A program made the translations under genes and the position numbers. A DNA stretch of 64,000 nt, taken from contig NC_061776.1 in assembly GCF_022458985.1 (NCBI RefSeq), positions 8,322,591 through 8,386,590 on the forward strand. Direction: 5' to 3'. Source of the DNA: Mugil cephalus. Lineage: Eukaryota. Shown one piece after another: positions 1 to 64,000 of this stretch. The notes under the pieces were generated by a model. It did no database searches and was not told where the DNA came from. It worked only from the letters and a program-made list of their open reading frames with translations. The first letter of the stretch is position 1; each line of letters begins with the position of its first letter.

Positions 1-615
1 ATGTTAATGTTGCTTTTTATTCCAGGGAATTATAAATTGCATGTGGAAACGTACGTTGGGGACTTGGATGGTGTCTCGGCATGTCTTTGTGTTAAGATAA
101 AAGTGTTGTATGTCTTATATGCTCAGAGCGCAGTTTAATTTCCTGTGACTTTTAGATCAGAAGAACTTGGTACTTCTCAAAGAGGTTGTGGTCGATTTCA
201 TGTCTGCTCTTTTTCACTTTTGGTTCCTCATTAACCACACAGGACCCAGTTTTTACCGTATGCCAGTTTAAACCACACTTTTCCCACATTAGTGCAATAT
301 TTCCTCTGTGTATTTTACGTTTTGAAAGAACTGGGGTGCCAACGCTTGCGTCTTTCAAAGTTATTTTTCTGAATTCTTGTCTAAAGACTAGAATATCCAG
401 CTTAATGTTGAGCACTGAGGAAGATCATATTAAAGCTGTGCTACAGTTTACAGCTACAGAAAAGATTTTGAATAAATAAAAGTAACATTATGACCACCTG
501 AGCTCTGACCCGTCCACTAGACCTCTGAAGGTGTGCTGTGGTATCTGACACCAAGATGCTAACAATAGATCCTTTAAGTCCTGCAAGCTTCGAGAATTCA
601 AAGTCTTTGTGATTC

Positions 616-813
616 TCAAACCATTCCAGGAACTCCCTTAAAAGAGGCAACAGCTATAATACCTGAAGGGTGAACGTGGTCTACAGGAATGTTAGCAGTG
701 GAAGGTGGTGGTACGTAACTTGGATGGCAGGGCCTAAGGTCTATATAGCCGAACTCTGGCCAAAACATCACGCTGCCTCTACTGACTTGTCTTGAGTCGT
801 GCGTTCGTCTCAT
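616..813 (-). mobile_element. Decayed Tc1/mariner-type transposase fragment
   Basis: Minus-strand ORF contains ..RGSVMFWPEFGYIDLRP..YVPP..PSGIIAV.., resembling the RGSVMVWGCIS...YI..VL.P.V.P segment of Tc1-like transposases. No intact ORF or TIRs were seen. Confidence 0.3.
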
Positions 814-1191
814 GATCCATCAGGCCAGACCACCTCCTTTGATTGCTCTCCAGAGTCCAGTTTGCACATGTGTCCATCGTAGGAGCTTTCATCCTGCAAA
901 CAAAACAATTAGTGATCCGCTGTGTGTACCTTGTACCACTTTTTGATAGGAACATCCCACAACATCTGCAGTTTTAGTTGATATTTTGTTGCTTATCCAT
1001 CATAATTCTCATTCAAAAATTTCAATTAAATTCAATTGAGTGTATATCCACATGCTTCTTCAGAAGCCTATGGAAGTAGCCATGACAGAATTCTACTTCC
1101 GCTTGCCGGTTTCCTGTTTCCGGTGACCCACAGCTAATCAAAACCATGATCAAAACTAACTGGGGAAATAAAGCTAGCCGAATGTAGTGCA

Positions 1192-1194
<3 letters not shown>

Positions 1195-1254
<60 letters not shown>
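1195..1254. repeat. (TA)n microsatellite, about 30 units
   Basis: Perfect TA dinucleotide run. It explains the (YI)n minus-strand ORF at 1022-1300. Confidence 0.95.
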
Positions 1255-1256
<2 letters not shown>

Positions 1257-2481
1257 TTCAGGTTCAACTTGTGCCGTTTTTGGTTGCCACAACAAATCAA
1301 AGAAAAGTCTATCGAACATCGTTTGTTTTGAGCAACAAAAGCCCTGCACCGCGATCCGGAGAATTCACCTTAAAATGAGAAATGACGCAGGAGGCACTGT
1401 CCCAGAACTATCCCCACATTTTTTTTTAAAAAAAAACATCTATATTATGTATCCACCTCCGATTTATCCCGTTTCTGTGCCATCCGTATCTAAACAGCCA
1501 AACTTTACCGCGATGCTGACAGCTACTGAAACCATGGTAACGTAGCGCTACCGGAAGAGCAAAAACTGGCTTCCGCTATGAATCATGGGTAATATTCAGC
1601 GTCCAGGAAAGAGGTCGTTAATGTTAATAACAATACAAGTTGTGTCAAGACACAAAAATTAAGGCGATGGTAGCAAGAAGAAAAAACTAACAGGAAGAAA
1701 CCTTGAGCAGAACCGTAAGCTCATATGGAGGAACCCATCTGCTTACGACCAAAGAAAAGAAGAAGCAGGAGAAACAAGGTAAACTTCTGTCATAAATACA
1801 TACATTGACTGAAGGGAACACGTAGAATCTAACAATACAAGATATTTTGCTGATGATGTTATGTCACAGTTTGAGTATAAGTTGTGCATTTGCCTGATAT
1901 GTCCCACCTGCCAACAGGCACCAAGATAATTTAGATAACAAGTGTTATTCACATCAACCGTTGTTGGTCATAATGTTATAGCTGATCAATGTAGATGGCT
2001 GCCTTATAACTTTTTAATTAAACTAATATATTGTATGAACAAATGCAAATGAGTGACTTGTTGCTTCAAAAGAAAGAAGCAAATCCTTTCATTGAAGCTG
2101 AAATCTCAAATTTGAGGCAGAACTATCCATCGACATACATGCAATGTTGTCAGAACTTAACCAGACGCTGCGTCTTAGACTTGATCACACACAAAAAAAA
2201 AACAACGTGCACAAATGGGACACTGACAAAACATCTGTCACACATATTTATTGTAAAAAATACATATAAAAACAATTTCTGAGACATACAAAAGATCGGA
2301 GCTTAGAAACAGTATATTGAACAGACAAGGACCGAGCCGTTATTTTTCTTTTTCTGTCTTAAATTGCATTACATATTTACAATTTAATAATAAATAAAAT
2401 TCAATTTCGTCTTTATACCAGAGTTAAAGGCAGATTGTCCATTTCTTGTGGATGCAGACGCCGCTGCGGTGGTGACTCTTT

Positions 2482-2803
2482 GAAAAAACAAAACAAAAAA
2501 AACAAAAAAAAAAAACAACATTCTTGTCTAATGGCCTCGAATGGCGGGGGCGGACGCAGCGGCGACCCCAGGCCGTGGATTTAGGGACATTTATACAAAA
2601 CACCATCCTTGATTGGAGAGGAGCTAGTTTACACACACACACACACGCACACACAGAGCATTTAGCTAGCATTGGTAGAAATTGAGGTATTGCACCGCAC
2701 ATCTTAGAGGGGGGGTAGGAAAGTAAAAGAGAGTAATGTGGGGTTTTAGATTGTCTTGTTATCATTAGTGACAACCCAACCTCCTCAACCTCCTCTACCA
2801 CCA

Positions 2804-2835
<32 letters not shown>

Positions 2836-3953
2836 CCTCAGAAACACACAAAACACCCCCACACCCCTCCCAGCCAAAAGTATACAACATCATAACTTAT
2901 CACCACAGCAAATGTTAACACCTAGTGATCGATGCCTCCCCCGTAATCGCACAAACAAGACTTCAGGCATCTTTTTTTTTTTTTTGTTTGTCGTTGTTGT
3001 TGTTTTTGTCCTATCATCAAAATACAAAATATGAGAAACATGCACAGGGCCGCCCTCTATTGGCGGGGCAGGGAGTAGCACCTCAGACTGTAGAACAACA
3101 GAGAAGAGACCCAGAGGCTGGGGAAGAAGTGGGGGGGGAAGAGGGGAGTGGGGGGGGGGGGGACCGGACCTCTAAAACCGATCCACACCGAGTTAATCGC
3201 ATGGAACAGATTGACCTTTCATTTCATGTTTTTTGTTCTTTCCACTGGCCTGTCCGCAACCTGTCTCTTAGACAGCATTTGACGAGCAGCCGTCGCTTAT
3301 TTGGCCGCTACCATCACCACCACCTCGGGTTCAGCCCTTAAAAAAACAACAAAAAAAAAAGAAATATAAAAAAAAAAAAAAACAACCACCACCCCGTCAC
3401 CATTCAAAGGCAATCGCAAAAGACACGCAAAAGAAAAGGCAAAAAGAAAGCTGTTTAACACATAATCATGAGCAACGTTGTAATATAATAGCAGAAATCC
3501 TATTTTTTTTTTTATTTAAAAAAAAAAAAAGAGAGAGAGAGAGAGAGGGGTGAGGGTTAGAGGGCTGCTTATGTAATAATTAACCATCAGCTGTCCATAG
3601 CCTCCAGTGTTGCGGAGAGAGGCAGATGCCACATGGTGTAAACATGCCCCAAAAAAAAAAAAAAACACCCCTCCATCCATTCGTCCCTTTATCCCCCCTC
3701 CCGCGATCCGGCATTAAAGCAGCCAGATGGCGAAACTGTCACTCGGGAGCTGGTCCAAAAAAAAAAAAAAAAATCCGGACTACACCCCTGTAGAGAGTTT
3801 GAGAGTGAGGCGGGAGGAGGGGGGGACACAAGAAAAAGAAAAAACAAAAAAACTGGAACATGTCGAGTACCAAAATGCAGTAAATTAAAATTAAAAAAAA
3901 GAAAAGCTTTGAACCCGCTTCTTCAACAAGCAGACCTCTGGGCAATTTACAGT

Positions 3954-3989
<36 letters not shown>

Positions 3990-4740
3990 GAATATACAGT
4001 CATGCTCAGGACATATCTTGTCCCTGGTCGTTGTCGTCTGAACACAAACACACTCAATCTTATCCCAGAACTTATGACAAAAATAAAGAAAGAAAGAAAG
4101 AAAAAAAAAAAGCCTCGACGGACAAAAAAGTGCTCAAAACGGCGCTACTACGGCAACTACGGTCACCGAGCAGCAGCACATCATCAAAACTCAGCGCTAA
4201 CCTACAAGAAACTGACCTGGGGGAGGGAGGGGGGGGGTAAAAACAGAAGAAGAAGAAGAAGAAGAAGAAGAAGAAATTAGCCCCCAAAACTTCCTCCGAA
4301 ACGCTGACAGAAAACATCTATTAACAGCAGCCTCCTCCCCTTTCACCAAAAAAAAATCAAGCCCTCACCCTCCGGCTGGTTCAAAGTAAAGAGGCAACGT
4401 CCATGTGTTCACGCTTTCAGTGTGAGGTCGGATCATCTGGGGCGAGCCGAGGAAAGAAAACATTCATCCGATGCGTGACGTGGAACAATACTCTTGTTTT
4501 GTTTTGTTTTTTTTTTTGTTTGTTTTTAGTTGTTTTTTTTTTTTTTTTTGCAAAATACTTGATAAAATAAAAATATCCCGTTGGGAAGGAGATAAAAATA
4601 CACAGGAGAGGATCCAGAGTCACAGTTAATGTGATTCTTTTTTTTTTTCTTCTTCCAGGTTCAAGATCGTTCCGGGATGATAAGATTTATTTATTTTTTT
4701 TTCCTTCTTCTTCTTCTTCTTCTTCTTCTTCTTCAGCGGA
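2482..4740. repeat. Simple-sequence-dense tract
   Basis: It contains A-rich runs at 2482-2520, (AC)n at 2631-2665, (CCG)n at 2796-2831, T-rich runs at 2960-3010, G-runs at 3123-3160, A-runs at 3340-3385, (GA)n at 3527-3548, (CA)n at 3953-3987, (GAAA)n at 4085-4111, (GAA)n at 4244-4276, T-runs at 4497-4550 and (CTT)n at 4708-4736. ORFs here are repeat translations (polyP, (HT)n, polyR). Confidence 0.9.
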
Positions 4741-5489
4741 TTAAACAACCGGCACTTCTGTTCACACGAGGCAGATTTAATTGGAGCGGCCGTCGTGGAG
4801 TTTTTGGCGTGGGAGGGTCAAATGTGGGTTCTGCGATTCCAAGAGGAGAGCGTCCGCTGAAATACTGGCGTCTGAGAGGGACGGCGAGCTTTTTGTTTGT
4901 TCAATTACACACGTTTATTAGGATCTTATTGGGATTCAGTGTAGTCTCCTGGAAGGGACAGAGAGAGAGACAGAGAAGTTTAGTTAAAGTTTCACTTTAA
5001 CTAAAAATAACTAAAAAACATTTATTATTCCCAAACTAATTCAATTTACAGGCACTCACCGTAACATACATAATTTTTAACGATAGAGAAATACATACAC
5101 ACAACTTTCCATAGTTTCCATTTAAAGGCCTGATATACTATTTAGAAGTTGTATTCATCATGTGAACGTAAAGGATTCCTCACATTTAAGAACTAACAGC
5201 AACTATGTAACGTACCACAGCGACCACAATTTGCTCATATGTTCTGCGCCCACGTGAAAGTTACAGCGTGTGCGTTTACGTGCATTTCTTATCTTATTGC
5301 TTCCACCTGCCCAAGGACTGCAGCTGGAAATTAGCCATTAGCTAAATCCGGTACAAAACATTTGCCTTATGTAATCAATGTATTTTTTACATGGTTCCTT
5401 CAAGAAATAAACTAAATAAAAAAAAGAAAAAAAAGAAAATGGGTAATAACTCTCCATACCAGCAGGTGGCATTAGTGTGTAATCATGAT

Positions 5490-6420
5490 GCAAAATGGGA
5501 AAACCCGAATGGCCCCGAGGCTGAACAGTGGAATGTGAGATGATACTACTAATAATAAAAAAAGAAGCCTTTCTGCGTGAACTTTGAGCTACGTCATCCT
5601 GTTTGCGTTCGTCACGTCTCACTGAGCTGATCAGCCAATCACAGAGATCCATCTGACCGGCCCTGCATTCATCTAAATCTATTGGTTTTGTTTTGTTTTG
5701 TTTGAGTTAATTATTTTCTTTGTTCATCTGTTGGGTTTTGTTTGAATAAAACTGCTAATTATGCCCCAATTTATAAAAACAACAAAAAAAAAATGAATCA
5801 ATCATCTGATATGTCAGCGATGGGATTAATTACAGGTTGCAGCTCTTGCCTCTGACGTAGACACACCCCGCATCAACTTTTCTTTGGGGGGTGTGTAGCT
5901 GCCGGAGATACAATAACATTTCGTGCTTTAAAAATCTGTTACTGTTTCTGTTGTTTTAGCATGCATAGTGTATCATATCAAATGGAAACCCAATGGCCCG
6001 AGTGCAACATGGAATGTGAGATATACTACTATAATAAAAAAAGAAGCCTTCTGCGTGAACTTGAGCTACGTCATCCTTTTGCGTTCGTCACGTCTCACTG
6101 AGCTGATCACCAATCCAGAGATCCATCTGACGGCCTGCATTCATCTAAATCTATTGTTGTTTTGTATTTGTTTGAGTTAATTATTTTCTTGTTCATCTGT
6201 TGGGTTTGTTTGAATAAACTGCTAATTATGCCCCAATTTATAAAACACAAAAAAAATGAATCAATCATCTATATGTCAGCGATGGATTAATTACAGGTTG
6301 CAGCTCTTGCCTCTGACGTAGACACACCCCGCATCAACTTTTCTTTGGGGGGTGTGTAGCTGCCGGAGATACAATAACATTTCGTGCTTTAAAAATCTGT
6401 GTTACTGTTTCTGTTGTTTT
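5490..6420. repeat. Tandem duplication of a roughly 460-bp unit
   Basis: Copies are about 5490-5957 and 5975-6420. Blocks of 60-100 bp are near-identical. Copy 2 carries many 1-2 bp deletions relative to copy 1. Each copy contains ACGTCA and TGACGTAG CRE-like half sites and a CCAAT (agccaatcac / caccaatcc) motif. Confidence 0.85.
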
Positions 6421-6958
6421 ATTGCTTTTATGTCAAACGTTCTTATTCTGCCCATGTGCAGCATTTAGTTTCGGCCCCTGGTTGTTTTTAGAGTTGAGTT
6501 GAGTGGAGGACGTTCTGTTCAGAGGAAAATTCTTGTGTTTGGACATTTTACGTCTCAGTTATTTTAGGAACTCAGGAACGACTTTTAAAACATTTGCTGC
6601 TGTGTCTGTATATACGCTGTGGACTCTTCATTTTATTTTATTGCTAATACTAGTGAACGTCCTCATCTGCTGTGCACTTTAGTTATTGTTTGCTTTAGCG
6701 TTAGCATAATGTCTGTCTTCATCTGTTGTGACTGCACTTCTCACGGTGGGACACTAAGAAACGGTTTTTTTGATTCCTTTGTGTGTCTGGTAAAGCTAAA
6801 GCTAAAGCTAACTTTGCCAAACATGCCATGACTTGGCCCACGTGTGGTGACGTGGTGAGATGCAAACGTTAGCGGCCGCAGCAGACTCCGGTAACTCTCC
6901 GTCTCGGGTCCAAACACGTACCTGAGTCGGGGTTGGTCACTGGGGCAGAACACGCGAG

Positions 6959-7016
6959 TCAATCGAAGGGGTGCTCGGGGCAGCAGGGCTTCACCTTGGA
7001 CCAGGAGTCGATGCAG
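6959..7016 (-). CDS. znrf2: znrf2-like last coding exon
   Basis: Minus-strand acceptor ttgtctcttgtgcag at plus 7017-7019, then (S)CIDSWSKVKPCCPEHPFD and TGA at 6959-6961. The phase-2 join with the upstream RING exon gives ...CLCVYHKS CID.... It matches the ZNRF C-terminus GCIDEWFEVNRSCPEHPSD*. The 3'UTR continues to lower coordinates. Confidence 0.7.
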
Positions 7017-7439
7017 CTGCACAAGAGACAAGACAAACGGGACATTTGATCAGCTCGTGTTAACGCGGCAGAACATTTGAAGTCTCCCACGGGGCGTAAT
7101 CCACTTAAACCAGATTAAATGTAATCACTGCGGCCGGGCTGCGAATCCCTTTAAAGTTTCGCTGGCCTGTTTGAGGGACAAGAGATAAGACGTCTAAAGC
7201 TCCCGCTTACGTTTATTTACTTTAATCACTGATGTAAAGCTGAAACAATGAGCTGATGCTTCATTGACACTGAGCAGATTTTCCCTTTTTTTTTTTTTTT
7301 TTTTAACACCGTCAATTTAACCAGATCAAGGCGACAAATGACGAGTTTAAACCACAGTGAAAACAATAATTAACCTCGTATTGTTCCAGGCTTTTCGCAG
7401 GCTGTTTAGGACGTGCCCGAAGTCAATTCAATGCTGTTC

Positions 7440-8170
7440 ATGAACATTTTGGGGCTCGTGTTTGGTCCTGGCCTCGTTTGAAAACCGAGACTCTGCAGTT
7501 TCTATCACAAAAGTCAGAATCACTCTGAGTGGTTTTGTTCTTGAGGAATGAAAGTTGTCGCACAGTAAAAAAAAAAAAAAATGAGTGGGTCAAATCCCAC
7601 AATGACTTTTATTAGTGAAATCAGAAGAAAAGTTGCGTATTTCATGCGGCATTTACTCAAAAACAACTCGCGTACAGAGCCGTGACTGATTGAAAGAGCT
7701 GCTGCTGTCTCATATACCACCCAGAGGAATGTTCAGGTCATTAGGTACACGAGTGTAAACAGACGCCTTCTAATACAGGCTAAATATGGTATTCAGGTTT
7801 GTATAGGCACCATAACAGAAATACACCATATAACAGAAACACTTTAACTATGAGGCCTTTAGTGATTTTCAGGTCAAGGATCCTCAGACTGATGGAGAGA
7901 TTAAGTAGTGACCCATTACCTACTGTATGTGTTGTATATTAAACTTGGCCTAGTGCTATTTATAAATAAACATTATTATTATCATTTTGCATTCAATATT
8001 AAGTTATCTCTTATCCCTTTACTAAAATATGTTGGATTCATGTTAATGTGTTTGTAAAGAAATTAAAATTTGTGTGGGAAATTAAAAAAAAAAAATCATC
8101 AACCAAAGATTTTGTGACCCCCCACGTAGTAGCCCTGTGGACCCCCTGTTGCAGACATAAGCTTTAACTG
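7440..8170. repeat. Dispersed repeat family C, composite copy
   Basis: Positions 7440-7860 are homologous to 16690-17070. Positions 7860-8165 are homologous to 34255-34470 and to 61030-61460. Shared strings include ctatcacaaaagtcagaatcactctgagtgg and ttactaaaatatgttggattcatgttaatgtg. Confidence 0.8.
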
Positions 8171-9659
8171 AATCCAGCTCAACAGCACCACAAACCAGCT
8201 TCTAACATAAACTGAACATTATTATTATTGTTGTTGTTGTTATAACCTTCATGAAGCTAAGATTGTCACATCAGCACGCATTTGCTTTCACTTGTGTACC
8301 TAATATTTTGGCGACTCTGCATTAATTATTAATTATTTTCATCCATGTCACGGTTCACAGTGATTTTAAGTTGCCGGTGGCGTTTTTTTTTTTTTTTTTT
8401 CCCTTTTCTTCCAAATCACTGTACAGGGTGGATTGAAACGTTAATTACACAGCCACACCTACGAGCCGAGGTACAGAACTGAAAGTCAAACCCTCCCTGA
8501 GAAGAAAATCAAAGTCAGGCGGCCTCATCTGAGATGAACTGACGTTGGCGGTTAATTTGTCGTAGTGTGGGAAAACGGAGGGTGGGTGCGTAAATCCGTC
8601 TGCTGCTCGTACATCTACTTATAACACACAATGATGGCTCAGCTCTGACTTAAAAATAAAGCGATAGACGGCCTGAACTTGTCGTCTCCTACGCTGGAGC
8701 TAAAGTGAAACGAAACTAAAGGCTCCTTGGAAGTCGGGAGTGGCAAAACACCAAGCGCCCTTTGAAACTGAGATACAGTAAATGGCAGTAAAGGGCTGAA
8801 ACATGCAAAAAAAAAAAAACACTGGTGGCTGCCCTTCCGCAGCTTCGCAGCAATTTATTTTTCCGCGAACTTTCGAAATTGTCACAAAACTCTTGGCTAA
8901 CGGATCCTGCAGACCCCTGAGCGAGTCGGATCAGAACGTAATGAGTCGATTCAACGGAGGCACAAGCTCTCGGCCCTATTTAAAATTAACTGTTAGACCA
9001 CACAAACACTTATTTCGCTCAGTAATGGGAACATATCCCGTTTGAAATATAATGATTCATGCATGCCAGGATAACTTTAGAACGTCCCATCATGGGAAAG
9101 GACACTGGGTCCCTCTCTGTGCACTGGTGCTTCCTTGTTTTCTGTAGAACGGTCACCACACGTTTTCAGTTGCAGAAACCACAAAAACAAAAGGGACCAG
9201 AGAGAAGAGCCGAGACGTGATGTGTAAAGTTAGGTTGTAAGTCACAGACTGATTAAAACCAACACCAAAGAACAACCGGCTACAAAGGGGCTGCGTGAAC
9301 ACACCACAAAGGTAAAGGCTGTTGCATACGACCTTTTTTCTCATGTCGTGTTCGGACGCTACTCTGTGATAGGTCAGAATATGGAAGTGGGCGTGGTTAA
9401 TCCAGAAAAGCGGAAACGCAAATTTATTATTTATTTACTGCAAAATAATTCGCCTTTGTTCGTCTATGCCAGTAACGTATGGTGTCAATTAAACACTCTT
9501 CCACTAGGTGGCAGCAGCTTGATAATTAACCTGTGTAGCTGCTGCCATTCAACAGCAGAATAAGTCACGATGCTTCGAGGCGAGACGGCGGTGATGGCGA
9601 TGGATAAGATAAATACTGGAAAAGGAATCCGAACTGGGTCCTCATGGGGTTCTCATTTA

Positions 9660-10330
9660 GTGTCAGGTAATATTAATTTATGCTGTATTTATTTATTTAT
9701 TTATTTTTTTGATGAAGTACATTAAGTTACTTCTTAAGTTACGTTCTGGAGGGCTGTCAGATAAGTTTGCGGATGTTGTTGTTTTGGTGTAGTTACGGCC
9801 TAAAATAACTATTTCAGTTCCAACAATAAATAAGAACAAAAAAAAAATAAAATAAAATAAAATAAAAGTATTTGCCGTCACTCCTCGTCATCCCTTTAAC
9901 GTCCGGTCAGACGCTAACATGGCTAACGTTACTTCTCAGTAAAGCTGTTAGCGTTAGCATCTTTTATTTAGCTACATTTATCATAAATTAAATGACCAAA
10001 AGCTAAACTGAGGCTAATTCACTTTTCAAAATAAGTAAATCTAGTACAAAGCTGTTGTCGCTGTCATACTGGGTCATACTGTAGTATATTGCGTATTTCC
10101 CAGCATTAAAATCAGGTCCGTATAAATATCAGAACTGATTTCTGGCCATATGTCAGTGTCCATGAACCATTTGCTGTTTGTTAGTTAATATGAATCATTT
10201 CCGAGTCCAATTGTCTTTCATTTGATCTGATAATCCACATTTTCCCCCAGTCTCACTGCATTTACTGATACATTTCCCCATGTTTTTGCCACTCAGGGGG
10301 CGTGGCCAGAACAGTATGTAAGAACCATAA
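9660..10330. repeat. Dispersed repeat family B, copy 1
   Basis: Homologous to 34800-35185 in the same orientation and reverse-complementary to 22757-23420 and 62950-63800. It ends ...gtttttgccactcagggggcgtggcc and contains a gctaacgttagc palindrome. Confidence 0.8.
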
Positions 10331-10752
10331 CAGAAAGCTGACACATATCTGCGTTAAATAACTCTTCATACCAAATAATAATATTAATAATAAAAAGGAT
10401 TGATCCATAAAATCCTCAGATCTTTCATTTCCTAAGTCCTTTTGTTAGAAGTCTTGCGCAGTGAGATTAGTTCAAGTGTGACGGAGATTCAAGACATGAT
10501 GCAAGACGTGAAACTCGAGGCAAAATACTGTGGTAATTCCCTAAATCTCCGGAACTGGTGACAAAATCAGTTTTAGTTTTAAGTAAAAGTGAAACAAATG
10601 TTTCTAAATGAACTGACATCGTATTGAACCCCGAACCACGGCATCAGCAGCGGTGCCCTGCACGAGCCAACCTCCCATCGCTGGTGGTCAGATGCGGGCA
10701 AATTGTCGATTAGCCAATAGACAGATGATGTGTAAACACTGAACTTGGTTAC

Positions 10753-10858
10753 CTCTTATGGTAGACGCAGAGGCAAGCCAGTCTGGCGATGGTCTCTCCC
10801 TGAACCAGATCCTCCAAACAGATAGAGCACTCTCCGCTGTCTTTGCTGAGCACATCCG
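10753..10858 (-). CDS. znrf2: znrf2-like RING-H2 exon
   Basis: Minus-strand acceptor tttatttgcag and donor AG|GTAACC. It encodes (T)DVLSKDSGECSICLEDLVQGETIARLACLCVYHK. This is near-identical to ZNRF2 DVLSKDAGECAICLEELQQGDTIARLPCLCIYHK. Confidence 0.85.
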
Positions 10859-10962
10859 CTGCAAATAAACACACAGAGCAACAAGAAGACGCCTTTAAAA
10901 ATACATACACACACACACATACACACACAGCTGCTGGAGCATTTCTGTGATGTGATGCTTAC

Positions 10963-11087
10963 TGTTATACGGTAGGGGAGGTGAGGTGAGGCAGCTCAAC
11001 AGGTGATCCTCAATCCGCCCCCCGGGGAAAGGCTTCGAGCAGAAAGGACATCGGATATCTGGAGAGGGCGGAGGAGACACGGCAGAG
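10963..11087 (-). CDS. znrf2: znrf2-like zinc-finger exon
   Basis: Minus-strand acceptor aattacag and donor A|GTAAGC. It encodes SAVSPPPSPDIRCPFCSKPFPGGRIEDHLLSCLTSPPLPYN. ZNRF2 has FKCPVCSKFVSSDEMDLHLVMCLTKPRITYN at this point. Confidence 0.75.
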
Positions 11088-11270
11088 CTGTAATTAACTC
11101 ACTGTGTCGCTGTGAGATATAAAAAATAGATAGATGATGCGCGTGCGAAAGCGGCGTCCAAACAGAGATGTGTTTGGACGCCGCAAAACCACAGAGCAGC
11201 CGCAGTGAGTCAGGGCGAATGCAGCGCGCGCTCTCCCCTCCTAGAGACGGTGTGAATGAATGCGGCCGAC

Positions 11271-11415
11271 CTTAAATAGGTCCGTTCGACTGCGTGCACC
11301 ATTTGAAAACAGTGACTCAGGCCTGAGGGATCCAGAGCCATCTGTGGATGGGAGCTGCCATTCGGAAACCGGTGCCTTGCTGCCCTACATTCCCCCTCCT
11401 CCATGCGAGGGGCGG
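11271..11415 (-). CDS. znrf2: Candidate znrf2-like exon 2 inside a GC-rich island
   Basis: The phase chain requires an exon of length 3n+1 between exon 1 and the zinc-finger exon. A minus-strand acceptor ttggcag and donor AG|GTCGGC give 145 bp. It encodes ..GSSHPQMALDPSGLSHCFQMVHAVERTYL, with weak similarity to ZNRF2 ..SLPAHLSPHMFGG. The boundaries are unconfirmed. Confidence 0.35.
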
Positions 11416-11515
11416 CTGCCAACGGAGAGCGCTGGCATGTGAAGTTGTGACCCATTTCCCTACACTTGCTAGAGGGCTGGCCCGGGATAGCCGCCACACC
11501 GTTGTGTTTTGGCTC

Positions 11516-11530
11516 AAAAAAAAAAAAAAA
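11516..11530. repeat. A15 homopolymer
   Basis: Uninterrupted A run in znrf2-like intron 1. Confidence 0.9.
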
Positions 11531-24400: not shown

Positions 24401-27400
24401 CGATTTGAAAACGGACACAGAGATGTCAGCTTAAAATATGATGGACCGTCTTATAATAAAAACAGTTCAGAAACAGCTCAGTAGCTCCGCTGTGATTCCC
24501 CTTGTCTTCCTATTTAACTCTAAATGACAATATGAATTAAGTTTATTTACTTCTGTGTCTCAGGTAAACAACATCATCAGCGTGTCTTGTAACTGGTTCC
24601 CATCTGAGTGGATCGTCAAGAGCTACAGGAACAAAATAAACACCAAAGCTCTGGAGGTTCAAATCTTTTTGGAAGAGAGGTAATATTTTTAGTTTTTTTT
24701 TTTGTCTGATTTCGGTTTCTCTGCTCATTTCAAATTGATCCCGAAGGCCTGAACCGTTGTCTTTACCGTAATCATTACAGTGACCATGACGACAACCGTG
24801 ACAGGAACTGTGTGCAGCTGACAGGCTTCAGTGAGCAACTGTTGAGGTAAAAAAAAAAAATATGTTTTATCCTATAAATGTAAAAAATAGTCGCCATAGC
24901 TCGACCAAAATGTTGAAAATACAGAGACTACAGCTAAATTAGCAGCTGGCATGTTACCCTACAAACGTGACCGTGATCCGCTCTCGATGTGAAAGCTAAT
25001 TAATGTGTTTCTTGTACTTGTATGTGACCAGGTTTGTGGCGGAGCGAGGATCTTCACGGCTGCTGGAACACGTGGAGAACATGGACAAGCTGTACAGCAT
25101 CCCACCACCAGAGGGCGCTAAAGGCTCCCGGAGCACAAACAACGTCGTGTCAATCCCCGCTAGTCCAAAGTTAAGGTGATTTTTATTTTTTAATCTTTGA
25201 CAGTTTCCCATTTTCTCCTCAGGTCAAAAGCATCAGCCTCTCATTTGTGTCTTTTATTGAAAAACTTAATTCTTCCTTTTTTTTTTAAAATTTTTCGGTG
25301 TCTCATCGTTCCCTCTGACGTCAGGTGGCGAGGCGCGCGGATATTCGTCTCCTCCACCTTCCGGGACATGCACTCCGAGCGGGACGTCTTGGTGCGGAGC
25401 GTCTTCCCGGAGCTCCGGCGCCGGGCCGCGGCGCACTGCCTCTACCTGCAGGAGGTGGAGCTGCGCTGGGGCCTGACGGAGGAGGAGTCGGAGCGCGCCG
25501 CCCAGCTGTGCCTGACGGAGGTGTGTCGCAGCCAGATGCTGGTGGGGATCCTGGGCGAGAGGTACGGGCAGGTGCCCCCCAGACCCGTCCTCCCTGACCT
25601 GCCGCAGCACAGCTGGGTAAGACTTTAGATAAAACAATAAATGAATTAATAAATAGGAATGAGTCTATTATTATTAACAATGCCCCTGTGCCCTTGTTTA
25701 TCTCAATAACACTTTATGAGAACTCTCTATAACCACTAAATAACTAACACTGGCTCTATCCATTCATTTTTTATTCATGATCCATCTCTCATGTAACAGG
25801 CATCAGCTCTGTCAAACTCATTTTAGTTACATCTTATGTCTAAAACGTTGCGCCCTCTAGTGGACAAATTAAGACTAGCAATTACTTTATTGAAAAAACA
25901 AAATTAATTAATGTCTTCAATATGAATTTCACACTTTGCAAATGCATCCCGCTTATATTCAGATGTATGTTCTGCTCCAAGTTAAAAGGGATGTTTGCTC
26001 TGATGCTGTAGACCAATCAGCCACAACATTAAAACCACTGACAGGAAAAGTCAGACACCAGAGATCAGACACCCACCCACACACATAAAACCACCTTAGG
26101 AACGACTAAAAAAACACGAAGAGCAGCTTAAGGTGTTGACCTGTCCTCCAAATTCACTAGATGCCAAACTGATTAAGTATCTGTGGGATGATTCACAGAG
26201 GATCCTCCCCTCAACCACTTGGTTTCTTTGTACCGTGACCTGGTTGACTAGTTGAATAGTTACAGATATTGAAGTTTGTTTTAAACTCAAAATCTTTTAA
26301 CATGTCGTTGAAAAGACAGTTATGTTCTTCTCTATGTGCAGCTGGCCTCGGCCCCGGACGGCCTGTCCATCACAGAGATGGAGATAAGTCAGTTCCAGGC
26401 TCTTTATCCCGACACGGCAGACCAGCGAATGTTCTTCTACTTTAGAGATCCAAACATCACCAAGTACGCATCTTATTAATCCCATTAAGCTTGTTTCAGT
26501 GCTGTAATACTACCAGACTCACATTACTAGCTTCTAGTCCAGTAAAACCTCACTGGTTGACAGAAATCCATCACATCATCCACATTGATCCTGTATTTCC
26601 TTTCAATCCTTGCGTTCTGCAGATCGGTTCCTGTGGCCTGGAGGTCACATTTTGCTTCTGAATCAAAGGACGCCGAGTTTAAAATGAACTCTCTGAAGAG
26701 GAGGCTCCTGGACTCTGACGTTAAGGTCACTGAGAAGTGAGTCATCTCGATTAACTCCGTGCTAAAAGCGCGTAAAGTGTTAGAATAGTTCACTTTACAG
26801 TCGGGACACTTCTTGTTTTAAGTGTATTATCTCTTTAATCTGTGTTTTTCACTCCCGACTCAGAGAAAAGGGATATAGAAAGATGTAAAAGGAAATGATA
26901 CAGAACTTCAGAGGATGCCTTTCACGACTGAGGTTTTATAGTTTTGGGAATTGAACATTATACTTACCAACACCAGAGACAAATACGTGTTCAGGAGAAA
27001 GCAAATAAAAAAGCTTTTACAAGGAGACTGCTGAAAATAATTAAATATACTGGAAACTTAGAAATTCAAAAGATTCTTGAAGACCTGGATTTCATATACA
27101 GTCACTTTAATGTGCACTAAATATTCTCCTAATGAAATGATGTGATATTCAACATTTGTTTAAAACAACTTAGAGAGCAGGTGATTCAGCCATGTTTCCA
27201 TTTTGGAGGCTGTGGTTTGTGGAACTGTTTATTGAATTGTGTTGTACTGATGCACGTTCCCATTATTTTTGACGATTTTAGTCACTAAATAACAGAAACA
27301 CTTCAGTTTAATAGCACCACAAAATGCGTCTTCCCCAGTTATCGTACAGTTAAATTACCAACCTTTTTGATGCTGTTTTAACATAAACTGAACATTATAA

Positions 27401-30400
27401 ACATTATCTGGGAGGGTTTAGTGCAGGACTGTTTTATAATAAGAGTGTTTTTACTAGTGAACATAATGAACTTAATGAGGCTGAGTGTGTAACTAGTAGA
27501 AACTCAAAGGTTCACTGCCACAGGATTTAAAATATTTAAGTTAGTTAGCTAGTTAGTTATATTTAAGTTAGATTAAGTATATTTAAGTTAGATTACGTAT
27601 ATTTAGGTTAGTTAGTTAGTTAGTTACAGTATATTTAAGTTAGATTAAGTATGTTTAAGTTAGCTAGTTATATTTAAGTTAGATTAAGTATATTTAGGTT
27701 AGTTAGTTATATTTAAGTTAGATTAAGTATATTTAGGTTAGTTAGTTATATTTAAGTTAGATTAAGTATATTTAAATTAGTTATATTTAAGTTAGATTAA
27801 GTACATTTAAGTTAGTTATATTTAAGTTAGATTAAGAACATTTAAGTTAGTTAGTTGTATTTAAGTTATGTTAAGTGAGGTTAAGTATATTTAGGTTGGC
27901 TAGTTAGTTATATTTAAGATATGTTAAGTATATTTAAATTAGCTGATTATATTTATGTTAGCTTAAGTATATTTTGGTTAGTTAGTTATATTTAAGTAAG
28001 ATTAAACGTGTTTTAGTTAGTTATATTTAAGTAAGATTAAACGTGTTTTAGTTAGTTATATTTAAGTTAGATTAAGTATATTTAGGTTGGTTAGTTATAT
28101 TTAAGTTAGATCAAGTATATTTAGGTTAGTTAGTTATATTTAAGTTAGGTTAAGTATATTTAAGTAAGTTAGTTAGTTGTATTTAAGTTATGTTAAGTTA
28201 GGTTAAGTAAATTTAGGTTGGTTAGTTATACATAAGTAAGATTAAATGTGTTTTAGTTAGTTATATATACCTTAGATTAAGTATATTAAAGTTAGTTAGC
28301 TAGACGTTAGACTGTCTGTTATATTAAATTAAGTTCAATTTTGTTTTGGAAATGTATAAAATCTGTTTTTGTCCTTTATTTATTTTCTTTCTATATTTTT
28401 CTGTTCTGATTTATATTATAACCTTGTTTGAGTGATGCTGCTCTGCCGGCATCTGGGCTTTAAACAAAATGAAAGTGTGAAACTAAAACATCTTATTTAA
28501 ATCACTATACAGACGATCCTTGGTGTCCCATGAGTTGTACTGAGCTTTCTGTCTGTCTTTGACTCTGTCGTAGTTACTCGTGTGAGTGGGGAGGCGTCGT
28601 GGAAGGGAAACCACATCTTAAAAACCTGGAGGGCTTCAGCAGAGCTGTGCTGGAGGACGTCTGGGCGGCCGTCGTCAAGCTGTTTGTGGAAGTGAGGAAT
28701 GAAAACTAAATAATCTTCAACACGGCAGCATTTTTTTTTTTTGGTCCGTCTTCATTATTTTCTCCGTGTTTCAGGAGGACGGCGAGGCCGAGGCTGCGTC
28801 GGAGGCGACGGAGCAGGAGGTCCACCAGGAGGCGCTGCAGAGGCAGTTCTTCGGGCGGTCGAAGCTGCTGTCTGGTGCCGTGGAGATGGTGGAGCAGACC
28901 CAGCTCAAGGGAGGGATGATGGTGGTGGAGGGAGGACCTGGAGAGGGCAAAACCGTCTTCATGGTAAATGTTTTGGAAAAAAAAAAATACCAATCAATTT
29001 ATACACCTACAACGATCAGCCACAACATTAAGACCACTAACAGGAGGAGTAAATCTCATAGATCGATTAAATGTTCTCCTGGGAAACTTTTGGACCTGAA
29101 ATTAGACATGTAGCACCCACCTAGACCAGAGCAGGACCCCCGCCCCATAGCAATGACAATCCTTGATGGCGAGACTTTCACAAAACAACACAAAGTGTTG
29201 ACCTGGCCTCCAGATTCACTAGATCCCAAACTGATCAATTATCTGTGGGGTGATCCACAGAGGCCCCTCCCCTCAACCCATAGGACCCAAAGACCCCCCC
29301 CCACTAACAACATCCTATTAGCAGACATCAGAGGACACCCTCAGAAGACACATGTCCATTCTCTGATGAGTCATAACTGCTGCAATTCATCCCACAGATG
29401 AGAAATGTAGTCTGAATTTCTGATATTTCCGTTTGCAGCCGATCAGTTAATTGATGAGTGGTGTCAGCTCTGTGCTGCTCTGCTAAAAGAGTTGCCCTGA
29501 GTGAACTCCGATTTACATGTTTTTTGATCTTAAGTGGACCAAAAGTCAGAAGAATTTAAGTTTAGCCTCAAAGAAAGTGTCTGTGTTTACTTCTCCAATC
29601 ACAGGCCGCTCTGGCCGACGCCCTCAGGACCGGACACAAGAGCAGAAAGAAGTTAACCTGCGATGTCCTCTGCTACTCTACGTCCGCCAGCCAACCCGCT
29701 CGCTCCGTGGAAAACCTCCTTCGGTGCCTCGTCCTCTGGCTGAGAAACACGAGCGACGAACACGAGGACTCGCCTCTCCCCCGCTCGTACAAGTGAGCGA
29801 CTCTCACACCATTTCATCCACATGGCGACTTTTCACGGGCCTTTAACATCGTCTCTCTCTCTAAACTCAGAGATTTGCTGTCGGAGTTTCACTCCACGCT
29901 GAGCGGCGTGAAGAAGAACAAACCTCTGGCGCTGCTCGTCGACGGGGCGGATCTCGTGTGGGATGGCAGAGGTCAGCTGTGCTCTGATTGGATCCCACAG
30001 CTGCTTCCACAGGTCAGTCGCAAAGACACGTATCACGATACTCGAGTCACGATACGATACATTAATCGCGATATTGCAATATTCTACATAGTTCACTGAG
30101 AAATTTTAAATGCAATTTAAACTAGTTTAATTGGACAAACTGAGTCAAAAACTGTATTAATGTCAATGATCTATTTCCTGTTTATTGCGCTTGTGCAGAA
30201 AATGTGGTGGAAGTCGTTCACAATCGGCCCAAAACACGACCTTTTCTGTTGAAATCGATATCGTCCCTGGAGAAAAAGTGTCGCGATATATTGCTCTACA
30301 GTCACGGACCAGAGCCAGTTTAGTAGTTACTGCTTGTTAAAGGATTAAAGTGTTGGCTTCTGATTTGTGCGTCTTTTTCTCGACAGGGTGTGTGCTTGGT

Positions 30401-33400
30401 GTTGAGTCTCACGTCCAAAGCCGCCCTCTTACAAACACTGACAAAGAAAAAGGGGGCCGTCCTGTTCGCTCTGGGGCAGCTGACGATGCCCGACCGAAAG
30501 GAGATCGTCCAGAAGGAGCTCGACACCTTCGGGAAGAAACTCAGCGACTCTGCGTTCAACAACCAGGTTCTTACGAGACACTTTTTTACGCCGTGGACGT
30601 CTCAGTGTTTTTGTGCACTTTTCTATTTTGTCTCTTAATAAACCGTGTGTGTTGTGTTTGTGTTTGTTCTTCTCCAGCTTCAAACTCTGATAACGAAGAA
30701 GGGAGCAGTGAGTCCGCTCTACCTGCACTTGGCCTGTGAAGACCTGAGGAACTTTGCCTCCTTTGACAAGGTCCGAGCTGCAGAAATGATAACACAGACT
30801 TTTTAAATTTTTTTTAAATAATTTTACGTTACGTTAAATAGCAGCGTGCTCTGTGTTTGTATCTCCTTTTTGTAGTTGAAGGAGAACCTGGAGGGTTTGC
30901 CTCAGACTCTCAGCCAGTTGGTGCAGCACAGTCTGCAGAGGCTCTGCTGGCAGCATAAAGACATGCTGGGACTCCGCTGGGCCCTGGCAGCTCTCACTGT
31001 CAGCACCAGCGGTATGAATTCAGGAGATTGTAGCTTGACTTAAACCTGAGATAAACCGCGGTCACAAGGAGCACGAATGAAAAATTAGGGGCTCGTATAA
31101 TTAGAACAACAATGAGTCAAAAGTGACATGTCCAGAGTAAAATGAGCACGTCTGACTAGTTACAATTTTTATTTCTGTAATTCCTGTCTTGATAATGAAG
31201 GTAAGACTTCTAGGTTTACTACAGAGATGTAATAATGCGATTAGTCAGCCACAACATTATGACCACCGACAGGAAAAAGTAAATAACAAAAACCTAAATA
31301 ATCTTGTGACAATTCAATGTTCTGCTGGCAAATTTTTGGACTTTTGAATTTTGTGTGGATGTTACTTAGACACGTAGCACCCACCTAGACCAGACCAGAC
31401 CAGGACCCCCAATCACATAGCAATGACACTCCTTGATGGCAGCAGTTGTTTAGGAACAACTCAAAAAAAAAAAACATGAAGAACAGCACAAGGTGTTGAC
31501 CTGGCCTCCAAATTCACTAGATCCTAAACTCATCAAGTATCTGTGGGATGATCCACAGAGGCCCCTCCCTCTAAAGCCCCCCACTAACAACCGGAAACCA
31601 CAGGACCCCCCCAGAAGATCCACGTCTATTCTCTGATGAGTCACAACTGTTTTGGAGTCACAAAGGGAGACTTACACAATATTAGGAAGGTGGTCATAAT
31701 GTTATGGCTGATCGGTGTATGTTACTGAGCAACATTACCGGTGGATAATGATATCTGGTATTCCAGATGTGGTGAACTTAAAGTAGTTGTGCGTCCATCT
31801 TATAACAATAGTAAAGAAAAAGAAAGTAGTGAGTCGCTTCTCTGCTCCTCACAATGAAGTTCACCTGTAACACATTTATGTTTTTATACGTTTGTTACGT
31901 TTGTTTGAGGCCGATGTTTAACCTTTTCTGTCTGTTCCTTCCTCTTTATCCCCAGGGCTGAAGGAGAGAGATTTGTACTCCCTGCTGAACACATGCAACG
32001 ATCTGTCGTCGGGGGGAGGACGGCCCACGTGGCAGGAAGCGCTGCACCTGTGCAGGACGCCCAGGGGACGCGCTCCCATGGCAACCTTCACCCGTGTGGT
32101 TCAGAGCGTCCACAGGTACGAGTCCTCTGAGATTTCTTTCATAATTTAGTTTGTTCACTAAATGCTCATTGTTAATCTGTTTTATGTATTACACTGACAC
32201 TCTTTTATTTTTTTATCTGTTCCTGCAGCCTCATCGGTCCGTCTCATTGCCACGAAACTGACGACTTGCTGACTCTAACCATCCCCGAGGTGAAACAGGC
32301 CTTTGAGGACTTTCTTCTCCCGACAGAGGGCGACAGAACCAGAGCTCACCTGGTACTGGCAGGTAAAAAAAACAAAAAAAAACAAAACACGTAGTGTGAT
32401 ATTTCCAAAGTAAGGCCGTTTCTCTCTCTGGTCTCCTTTCTGGTCTCTACAATTAACAAGCTGCAGCTGATTCAAAATGTCCTATTGATTTTAAAGTTCT
32501 TTTATTAGTTTTTTGCACCAGATTATATCTCAGAGGTGTTTTTATTGTATGAACCATAAAGGCGTCTCAGATCCTCTGGCTCGTCTCTTTTAACAGAGTA
32601 GACAGAGTAGAATAAAAACATTTGGTGACGCTGCTTTTAGTCAATATACCTCAAAAACTGTGGAACATCCTGGATCTGAGAGGAGTTAGCAACTTTTAAA
32701 CGTAGGCTAAAAACACATCTCTTTAATCTGGCTTTTATTATTTTATTCTGTTTTACAGTTTGTATTCTCACATTTTTATTTGCTGTTTTTTTTTATTATT
32801 ATTTTTTACCTTTTTATCTTTTTTTGAGTGTTTCTATATTTTATTCTACATTTTTATTCTCCATTTAATTTCATTCTATTTTTAATAATTAAATATTTAA
32901 TATATATTATGATTTATTACTTATTTATCTATATTGATCTTTTATTATTTAACTTATTCTATTATGTTAATTATCATTTTAATTGTCAGTGAAAATGTAC
33001 AGCACTTTGAATGGCATTCCCTTGTCCTGAAAGGTGCTACATAAATAAATAAAATTTGATTTATTGATTGATTCTAATACACCAAATAATTACCGGTGTA
33101 ACTGTATGTTTATATTACTTTTTCTCTTTTCCACAGCTCATCTGTGGGCGCTGGCTGATCCTCTGGGACGAGACACCTTCCTCCACTGTGAGGCCAACTC
33201 TGTCCTGCAGCTGCCGTCCAGCCTGGTTAGGACTCTTTATCGTTATGATAAACTGAGAAGGGACAAATATATGTTTATCTATTTACATAAAGAGTTTCAG
33301 CTAGTAGATCCTGATCTTTGCAGTTTTTTCCTTCACAAACAGAGTCTATCATTAAGCCTTTAAAATGTTCAAAAATAATTTTTTTCAAAAGTTAGATGCA

Positions 33401-36400
33401 ACTCGACATCAGATATTTGAAAGTATTTACATCTCAGCCAGACAAATCGTGGTCGACGATGATAGTTACTGTAGATTTAATCTCCTGACTTCCTTCATTT
33501 GCGTCTGGTCAGATTCAAAGTGGACAACTGGAGGCGCTGCATTCGCTGCTCTCTAGCTATTATTTCCTTTATGCTAATGTGAGACACGGCCTCCTGCATC
33601 AGCTCCTGGAGACGTACAGACTCTACGGTGAGTACGGACTTTCTACAGAAAGTAGAAAAAAAACAAATACTTTATTCATCCTCTGGGGGGAAACGTGAGA
33701 CAACATAACATTAGAGCAAAATCAACATAAGTAACAGGTTTTCTTATCTTGGTAAACTCTGGTTAAACAAAAGCTCTTAATGTTTGTTTCTTTTTTTTTG
33801 CAGATAACGAGCAAACGCCATCCTCCTCGTGTAAGAGCTGTTTTTTTTTTAAATTACTCGACAAACAAATTCTTCTCGTGTCTGCGTTTCATTGCTCATT
33901 TCCTGTTCGTCTCAGTCGGCCTCCAGGGTCGTCTGGAGGACTGTCGAAGCTTCCTGCGGCGCCACGCCTCCACGCTCTCCTCCTGGCCGGCTCTTTTCGT
34001 CCAGCAGGCCCTCGGCGAGCCTCCGGAGGCCACGGCTCACACCTGGGCTCAGGGCCTGGTGGGAAAAGGAGGAGTCCGGGTAGTCGAATGTCTGAACAAC
34101 AGGAACGGACCATGTCAAGAAGAGACCGGGTTGGCAGCTTCTGTCTTAAAGCTTGTTTTCAGTGAGCAGATACAGGGGTGGGAACATGACTGCAATCCAG
34201 TGTTGATAGTTGTCCTATGTGAACTATTGAATAGTTTAATCCAGGAATCTTCAACGTTTTTCAGGCCAAGGACCCAAAACTGATAGAGATTAAGTAGTGT
34301 ATTATATTAAACTCAGCCTATTTATAAATATACATTATTATTAACGTTTTGCATTCAATACTAAGCTATCCTTTATCCATTTACTGAAATATGTTGGATT
34401 CATGTTAATGTGTTATCAGCCAAAGATGTTTTTTCCCTGCAGTACCTCTGTGGAGCCACCAGGGGTCGCTGAACCCCATCATTCCCCTTTGGAAATATTT
34501 AAAATAACTACAAACTATAGTCCTCCCCTGATGGCAGTGTTCCCTAAAATCCTGTTGTGGTGTCACTGAAAATATTTTTTTATTTTTTATAACTGAATCC
34601 GTGTTGTTGCTTTGCATTAATAGTTTTGTGTGTTTCTCCTCAGCGAGCTGGTGTCGACCTTCCCCTCGGAGCCGACCTGTCTGGTCGTGAGCTCGGACGA
34701 AGACCTGATGGTGGTTGGTACCGGACATGGAACGCTACATTTCATCAACACGTGCACTGGACAGGTTTGGACACGTGTTCTTCTCTTTTTTTCTTTTTTT
34801 TTTATCTGCTCTTCGTTGTGTCAGCATTTACTGCTCAGTTCCAACAATAAGCAACAATAGACTGAATATTTGTGATCACTCCTCGTCATCCTCATAACAT
34901 CCAGTCAGACGCTACAGTAACTTGTACGGCTAATGTTACTTCTCAGTAAAGCTCTTAGCGTTAGCATCTTTTATTTAGCTACATTTATCATAACTGAAAT
35001 GAACTAAAACTAACTGAAACCGAGGCTAATCCACTTTTCTAAATCCATACTAGTTCGTATGGCTCATTGTCGAGTCCAATTGCCTTTAATTTGATCTGAT
35101 AATCCACATTTCCCCCGGTCTCACTGTATTTACTGATACATTTAACCACGTTTTTGCCACTCAGGGGGCGTGGCCTCAGGCGGCAGTGAGGTCAATGCAA
35201 ACTGACCTCACTGCCGACCTGGAAGACAGTGAGGACTCCTCTACGTTCTCCAGACGTTGCTTTTTGAATAAGATAATTAATCCCATGCACCACCACAGAG
35301 ACACTGGCTACACAGTCATGTAACATCGTAACTAGTTTCTGTCGTCCTCCGTCGCAGTAACAGAAACCAGGATGCATACATTAAATATAATACAGTCACG
35401 TTTGATGAGAATAAGAATAATATCCATGTCCGTGAGCAGGAGGTCCAGTCGCTGGTGAGCATGAGCGACGGCATCTCGAGCTGCGTCCTGTTGAAAGACA
35501 AATGTCTTGCTACCACCTCCTTTGATGGACGAATAGAGTTGTGGGACACTGAGCATGGATGCAGGTGAGAGGATAACTGAAGGGGGAATTTGCAAAATAT
35601 ATATATATATATATATATAGTCAACCCATAATCCTGGGACTGTTGTGTTTCTTGTGGCTGCAGGACTACTCATATCGATGGCCACACCAACGCGATAACA
35701 GCAAGTGATACCACTGTGGACAAGAAGCACCTCGTAACTGTGTCCCTTGACTTCATGCTAAAAGTGAGTCTCAAAATAATCTCATTAATAATGACGTTTC
35801 CTACGGTTAAATGATTGTTTTGTGAAATAAGTGGTACCTTAATGTTTCTCTGGGCCTTCGTGAAAACCACTTAGTTGAAAATAATGAGAATCCAAAAGCA
35901 ACTATTTTTATATATACTGATATGTAACTTTAATCTCCACATTTAAAGCACAAAAATATATATATTAGCTTCATATGGCATGGCAGTCAACCTCGACGAC
36001 AGCGTACCAGGTCACACATTTGTCATTATTTATAACTTCAGGTTAACTTGGCTCAGATAAGAGGTGAGGTGGAACCACCGACAAGACCACTGTGTTAGCT
36101 GGCTGCTAGCAACGTAGAATAGCACTTAGCCTAAGTTGGCAACTTGCTCGAACCCCCACCAGGGGCGTCACTAGGTTTTAAGGACGGGGGAAGCTTAGCC
36201 CCCAGCAGAGCACAAAATTTCACAAATGTATTATTTCAGTCTGTTTTTGAACACTTTGCACAGAGGCATGACTTTCACTCACAACACAATAATTGTTTGC
36301 TCTCAAATAATTTGAAGTCGCAACGGTTGTAAATCAAATAACTTGAATTAAATTAATGAGTGGAGTCGTTCTACCTTTCACTATGAGGTGAAGAGAAATG

Positions 36401-39400
36401 GATTTATGCCCCTCTAAAAGAGGCCTAATAATGTCAGTAGACCCCACCCACATCTCACAGTCACGCCCATTTTTGGATCATTCTAGAGGGGGCGGAGTCA
36501 TTAACGGCCAAGATGGCGACCGCTAAGCTTTTCCACTTTGAGCTTCAAACTCAATTACTGATGTTATGGAGGGTTTGTCCGTCTTTTACATAAATCAATA
36601 GTCATACAACACAAAAAGCATTGAAATAGACTATATTTAATCAATAAATCAATCAATAAACGTTTAGCCTCATGGCGATAACAGGAGGAGTTTACAGTTT
36701 AATAGTGAACCAGGACACATCTATTTTTTCCTCCTGAATTATATTAATCAAGCATGTTTCTGTTTCTCAGGTGTGGTCGTCCACTAAAGGCAAAGAGGTG
36801 GCCTCCCTGCTCAGCACCAGCCCCATGAACTGTGTGACCTTTCACCCCGACGGTCACCTTCTGGCCGCCGGCTGCTGGGACGGGGACGTCGTTTTGTGGA
36901 ACTGGCTTCAGAATAAAACGCAAACAGTGAGTCGTCACTAGGGGTTAAATAAATGGTTGCTTTACTAGATGCTACCTCAGTCACTAGTGAGCAAAACTAA
37001 TTGCAGCTGTCAGATATATATCATTTTTTTTCTGAGATATTTGGGAATATTTCAGGTCCAGAATCGTTGGTAAAAAATAAATTTCCTGCACCGTTTCTGT
37101 CTGTTTCAGTTCATGCGTGGTCACCAGCGATCGGTGCGCAGCCTCGCCTTCTCCCCGTCTTCCTCCATGCTCTGCTCCGGCTCAGTGTCGGGGGAGGTGA
37201 GGGTGTGGTCGGTGCCCACCTCCACCTGCGTGGGGTGTTTCCAGGCTCACTGCGGAGCCGCCGAGGAACTCGCCTTCCTGGAGGATGGAGCCACGCTTCT
37301 GAGCGGGGGCTCCGACCACACGGTGAGAAACCACCACCGCCTCTACTCTGTCTATTTATAGTATTATTACTCCATCAGTAAGTGCATAACTTACAGATTT
37401 TCTGCTTGTCTTCACTGTGTGTTCTCGTTTTTTCTGTGAAACAGCTCCACCTCTGGTCAGGAGGACTTGGACGTTCGGTCATCGCATTAAAAAGTGATGA
37501 AGTAAGTTCTTATTCATTTGTACAGAAAAATTCACCCAACACATCTGCATCCCTTTCAGCTACTTTTGATCTTATAAATCTGTGTGTATGTACATCCACA
37601 GTTGAGGTAGGATTGGAAAAAAAAATACATATATTCTTAAATCTTTAATCCTCAGGCATCTGTTTAATTTACCACCCTCTTGTGACCTTAGTGGATAAAA
37701 ATGTTCTTGTCCAAAAAGCTGGAATTTTTTATTTTATTTTTTTCAGATTTTTTTTCTACATTACTCTCTTAAACCACTTCAGCACTTTACAAAACTTAAA
37801 AAAACAATCATTTTGAGGAATTTTAACCCTTTGAATGCTTTTATGAAAAAAAACATGAAAATTTAGCTTTAGCTTTTCCATAAAACTAAGGTTGGATGGC
37901 TGTTTTTTTTTTGTTTTGTTTTTTTCAGACCAGTCTTGGGTTTGACCAAGATTATTCAAAATATCGACTTTATTGCATTATTAGGTTTTTTGTAGCATCA
38001 AATTTAAAATTTAACTTAACTTGTAACAAAAATGTCCCATTGACTTCCATTATAACTGCATTTTTTGATCTCTCAGCCGTGGCACAATAAAAATCATTCT
38101 TCCTGCAATATTAGGGTTTAATTTAGGAGAAAATTGGTCACATGTAAAGTTCTGAAATGATATAAAAGATTTATGCAGAAAAAATCAGAAAAGAATAACG
38201 TTTTCGTCCGCTAAGGTTACAAAGAGGGCGTATATACATTTTCTGTTGACTTATTAGAAATATTTTTTTTTGAATTTCAGAATTTGTGTAGAAATAGACT
38301 TGCCTTATGCATATATTCCATATGTGCCTTATGCAGTAACACGGCCAGAGTGGTAGTGCACAGGTTGTGTGATTTGGTTTTTCAGACCCCTCGAGTCGTC
38401 TCCATAGCAACTGTCTATTGATGTGGACTGTACTTGTTGTTTTTTTGTTTGTTTGTTAATTTCTCAGTTTGAAATTGCAAAAACGACCCAATAAAATCAA
38501 AGTATCAAAAAACATTGACTCTCTCCAGACTGCACCAATTAATTGTGTGCCTTTTTGTGTTTTTCATTTATTTATTTTGCGTTTAGTGTGAGGAGGAGCC
38601 TCCTCAGAAGAAATCGAAGCCCGTGACGCCTGTGTCTGCAGCTCTGTGTGCGGCCGTGACGGGAGACTACGCTGCGGTGGGATATCACGGCGAAGGAATC
38701 AAACTCTTCAGTCTCAGCTCAGGTGTGTTTACGTGCTATGGAAAAAGTGGGAAACAAAAGTCACGCATGCAACTCTGAATCAGTGTAAGACATCAGTCAG
38801 ATAGAACGGAAACAAACGAGTGGAGGAGGAGAATTATTACTCCACAAACCTGATTTAAGCTGTAGTGATGTTTTTTATTTGTCTTTTTTGTTGTGATTTT
38901 TGTGATCTCTCCCAGGCTAAAACTAAAAAAAAGAAATACAGGCACTTTGGCTCTTTTTCCACCTTATTAAATCATTTGCAACTGATTTAAATTAGCAATG
39001 ATTTGGAAAGAATGTGTTTTATTATTATTTCTATATAAAATGTAAACATGATATTACATAAAACCTTTTATCTGCATATGTGTAAAAACTGGTTTAATGC
39101 CTCTTAATTATAAAGGCGTAAATACTTTATTTATGAGGAGGTTGTGGTTTTGCAGCTGCATGTTTTAACCTTAAAGTTCATTTTTATTTTTTAACTCGCT
39201 CTCTTTATTGCGTGTTTCAATTTAATTTTTAATGTATTTCCATTTATTTGTCTTTGTGTTGACTTGTGTTTTTTTTTTTTTTTGTATTAAACTAATTAAA
39301 ACACATCTTGTGCACCAATAAAACTAATGGCAGGTGAGACGCTCTGGTCGTCCTCGTCCCTCGACGTGTCCGTGCCGTCGCTGCTGTGGATCTCGTCGGA

Positions 39401-42400
39401 CGCCGAGCGGTCGGAGCCTGAGCTGCTGGTTTCTGCCGGCAGCGACAAACGTCTGAGGGTGTGGAAGAGAAAAGAGGAAGAGGAGGGAGGTCTGATCAGT
39501 GTGGGAACGTTTGGTGCACAGACGGGCGTGATCTTGGCCCTCGCACAAAACTCCACTTACCTGGCTACAGCTTCAGGTAAATGACACTAGTGGTGATGTT
39601 CTTTTTCTTCTTCATAGTCACGTTTTCTAATCTGATCCTTTGTGTTTTGAATTAGACGACTTCACCATTGTGCTGTGGTTGTTGAGCGATCTGACCCGTG
39701 AGTCTGCGATTGACCCACATGTGGTGCTGAGAGGCCACAAAGGAGGAGTCAGCTGCCTGGATTTCAGCCCTGATGGCGCACAGCTACTGTCTGGTGGAAA
39801 AGATCAGGTACCTGAGCTCGTCACGTCAGTCATCATATCTAAAAACACTCATCCAAGGGAATTAAAGGTTTATTTCGAATATGTAAATAAGGAAAATAAA
39901 CGTTCATCAAGAAATAATAGAAAATGCAAATATATCGATATTTAAATAAGACTATTATGTAAACAAATAACAAGTAAATGCAAAATACTAAAATGTTCGG
40001 TTTTCAACAATTTGCAACAATTTATAATTTAATTTACATACTCAAAAAGCAATATCCTGTCAATTTGAAACGTGGTAAAGGAAAACAAACCAAACTCCCA
40101 GGAGCTAAGTGACCCACGAAGACGTCCATACATTTATATATATTCTCCCTCAATCAATTGTTTGGTGTCCGACACAAATTTAAGCTTTTGAAAATGGCAG
40201 CAAGTCATCTTTTTGAAGTATTTTGACCAGAAAGCATCTTCCAGGTCTGAGTGATGAAGTGCAAAAAACTGCAGTTCATCAAGTGGCCACTTGAGGCTCC
40301 AAAAGGGAGCAAATCCCCATAGACCCACATGTTAAAAAGTCTGACTTTATATTAAACATGTTTACAGCCTGGTACAAAAAACTGTTTTGGTCTCAGTGGT
40401 TTATTTCACTATTCATGAAAAGTTTTTCTAAGTCATTAGTTAATTTTTATTAAGGTTTAAAATTCTGTGTAAATAAGGGCATTCCCGCTTTGAGTGAGAG
40501 GCGAAGGGTTGGGTGGGCGGATCTGTGTTACCAGACTTTGATGACAAATCAGATAAATATAGTAAAAAGCCTAAAAAAAAAATATAACATGAAAAATAAA
40601 AACCTCAAAACTGTCGTAATCATCATCATCATGATCATGTGTTTCAGGCGCTGATTGTGTGGGATGTGAGTTCGTCTCCTGCTGTTCTCTCTAAGTCGCT
40701 CCTTCACTCTCACAGAGACTGGATCACAGGCTGCGTCTGGACTCCAGCCTGTGTGGTGAGACCTCATTATAATTCACCATCTACGCACCGATCAGCCATA
40801 ACATTATGACCGGACCAAGTAAATAACATCTTGTGACAATTCAGTGTTCTGCTGGGAAACTGTTGGACCTGGTATTTATTCATCGTGGATGTTACTTAGA
40901 CATGTAGTACCCACCTAGACCAGACCAGACACCCCCCCCACATAGTAATAACACTCCTTGATGGCAGCAGGATGCAGCCTGACACAGACACGCACATAAA
41001 ACAGTTCGGGAACAACTAAAAAAACATGAAGAACAGCACAAGATGTTGATTCTATAGATCCCAAACTGATCATGTATCTGTGGGATGATCCACTGAGGCT
41101 CCTCCCCTCAACCCACAGGACTCAAAGCTCCGCCCACTAACAACATCCTGTAGCCAGTCACCACAGGACGCCCTCAGAAGGTCCATGTCCACTCTCTGAT
41201 GAGTCACAGCTGTTTTGGAGACACAAGGGGAGACCTACACAATATTAGACAGGTGGACATAATGTTATGCCAGATCAATGTAAACAGTGCATCCTGAGTT
41301 ATTACATTAAAGAATCATTAAATTATTATCTAAGTTCAATGTCGTGCCTCTGTCCCTCTTGTCTGCTCCAGATAAGCTCCTCAAACGATGGTAGACTGTG
41401 TTTGTGGGACCTTGAAGCGGGAAAGTGTCTCAGAGAGATTTCCTGGAGGAGTCCGCTCACCTCCGTCTGCTGCCTGGTGAGATAATCATTCATTTCAGTC
41501 TTATTGGTCCATATTCTCCATATTATAGTGAGGGAATATGTCCATTCTTAAGTATTGGGCTGATTGAGAACGTGGCAAAATCTGAATGGAAGTGAGAACT
41601 AAGATTTTGTTTTTCTGGTTCGCTTGTGTAAGTGAGTCAATTTCTTCTTGTTATTGAGGATCTTCTGATTATTATTATTATTATTATTATTATTTGTTGT
41701 TGTTATTGTGTGCAGGGTCAGTATGTGATGGCCGGATGTTCGGAGGGATCTCTTCACGTCTGGAACTGGGAAACAAATGATGAAATCTGCCACATCGCCG
41801 CCCACGTCTGCCAACGCATTCACCACGTCTCCGTCCTCCCAAACACAGGTAGGAAGCAACACTGTGTAGTATCAGGAGTAACCACAACACACTTTAATAC
41901 TAATATGTTTATATATATATATTTTTTTTTTTGTTTTACAGGCGAGGAGAAAGAAGTCAAGCCTGAAGAAATGACCGTTGTCACAGCGTCTGGCGACGGC
42001 ACCGTGCAGCTCTGGAAACCCTTACAGGTCGGTCAACCTGTTCTCAGCTTTAGTTGTAGTTCAGAAGGAGTTTTCACACTTCTTGACACTTTCTCTGTTG
42101 TTTATTGTCCAGGTGGATCACATCAGAACCTTCCACGGTCACAGCGGTGCGATTCGCGGAGTGTTTTGCAAAGATGGAGCCTCTGAATTTCTGACTGTTT
42201 CTGAAGATCGCTCCCTGAGAAACTGGACGTCGACAAAAGGTAAAAAAAAAAAATTAAAAAATGGTCCCAGGTTTCAGCTCTGTAATAAATTAGAAATGTA
42301 AAAAATAATAATAATAGTACTAACACAGATAAATAGGTTTGGGAGAGGGTGATTAAAAGTGGAAATAATTCAGAAATACAGTGGTTCCCAACGCTACTGG

Positions 42401-45277
42401 TGTCTGAGAAAGTGGTGGAAGAGGTTCAAGCTAATTAATTTGAGGAATTATTCAATTAGTAATTTAAGCATTTAATTCAGTTTATTTAATTCAGCTATAA
42501 ACTGCAAAATTTAAATCCTTATTATTATTATTATCTTTTACTATGTTTAAGTCCTTTGTTTGCACACATTCTCCTACCTCCATAAATTTACTCAGCATCT
42601 TTTCAACAACAGTCACTTGAATGATGAAAGATAAAATAAATTAAATAAAGTTTTACAAGCATAAAATGTACAAATTATCATATGAACAAGAAATAGAGAC
42701 AGAAGTAAATGAACACTGGTGGAAAAAAGTTTTCAGACGCCCCAATGTGTGATCATTTACTATATATATATTATTTCTTGTACTTTTTTCTTTTTCTTTG
42801 TTATTTTTTTCTGTTTTATCCTGCTCTTTTTAAATGCTTTCTCTTTATGTAAAGCACATTGAGTTGCCTCTGGGTATGAAATGCACTATATAAATAAAAA
42901 GGCCTTGCCTTGCCTTGGTACACCAGTGTAAACAAACGCTTTCAAACACTTTTGATTCATCTGTATTTACCTTTTGGAGGCTTTGGTCCTTTTATTTTGT
43001 CAACCCCATTGTTGTCAGTAGGTTGGTCTAAATAACAGAAACTGGCGGTTGAGTGTATTCATGATAATAAACTATAAAAATGATTATGACATCGTGAAGT
43101 TCTGCTGAGTGTCTATAAAGTGAAACTATAAAATACGTTTAAAATATTGACGCCTTCATGGCCGACGTCAAAAACAGTGACTTCAATGAAAAAAGACGAT
43201 GCCTTCACGAAAACTTGGAAATTCAATATTCCAACTCGGAAATTTCAGAATTCCGATATCATAGCGCTCACATTTCAGGTTAACTCAGAGGGGAAGTTTG
43301 CTACATTGTGCAGCAGCTATTTTTTTATTTTATTTTGCAGCATCTGCTCAGTGTGCAGCTGTTTATTCTCAGTCGTCTGTGCAGTAGTTACAGTGTGATT
43401 AGATGTTTGGCTCGTTATCCGATCACATTCTGTCCTCTCTGCGCAGAGAGTCAACCGGACCAGAAAGGCTCCATCACGTCGTTGTGCTTCTCTCAGAGTA
43501 ACGATGTTCTTCTGGCCGGTTACGACTCCGGTTTGCTGGAGCTGTGGCAGAACAACGCTGCCGTCGGCCGCAAGCAGGTGGAGTTTATCTCTGGAGAGGT
43601 TTAAACTTAAACTAGGTTTTTTTTTTGTGTTGACGCGTCTGTGTTGCGTGTCTCTTTGCAAGGCGTCCGACGGCGCCATCACAGCGGTCTGCTCCATGCC
43701 TGACGACCAGTTCGCCGTCGCCAACATGAAGGATCCGGTGGTTGACGTGTGGAAGCTGGTGTGGAATCGACAACACAGCAGAGCGAGGTGAATAACGACT
43801 CCGTGTTGTTCTAGAGCAACAACAAACCTGTGTTTCTTTTTCTTTTTTTTACTTCCTTTTGTCAGTTTCTCACCAACCCACATTCCCAATAAAAAAAACA
43901 AAAAAAAAACATCAGACTTCAGTAGCTTCAGTAGCGTATGAGACGGTGACATGTCCTCCAACATCTAGACTCAGACTTTATTCATCCACAAGGAAAATTG
44001 CTTAGTCACAGTAGGTTTGTTACACATGAAAAACACTCTTGAGATCCACAAAAGATAAAATAAATTAAAATAAAATGAGATCAAAATTAAATTAAAGGTA
44101 AAAATCTAGCAGAATTAAATAAAGTCATTAAGAATCAGTATTAGGTCTTCAAGTGCAATTTCTTTTTGTACAGTCAGAGAAAATACTAAACAAATCCTTA
44201 AAAAAAATCATTTAAACCTAAAATTGATCGGTTCCATATAAATATGTAAGAAGTTTTGAGTAGTTTTGGTTCCAGTTTTCCACTAATGAAGACCGTGCTT
44301 CTTATTAACAGATAAACCTTTGTTTCTATATAAAGAATTAGAAAGTTAGAAAGTTGTTCAGACACAAAAATGACTAAACTAGGAACGTAAATGCAGGAAA
44401 CGATAGTTTATTTGTTTTTTGTGCAGTTTTGAACACATTCTCTGGACTTTGATCCTTGTAAAGAAATGAACAGAAAAAATATAATTTGTATTTGTTTGTG
44501 TCTGTCTAATGCAGCCACACCTATTATTTCATGATAATATTTGTGATTGTGTAAAATTTTAAGGGCGTCTGAAAAAAATTTTTCCACCACTGCTTATTAT
44601 ATATATATATTAATAAGAATTGATCTCAAGGGGAAATTTACTTTTAATTACAGCGGCTCCTACTCAAAGTGAACCAGTGTTCAGAACAAAGAGTAATGTA
44701 GGTAATAAGAATAAGTAGAATAAGTAGGCAATTATAGTAAGAACACATCCATCAATGTAAAAAATATAAGAAATATATATATGTAACAATATGTAGAAGT
44801 GTAAGTGAACCTGTTTTCCAAGTTGTTGCTCTATAATAACATTGAATATGGGGTATTGCACAGGGTGAGTCCAAAGTCCAATAATATATAAGCAAATATG
44901 TACAAGTACATGAAAAGAAAGTGAACATGTGTTGTTGCACAATATCAGTACAAATATGGTTATAAATGTGGGTTATGCACACATTAGTGTGGCATTAGTG
45001 TTGGATGTTACTTAGACATGTAGCACCCACCTAGACCAGACACTCCTGGGTAGCAGAACGATTATCGATTGATTATGTGTGAGTCCTTCTTACTCTGTGT
45101 CTGTGTTGCCTCCAGTCTGGTGAAAGTAACCACCCACACCGTGAAACACCTGGTGGAGCAGCTCATGTACCTGACCACCCTCATCGCTGTGTCCAACAAG
45201 AGAACCATCTTCAGTGTCACCAGCAAAGAAGACGAGTGGCTCCACACCGTCACCAAGTACCTCAGCTTTTACTCTTT

Positions 45278-45308
<31 letters not shown>

Positions 45309-48300
45309 GCGTGATTATCGTGAATGAATTTGTTTTGTTTAATAGTTTAATTAGTGTTTGGTTTTGTTGTTTTTTTCTCCCCTGCATTGGAATTTGAGTC
45401 GAGGTTCAGCTGCTTGTGTGGGAAATAGATACACAGCGGCTTTAATGGCTAATTAATTGAAATGAATATGAATATAATGTGACACAAATTAGTATTTATT
45501 TGTTAAAGTTTGTATTTGTTAATGATTTAGTGAATTAATAATTTATTTTTAATATTATTTAGTTAAATTTAATGCTATATTAAGTCATATATTGATTGAT
45601 TGAAATTATTAATTTATTATTACCTTAGTCAGTTTTGATCCATGACTCTGCAGCCAGTATAAAGACTTCTGACCTTTTGACACTTATATATCACGTCAGA
45701 TTAATAAGTCATCCGTTTCAGCCAGGATAACGTTATGGGTTATGAGACTAAATTGTTACTTGGAGGATTCTTGATAGATGCTAATGCTAGCAGTTAGCTA
45801 ACGCAACATTAGTTGCATGTTTCTGGGGTGTCCAGGCAGAAGTTGCATTTACTACGTTACCCTCCACAGTGGTTCCACTTACTTCTTGTAATATCTTTGT
45901 TGGAGAGGCTTCACTTGATAAAGACAGACCAGACTTTGTCCTCTCTGTGTCCTCATTTGGTGAAATCGTTCATCCAGTGAGTGAGAGTGTAGGGTTCGAT
46001 GAATATAGTCAAATCAGTCGGAGTCAACTTTCACGGTCTCGGGGAGTAAATGTTTTCATGTATTTTCTAAAATATTGCGTTTTCTTCGTCCATTCTTGCC
46101 AAAACAGTCTGTTGAAATATACTAACCACCATTTACAGGCTGTAGTGTTTGAGATGTTTTGCCTCCAGCTAAGCCCCGCCCCTCATAAAAGCTCACACTG
46201 TTTACAAACTGTGAATGTGTCTATTGTCTTTTTAACATTTTAAATTAGACATACAGACATAAGTCTTCGCTCTAGTGTGATGAACTGATGCATTGTTTGG
46301 TTGTAGATATTGATGCTGCTGTTGGGTTTTATTCCCAAAGTTTTATTTCCTGTGTTTGTCTCTTGTTTTTTAGTTGGCAAAGAGAAGTTCATATTCAGGA
46401 CCTGATCCGCAATGACGAGAAAAGCACGTGGCTGGTGGGCGAGAAGAACGGAAACATTCACATCGGCTTCTTTGTGAGTTTTACTCTCTCGGTGATGCAG
46501 GATTCATGCATCAAAGCAAAATATTTATTAGATTTGACAGACGGATGCTAAGTATTTTTAACATAATTTCAATGTTAAGGAGGAACAAGATGAACATTTA
46601 TTGAGGAAACATGAAAACGAATGGGGACAAGGAAATGATTAGCTCAGAGGAATCGGGCAAATCATTCATTCATTCATTGGATGAAAGTAGTGGGGGTCTA
46701 AAAATTGAGGATGGACTGATTTTGACAGTGTGGAAAATTGGAAGAGATAAGGAAATAGAGCGATGCCCAGATTCAATGGAGGGGAACGGATCTTCTTTAA
46801 TAAAAAAAATTTAATTTATTAAAGAAATTCAAAATTCCCCAATCACAGGCTTTATTTTGTATTTGAACAAATGAGGAGTTCAAATAACCTGACAAAGAAA
46901 TCTTCATGGAGTCCTTCATCTAACTCAGATCTTGTTTAGAGGTTCAGATATTTAATCACCTCATTCATTGTGTTTGCGTAATGGTTTCTAAGTAATACTG
47001 TACTCTAGTACCGTAGTCTGAAGCCTCCATCGGAGGATAGAAATCAATGGGTTTACACAAAATGTCGTTTAAACAAGAGTATTATTTCTCCAGTATTCTG
47101 ATATCCTCTGAGATTTGTGACCTGACGAAATCTAACAAAGGATCTATAGGTGGAGATATTTTTTCTCTGAGCTTCTGTTTAAACCAGAGCAGATATATAT
47201 GAACTGTAGTTCACAGCGTCGTCCTGTCTCCTTTCAGTTCACCATGGGCTCCAACACTCGGTTCCACTTGGCTTTCGGCTCGATAGAAATGAACCGTGAC
47301 GAGGAGAAGAAGGGAGGCCTGATAACGGCTGCGACGGTCGACAAAGGTGCAGATTTGCTAATTATGATCATGACTATGTGGCCTCAGACACAAACGACGG
47401 GCTGGAGAGGAGAAATGTTTTGCATGTTTGCTTTCTTATGTGACGCCTCGTGTCTCCTTCAGACTTCGTGGTCTGCGGAGACGTGAACGGCAACATGTGG
47501 TTCAATGAGCCTCCAGAACTCACCTCATGGAGCAACAGAAAACTGGTAAGAGATGAAAGTCAGAAACCAAATGAAAGAGATTTGTGCGTATTTTTTTTTG
47601 GGATGGGACAAAAAAAAATAACTTCAGTTTTCCTAAAGAAGAAAAACTAAAGAACCTCAAACTATGGAGTGCAACTAAATAAATATGATTCAGTAAAAAA
47701 TGAAAAATCCACTTATTTGTAAAGGTAAAATAAGCATAAAAAAAAAGAAAAGAAAAAGTATAAAAAAAGCTTTTATTTAAGTGTGGCAAAAACTGGTTAA
47801 AAGCACATGGACCTACGTGTTGTCGCTCTAGTAAAATAAGAATTTGTAAGAAAACCTTTTGTTTTTTCTAAATTTTCTCTGTATACACAAACACATTCAC
47901 TTTCTATTACAAAAAACTCAGAAAATAACTTTAACCTCCTGTGATCCAAGCATTTGTTGAATTTCTTTAAGATTATATTAAGATCTGTAGGTATTTGGTA
48001 TTAACAGGACCTAAGACGTATAAAGAATAAGTGTCATCTTTGAAGCAGCAAGTAGTTTTTGAAAAACAAATATGTGGACACAGGGATTATTTCACTGTTT
48101 ATTACAATTTAAGTCACCAATGTGCACCAGAACATAAAACTGTTTATTTTAATGCAAAAGCAGAACTGGAAACAATGAAATCCCAACGTCCTCATATGAG
48201 GACTTGTGAATTTGTTAAATTTTCATGTCACATCAAACTAGAAAAGTTAATAAGAATAAATAAACAAGTGTATTGACCCTTCGACTACCAGTACATGGCA

Positions 48301-49563
48301 GACAAAGTGTCTACTTATGAGGACACCAGGTCTGAATGAAGCAGAATAAGCTGCAACAAACCTAAAACGTACTGTCCCCATATGAGGACGCCGGGTCTCA
48401 GGAGGATAAGAAAGCAGCTGTATCAGGACAAAACATTATTTCCTCCATCAAGAAAACTTTGTTAGAGCTGTCAAATGTTTTGGCCGCATCTCTACAGGAA
48501 CAACAGTTAAACATAAAAAAATAAAATTTCCATACGTGAGAATGTGAAGTAAGCATGTTGGACATTTATACTTGATGGTTAATTTAAATATGTAAATCTT
48601 CTATTTAATTTAAATCTTTCTGCTGATGCTTTGTGTTCAGGCTCACACGGACAGGATCAGCGTCCTGAAACTCACCGACAGCACCATCGTCTCTGCCTCC
48701 TACGACCGGACGGTGAAGCTGTGGGACAGAAACACCAAGAAACAGGTACAATACAGACACACTTGGGGCTGTAAAAAGTTAATCCCGTCTTAAAAACGTC
48801 TTTTCTGCTCATTTTATGCTTTTTTTCACCTTTCTGTGCGTAGTTTGTAGGTTTTCCTCCCATCATCATCATCAAAAACATAGGTGTCAGTAGGACCATG
48901 AAACTGTGTTGTGTAAATGTGTAATGACAATAAAAGCACGTATTTTAAAGTTGTAGAAAGTTACTTTTTAAAGTAATCTAATCTTAAAACAAGCATTTAT
49001 GCTTATTTTAAGGCTTTTAAATACATCTTAAATACATTTCTAGATTTAACTATTTTAATTCAATAAATCTCGTCAAGTTCTGCAGCACGGACAGATTAAT
49101 CACTTGTTTTGAGTACCTTTTTCCTCAGATTTTCTGTTTTTACCTTGATTTTAGACTTGGAAGGCGCTCAAATATTTACAGGCAAGAGCATTTATAAATA
49201 ATCTCTATCTGTTGTCTGACTGTTTGACCCAGAGGATCATCAGAAACTAGTCACCAACAAAAGGACTGTACTTCTTTACAGTGACCTCCGTTACAGGAAG
49301 TCATTGGGAAACTACTAGTTTCAAAAGTTCTTTAAAGCAACAAACGTGACTCCATTTTTCTTCTGTTTTTATCATAAGAAAAAAAAAACTATTAGTAATT
49401 TGAATCTATTTCTAAATGACTGCTATCTTCTTCCTTTCCTCAGGTGGGTATGTTTGTTTGTGGAGGACCTGTCCTGATTTTGGAGGTGAACCCGGGAAAA
49501 CCCACTGAGCTGGTTTGCGGCGACGGACAGGGACAGATCTACTTCCTCTCCTGGAAAGAATAA
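14955..49563 (+). CDS. tep1: tep1 gene span (telomerase-associated / vault protein TEP1): 55 coding exons, about 2619 aa
   Basis: The exon chain has consistent AG/GT boundaries and an unbroken phase. Summed CDS is 7860 nt, close to human TEP1 at 2627 aa. It carries TROVE-domain motifs (LYTRQKLNIRITANF, FMAMLRNLRNV, RFLAAYKV), a NACHT P-loop GGPGEGKTVFM, more than 15 WD40 repeats (GH..WD units), and stop TAA at 49561-49563. Confidence 0.9.
15564..15761 (+). CDS. tep1: tep1 exon 2 (acidic)
   Basis: Acceptor ttgttgtcag, then QCSEEDDVLFEEELEE...EEELRDKK, donor AAG|GTACGA, phase 0. Confidence 0.6.
15878..16027 (+). CDS. tep1: tep1 exon 3
   Basis: Acceptor cctttag, then YHLLNIVCCSLVQKS...DSQFLLK, donor AAG|GTGTGT, 150 bp. 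Confidence 0.75.
16685..17075. repeat. Repeat family C, partial copy in tep1 intron 3
   Basis: Collinear with 7440-7860 (..ttgaaaacc.a.actctg.agtttctatcacaaaagtcagaatcactctgagtgg..). Confidence 0.8.
17241..17405 (+). CDS. tep1: tep1 exon 4 (TROVE)
   Basis: VALYTRQKLNIRITANFLLALAANLPTT...VRIYST, cgcgcag|...ACG|GTAAGC. Confidence 0.85.
17499..17627 (+). CDS. tep1: tep1 exon 5 (TROVE)
   Basis: CFSRSLPMCLKKAMADKFKQFSEYQLAKYNTRKHRCKHSRNKK, donor AAG|GTACAC. Confidence 0.85.
17806..17880 (+). CDS. tep1: tep1 exon 6
   Basis: KPVTNDQLATWANMIRSEKVVLKKF, ttccag|...TTT|GTAAGT. Confidence 0.85.
18380..18504 (+). CDS. tep1: tep1 exon 7
   Basis: LQPEKSKEVVDKKQSEFSVKKMIKRFHIKEPAEHVMAILGK, donor AA|GTAAGT, ends in phase 2. 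Confidence 0.8.
18781..19300. mobile_element. Foldback / MITE-like element in tep1 intron 7
   Basis: Inverted termini tctagagcagcggttctcaacc (18806-18827) and ggttgagaacccctggtctaga (19277-19298). It contains a roughly 100-bp internal direct duplication (18690-18785 vs 18878-18975). Confidence 0.5.
20532..20604. repeat. (TTTTC)n microsatellite
   Basis: About 14 pentamer units. Confidence 0.95.
21449..21606 (+). CDS. tep1: tep1 exon 8
   Basis: (K)YPADMKAFTRSGIKGAWDRDRAGQRMRLKEPQTWERLLSLEGNKAATWEKLI, tcctccag|...G|GTGCGT. Confidence 0.8.
21698..21807 (+). CDS. tep1: tep1 exon 9 (TROVE)
   Basis: DGKSLPFMAMLRNLRNVITTGVSEAHHRRILSRLTNQ, donor CAG|GTGCGA. Confidence 0.85.
21884..21962 (+). CDS. 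tep1: tep1 exon 10 (TROVE)
   Basis: KAVIQSRQFPLRFLAAYKVVMELHAV, donor G|GTGAGA. Confidence 0.85.
22471..22663 (+). CDS. tep1: tep1 exon 11
   Basis: ASASQQAMPKAKDILVDILKKVPKSKRYSFVEWENTSKSRTRLTLRVPFVCRLYHARKTQLLKA, donor AA|GTACGA. The ORF reads through, so the exact 3' end is inferred from phase. Confidence 0.65.
22757..23420. repeat. Repeat family B, copy 2 (opposite orientation) in tep1 intron 11
   Basis: It starts gtcactgccccctgaggccacgcccccctgagtggcaaaaacatggtgaaatgtatcag and is near-identical over its length to 62950-63800. Confidence 0.85.
23569..23848 (+). CDS. tep1: tep1 exon 12
   Basis: (N)QKLFTVALLDRYRQALETAVQISCRYNVPPLPGRTVLLIPVNTYYDDTWDQKFDF...KKNQDDKLTPT, donor ACT|GTAAGT. Confidence 0.8.
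23931..24083 (+). CDS. tep1: tep1 exon 13
   Basis: KKEVAALLSLMIRSSAEDCQLFLTNDNNCEEVVLKSDVLLENVRSVIKQME, atcgcag|...GAG|GTCGGG. Confidence 0.75.
24236..24304 (+). CDS. tep1: tep1 exon 14
   Basis: AFCEQSDEDNCNDLAKILTKKNK, ctctttcacag|...AAG|GTTAGT. Confidence 0.8.
24564..24679 (+). CDS. tep1: tep1 exon 15
   Basis: VNNIISVSCNWFPSEWIVKSYRNKINTKALEVQIFLEE, donor AG|GTAATA. Confidence 0.8.
24781..24846 (+). CDS. tep1: tep1 exon 16
   Basis: (S)DHDDNRDRNCVQLTGFSEQLL, atcattacag|...AG|GTAAAA. Confidence 0.75.
25032..25175 (+). CDS. tep1: tep1 exon 17
   Basis: (R)FVAERGSSRLLEHVENMDKLYSIPPPEGAKGSRSTNNVVSIPASPKL, donor AG|GTGATT. Confidence 0.75.
25325..25616 (+). CDS. tep1: tep1 exon 18 (NACHT-associated domain, very GC-rich)
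   Basis: (R)[50 protein letters not shown]...GERYGQVPPRPVLPDLPQHSW, donor TGG|GTAAGA. Human TEP1 has ..LGERYGYIPP.. here. Confidence 0.85.
26005..26232. mobile_element. Tc1-derived MITE-like element (family A), truncated copy
   Basis: Terminus caatcagccacaacattaaaaccactgacagg, plus an internal transposase-tail relic ..gttgacctgtcctccaaattcactagatgccaaactgattaagtatctgtgggatgat.. (compare Tc1 WPSQSPDLNPIENLW). Confidence 0.7.
26342..26463 (+). CDS. tep1: tep1 exon 19
   Basis: LASAPDGLSITEMEISQFQALYPDTADQRMFFYFRDPNIT, tctatgtgcag|...AA|GTACGC. Confidence 0.8.
26623..26736 (+). CDS. tep1: tep1 exon 20
   Basis: (K)SVPVAWRSHFASESKDAEFKMNSLKRRLLDSDVKVTE, donor AA|GTGAGT. Confidence 0.8.
27520..28305. 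repeat. Minisatellite in tep1 intron 20, about 785 bp
   Basis: About 35-42-bp units, gttagttatatttaagttagattaagtatatttag, repeated about 20 times with variants. Confidence 0.9.
28574..28691 (+). CDS. tep1: tep1 exon 21
   Basis: (N)YSCEWGGVVEGKPHLKNLEGFSRAVLEDVWAAVVKLFVE, tgtcgtag|...GAA|GTGAGG. Confidence 0.8.
28775..28963 (+). CDS. tep1: tep1 exon 22 (NACHT Walker A)
   Basis: EDGEAEAASEATEQEVHQEALQRQFFGRSKLLSGAVEMVEQTQLKGGMMVVEGGPGEGKTVFM, P-loop GxxGxGKT, donor ATG|GTAAAT. Confidence 0.9.
28990..29400. mobile_element. Family A MITE-like element, copy truncated at the 3' end
   Basis: Terminus gatcagccacaacattaagaccactaacagg. An internal ORF encodes VLTWPPDSLDPKLINYLWGDPQRPLP. Confidence 0.75.
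29605..29792 (+). CDS. tep1: tep1 exon 23 (NACHT)
   Basis: AALADALRTGHKSRKKLTCDVLCYSTSASQPARSVENLLRCLVLWLRNTSDEHEDSPLPRSY, donor AA|GTGAGC. Confidence 0.8.
29871..30012 (+). CDS. tep1: tep1 exon 24 (NACHT, Walker B-like LLVDGAD)
   Basis: (K)DLLSEFHSTLSGVKKNKPLALLVDGADLVWDGRGQLCSDWIPQLLPQ, donor CAG|GTCAGT. Confidence 0.85.
30387..30566 (+). CDS. tep1: tep1 exon 25
   Basis: GVCLVLSLTSKAALLQTLTKKKGAVLFALGQLTMPDRKEIVQKELDTFGKKLSDSAFNNQ, donor CAG|GTTCTT. Confidence 0.8.
30678..30770 (+). CDS. tep1: tep1 exon 26
   Basis: LQTLITKKGAVSPLYLHLACEDLRNFASFDK, ttctccag|...AAG|GTCCGA. Confidence 0.8.
30876..31011 (+). CDS. tep1: tep1 exon 27
   Basis: LKENLEGLPQTLSQLVQHSLQRLCWQHKDMLGLRWALAALTVSTS, donor G|GTATGA. 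Confidence 0.8.
31243..31716. mobile_element. Family A MITE-like element, complete with TIRs
   Basis: Left TIR tcagccacaacattatgaccacc (31247-) and right TIR ggtggtcataatgttatggctgatcgg (-31716) are reverse complements. Length is about 470 bp, in tep1 intron 27. Confidence 0.85.
31956..32115 (+). CDS. tep1: tep1 exon 28
   Basis: (G)LKERDLYSLLNTCNDLSSGGGRPTWQEALHLCRTPRGRAPMATFTRVVQSVH, donor AG|GTACGA. Confidence 0.8.
32229..32362 (+). CDS. tep1: tep1 exon 29
   Basis: (S)LIGPSHCHETDDLLTLTIPEVKQAFEDFLLPTEGDRTRAHLVLA, donor G|GTAAAA. Confidence 0.8.
33137..33225 (+). CDS. tep1: tep1 exon 30
   Basis: (A)HLWALADPLGRDTFLHCEANSVLQLPSSL, ttccacag|...CTG|GTTAGG. Confidence 0.75.
33513..33627 (+). 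CDS. tep1: tep1 exon 31
   Basis: IQSGQLEALHSLLSSYYFLYANVRHGLLHQLLETYRLY, gtctggtcag|...G|GTGAGT. Confidence 0.7.
33804..33830 (+). CDS. tep1: tep1 predicted 27-bp micro-exon
   Basis: tttttttttgcag|ATAACGAGCAAACGCCATCCTCCTCGT|GTAAGA encodes (D)NEQTPSSS. It has a very strong acceptor and donor and is frame-neutral, so phase cannot confirm its inclusion. Confidence 0.4.
33916..34177 (+). CDS. tep1: tep1 exon 33
   Basis: (F)GLQGRLEDCRSFLRRHASTLSSWPALFVQQALGEPPEATAHTWAQGLVGKGGVRVVECLNNRNGPCQEETG...SEQIQ. The 3' end is a weak donor GG|GTGGGA, chosen because it is the only site giving the phase 2 required by exon 34. Confidence 0.5.
34255..34470. repeat. Repeat family C, partial copy
   Basis: Homologous to 7860-8165 and 61030-61460 (..ttcattcaata.taag....ttactgaaatatgttggattcatgttaatgtg..). 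Confidence 0.75.
34644..34764 (+). CDS. tep1: tep1 exon 34 (start of WD40 region)
   Basis: (G)ELVSTFPSEPTCLVVSSDEDLMVVGTGHGTLHFINTCTGQ, tctcctcag|...CAG|GTTTGG. Confidence 0.8.
34800..35185. repeat. Repeat family B, copy 3 (partial)
   Basis: Collinear with 9880-10320, including ..cagtaaagct.ttagcgttagcatcttttatttagctacatttatcataa.. and the terminal gtttttgccactcagggggcgtggcc. Confidence 0.8.
35440..35564 (+). CDS. tep1: tep1 exon 35 (WD40)
   Basis: EVQSLVSMSDGISSCVLLKDKCLATTSFDGRIELWDTEHGC, donor AG|GTGAGA. Confidence 0.8.
35664..35763 (+). CDS. tep1: tep1 exon 36 (WD40)
   Basis: (R)TTHIDGHTNAITASDTTVDKKHLVTVSLDFMLK, donor AAA|GTGAGT. Confidence 0.8.
36771..36926 (+). CDS. tep1: tep1 exon 37 (WD40)
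   Basis: VWSSTKGKEVASLLSTSPMNCVTFHPDGHLLAAGCWDGDVVLWNWLQNKTQT, tgtttctcag|...ACA|GTGAGT. Confidence 0.85.
37110..37322 (+). CDS. tep1: tep1 exon 38 (WD40)
   Basis: FMRGHQRSVRSLAFSPSSSMLCSGSVSGEVRVWSVPTSTCVGCFQAHCGAAEELAFLEDGATLLSGGSDHT, donor ACG|GTGAGA. Confidence 0.85.
37445..37501 (+). CDS. tep1: tep1 exon 39
   Basis: LHLWSGGLGRSVIALKSDE, gaaacag|...GAA|GTAAGT. Confidence 0.75.
38587..38722 (+). CDS. tep1: tep1 exon 40
   Basis: CEEEPPQKKSKPVTPVSAALCAAVTGDYAAVGYHGEGIKLFSLSS, gcgtttag|...G|GTGTGT. Confidence 0.75.
39334..39576 (+). CDS. tep1: tep1 exon 41 (WD40)
   Basis: (G)ETLWSSSSLDVSVPSLLWISSDAERSEPELLVSAGSDKRLRVWKRKEEEEGGLISVGTFGAQTGVILALAQNSTYLATAS, donor G|GTAAAT. Confidence 0.8.
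39656..39807 (+). CDS. tep1: tep1 exon 42 (WD40)
   Basis: (D)DFTIVLWLLSDLTRESAIDPHVVLRGHKGGVSCLDFSPDGAQLLSGGKDQ, donor CAG|GTACCT. Confidence 0.85.
40648..40755 (+). CDS. tep1: tep1 exon 43 (WD40)
   Basis: ALIVWDVSSSPAVLSKSLLHSHRDWITGCVWTPACV, gtgtttcag|...GTG|GTGAGA. Confidence 0.85.
40782..41280. mobile_element. Family A MITE-like element, complete with TIRs
   Basis: The ends are cgatcagccataacattatgaccgg and ggtggacataatgttatgccagatcaatg. It is internally collinear with 31243-31716 and lies in tep1 intron 43. Confidence 0.85.
41372..41476 (+). CDS. tep1: tep1 exon 44 (WD40)
   Basis: ISSSNDGRLCLWDLEAGKCLREISWRSPLTSVCCL, ctgctccag|...CTG|GTGAGA. Confidence 0.85.
41679..41710. repeat. (ATT)n/(GTT)n microsatellite
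   Basis: attattattattattattattatttgttgttgtt lies immediately upstream of the tep1 exon 45 acceptor. Confidence 0.9.
41716..41848 (+). CDS. tep1: tep1 exon 45 (WD40)
   Basis: GQYVMAGCSEGSLHVWNWETNDEICHIAAHVCQRIHHVSVLPNT, donor G|GTAGGA. Confidence 0.8.
41942..42027 (+). CDS. tep1: tep1 exon 46 (WD40)
   Basis: (G)EEKEVKPEEMTVVTASGDGTVQLWKPLQ, ttgttttacag|...CAG|GTCGGT. Confidence 0.8.
42113..42239 (+). CDS. tep1: tep1 exon 47 (WD40)
   Basis: VDHIRTFHGHSGAIRGVFCKDGASEFLTVSEDRSLRNWTSTK, donor G|GTAAAA. Confidence 0.85.
43447..43577 (+). CDS. tep1: tep1 exon 48 (WD40)
   Basis: (E)SQPDQKGSITSLCFSQSNDVLLAGYDSGLLELWQNNAAVGRKQ, tctctgcgcag|...CAG|GTGGAG. Confidence 0.8.
43663..43787 (+). CDS. tep1: tep1 exon 49
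   Basis: ASDGAITAVCSMPDDQFAVANMKDPVVDVWKLVWNRQHSRA, donor AG|GTGAAT. Confidence 0.8.
45116..45256 (+). CDS. tep1: tep1 exon 50
   Basis: (S)LVKVTTHTVKHLVEQLMYLTTLIAVSNKRTIFSVTSKEDEWLHTVT, gttgcctccag|...AA|GTACCT. Confidence 0.75.
45280..45308. repeat. (GTT)n microsatellite
   Basis: About 9 units just 3' of the tep1 exon 50 donor. It explains the poly-Cys ORF. Confidence 0.95.
46373..46472 (+). CDS. tep1: tep1 exon 51
   Basis: (N)WQREVHIQDLIRNDEKSTWLVGEKNGNIHIGFF, cttgttttttag|...TTT|GTGAGT. Confidence 0.8.
47238..47346 (+). CDS. tep1: tep1 exon 52
   Basis: FTMGSNTRFHLAFGSIEMNRDEEKKGGLITAATVDK, tctcctttcag|...G|GTGCAG. Confidence 0.8.
47463..47545 (+). CDS. tep1: tep1 exon 53
   Basis: (D)FVVCGDVNGNMWFNEPPELTSWSNRKL, donor CTG|GTAAGA. 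Confidence 0.8.
48641..48745 (+). CDS. tep1: tep1 exon 54 (WD40)
   Basis: AHTDRISVLKLTDSTIVSASYDRTVKLWDRNTKKQ, tgtgttcag|...CAG|GTACAA. Confidence 0.85.
49444..49563 (+). CDS. tep1: tep1 last coding exon
   Basis: ttcctttcctcag|VGMFVCGGPVLILEVNPGKPTELVCGDGQGQIYFLSWKE, stop TAA at 49561-49563. Confidence 0.85.
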   Translation: MGMFVCGGPVLILEVNPGKPTELVCGDGQGQIYFLSWKE

Positions 49564-49827
49564 TTATAATCCTCTCAGAATATAGAAATTATACTTAATT
49601 GCTGCAGTGAAACTAAGTGAATGTGCAATATATGAATTTAAATAGTTAATTCAAATATTTACAGGAAAGAGTATCTGTATAATAATACTCTACTTTATGT
49701 TGACGTCTGTGTTTTTTGTTTTTTTAATGGTGTCGGTTTCGTTTGAGCTTAATTTATGAATCATTTAAGATAAGCTACACTCAGAATGGGAATATGAAAC
49801 AAAATAGGAATGTGCGTTTTGTTTTGA

Positions 49828-49833
49828 AATAAA
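49828..49833 (+). terminator. tep1: Candidate tep1 polyadenylation signal AATAAA (a second lies at 49945-49950)
   Basis: The first canonical hexamers downstream of the stop. The implied 3'UTR is about 270-390 nt. Confidence 0.4.
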
Positions 49834-50506
49834 TTGTGTTCACAGCATGACTTTATTTTATTTTTTTTTTATTATATCTTATATTTCTCATATTTAACAA
49901 GCATTTGCCATCACAGCTCTATTAATATAAACTGTAGGAGCTTTAATAAAAAAGAAGGAGCTAATCTGTTTTGGTCACTACTTAATGGACCATTGAGCAG
50001 TATAACATTGTAAACACACATCTAATCTAATGCTTTTACTGCTCTATTATCTGCACTGAAATAATTTTGCTGTTTACTAGTAGCCACATTATAGGGCTAT
50101 AAAAAATGATAAGTAAATGAAACATCAGCAACTACTTCCCCCTGATTTTCAATTAAACATATGTAAATGAACAGAAGCGTCAACCTTTATGAGACCATTG
50201 TAATTTCCTATAAATATTTAGTATATTTCAAAGCATCTCCTTCTTGATAAAATACATAAAGGTTTGTGGATATTGTGCTTTACGACAGGAAATTATGTTT
50301 GTGCCGAGTAAAAATGATAATCTAGGAAACTACATATCATCTTATTGCAAATGTGTGGTAAACACTTATGATCAAAGACATCATGAATATACAAGTTGTT
50401 TTGTTGTTTGTGCACATCATGATATGATATATGATACATTATCTGAGTGGTTGTCAGGCTAAAAAACAAGACTCCACTTTCTGTTGTAATTATGCTTTTA
50501 ATTCTA

Positions 50507-50870
50507 GCTTTTATTCACAAGTATATAAGTCGAGTCAAGATAATTCATAATAATTTAAGACGAATCAAGTCGAGTCAAGATAATTCATAATAATTTAAGA
50601 CGAATCAAGTCGAGTCAAGATAATTCAAGATCATTTAAGACAAGTCAAATCAAGCCAAGATGAGTTCAAGATCATTTAAGACGAGTCAAGTCGAGTCAAG
50701 ATCATTTAAGACGAATCAAGTCGAGTCAAGATAATTCATAATAATTTAAGACGAATCAAGTCGAGTCAAGATAATTCAAAAATAATTTAAGACGAGTCAA
50801 GTCGAGTCAAGATAATTCAATATCATTTAAGACAAGTCAAGTCGAGCCAAGATGAGTTCAAGATCATTTA
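50507..50870. repeat. Minisatellite, about 43-bp unit x about 8
   Basis: The unit taagacgaatcaagtcgagtcaagataattcataataattt repeats with variants in the tep1 3' flank. Confidence 0.9.
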
Positions 50871-50899
50871 ACAGGTTGGATAAATCGAGTCTAGTGCCA

Positions 50900-51431
50900 A
50901 ATATAATAGTAAGATAACTAAGATAAAACGAGATTAGACGTACGTTTATTAACCCCCAAATGATCGTCTATTGTTCTAAAAAAAAATAATAATAAATTAC
51001 AAATATACTAAATGGAAATAATTCGGACTTCTCCGAGCAGATCTTGAACGCAGCACAAGACTGATCTGATCAGCTCCCAGGTGAGTTAGCCACGCCCCTG
51101 GACCGCGGCGTACACAGGTAAGGGAAACAGAACTGGACCTACCAGTTTGTAAAAAGCAGGAGCTGCAGGAGTGTCCGCTTTAAGAAAATCCAGATCTGCT
51201 GTGGGAAGAGTCCAACCTCCTTTTTTTTTTTTTTTTTTTTCCAACAGAGGTGGAGATAGGAGCTTGAACTGCACAGTCCTGGCGAGTGAAAACAACCGAG
51301 AGTATCATCAACACAGGGAGGATTCAAACTCTCACCGAAGATTGGAACACTTATAACTACATTTATATTTATATACTATTAACGTCGGGATAATTTAACA
51401 TTAAACTAGCTACAGAGCAGCTGGCTCAATG
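50900..51431 (+). promoter_or_regulatory. Candidate promoter and first-exon region of the downstream micro-exon gene
   Basis: GC box ccacgcccc (51099-51107). Two copies of the donor-like GTGAGTTAGC are present, at cccag|GTGAGTTAGC (51081) and caATG|GTGAGTTAGC (51432). The second places an ATG (51429-51431) exactly at an exon end. Confidence 0.3.
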
Positions 51432-51544
51432 GTGAGTTAGCAATTTAAAAAAAAAAAAAAAAAAGCCGGCTGCAATGGCGAATGTGTTTTGAAATAGACG
51501 CGAAGTTAGAATTAACATACATTTATTAATTTATCTCTTGACAG

Positions 51545-51598
51545 GATCGGTACGATAACCTGGATTTGGATTTGGAATGTGAGGGAGGAGGTGTCTCT
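51545..51598 (+). CDS. Candidate exon 2 of the micro-exon gene
   Basis: tctcttgacag|GAT...TCT|GTGAGT, 54 bp, phase 0-0, encodes DRYDNLDLDLECEGGGVS. Joining it to the ATG-terminated exon gives M-DRYDNL... No homology support. Confidence 0.3.
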
Positions 51599-52647
51599 GT
51601 GAGTAACTTTACCAACTTTAACGCTTTGAGAGTTTGTTGTGAACCGGACCTTATCTCATGCTGTGCAGCTGAAACCTACTATAATGTAATTAAATGTACA
51701 GTGTGGTGCACATGTTCGTGGAGAAGTTTCACCTTTGTTGCCATTGTAGCGCAATGGAGTTGACTTTAACGTGAAGCAGTGACATTCAGCTTTAGTGAAC
51801 ACGGCCGGATAAATTTTCTAGGTTGCTCCGGGGTTAAAATGCGTCTAAGGGGCCCCTCAAACCCCCCCACAGCAAATTACATTTATATGATTAAATTATA
51901 AGACGTAATTTATTTATTACGAAGCTTATGAAGATACAGTACCTTCCAGATTCTGTACACACTTTAAACTCTCTGCTAAAAACATTTAACAATTCGTCTA
52001 TTTCTGGCACAATGCTGCCTTTAATAGGAACCGGTGAACTTGTGGTTACATCACTGGGCTTGGACACCGCTCGTAAACTCTTTTGTCGAGCATTACGAGG
52101 CTGTTTAATGCCAGCGTGTTTACCTCATTCACCTGTAAATTCCACACGAACTCCAACGTCTTGTGGTATTCTCAACCTTGTAACTGGAAAATTTCAGCAA
52201 GGTCCTAGTTAATGTTTTCAGGAATAGCAAAGATGAGTGGAAAGTTGTAAGATATGTGTGGTATAGAATGGTCTTCGGTACTAAACAAGGGCCCCCAACA
52301 AGATGCAATGCACAAAATTAATTATTAAACAGATACTTATGCTACCTTTGCCTCTTAACGCAAAAAAAAATGTAGTATTAATTTATTATTAACTCCTTTT
52401 ATGTAATATTTTAACGTGAAAATAAATTTCAAGTTTCAAGTCCGGTCGCTGAAACCAGATCCAGGTCATGGAATTCCAACATGAAGCCGGACTTTGAGTT
52501 GTGAACTAGAAAATACTCTGTTGCATCCTTAAAATTAAATAACTTTGTTGTTATAGAGGAGCATCTTTTTTTCCTCTTCAGTCCAGTAGTATGTGTTTGA
52601 GATGCATATTGGTTCCAATAAAATGTCTGTCTTCATTCCTCAAACAG

Positions 52648-52719
52648 CAAAAAGCAGCAATATTCGGCGGGATGTTCAAGAGATCATCCAAGGTTGTAGA
52701 ACCATCCGTCCAAGCACAG
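52648..52719 (+). CDS. Micro-exon A (basic GGMF class)
   Basis: caaacag|...CAG|GTGACA, 72 bp, QKAAIFGGMFKRSSKVVEPSVQAQ. Confidence 0.6.
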
Positions 52720-52915
52720 GTGACATTGTGGTTTTAATATGAGAACTTTCTTAATTTTTAAGCTAAAAATGAGCAGCTAGAGTTAATAGAATCTCATCGA
52801 CTGTCCTCTGTTTCTTTTGCTTTCGATACAACCATGCACCGTTCAGCAACAATGGATTTACAGCTCTGGATTCTGCATATATTCACAGAGACGTTTTTAT
52901 GTTTATGTTTTACAG

Positions 52916-52984
52916 GACAGTTTATCAGTCAGCAGTGAACTTTCAAAGAGCGACGACAGTCTGACTGACAACAACAACACCAAG
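52916..52984 (+). CDS. Micro-exon B (acidic Ser class)
   Basis: gttttacag|...AAG|GTGAGA, 69 bp, DSLSVSSELSKSDDSLTDNNNTK. Confidence 0.65.
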
Positions 52985-53099
52985 GTGAGACATTATTTCT
53001 GAGGGTTTTTTTTTAACCATTTCTGATGAAGTGGGAAAATATCGTCACAACAAATCTGTGTTTTCTGCATCTTGACTGACACGTTTCTTGATATTTCAG

Positions 53100-53168
53100 G
53101 ACAAAGGAGGAGTCTTCAAAGGGATGTTTAAGAAGACGTCCAAATCTGCCAAAGAGGGTCAACCACAG
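53100..53168 (+). CDS. Micro-exon C (basic GMF class)
   Basis: atatttcag|...CAG|GTTTGT, 69 bp, DKGGVFKGMFKKTSKSAKEGQPQ. Confidence 0.65.
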
Positions 53169-53360
53169 GTTTGTAACGACGTCTCAAATTTACAGTCCTT
53201 TTAATTAATACATGTATTCGAGTTGCTGCTATCAACTCATTATACGTAGCAGATTATGATCTCTGCCTACAAAAGTTAGAAATACAAGCCAAGACAAAAG
53301 TAAACTAAAGCAACTTGAGGTCGAAGCTCTAAAAATCTCCCCCGGGTCACCCGTTAAACA

Positions 53361-53540
53361 TGTCTGACAAGTCCGCATCTTTTCAAACAGGATCCAGTAC
53401 ACAAAGTTTTGATGTGAGTAAAAATATTTTGGCGGTTCCGGCATTTCGAGAGCCAGAAGTTGATTTATATTTAAGAGCTTTTGAACAAATAATCTCAGCA
53501 CTCGACTGGCCAAGAGACATGTGGCCTGTTATTCGCTGAG
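53361..53540 (+). mobile_element. Possible retroelement Gag-like ORF fragment (intronic)
   Basis: A 59-codon ORF MSDKSASFQTGSSTQSFDVSKNILAVPAFREPEVDLYLRAFEQIISALDWPRDMWPVIR*. The ..P.F...VD.YL.AFE.I....W....W.. pattern resembles N-terminal Gag-like domains of LTR-retroelement-derived genes. No other retroelement parts were seen. Confidence 0.25.
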
Positions 53541-53877
53541 CTGATGGGAATAATCCCAAGAGTGTGCCCTTTTTGTTAGAAGACAGTATGATGTGTTAAC
53601 CTCCTGAGACCCTGCATTCTCATATGGGGACATCAAGTTTTAGGTTTTACTGCAGCTTGTTCTGCTTCATTTAAACCTGTTGTCCTCGTCAGTGGACACT
53701 TTAGTGAACGCCATCTAGTGATAGCAAAGGGTCAATGCAGATTTATGTTGGACACGTCCTGTCTTCTGTTCTGTCCTTATTGTCAGTCTTTGCTTGTTTT
53801 GGAGTGCTTTCTTTTTATTTTGGCCATTTTTGTTCATCTACTTATTTGTTATTTTTTATTTATTTTATTTTTTTTAG

Positions 53878-53992
53878 CTAAAGTTAGCCATACCGCCGCT
53901 AGTTAGCCGTCCCGCCGCTAGCTAACGTTAGCCTCCCGCCGCTAGCTAACGTTAGCCATCCCGCCGCTAGCTAACGTTAGCCTCCCGTGAAA
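53878..53992. repeat. Minisatellite, 27-28-bp unit x 4, with palindromic core
   Basis: cccgccgctagctaacgttagcc(a/t)(t/c) repeats 4 times. The core gctagctaacgttagc is a near-perfect palindrome. Confidence 0.9.
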
Positions 53993-55046
53993 GTGGGACG
54001 AGGAACAAAGCTCCATCAAATTCTACGATTAAAATGTATTTGCTTATGCTCATTAACATTTCTAGTTTGATATGACCCGCAAATTTAACAACTTTTTATC
54101 AATAGCAATGAGCTACAGCGTCGCTATTTAGCAAGTACTCATTTGAGGATGTTGGGACTTCATTGTCATTTCACAGCAATTTTCAGGTATTAAAATAAAC
54201 AGTTTTATAGTTTGTCACACATTAGAGACTTTATTATAATATAAATAATGAAATGATCCCAGCGTCCACATATAAGAAGATTGTTTTTTCAAAAACTACC
54301 ACTTCCTGTTGAAAGATGATGCTTTGTTTTTATACTTGTTAGGTCCCACTGATTCCAAGTAGTTTGGAAAAATTAAAAATGCAAAGCAAACAAAAGCTCA
54401 CGTTTCAGAAGGTTAAACAAAAGGCCAAATTTTAGAAAAGGTTGGCTGAACTATTTCCTTGTGTTGTAAATACAATTAATGGAAACAGATGAATCATTTA
54501 TGAGATTAATAACTACTTAACATTGACCTGTGTGCGTTATGTAACACGTGCATCCAATCAGTCACTCAAATTTTATTTGTATAGCTTTTTGCAATAACCA
54601 AATGCTACCCAGAGTGCTTTACATCAAAGCCATAAAACAAGACATTACCTGCTTTAAGTTGTGTTTAGTTTCAGTAAACTTTCCTCATTTTATTTATATA
54701 CATTTATTTTTATATTATTTTTGTGTTGTACATTAATAAAATCACACATCTGTTTCCACCTGTGTTTTAATTACATTGTTAAATTATTTACATCTTCTCT
54801 GTGCATATTTTCTTTTTTTCCTCTAAGGGTTTTTTTTATTCATAATTGTTATTTAAATGTCTGTGTATATATGTGTGCCTTTAAGCCGGAGATCTCTGCA
54901 AAATTATGTTATGTTCTCATAGTAACAATAAATGGTAAATGGACTCGCTTTTATATATCGCTTTTCTACCTACTCAAAGGTACACTAAAGGAATCTTGAT
55001 TCTTAAAACAACTGATATTATTATTATTATTATTGTGTGTTAACAG

Positions 55047-55118
55047 ACCAGCCTCTCGTTGCAAAATCCTGAGCTGTCTGCCAGTAGTGACAGCTTAACA
55101 GACAACAAGCCATCCAAG
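55047..55118 (+). CDS. Micro-exon D (acidic)
   Basis: gttaacag|...AAG|GTCAGT, 72 bp, TSLSLQNPELSASSDSLTDNKPSK. Confidence 0.65.
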
Positions 55119-55197
55119 GTCAGTTCACTTTCTTCTCTCTGATGTATATGTGAGTTTTCCTACTTACTCACTAAAGCCTTTTCTGTTTTCTCTTCAG

Positions 55198-55269
55198 GAG
55201 AAATCAGGTATGTTGGGGGGGATACTGAAACGACCTCCAAGACCAGGACCCGTCCGGAGGCCGTCACAG
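55198..55269 (+). CDS. Micro-exon E (basic GML/GIL variant)
   Basis: tctcttcag|...CAG|GTGAAG, 72 bp, EKSGMLGGILKRPPRPGPVRRPSQ. Confidence 0.65.
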
Positions 55270-55360
55270 GTGAAGCTTAGTCCTCCACCACCCACATAAT
55301 GAAATGTCCGAACCGAATACATCCAGTAAAAAGTCTGACAGATGATATTGTGTTCCTCAG

Positions 55361-55417
55361 GATCTACTGGAGGTGTCGGGCGTTAACGAGGGTCCGTCAG
55401 AGAACGGCAACGCGACG
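55361..55417 (+). CDS. Micro-exon F
   Basis: gttcctcag|...ACG|GTGAGT, 57 bp, DLLEVSGVNEGPSENGNAT. Confidence 0.6.
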
Positions 55418-56357
55418 GTGAGTCCCTGCATCAATTCAAGAAAAGTTATTTTTACTCCACACAAAAAAACACACACACACATACATATATATTTATATAT
55501 ACACATATATATGTATATATTATGCATAAATTGTCCATCTGTTTGTCACATGATTTTTTTGGTTATTCTGTACAATAAATAATAATTGTTTCTTATCTGT
55601 TATATATTTGCCCCACACATAAAACCATGTGCGTATCTGTTTGTGGGGGGATTTTGTGGATGAGGAAATCAGGCACAGTAAAAATGTTACATAATTTGGG
55701 AAGAGGAATAAAGAGATGATTAGGAATAGGTACAGGAATGAAGAAGAGGTGTGTCAGCCACTTTAAATATTATTATTATTTAGCAGAGAAGAAGATTAAT
55801 ATTGACAAGGGGTGGAGCCAGATACGTGTGATGTTTCCCTCCGCTCTTCATCAAACATTACCAGTAACTTATGTTACTTATATAAGTATTTTTATTTTTC
55901 TGTCTTTTGTTTCTTTTTCTCTACAGATAATCGTCATGATTATTTTATTATCAACATATTTACATCTTTTCTACTAAGACAAATCTCTACCTGAGCAACG
56001 CTGTGTTCAGATGTTGTTGTCTTACACTGTGTTTTTATTCGATCAGATTATCATTTACACATACGAATGGTAAAATCTCATAAAAGAATACATCACTGAG
56101 GGCTTAGTCAGCGGCCTACACCATGTTGTTGACCCGCAGTGGCTGAGTTGAGCTCTGCTCTCTCAGTTTTTGTTTTTGTGTGTGTGTGTGTGTTTGGACA
56201 AGTGGAAACATGCGTGCATCAGCTGTTTGGAAGAAGGGCTGATGAGAAGGAAATGTGCGAACCGCTATAATCCCTGTCTGTGCATCAGGCAGCTGCAAAA
56301 TACAAAGGACATGTTTAGTATTTTATTTTACTCAATAGTCATTTTTTTAATCTCCAG

Positions 56358-56429
56358 GAGTCAGGAGGGATGTTCAGTGGGATGTTTAAAAAGTCTCCAA
56401 AACCCTCTGGAGCGAGGGCTCAGTCTAAG
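56358..56429 (+). CDS. Micro-exon G (basic)
   Basis: atctccag|...AAG|GTATTT, 72 bp, ESGGMFSGMFKKSPKPSGARAQSK. Confidence 0.7.
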
Positions 56430-56505
56430 GTATTTAACTATCCACACTTTTACATGTGTCTGCATGTAAACCAGCTCATAACAGGCTTCTGTTTCTCCCC
56501 TTCAG

Positions 56506-56574
56506 GAGGATTTGTCTGCACCCAGCAAGCTCTCAGGCAGCAGCGACAGCCTTTCTGAGAACAGCAACACTAAG
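56506..56574 (+). CDS. Micro-exon H (acidic)
   Basis: ctccccttcag|...AAG|GTAAAA, 69 bp, EDLSAPSKLSGSSDSLSENSNTK. Confidence 0.7.
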
Positions 56575-56704
56575 GTAAAAACTGTCATGTCCATCAGTGT
56601 ATAACCAAACATCCACATTTAAAACATCCACATTAATCCTCCACTTCTTTAGAGTTGTTTTCCAAACGTAGTTTTAATTTAATGTGACTCGTTCTCTTCG
56701 GGAG

Positions 56705-56764
56705 TCGGGAGGGAAGTTCAGTGGGATGTTTAAAAAGCTCTCAGGAGCCAAGACACAATCACAG
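56705..56764 (+). CDS. Micro-exon I (basic), with shifted acceptor
   Basis: The ancestral acceptor (tctccag in paralogue G) is mutated to tcttcgg here. An in-frame AG two codons downstream (gggag|TCG) gives SGGKFSGMFKKLSGAKTQSQ, followed by CAG|GTAAGA. Confidence 0.5.
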
Positions 56765-56841
56765 GTAAGAGGTTTATAATCTTTGCACCTTGTTAACATA
56801 TGAGCACGCGAATAATATTAACGAGTGGACAATCGTTTCAG

Positions 56842-56898
56842 GATGATTTGTCTGCATCCGGTGAGCTCTCAGGCAGCAGCGAACAGCTTTCTGAGAAG
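56842..56898 (+). CDS. Micro-exon J (acidic)
   Basis: cgtttcag|...AAG|GTGAGA, 57 bp, DDLSASGELSGSSEQLSEK. Confidence 0.7.
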
Positions 56899-57096
56899 GT
56901 GAGATTTATTTCAGAATCAGGAAAGACTTTATTGCCAAGTATATTTGTACATACAGTGAATTTGTCTTGGCGCTGGTTGCATAAAAAATATGAAGAAAGA
57001 TGAGATAAAATAAAATAATATATATCGTAAACAGGACAAAATAAATCTTTAATGAGGAAATCGTCATGAATGCTGATTCCATATTATTTTCTCAGG

Positions 57097-57156
57097 AGAA
57101 AGGAGGAATGTTTGGTGGTATGTTCAAAAAGAAAGTTGCCAAATCTCAGTCTCAGG
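57097..57156 (+). CDS. Micro-exon K (basic)
   Basis: ttttctcag|...CAG|GTAAGA, 60 bp, EKGGMFGGMFKKKVAKSQSQ. Confidence 0.7.
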
Positions 57157-58240
57157 TAAGATGCTTGTGGTCGTCAATCGTCAGTGGCTGTGTTTCCAAA
57201 ATAAAAGCCTTATTTATGAAATTTCAAGCACAATTGCACTTTGTTTTTAGTTTTTTTTTTTTTTTTAATTCCCTTAAACAGTTTGTAGGTTTTCAGTCTT
57301 GCTCTGGGTCATGATATTTATTTTAGGTAGGTTTTTAATCCCAGTGGGTCTCCAATATTCCATGGATGAATCCGCCGTAGCATCATTCGCTGAGTTTCCA
57401 TTACAGTTTTTCCACAAAATAAAAGCAACGTTTATGAAATTTTGATGAGGTACAATTGCGAATGAGGTGTAACTCTGGTAAAGTTTCACCGGATCCCATA
57501 ATTCTCTTAAATTCTCGTCACTTTGAGAAAGATGAACTATAAATGAAGTGGTCACATGACCCCCTGCGCCATCTCCGATGATGTGTTTCCACTGCACTTT
57601 TATGATAAACTTTATGATAAACAGACATAATGATGTTTTTTTTTAAAAAATGTTCTATTTAAGTGTCACAGGATATTTTCAAGGCAACTTAGATCTACAG
57701 GTCTCCATCTCAGGGACACTATGAATACCCTCTGAAAGAAACGTTGCTTATTGACGTCAACAGTGAATAATGTGCTGATAAATATAACCTCTGTGTGCAA
57801 AGTAGCACCTGCTTCATGTTCACTGAGGAACAGGGAAGGTGGTTAAGGTTCCTCTTCGTTCTGGCATTGTGAGATAATTGCAGTATTTCCCTTTATACTT
57901 CGTTATTTCCACGAACTGCCTCCTCAGTTGGCATTTTGAAGTGACACTGAGCAGAAAGAAGAAGTATATTGATATGATGTTAATGCAGATATACAATAAA
58001 ACACACACAACAACAAAAAAAAAGTGGCTTCACTCTTCAGAATCAGATGGGGTTTAAAATACTTTGTTCCGGTTTCCAGATACAGTAGATAGTAGTTTTT
58101 TGTTTTTTTTTTCTTGTATCCCCACACTGGTCTGGTGCTGGGTTTATTTGTGATGGTGATTAGCTGATTTCAAAATAAAACACTTGAGTCTTTTCTTATC
58201 GTAGTTGGTTCTGACTCTGTGCTGTTTTCCTGTGTGTTAG

Positions 58241-58306
58241 GATGATTTGTCCGTGGACAGTGAACTCTCATCCAGCAGCGACAATCTGACAGAAAAGTCT
58301 TCAAAG
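58241..58306 (+). CDS. Micro-exon L (acidic)
   Basis: gtgtgttag|...AAG|GTGAGT, 66 bp, DDLSVDSELSSSSDNLTEKSSK. Confidence 0.7.
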
Positions 58307-58405
58307 GTGAGTTGTAATCCCGCCTCTTGTCTTTACTGTCATCACATCAGCACATCAGTTATTCCTAAATTGAAAATCTAACCTTTACCCTTGTTGTATT
58401 CTCAG

Positions 58406-58456
58406 GGTGGAGTGACAGCGAAGATCCTGAAGAATCCTTTCACCTCCTCGTCTCAG
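58406..58456 (+). CDS. Micro-exon M (NPF)
   Basis: tattctcag|...CAG|GTTATT, 51 bp, GGVTAKILKNPFTSSSQ. Confidence 0.6.
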
Positions 58457-58741
58457 GTTATTTTTCTTTATCAGTGAACGCTGCGTCATATCACATACTC
58501 TAATTATGTTATAGCTCCTGTTTATAATCACATTTAAGGCTCAAATCCATCTGTATAAATTATGTTAATTAGGGGCGGGTATTGGCAAAGACTGTATCAC
58601 GATACTTGAGTCACGATACGATACGTTATTGCGATATATTGACATATTGGCATTATATTGTTAAGTTGCATTTCGTTGCTCTCTACCTGTACCTGTGTAA
58701 TGACAATAAAGTTTAAACTAATCTAATTTTTATTCTATCAG

Positions 58742-58807
58742 GAGAAGGGAAAGACTGAAGACACAAATGAGAATAGCTCCTCAGCAGAGAAGCCCAAATC
58801 CAAACAG
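58742..58807 (+). CDS. Micro-exon N
   Basis: ttattctatcag|...CAG|GTTGGT, 66 bp, EKGKTEDTNENSSSAEKPKSKQ. Confidence 0.6.
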
Positions 58808-58927
58808 GTTGGTCGTCCCACCAAAGTTACTAAAATCCGGTTGTTTAAAAAAATAAATAAATAAAAACATGTTCAAACATATTAGCTGTCTGGAAATAGC
58901 ATCTGAAACAAAACAATTTTTTTTCAG

Positions 58928-58975
58928 AACGGTTTCAGTGCAGTGATGAAGAGCACGTTCTACCCTGACAAACAG
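58928..58975 (+). CDS. Micro-exon O
   Basis: ttttttttcag|...CAG|GTAATT, 48 bp, NGFSAVMKSTFYPDKQ. Confidence 0.6.
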
Positions 58976-59077
58976 GTAATTACAGGTTGTTATTTCTCAT
59001 CGCCCTATGAAAAGGAGAAACGTCAAGTACACAAATATATGTTATTTGTTTTTCACTAAAATGAGTTTGTTTTGCAG

Positions 59078-59149
59078 GAGAAAAGCTCCAACACCGATGA
59101 CAATGAGGAGCCATCAGACAACGGAGACAGTCAGGCCAATCACAAACAG
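59078..59149 (+). CDS. Micro-exon P (acidic)
   Basis: gttttgcag|...CAG|GTTTGT, 72 bp, EKSSNTDDNEEPSDNGDSQANHKQ. Confidence 0.65.
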
Positions 59150-59228
59150 GTTTGTAACGTGTTTTATTGTGTGTTTTCACATCGTTATGATTTCTGATTG
59201 TCTTCTTCTTCTTTTGTCACATAATCAG

Positions 59229-59282
59229 AGTAAACTGGCCGGAGCGATGACGAAGCTGAATCCATTTAGAGCCGCAAACAAA
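59229..59282 (+). CDS. Micro-exon Q (KLNPFR class)
   Basis: ataatcag|...AAA|GTAAGG, 54 bp, SKLAGAMTKLNPFRAANK. Confidence 0.7.
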
Positions 59283-59379
59283 GTAAGGAATGCTTTAAGA
59301 AAGGATAAATATTAAACAATATATATATAAATTAATTCAATCCGTCTGTCTCATAATGATTTCCATCTCCTCTGCTCAG

Positions 59380-59451
59380 TATGAGAAACAGGGCGACTCA
59401 GATGACGAGGATCCACCTGTGAGCAGCGAGAAGTCTTCAGGTCACAAACAG
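59380..59451 (+). CDS. Micro-exon R (acidic)
   Basis: ctctgctcag|...CAG|GTGCTT, 72 bp, YEKQGDSDDEDPPVSSEKSSGHKQ. Confidence 0.65.
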
Positions 59452-61029
59452 GTGCTTTTATATTCACTTCCTCTTTTTTTTCCACTGCGTTTGACGTAAA
59501 TCATTTCACATTTAACTGGTTATTTTTATTCTTTTTTTTTTTTTTTTTAACCGCATGTTCACCAGCTGCCTGCATGTTTTTGTTCACGTTGGGTAGAAAC
59601 CAACAGCAAATCGCCACGACCAGAATAAACAGTTATATGCGATTAATCAAGGCGGTCAGTGATGGTGCGTTCAATGTGTACTCAGTAGTCGGAATTTCAG
59701 AGTTCCGAGTTGGAATTTTCAACTGGAACGTCGTAGAATCCTCACTACCTCCCCTATAGATATATGACTACCCCCAAGTTGAGTTTCCAAGATGGCCGCC
59801 CGGTGTGAACACAATAATTAGAAGCTCGTGTAATATTACATTATTATCACTTCTGATTAGTTTTGCTGCATTAAATCAGTCGTACAGACGGTATTTTTCC
59901 ACACACGCACGCTGAAATGCTGTTAGAGCGTATGTTTTTTAATGTGTTACATGGGAACTACAAAGCAATGTTGTGCTAACAACGGCTTAAAACAACAGAC
60001 TGGTAAAACCAAAACATCGCAAAACACCATTGTGACAAACTGAAATTAAATTAAACAATCAAAACTTCTTTTATTTTCTTTTTTTTTAACTGAAATAAAG
60101 AAAAAAAAATACATCCAAAATGGGTTAACAGCATCTGACATTGTCAAATTAAGTAAATTGAATAATATGAGGAGAGACGGAGGATATATGAGAATATACA
60201 CAACACTCAGAGTAGTCAAGTGCAAACTAAAGATAAGAAACACAACCCAATGAATAAAATCAGAGAGATCTACAGAAATACATATTATAACATGACACTT
60301 ATATCAGAATCCACATTTAAGTCTTTAAGGTGTAGAGAGTCTAATGTGAGCATTAAAATGACCGGGAGCTGGATAATTAGGATCAGCACGTCTGATGGAA
60401 CCCACCGTGGGTAGAAAAAGGAGAGTTCTTCCCAGGCCATGTCTGTTAACTTGTCCTGCCTGGTCTTGTTGAGATATATATTGATGTAACCTCGTGAGAA
60501 ACAGCAGAATTTCAAATATGTGTAATCAGCTTCTGGCGCTGACTTGTTAGAAAGAGGTCAAAATCCAAATCTACACTCAATTACTGAAGGAGGAAATCTT
60601 GACAGAGAAAGAAATGGTAAAATGCTTGGAAAATAATTCAGAATTAGAAAACCTTCCAATGTGAATCATGTCAAACTGAGCTGTCTTAGGAGATGTGTCC
60701 AAATATCAGATGGAATCCAATGAACCTGAGATATTTGACTAATTGTTATTAGTTCAATGTCATTTCATGTATATACGTGTATATATCAAAGAAAAATCTG
60801 ATGTAAATGAAATTATGTGTGTAAATTCATATGAATGCCAATAAATATTTGGTTTAAAAAAAAATACAAAACAGCATACATAGAAAAGAGTAGATTGTAT
60901 AAAAGATAAATAAGGAAATTATTATTATGAAAGTATTGGCACATATACAACAAATATTGAATTGCACAGATAATTAAACAGTCTTATGGTGAAATTTTCA
61001 TGATATCAGCAGTGGCTGATCAGGAGTGG

Positions 61030-61460
61030 TTAATTACATGCTCCCTGTGAATACCGAACTGATGGAGAGATTAAGTAGGGACCCCCTATCTACTATATGT
61101 GTTCTATATTAAACTCGACCTACTGCTATTTATCAATATACATTATTATTATAATCATCATTTTTCATTCAATATTAAGCTGTTCAAATAATACACAGGT
61201 TCAAATATTATTTTTTTTTTTTAAATTTCAAACATGGGAGACTGAACACGATCAAATATGCAGACTCGTGATTGGCTCAGCAGTGATAAGGGCGGGGCCT
61301 ACTGTGTACAGGAGGACCCGCCTCCATTTATCCCTTTATTAAAATATGTTGGATTCATGTTGAAGTGTATTTAAAGAATTTTGAATTTGTGTAGGAAAAT
61401 AAAAAAAAAAATATATATATAAAAACTGTCTAATCAACCAAAGATTTTACAACCCCCCCT
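61030..61460. repeat. Repeat family C copy (with about 150-bp internal insertion) in the micro-exon gene intron
   Basis: ..ctgatggagagattaagtag..ctatttat.aatatacattattattat..ttactaaaatatgttggattcatgtt..caaccaaagattttac.accccccc is collinear with 7860-8165. Confidence 0.8.
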
Positions 61461-61505
61461 CCCCGCATGTTTTAAATCTTCCTTCCGATGTGTCCTCCCT
61501 CTCAG

Positions 61506-61559
61506 AACGCCATGGCCGGAGCCATGTCCAAACTCAATCCATTCCGCTCTGCAAACAAA
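61506..61559 (+). CDS. Micro-exon S (KLNPFR class, paralogue of Q)
   Basis: ctccctctcag|...AAA|GTAAAT, 54 bp, NAMAGAMSKLNPFRSANK. Confidence 0.7.
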
Positions 61560-61763
61560 GTAAATACACTGTTAAGACTGTTTGGTGGTGGAGGTTGTGG
61601 TGAAGCCAGACAGTCAGTGGTGATGGGAGCATGAGACTGGTGACGGTGGGTGGTGGGTGGTGGGTGGTGACGTTCGATTTCTGCAAAAACTTTATGTCTT
61701 TATGTTAAAAAGCATTTGCTGCACAGGTTATCTACTTAACTTTATGTATTGTCACTTGTCCAG

Positions 61764-61829
61764 AAAGACACTGACGACACCGAGACACTCAAGGAGAATG
61801 AGAAAAAAGTGGAAGAGAAGCCAAAACCG
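61764..61829 (+). CDS. Micro-exon T
   Basis: cttgtccag|...CCG|GTCAGT, 66 bp, KDTDDTETLKENEKKVEEKPKP. Confidence 0.6.
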
Positions 61830-62045
61830 GTCAGTCTATTTATTGCATCACTCATGAGTCATCAGTGACCGCACACATATACACACACACACACACACAC
61901 ATAAACACACAAACAGCTGATCAACTTCTGTCAAAAATACCCCTCTCCTCTCACGCTCCTCCTCTTCCTCAACTCCACCACATCCTCCTCCTTTTGTGCC
62001 TGCTTCTTCTAAAAACCTCCCCGTCCTCCCGCTCCGGCGCACTGA

Positions 62046-62096
62046 CTGTCTCCGTGTGTGTCTCCGTGTGTGTCTCCGTGGGTGTCTCCGTGTGTG
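62046..62096. repeat. 12-bp tandem repeat (tctccgtgtgtg)x4, with adjacent (CA)n at 61876-61905
   Basis: Direct repeats sit immediately 5' of the micro-exon U acceptor. Confidence 0.85.
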
Positions 62097-62108
62097 TGTC
62101 CTCGTCAG

Positions 62109-62177
62109 GTCAAAAGTAACATGAGCCAGCCGGAAAGGAAGGAAACGCCACCGGTTCCACGCAGACCGACCCAAGAG
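62109..62177 (+). CDS. Micro-exon U (Pro-rich)
   Basis: tcctcgtcag|...GAG|GTTCGC, 69 bp, VKSNMSQPERKETPPVPRRPTQE. Confidence 0.6.
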
Positions 62178-62261
62178 GTTCGCCAGCAGCAAACACGAAT
62201 AACTAACTAACTAACTGCTCAGTGACGTGTGGTCTGATTGTGTTTGCTTGTTATATCGCAG

Positions 62262-62321
62262 GAGATGAAGGGGACGGCCACGTACGACAAAGTCAGATCA
62301 AGGAGAACCGAGGACAGTAAG
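62262..62321 (+). CDS. Micro-exon V
   Basis: ttatatcgcag|...AAG|GTACAG, 60 bp, EMKGTATYDKVRSRRTEDSK. Confidence 0.6.
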
Positions 62322-62473
62322 GTACAGTTGTCAGATTTCTGTCGGTGTATCCCTGCTGTCCAGTTTCATTTTTAATGAAAGAGGCTTGTTTCTGAGATTA
62401 AATCTGATACACGTTGAAAAGAATCACATGATTTAGGGTTTTGTAACTACTATTTATATTCTGTCCCGTGCAG

Positions 62474-62536
62474 GATGTCGCCCCCAAAGAGAAGAAAGAG
62501 AAACCAACAGCAGTTCCCGTGGTTTCCTTGGAGGAG
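62474..62536 (+). CDS. Micro-exon W
   Basis: ctgtcccgtgcag|...GAG|GTGAGC, 63 bp, DVAPKEKKEKPTAVPVVSLEE. Confidence 0.65.
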
Positions 62537-62627
62537 GTGAGCCGCCTGTGTTCAGGGTCCGGTTGTGACAGTTAAGATGTGTTTTGAGCCTTTCGTGGTT
62601 TAGGAAACTGATGTGGTTTGGTTTCAG

Positions 62628-62684
62628 GACATGAACAAAACTACAAGACATGATGTGAAAAAGCAGAAGAACAACAACCACCAG
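62628..62684 (+). CDS. Micro-exon X
   Basis: ggtttcag|...CAG|GTATTG, 57 bp, DMNKTTRHDVKKQKNNNHQ. Confidence 0.6.
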
Positions 62685-62949
62685 GTATTGACACATTTCC
62701 TTATATCAAGGACAAATATTAGAGTTTGATTATCAGCCCTCTGCAATGATGAAAGAAGTTTCTTTCTGACTGTGGTTATAATTATTATTCTTATTACAGT
62801 TAGAACTGCTCCTCCAGTAAAAGTGTGTTTAACTTGTTACTTTTTTTTGGATGCTTTAATTCCGTGTATAAACTAGCGCTGTCCAACATGAACCTTAATC
62901 AGATGTGATGAGGGAAGGTGAAGCATCATCTCTGTGTTTACGCCTTTAG

Positions 62950-63800
62950 TCTGAGGGTACGCACTGACGTCACTGCCACCTGAGGCCACGCCCCCTGTGT
63001 GGCATAAACATGGTGAAATTTATCGGTAAATACAGCGAGACCAGGAAAAATGTGGATTATCAAATCAAATTAAGGACAATTTAACTCAACAATGATCCAT
63101 ATGAACTACTATGGATTTGGAAAATTGGATTAGCCTCATTTTCCGTTAGTTTCGGTTAGTTTTAGGTCATTTCAGTTATGATAAATGTAGCTAAATAAAA
63201 GATGCTAACGCTAGCGGAGATTTACTGAGAAGTAACATTAGCCACACAAGTTAATGTAGCGTCTGACTGGACGTTAAAAGGACGACGAGGAGTGATCGCA
63301 AATATTCAGTTTATTGTTTCATTGTTATTTATCGTTGCAACTAAAATAGTTACTGTCGGCCGTAACTACACCAAAACAACAACAACCACAAACTTAACTG
63401 ACAGCCCTGTCGAACGGAACTTAAGAAGTAACTTAAGTATGACTTCATCAAAACAACACAGCATAAATTAATATTACCCGACACTAAATGTGAACCACAA
63501 CACCAGGTTTTGGTGCTTAGATTCCGGTTGTTTCTTCGTAATGCAGCGATCCATTCACTTCTCTTTTATTTGTCAGTCGGAGATTTCAGTAAAAATATAT
63601 CTCTGACTGCTTTTCAAATCTCTTGGTGCAGTCAATCGTTCAACAGCTCTTCTTCTTTATTTATTTCTTTTAATTAATTTTACAATTTAGACACTATTAA
63701 AGCCTATGATTTTATTAATCTCCACGATAAACCGTCACTTTTTATCGCTCGGTGCCGTAACCATGGAGACTTCGCGGACTGTGACGTCACGTACATACTC
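62950..63800. repeat. Repeat family B, copy 4 (longest, about 850 bp)
   Basis: Same orientation as, and collinear with, 22757-23420. It starts gtcactgccacctgaggccacgccccctgtgtggcataaacatggtgaaatttatcgg and ends near ..accatggagacttcgcggactgtgacgtcacg. Confidence 0.85.
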
Positions 63801-63873
63801 TCTATAAGAGCTACTCTGATTTCAAACAGTTTCCAGTAGAAATAAATAATGATTGAATTTGCTGCGATTCCAG

Positions 63874-63939
63874 TCAGATGATGAAGGACTCAAGGAAGAT
63901 GAATCTGCCGATGAGACGAACCCTCTAGAGAACAAAACA
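63874..63939 (+). CDS. Micro-exon Y
   Basis: gcgattccag|...ACA|GTAAGT, 66 bp, SDDEGLKEDESADETNPLENKT. The gene continues beyond the window end. Confidence 0.6.
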
Positions 63940-64000
63940 GTAAGTTTTTTTAAGGATTCATTATTAACTCTGAGGTTTAGTTTGAGCTGCAGAAGCTGTT

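Follow-up and report, generated by a model that had tools for sequence, protein, structure and literature searches.

The locus downstream of tep1 in Mugil cephalus raises the question of what is encoded by a long series of very short exons. The window analyzed here is a 64,000 nt stretch of contig NC_061776.1 (positions 8,322,591 to 8,386,590, forward strand). From the sequence alone, it had been predicted to contain an uncharacterised gene of at least 25 frame-neutral micro-exons that matched no named family. All 25 of these exons (A-Y) were found at the predicted positions (Table 1). Each is 48-72 nt in length and a multiple of 3, and each is bounded by an AG acceptor with a pyrimidine-rich upstream tract and a GT donor. 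On the 5' side, the array is preceded by an ATG with a GT donor directly after it and by one in-frame exon. The window therefore contains the first 27 coding exons, which together encode approximately 550 residues of the protein N-terminus; the spliced query peptide from these exons was 531 aa.

Table 1. Exons of the micro-exon gene in the window.
Feature	Position	Strand	Evidence and remarks
Start codon ATG, final 3 bases of exon 1	51429..51431	+	GTGAGT donor after; orthologues begin MDRY..; transcript L001 reads ..ATG/GAGCGGTAC
Exon 2, DRYDNLDLDLECEGGGVS, N-terminal and acidic, without signal peptide	51545..51598	+	89% nt identity to L001, block ends = exon ends; conserved in orthologues
A, basic unit QKAAIFGGMFKRSSKVVEPSVQAQ, 72 nt	52648..52719	+	Splice sites, L001, orthologues; orthologous 24-aa unit skipped in Anabas isoforms
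B, acidic-Ser unit, 69 nt	52916..52984	+	Splice sites, L001, DNA repeat family, orthologues
C, basic unit DKGGVFKGMFKK.., 69 nt	53100..53168	+	Splice sites, L001, DNA repeat family, orthologues; orthologous 23-aa unit skipped in Anabas isoforms
D, acidic-Ser unit, 72 nt	55047..55118	+	Splice sites, L001, orthologues
E, variant basic unit EKSGMLGGILKRPPRPGPVRRPSQ, 72 nt	55198..55269	+	Splice sites, L001, orthologues
F, degenerate acidic unit DLLEVSGVNEGPSENGNAT, 57 nt	55361..55417	+	Splice sites; only DLL start conserved in orthologues; no tblastn match
G, basic unit ESGGMFSGMFKKSPKPSGARAQSK, 72 nt	56358..56429	+	Splice sites, L001, DNA repeat family, orthologues
H, acidic-Ser unit, 69 nt	56506..56574	+	Splice sites, L001, DNA repeat family, orthologues
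I, basic unit SGGKFSGMFKK.., 60 nt, weak acceptor	56705..56764	+	Splice sites; 91% identity to G across 43 nt
J, acidic-Ser unit copied from H, 57 nt	56842..56898	+	Splice sites; 85% identity to H across 61 nt
K, basic unit EKGGMFGGMFKKKVAKSQSQ, 60 nt	57096..57155	+	Splice sites, L001, orthologues
L, acidic-Ser unit DDLSVDSELSSSSDNLTEKSSK, 66 nt	58241..58306	+	Splice sites, L001, orthologues
M, NPF unit GGVTAKILKNPFTSSSQ, 51 nt, missing from L001	58406..58456	+	Splice sites, tblastn; 51-nt orthologous exon in tarpon
N, mixed-charge spacer, 66 nt	58742..58807	+	Splice sites, L001, orthologues
O, NGFSAVMKSTFYPDKQ, 48 nt, corresponds in position to tarpon NGVMNGLLSPFRLSAQ	58928..58975	+	Splice sites, L001, orthologues, tarpon gene
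P, acidic spacer, 72 nt	59078..59149	+	Splice sites, orthologues, tblastn
Q, NPF unit SKLAGAMTKLNPFRAANK, 54 nt	59229..59282	+	Splice sites, L001, orthologues; orthologous 18-aa unit skipped in medaka isoforms
R, acidic spacer, 72 nt	59380..59451	+	Splice sites, L001, orthologues
S, best-conserved NPF unit NAMAGAMSKLNPFRSANK, 54 nt	61506..61559	+	Splice sites, L001, orthologues; 54-nt orthologous exon in tarpon
T, Lys/Glu-rich spacer, 66 nt	61764..61829	+	Splice sites, L001, orthologues
U, unit with a conserved Pro-rich motif, VKSN..ETPPVPRRPTQE, 69 nt	62109..62177	+	Splice sites, orthologues, tblastn
V, 60 nt	62262..62321	+	Splice sites, orthologues, tblastn
W, second proline-rich unit, degenerate in this fish, 63 nt	62474..62536	+	Splice sites, orthologues, tblastn
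X, 57 nt	62628..62684	+	Splice sites, orthologues, tblastn
Y, SDDEGLKEDES.., 66 nt, gene runs on past window	63874..63939	+	Splice sites, orthologues, tblastn

Evidence for genuine exons

Exons were predicted to end invariably on Gln or Lys, but only 20 of the 25 do so (F and Y end on Thr, T on Pro, U and W on Glu). This bias follows from the part of the 5' splice consensus that lies within the exon (CAG/GT or AAG/GT), and exon starts (GAx or GGx) are likewise set by splice consensus. The region was also said to lack ORFs longer than 60 aa; such ORFs are present (e.g. 59007-59315, 102 aa), though spurious. A scan for the bare pattern (AG..GT, stop-free, a multiple of 3, 48-72 nt, pyrimidine tract) showed it to be no commoner than chance, with 32 non-overlapping candidates here; other 12.6-kb segments of the window contain 23-40, and the opposite strand contains 19. 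The exons are considered genuine not because of this pattern alone, but because of a spliced transcript, purifying selection and the gene structure of tarpon. First, L001, a 1747-nt intronless transcript contig from a different, related fish (exon identity to the window approximately 80-89%), matches the window only in blocks that end at exon ends. Second, dN/dS is 0.20 over 352 codons, which indicates purifying selection on the array. Third, the tarpon orthologue has the same architecture of one phase-0 exon per unit: it contains 21 phase-0 exons in succession, each 48-93 nt in length. The initial 13 (72/69/72/66/72/69/72/66/51/78/48/69/54 nt) encode one unit apiece, and the ApoL domain is in a final 816-nt segment. 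When ten orthologues were compared to the window using tblastn, 25 of the 26 exons downstream of the ATG exon were matched and no further exons were found in the window. Exon F, the unmatched one, thus has weaker support, while exon I is the least secure because of its weak acceptor (G at -3) and GGKF core.

The exons might instead be chance pseudo-exons in a tep1 intron or 3' UTR, as the equal frequency of the bare pattern elsewhere in the window and a tilapia model (P0072) in which ApoL is joined to the C-terminal propeller of TEP1 would allow. This is refuted by the exon-by-exon alignment of L001 (which carries its own 5' UTR and ATG), by dN/dS and by the tarpon gene structure; TEP1 and ApoL are also called as separate genes in two species. 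The probability of this explanation is negligible.

Gene identity

Although no family had been named for this gene, a protein search identified it. The spliced peptide matches 120 teleost proteins (E-values: 1e-157 to 1e-4) of 600-1200 aa, which are mostly named "apolipoprotein L1" and nearly all of which carry a C-terminal PF05461 domain. With a shad orthologue as query, 285 proteins were matched at E ≤ 1e-20; among the 120 matches listed, all are teleost and all contain PF05461. More than 100 orthologous models, the closest full-length ones among them, run uninterrupted from the same MDRY.. start through these units into an ApoL domain. Upstream on the same strand are TROVE, DUF4062 and TEP1 beta-propeller exons, and an ApoL gene follows TEP1 in tarpon and mandarin fish as well; the position directly 3' of tep1 is conserved. 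The last, large exon of orthologues encodes the helical membrane domain (ApoL); in M. cephalus it lies past the 3' end of the window, and is linked to these exons via orthologues and synteny. Based on these sequence comparisons, 51429-63939 (+) is identified as the 5' part of the teleost ApoL-domain gene (NCBI/Ensembl: apolipoprotein L1 or, in a name derived from zebrafish, "Apolipoprotein L, 1"), directly downstream of tep1. We are highly confident that the array encodes the N-terminal tail of an ApoL protein, built from one-unit phase-0 micro-exons. The original prediction was thus right about a spliced, modular micro-exon gene, but not about one that is free-standing and unnameable. Nor is the gene missed by annotation, as had been expected for ORF-based methods: eukaryotic pipelines have produced hundreds of fish models with many isoforms.

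A separate gene for a stand-alone disordered endocytic scaffold is very unlikely. The window holds no folded domain, L001 retains the intron that follows exon T and ends there (leaving a 517-aa ORF without ApoL) and a few database models lack ApoL (P0003-5, P0015, P0020). However, these database entries are short or partial, more than 100 orthologous models continue into ApoL, and tarpon genomic DNA joins the units to this domain. A tail-only isoform of the ApoL gene may exist.

Of known genes, teleost apol1 (zebrafish ENSDARG00000007425) is most similar, sharing the best matches (E-values to 1e-157), the MDRY.. start, the unit order, the position after tep1 and, in tarpon, the micro-exon structure. 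No cyprinid is among the matches listed. The zebrafish apol1 of functional studies was described as a 2.6-kb locus, and an N-terminal tail of repeats goes unmentioned in these papers (PMC4492502, PMC4854397). At the C-terminus, the orthologues carry a domain of the same Pfam family (PF05461) as mammalian APOL1-6 and APOLD1. No mammalian counterpart of the micro-exon tail is among the 20 identified matches of the module profile described below. Mammalian APOLs are 280-430 aa in length.

Unit classes and the two-exon module

The three predicted unit classes hold. Basic units (A, C, E, G, I and K; consensus [ED]KGG[MV]FxG[MV]FKK.., net charge approximately +4) are paired with acidic Ser-rich units (B, D, H, J and L, with F a degenerate member; consensus [ED]DLSxxSELSxSxDSL[ST][ED].., net charge approximately -4). 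These are followed by NPF units (M, Q and S; G-x-[MIL]-x-K-[LIM]-NPF) and charged spacers. Basic and NPF units align in one register by profile comparison (P = 1.6e-4), at an hhalign probability of only 50%. As had been proposed, a basic and an acidic exon together make up a two-exon module of 47 aa with a history of tandem duplication, as shown by DNA repeats, module alignment and the tarpon exons. DNA repeat families join G/I/K/C/E/A and H/J/L/B, and the exons of pairs G-H and I-J are 85-91% identical at a spacing of approximately 340 nt; exon I is possibly a decaying copy of G.

An alignment of 18 modules gave the consensus EKGGxFSGMFKKSPKP..QDxLSxxSELSASNDSLxxNxNTK. When its profile was searched against 1.84 billion proteins, 99 matches were found at E ≤ 1e-3, with up to 16 copies per protein. 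Nineteen of the 20 identified matches are teleost proteins (the exception being a partial low-complexity nematode match), and all seven that were Pfam-scanned carry ApoL. Tandem or paralogous ApoL genes of teleosts (apold1a, si:cabz01007802.1 and si:rp71-1g18.13 types) share this module in up to 16 copies ahead of a C-terminal ApoL domain, but are located elsewhere and are longer (1100-1700 aa). In one of these types, every unit is a fusion of basic core and NPF (GMFKGMMQKVNPFK), whereas most basic units here have lost NPF/KPF; relatives have a KPF after the basic core, which has been lost in this fish (KPSG).

Genes such as titin (PEVK), collagens, SCPP genes and schistosome micro-exon genes also encode each peptide unit in a single short, symmetric exon, and modular phase-0 arrays of this kind grow by tandem exon duplication and vary by cassette skipping. 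They are unrelated in sequence and biology, while here the repeat is a two-exon unit of opposite charges joined to ApoL. SCPP-type genes are likewise built of phase-0 exons, and the short exons, Ser/Asp-rich units and pipeline names of this family ("starmaker-like", "dentin sialophosphoprotein", "DMP1-like") could indicate a secreted acidic phosphoprotein of the SCPP/starmaker/DSPP type. This is less probable still than a stand-alone gene: the N-terminus (MDRYDNLDLDLECEGGG) lacks a signal peptide, the protein runs on into ApoL, the module profile matches ApoL proteins only (among identified matches), and NPF motifs act in the cytosol.

Disorder and isoforms

The tail is predicted to be intrinsically disordered and signal-peptide-less. 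In the AlphaFold2 model of the closest full-length orthologue, residues 1-559 have pLDDT values of 31-48 and no secondary structure, with helices beginning at residue 560, in agreement with the disordered product originally proposed. The tail is 77% disorder-promoting residues (mean hydropathy -1.25). The GGMF units have an unremarkable hydrophobic moment (0.48), and AlphaFold predicts no helix in them. Predicted isoforms from Anabas and medaka are distinguished by whole units of 18-24 aa, exactly one at a time, which supports the predicted exon skipping.

NPF motifs and possible function

NPF motifs are ligands of EH domains. Three are present in the tail versus 0.05 expected, a 60-fold excess reached in only 2 of 100000 shuffles. 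GAMSKLNPFRSA.K is kept from elopomorphs to this fish, one paralogue has seven GMFxGMMQKVNPFK units, and in an additional NPF that directly precedes the ApoL domain, the Asn is invariant and P/F are retained in at least 90% of 30 orthologues. This enrichment and conservation make EH-domain recruitment by the tail plausible. The EH domains of EHD proteins favour NPF with acidic flanks (PMC13282721), and the flanking residues here (R/T/S/A/K) argue against this class. The same paper lists EHD partners. Membrane or adaptor proteins with repeated NPF motifs (SCAMP1-3, epsin, Rabenosyn-5, EHBP1 and MICAL-L1) offer a functional analogy, having several NPFs in a disordered cytosolic region joined to a membrane-bound part, but they share no sequence homology, and flanks are acidic in EHD1 partners versus basic or neutral here.

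The tail could instead be an entropic spacer or bulk polyampholyte without specific ligands, its recurrent residues reflecting splice-site or exonic-enhancer constraint and recent duplication. The consensus-derived exon ends, the varying copy number among close relatives, the decaying appearance of I-J, the low-complexity sequence (net charge -1, alternating +4/-4 blocks) and the absence of AlphaFold structure all fit. We consider this unlikely, given the low dN/dS, the NPF excess and conservation, or the mid-exon cores (GMFxGMFKK, ELSxSxDSL and KLNPFRSA) kept between elopomorph and percomorph orthologues and in the paralogue family.

The gene itself is real, ordinary and already predicted in databases, while its disordered tail is undescribed in the literature searched. 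The proposed roles as an endocytic scaffold and membrane-binding effector are suggested by motifs, and a motif of three residues has little predictive value when the protein is of low complexity. APOLs without a signal peptide are found on the cytosolic face of membranes (PMC8557400). In the proposed mechanism, the ApoL domain would anchor the protein in a membrane with the tail on the cytosolic side. There, the conserved NPF motifs might recruit EH-domain proteins, although we hold this at somewhat below even confidence; their basic or neutral flanks would fit the Eps15/intersectin class better than EHD1-4. More tentatively, weak binding to acidic membranes may be contributed by the units rich in Met, Phe and Lys. 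Their Lys pairs amid Phe and Ser (FSGMFKKS) resemble the MARCKS effector sequence FSFKKSF, but with far lower charge density (+4 per 24 residues), Gly/Met-rich composition and no myristoylation signal. Equally tentatively, phosphorylation of the acidic Ser-rich units could tune tail binding, or these units could drive charge-block self-association. Because all exons are frame-neutral, copies of these units can be gained by duplication or lost by cassette skipping without harm to the ApoL domain.

The micro-exon array

Positions 51400-64000 were read and all AG..GT-bounded, stop-free segments with a length divisible by three were tabulated. All 25 predicted micro-exons (A-Y) were located, each 48-72 nt in length and a multiple of three, with an AG acceptor preceded by a pyrimidine-rich tract and a GT donor; the introns between them range from 76 to 2054 nt. 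The ATG is the final codon of exon 1 (CTCAATG/GTGAGT). Alignment of the window with the 5' UTR of L001 (a transcript contig from a related fish) gave no convincing match that would define the start of exon 1. The original prediction that every exon ends in Gln or Lys is correct for 20 of the 25 exons and fails for the remaining five. These ends, like the Glu, Asp and Gly starts, are explained by the exonic part of the splice consensus (CAG/GT, AAG/GT, AG/G). It had also been stated that the region contains no ORF longer than 60 aa; such ORFs do occur, though they are spurious.

Table. Features of the window (window-relative coordinates)
Feature	Position	Strand	Description
ORF of 215 aa	12938-13585	-	start MGTRASR.., 13-histidine run, Gly/Ser run; no Pfam match
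TEP1 (telomerase-associated protein 1) gene exons	23576-47500	+	ORFs with matches to TROVE at 23.6 kb, to DUF4062 at 25.2 kb and to TEP1 beta-propellers at 41.6 kb
40-nt tandem repeat	50527-50871		satellite-like; 8.8 copies, 84% matches
ATG	51429-51431		end of exon 1
Exon 2	51545-51598	+	in frame with the ATG; encodes DRYDNLDLDLECEGGGVS
Exons A-Y	52648-63939	+	25 micro-exons
25-nt tandem repeat	53882-53987		GTTAGCCTCCCGCCGCTAGCTAAC, 3.5 copies, in the 1.9-kb intron C-D
Exon I with acceptor region	56695-56764		core GGKF, not GGMF
(CA)n microsatellite and 12-nt repeat	61872-62101		12-nt unit TGTCTCCGTGTG, 4.6 copies
Exon U	62109-62177		proline-rich motif copy 1, intact (ETPPVPRRPTQE)
Exon W	62474-62536		proline-rich motif copy 2, degenerate

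The predicted unit classes hold: A, C, E, G, I and K are basic, B, D, H, J, L and, less clearly, F are acidic and Ser-rich, and M, Q and S carry NPF. DNA repeat families tie together exons of like class, linking the basic exons to each other and, separately, the acidic exons. The proposed duplication of a basic-acidic pair is borne out by G-H and I-J, in which the exons are 85-91% identical, the spacing is approximately 340 nt and the introns can be aligned only weakly; a two-exon segment was thus duplicated in tandem, and not very recently. The CAG that serves sister exon G as acceptor reads CGG in exon I, and therefore the following AG (with G at -3) must act as acceptor. The I-J pair may be a copy that is decaying or seldom included. 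The orthologues contain one or two copies of a conserved proline-rich motif, E[TM]PPxP[PR]RP[TS].EE, whose PxxPxR pattern resembles that of SH3 ligands; exons U and W carry the copies in the window.

Several other repeats were observed. The 40-nt repeat lies between tep1 and the array, approximately 560 nt 5' of the ATG. The TGTCTCCGTGTG array ends 7 nt before the acceptor of exon U and, because of this proximity, variation in its length might alter exon U splicing. The 215-aa minus-strand ORF has the appearance of an initial coding exon belonging to an unrelated gene.

Evidence for transcription and conservation of the exons

The bare splice-like pattern is at background level and is uninformative as a significance test: 32 non-overlapping candidates were counted here, while the opposite strand has 19 and other stretches of 12.6 kb within the window have 23-40. 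Transcript evidence comes from L001, a 1747-nt intronless contig assembled from public run SRR28040489 (Logan), which encodes a 517-aa protein with 60% identity to the spliced peptide. This contig aligns to the window only in short blocks, whose ends fall within a few bases of those of exons 2, A-E, G-L, N, O and Q-T. It has no counterpart of exon M and reads into the intron 3' of exon T, giving a 517-aa ORF that lacks an ApoL domain. When ten orthologous proteins were compared to the window using tblastn, 25 of the 26 exons following the ATG exon were matched and no other sites were found; the exon missed was F, which is too diverged, with only its DLL start kept. Over 352 codons aligned between the window and L001, dS was 0.68, dN 0.14 and dN/dS 0.20; in this alignment, two of the repeats probably face copies that are not their orthologues, by which dN can only have been inflated.

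Exon order and frame were also checked at an orthologous locus in tarpon (Megalops atlanticus), which branched off early among teleosts and is the one species in which the exons were mapped on genomic DNA. After a first exon ending in ATG come 21 AG/GT exons in a row, 48-93 nt long, none of which splits a codon. Of these, the first 13 (72/69/72/66/72/69/72/66/51/78/48/69/54 nt) each encode one unit in the same class order, and the ApoL domain is in a final 816-nt segment approximately 8 kb beyond the first of them. The absence of this order or frame in orthologous loci would have counted against the array, but the tarpon gene keeps both. Readings of these segments as chance pseudo-exons or as UTR or intron of tep1 were rejected.

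Identity of the gene

The spliced 531-aa peptide matched at least 120 proteins (E-values from 1e-157 to 1e-4), all from teleosts and mostly 600-930 aa in length. The best of these (1e-157 to 1e-100) covered 60-100% of the query, and the N-terminal region could be matched exon by exon, in the same unit order, in 11 species. Nearly all of the matches carry PF05461 (ApoL) at the C-terminus, confirmed by hmmscan in three, and the domain is C-terminal in all full-length orthologues. Although the gene was originally not matched to a named family, most matches are named "apolipoprotein L1" (NCBI) or "Apolipoprotein L, 1" (UniProt/Ensembl). A second search, with a shad orthologue as query, found 285 proteins at E ≤ 1e-20; the best 120 of these belong to many teleost orders, often with up to 13 or more isoforms. 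The family is thus widely predicted by eukaryotic pipelines, contrary to the expectation that annotation would miss it. No cyprinid or zebrafish long form was found among the matches listed in either search.

A Pfam scan of the spliced window peptide found no ApoL domain and nothing else significant (RxLR was sub-threshold, E-value: 0.29); the window stops at 64000, within the gene. The array had been placed 3' of tep1 and this is correct: ORFs with TEP1 domains lie upstream at 23.6-43.6 kb on the same strand, and the order TEP1-then-ApoL recurs in tarpon and mandarin fish (Siniperca). Based on the teleost ApoL matches and the position after tep1, we conclude that the window contains the 5' part of a teleost apol1-type gene whose ApoL exon would lie past 64000. 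This exon is expected to follow a KK.K..NPFMPR exon and to read ..WWNTVE.WED..FAVTA.KVQKGIRVFNKLF.. Downstream of the apol1-type gene, tarpon (locus L002, 22300-29476) and mandarin fish (locus L003, 32311-35643) both have another long gene in the same orientation. In tarpon it encodes a 1128-aa ApoL protein, and this second gene is probably a tandem paralogue with the same module.

Automatic names within the family are inconsistent (titin homolog, piccolo, starmaker-like, DSPP, midasin-like, KAT6B, WASH complex subunit 2), which illustrates how the low-complexity tail misleads naming. A secreted acidic phosphoprotein of the SCPP, starmaker or DSPP kind was considered and rejected, as there is no signal peptide and the N-terminus (MDRYDNLDLDLECEGGGVS) is acidic and lacks any hydrophobic stretch. 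Symmetric unit exons are a structural likeness shared with titin PEVK, collagens, SCPP genes and schistosome micro-exon genes, none of which is homologous to the tail.

The two-exon module

The module of one basic and one acidic exon has a 47-aa consensus, EKGGxFSGMFKKSPKP..QDxLSxxSELSASNDSLxxNxNTK, and is recognisable in tarpon, salmonids, Mugil cephalus and one paralogous gene family. A profile of it had only 99 matches at E ≤ 1e-3 among 1.84 billion representative proteins. Of the 20 matches that were identified, 19 are from teleosts, and all seven that were scanned with Pfam have an ApoL domain; they include paralogues of the apold1a and si:rp71-1g18.13 types, which carry 12-16 copies. The sole exception is a nematode protein that matches in the Gly/Met/Phe core only and is taken to be low-complexity noise. 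As far as seen among the matches identified, the conserved tail appears to be teleost-restricted.

Net charge alternates between approximately +4 and -4 from exon to exon, and the whole tail is near neutral. The Met/Phe/Lys cores of the basic units might bind acidic membranes weakly. However, their hydrophobic moment does not stand out, the GGMF units are not set apart when ranked by it, and helices are not predicted. The basic units had been likened to membrane-binding effector domains, but they do not form the dense basic cluster with aromatics between that marks a MARCKS-like domain (a net charge of +3 to +5 in 20-24 residues that include two Phe and two Met), and the N-terminus lacks a MARCKS-type myristoylation signal, beginning MD.. 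and not MG. The acidic units contain many S-x-x-D/E sites, which are of the casein-kinase type, and could serve in charge tuning or in self-association of charge blocks.

NPF motifs and candidate partners

The original prediction drew attention to the NPF motifs, and they do appear to be meaningful: three are observed versus 0.05 expected (at least three arose in 2 of 100000 shuffles), and they are conserved among orthologues. Their settings are NPFTSSS, NPFRAANK and NPFRSANK. The sequence GAMSKLNPFRSA.K is almost invariant from elopomorphs to Mugil cephalus, and KLNPFRSA is kept from Megalops and Synaphobranchus to percomorphs. A further NPF lies outside the window, directly before the ApoL domain; among 30 orthologues the Asn never varies, and at least 90% of them keep the Pro and Phe.

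Three observations point to a common origin of the basic and NPF exons. First, in one paralogue family an NPF follows every basic core (GMFKGMMQKVNPFK, seven copies). Second, the basic unit of close relatives of Mugil cephalus reads ..GMFKKSPKPFG.., with KPF at this place. Third, profile-profile comparison aligned the two classes in the core-plus-NPF register (P=1.6e-4, probability 50%). Descent of both classes from one "hydrophobic/basic core + NPF" exon is suggestive rather than proven.

EH domains act in the cytosol. The setting of the motifs fits that of EH ligands, in that the region is predicted to be disordered in an orthologue and there is no signal peptide; for the latter reason, the tail should be cytosolic. 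Human APOLs without a signal peptide have a cytosolic location (PMC8557400). The EH domains of EHD1-4 favour NPF followed by acidic residues (PMC13282721). Here NPF is followed directly by R, T, S, A or K and, because these are not acidic, the Eps15/intersectin/REPS class would be the likelier partner if the motifs are used. The nearest functional analogy is with the NPF arrays of membrane proteins and adaptors such as SCAMPs, epsins, Rabenosyn-5 and EHBP1, which have no homology to the ApoL tail.

Disorder and isoforms

A disordered product had been suggested, and AlphaFold2 modelling of the closest full-length orthologue (P0002) with a 30-sequence alignment agrees: residues 1-559 are predicted with pLDDT 31-48 and no secondary structure, and helices are predicted from residue 560 on. 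Exon skipping is likewise consistent with predicted isoforms (gene models, not reads) that differ by exactly one unit. The units skipped in Anabas are 24 and 23 aa long and correspond to exons A and C, while those skipped in medaka are an NPF unit of 18 aa and a spacer of 23 aa; the lack of exon M in L001 agrees with this pattern. The isoform sets also show single-Gln NAGNAG variants. L001 has three G-H-type modules versus G-H and the weaker I-J copy in Mugil cephalus, and thus copy number shifts between near relatives. Five database models (P0003-5, P0015 and P0020) lack the ApoL domain, and a tail-only isoform arising by intron retention is possible.

Taking these features together, we tentatively propose, while considering it rather unlikely to be correct, that an ApoL membrane protein gained its exon-modular disordered tail (ancestral unit "amphipathic GMFxGMFKK core + NPF") in teleosts and would thereby be a multivalent membrane adaptor of Eps15/intersectin-type EH networks, its valency tuned by tissue-specific cassette skipping and by lineage-specific duplication of the (+4/-4) module.

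Implications

An apparent orphan is thus assigned to a named gene, the apol1-type ApoL gene adjoining tep1. The gene belongs to a family that is known and widely predicted, and no description of its conserved tail was found in the literature searched (apolipoprotein L in teleosts or its N-terminus, apold1a, micro-exons and tandem exon duplication). The founding papers on zebrafish apol1 describe a 2.6-kb locus and limit discussion to APOL-like domains (PMC4492502, PMC4854397), and reviews of APOL evolution, in which APOLD1 is regarded as the ancestral form, do not mention a tail in fish (PMC8557400). Compared with their mammalian counterparts, ApoL proteins of fish are two- to fourfold longer, and the surplus is a conserved, exon-modular, NPF-bearing tail, predicted to be disordered, that is not in Pfam. 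The 47-aa module profile could be used to mend the chaotic naming of the family. The locus also offers a clean natural case of a charge-alternating two-exon module that grows by duplication and shrinks by skipping. Kidney research uses zebrafish apol1 in place of human APOL1. With a conserved cytosolic tail that bears trafficking motifs, the fish protein would be wired differently; should zebrafish apol1 carry such an unannotated 5' extension, the morpholino and CRISPR designs already published would have to be reassessed.
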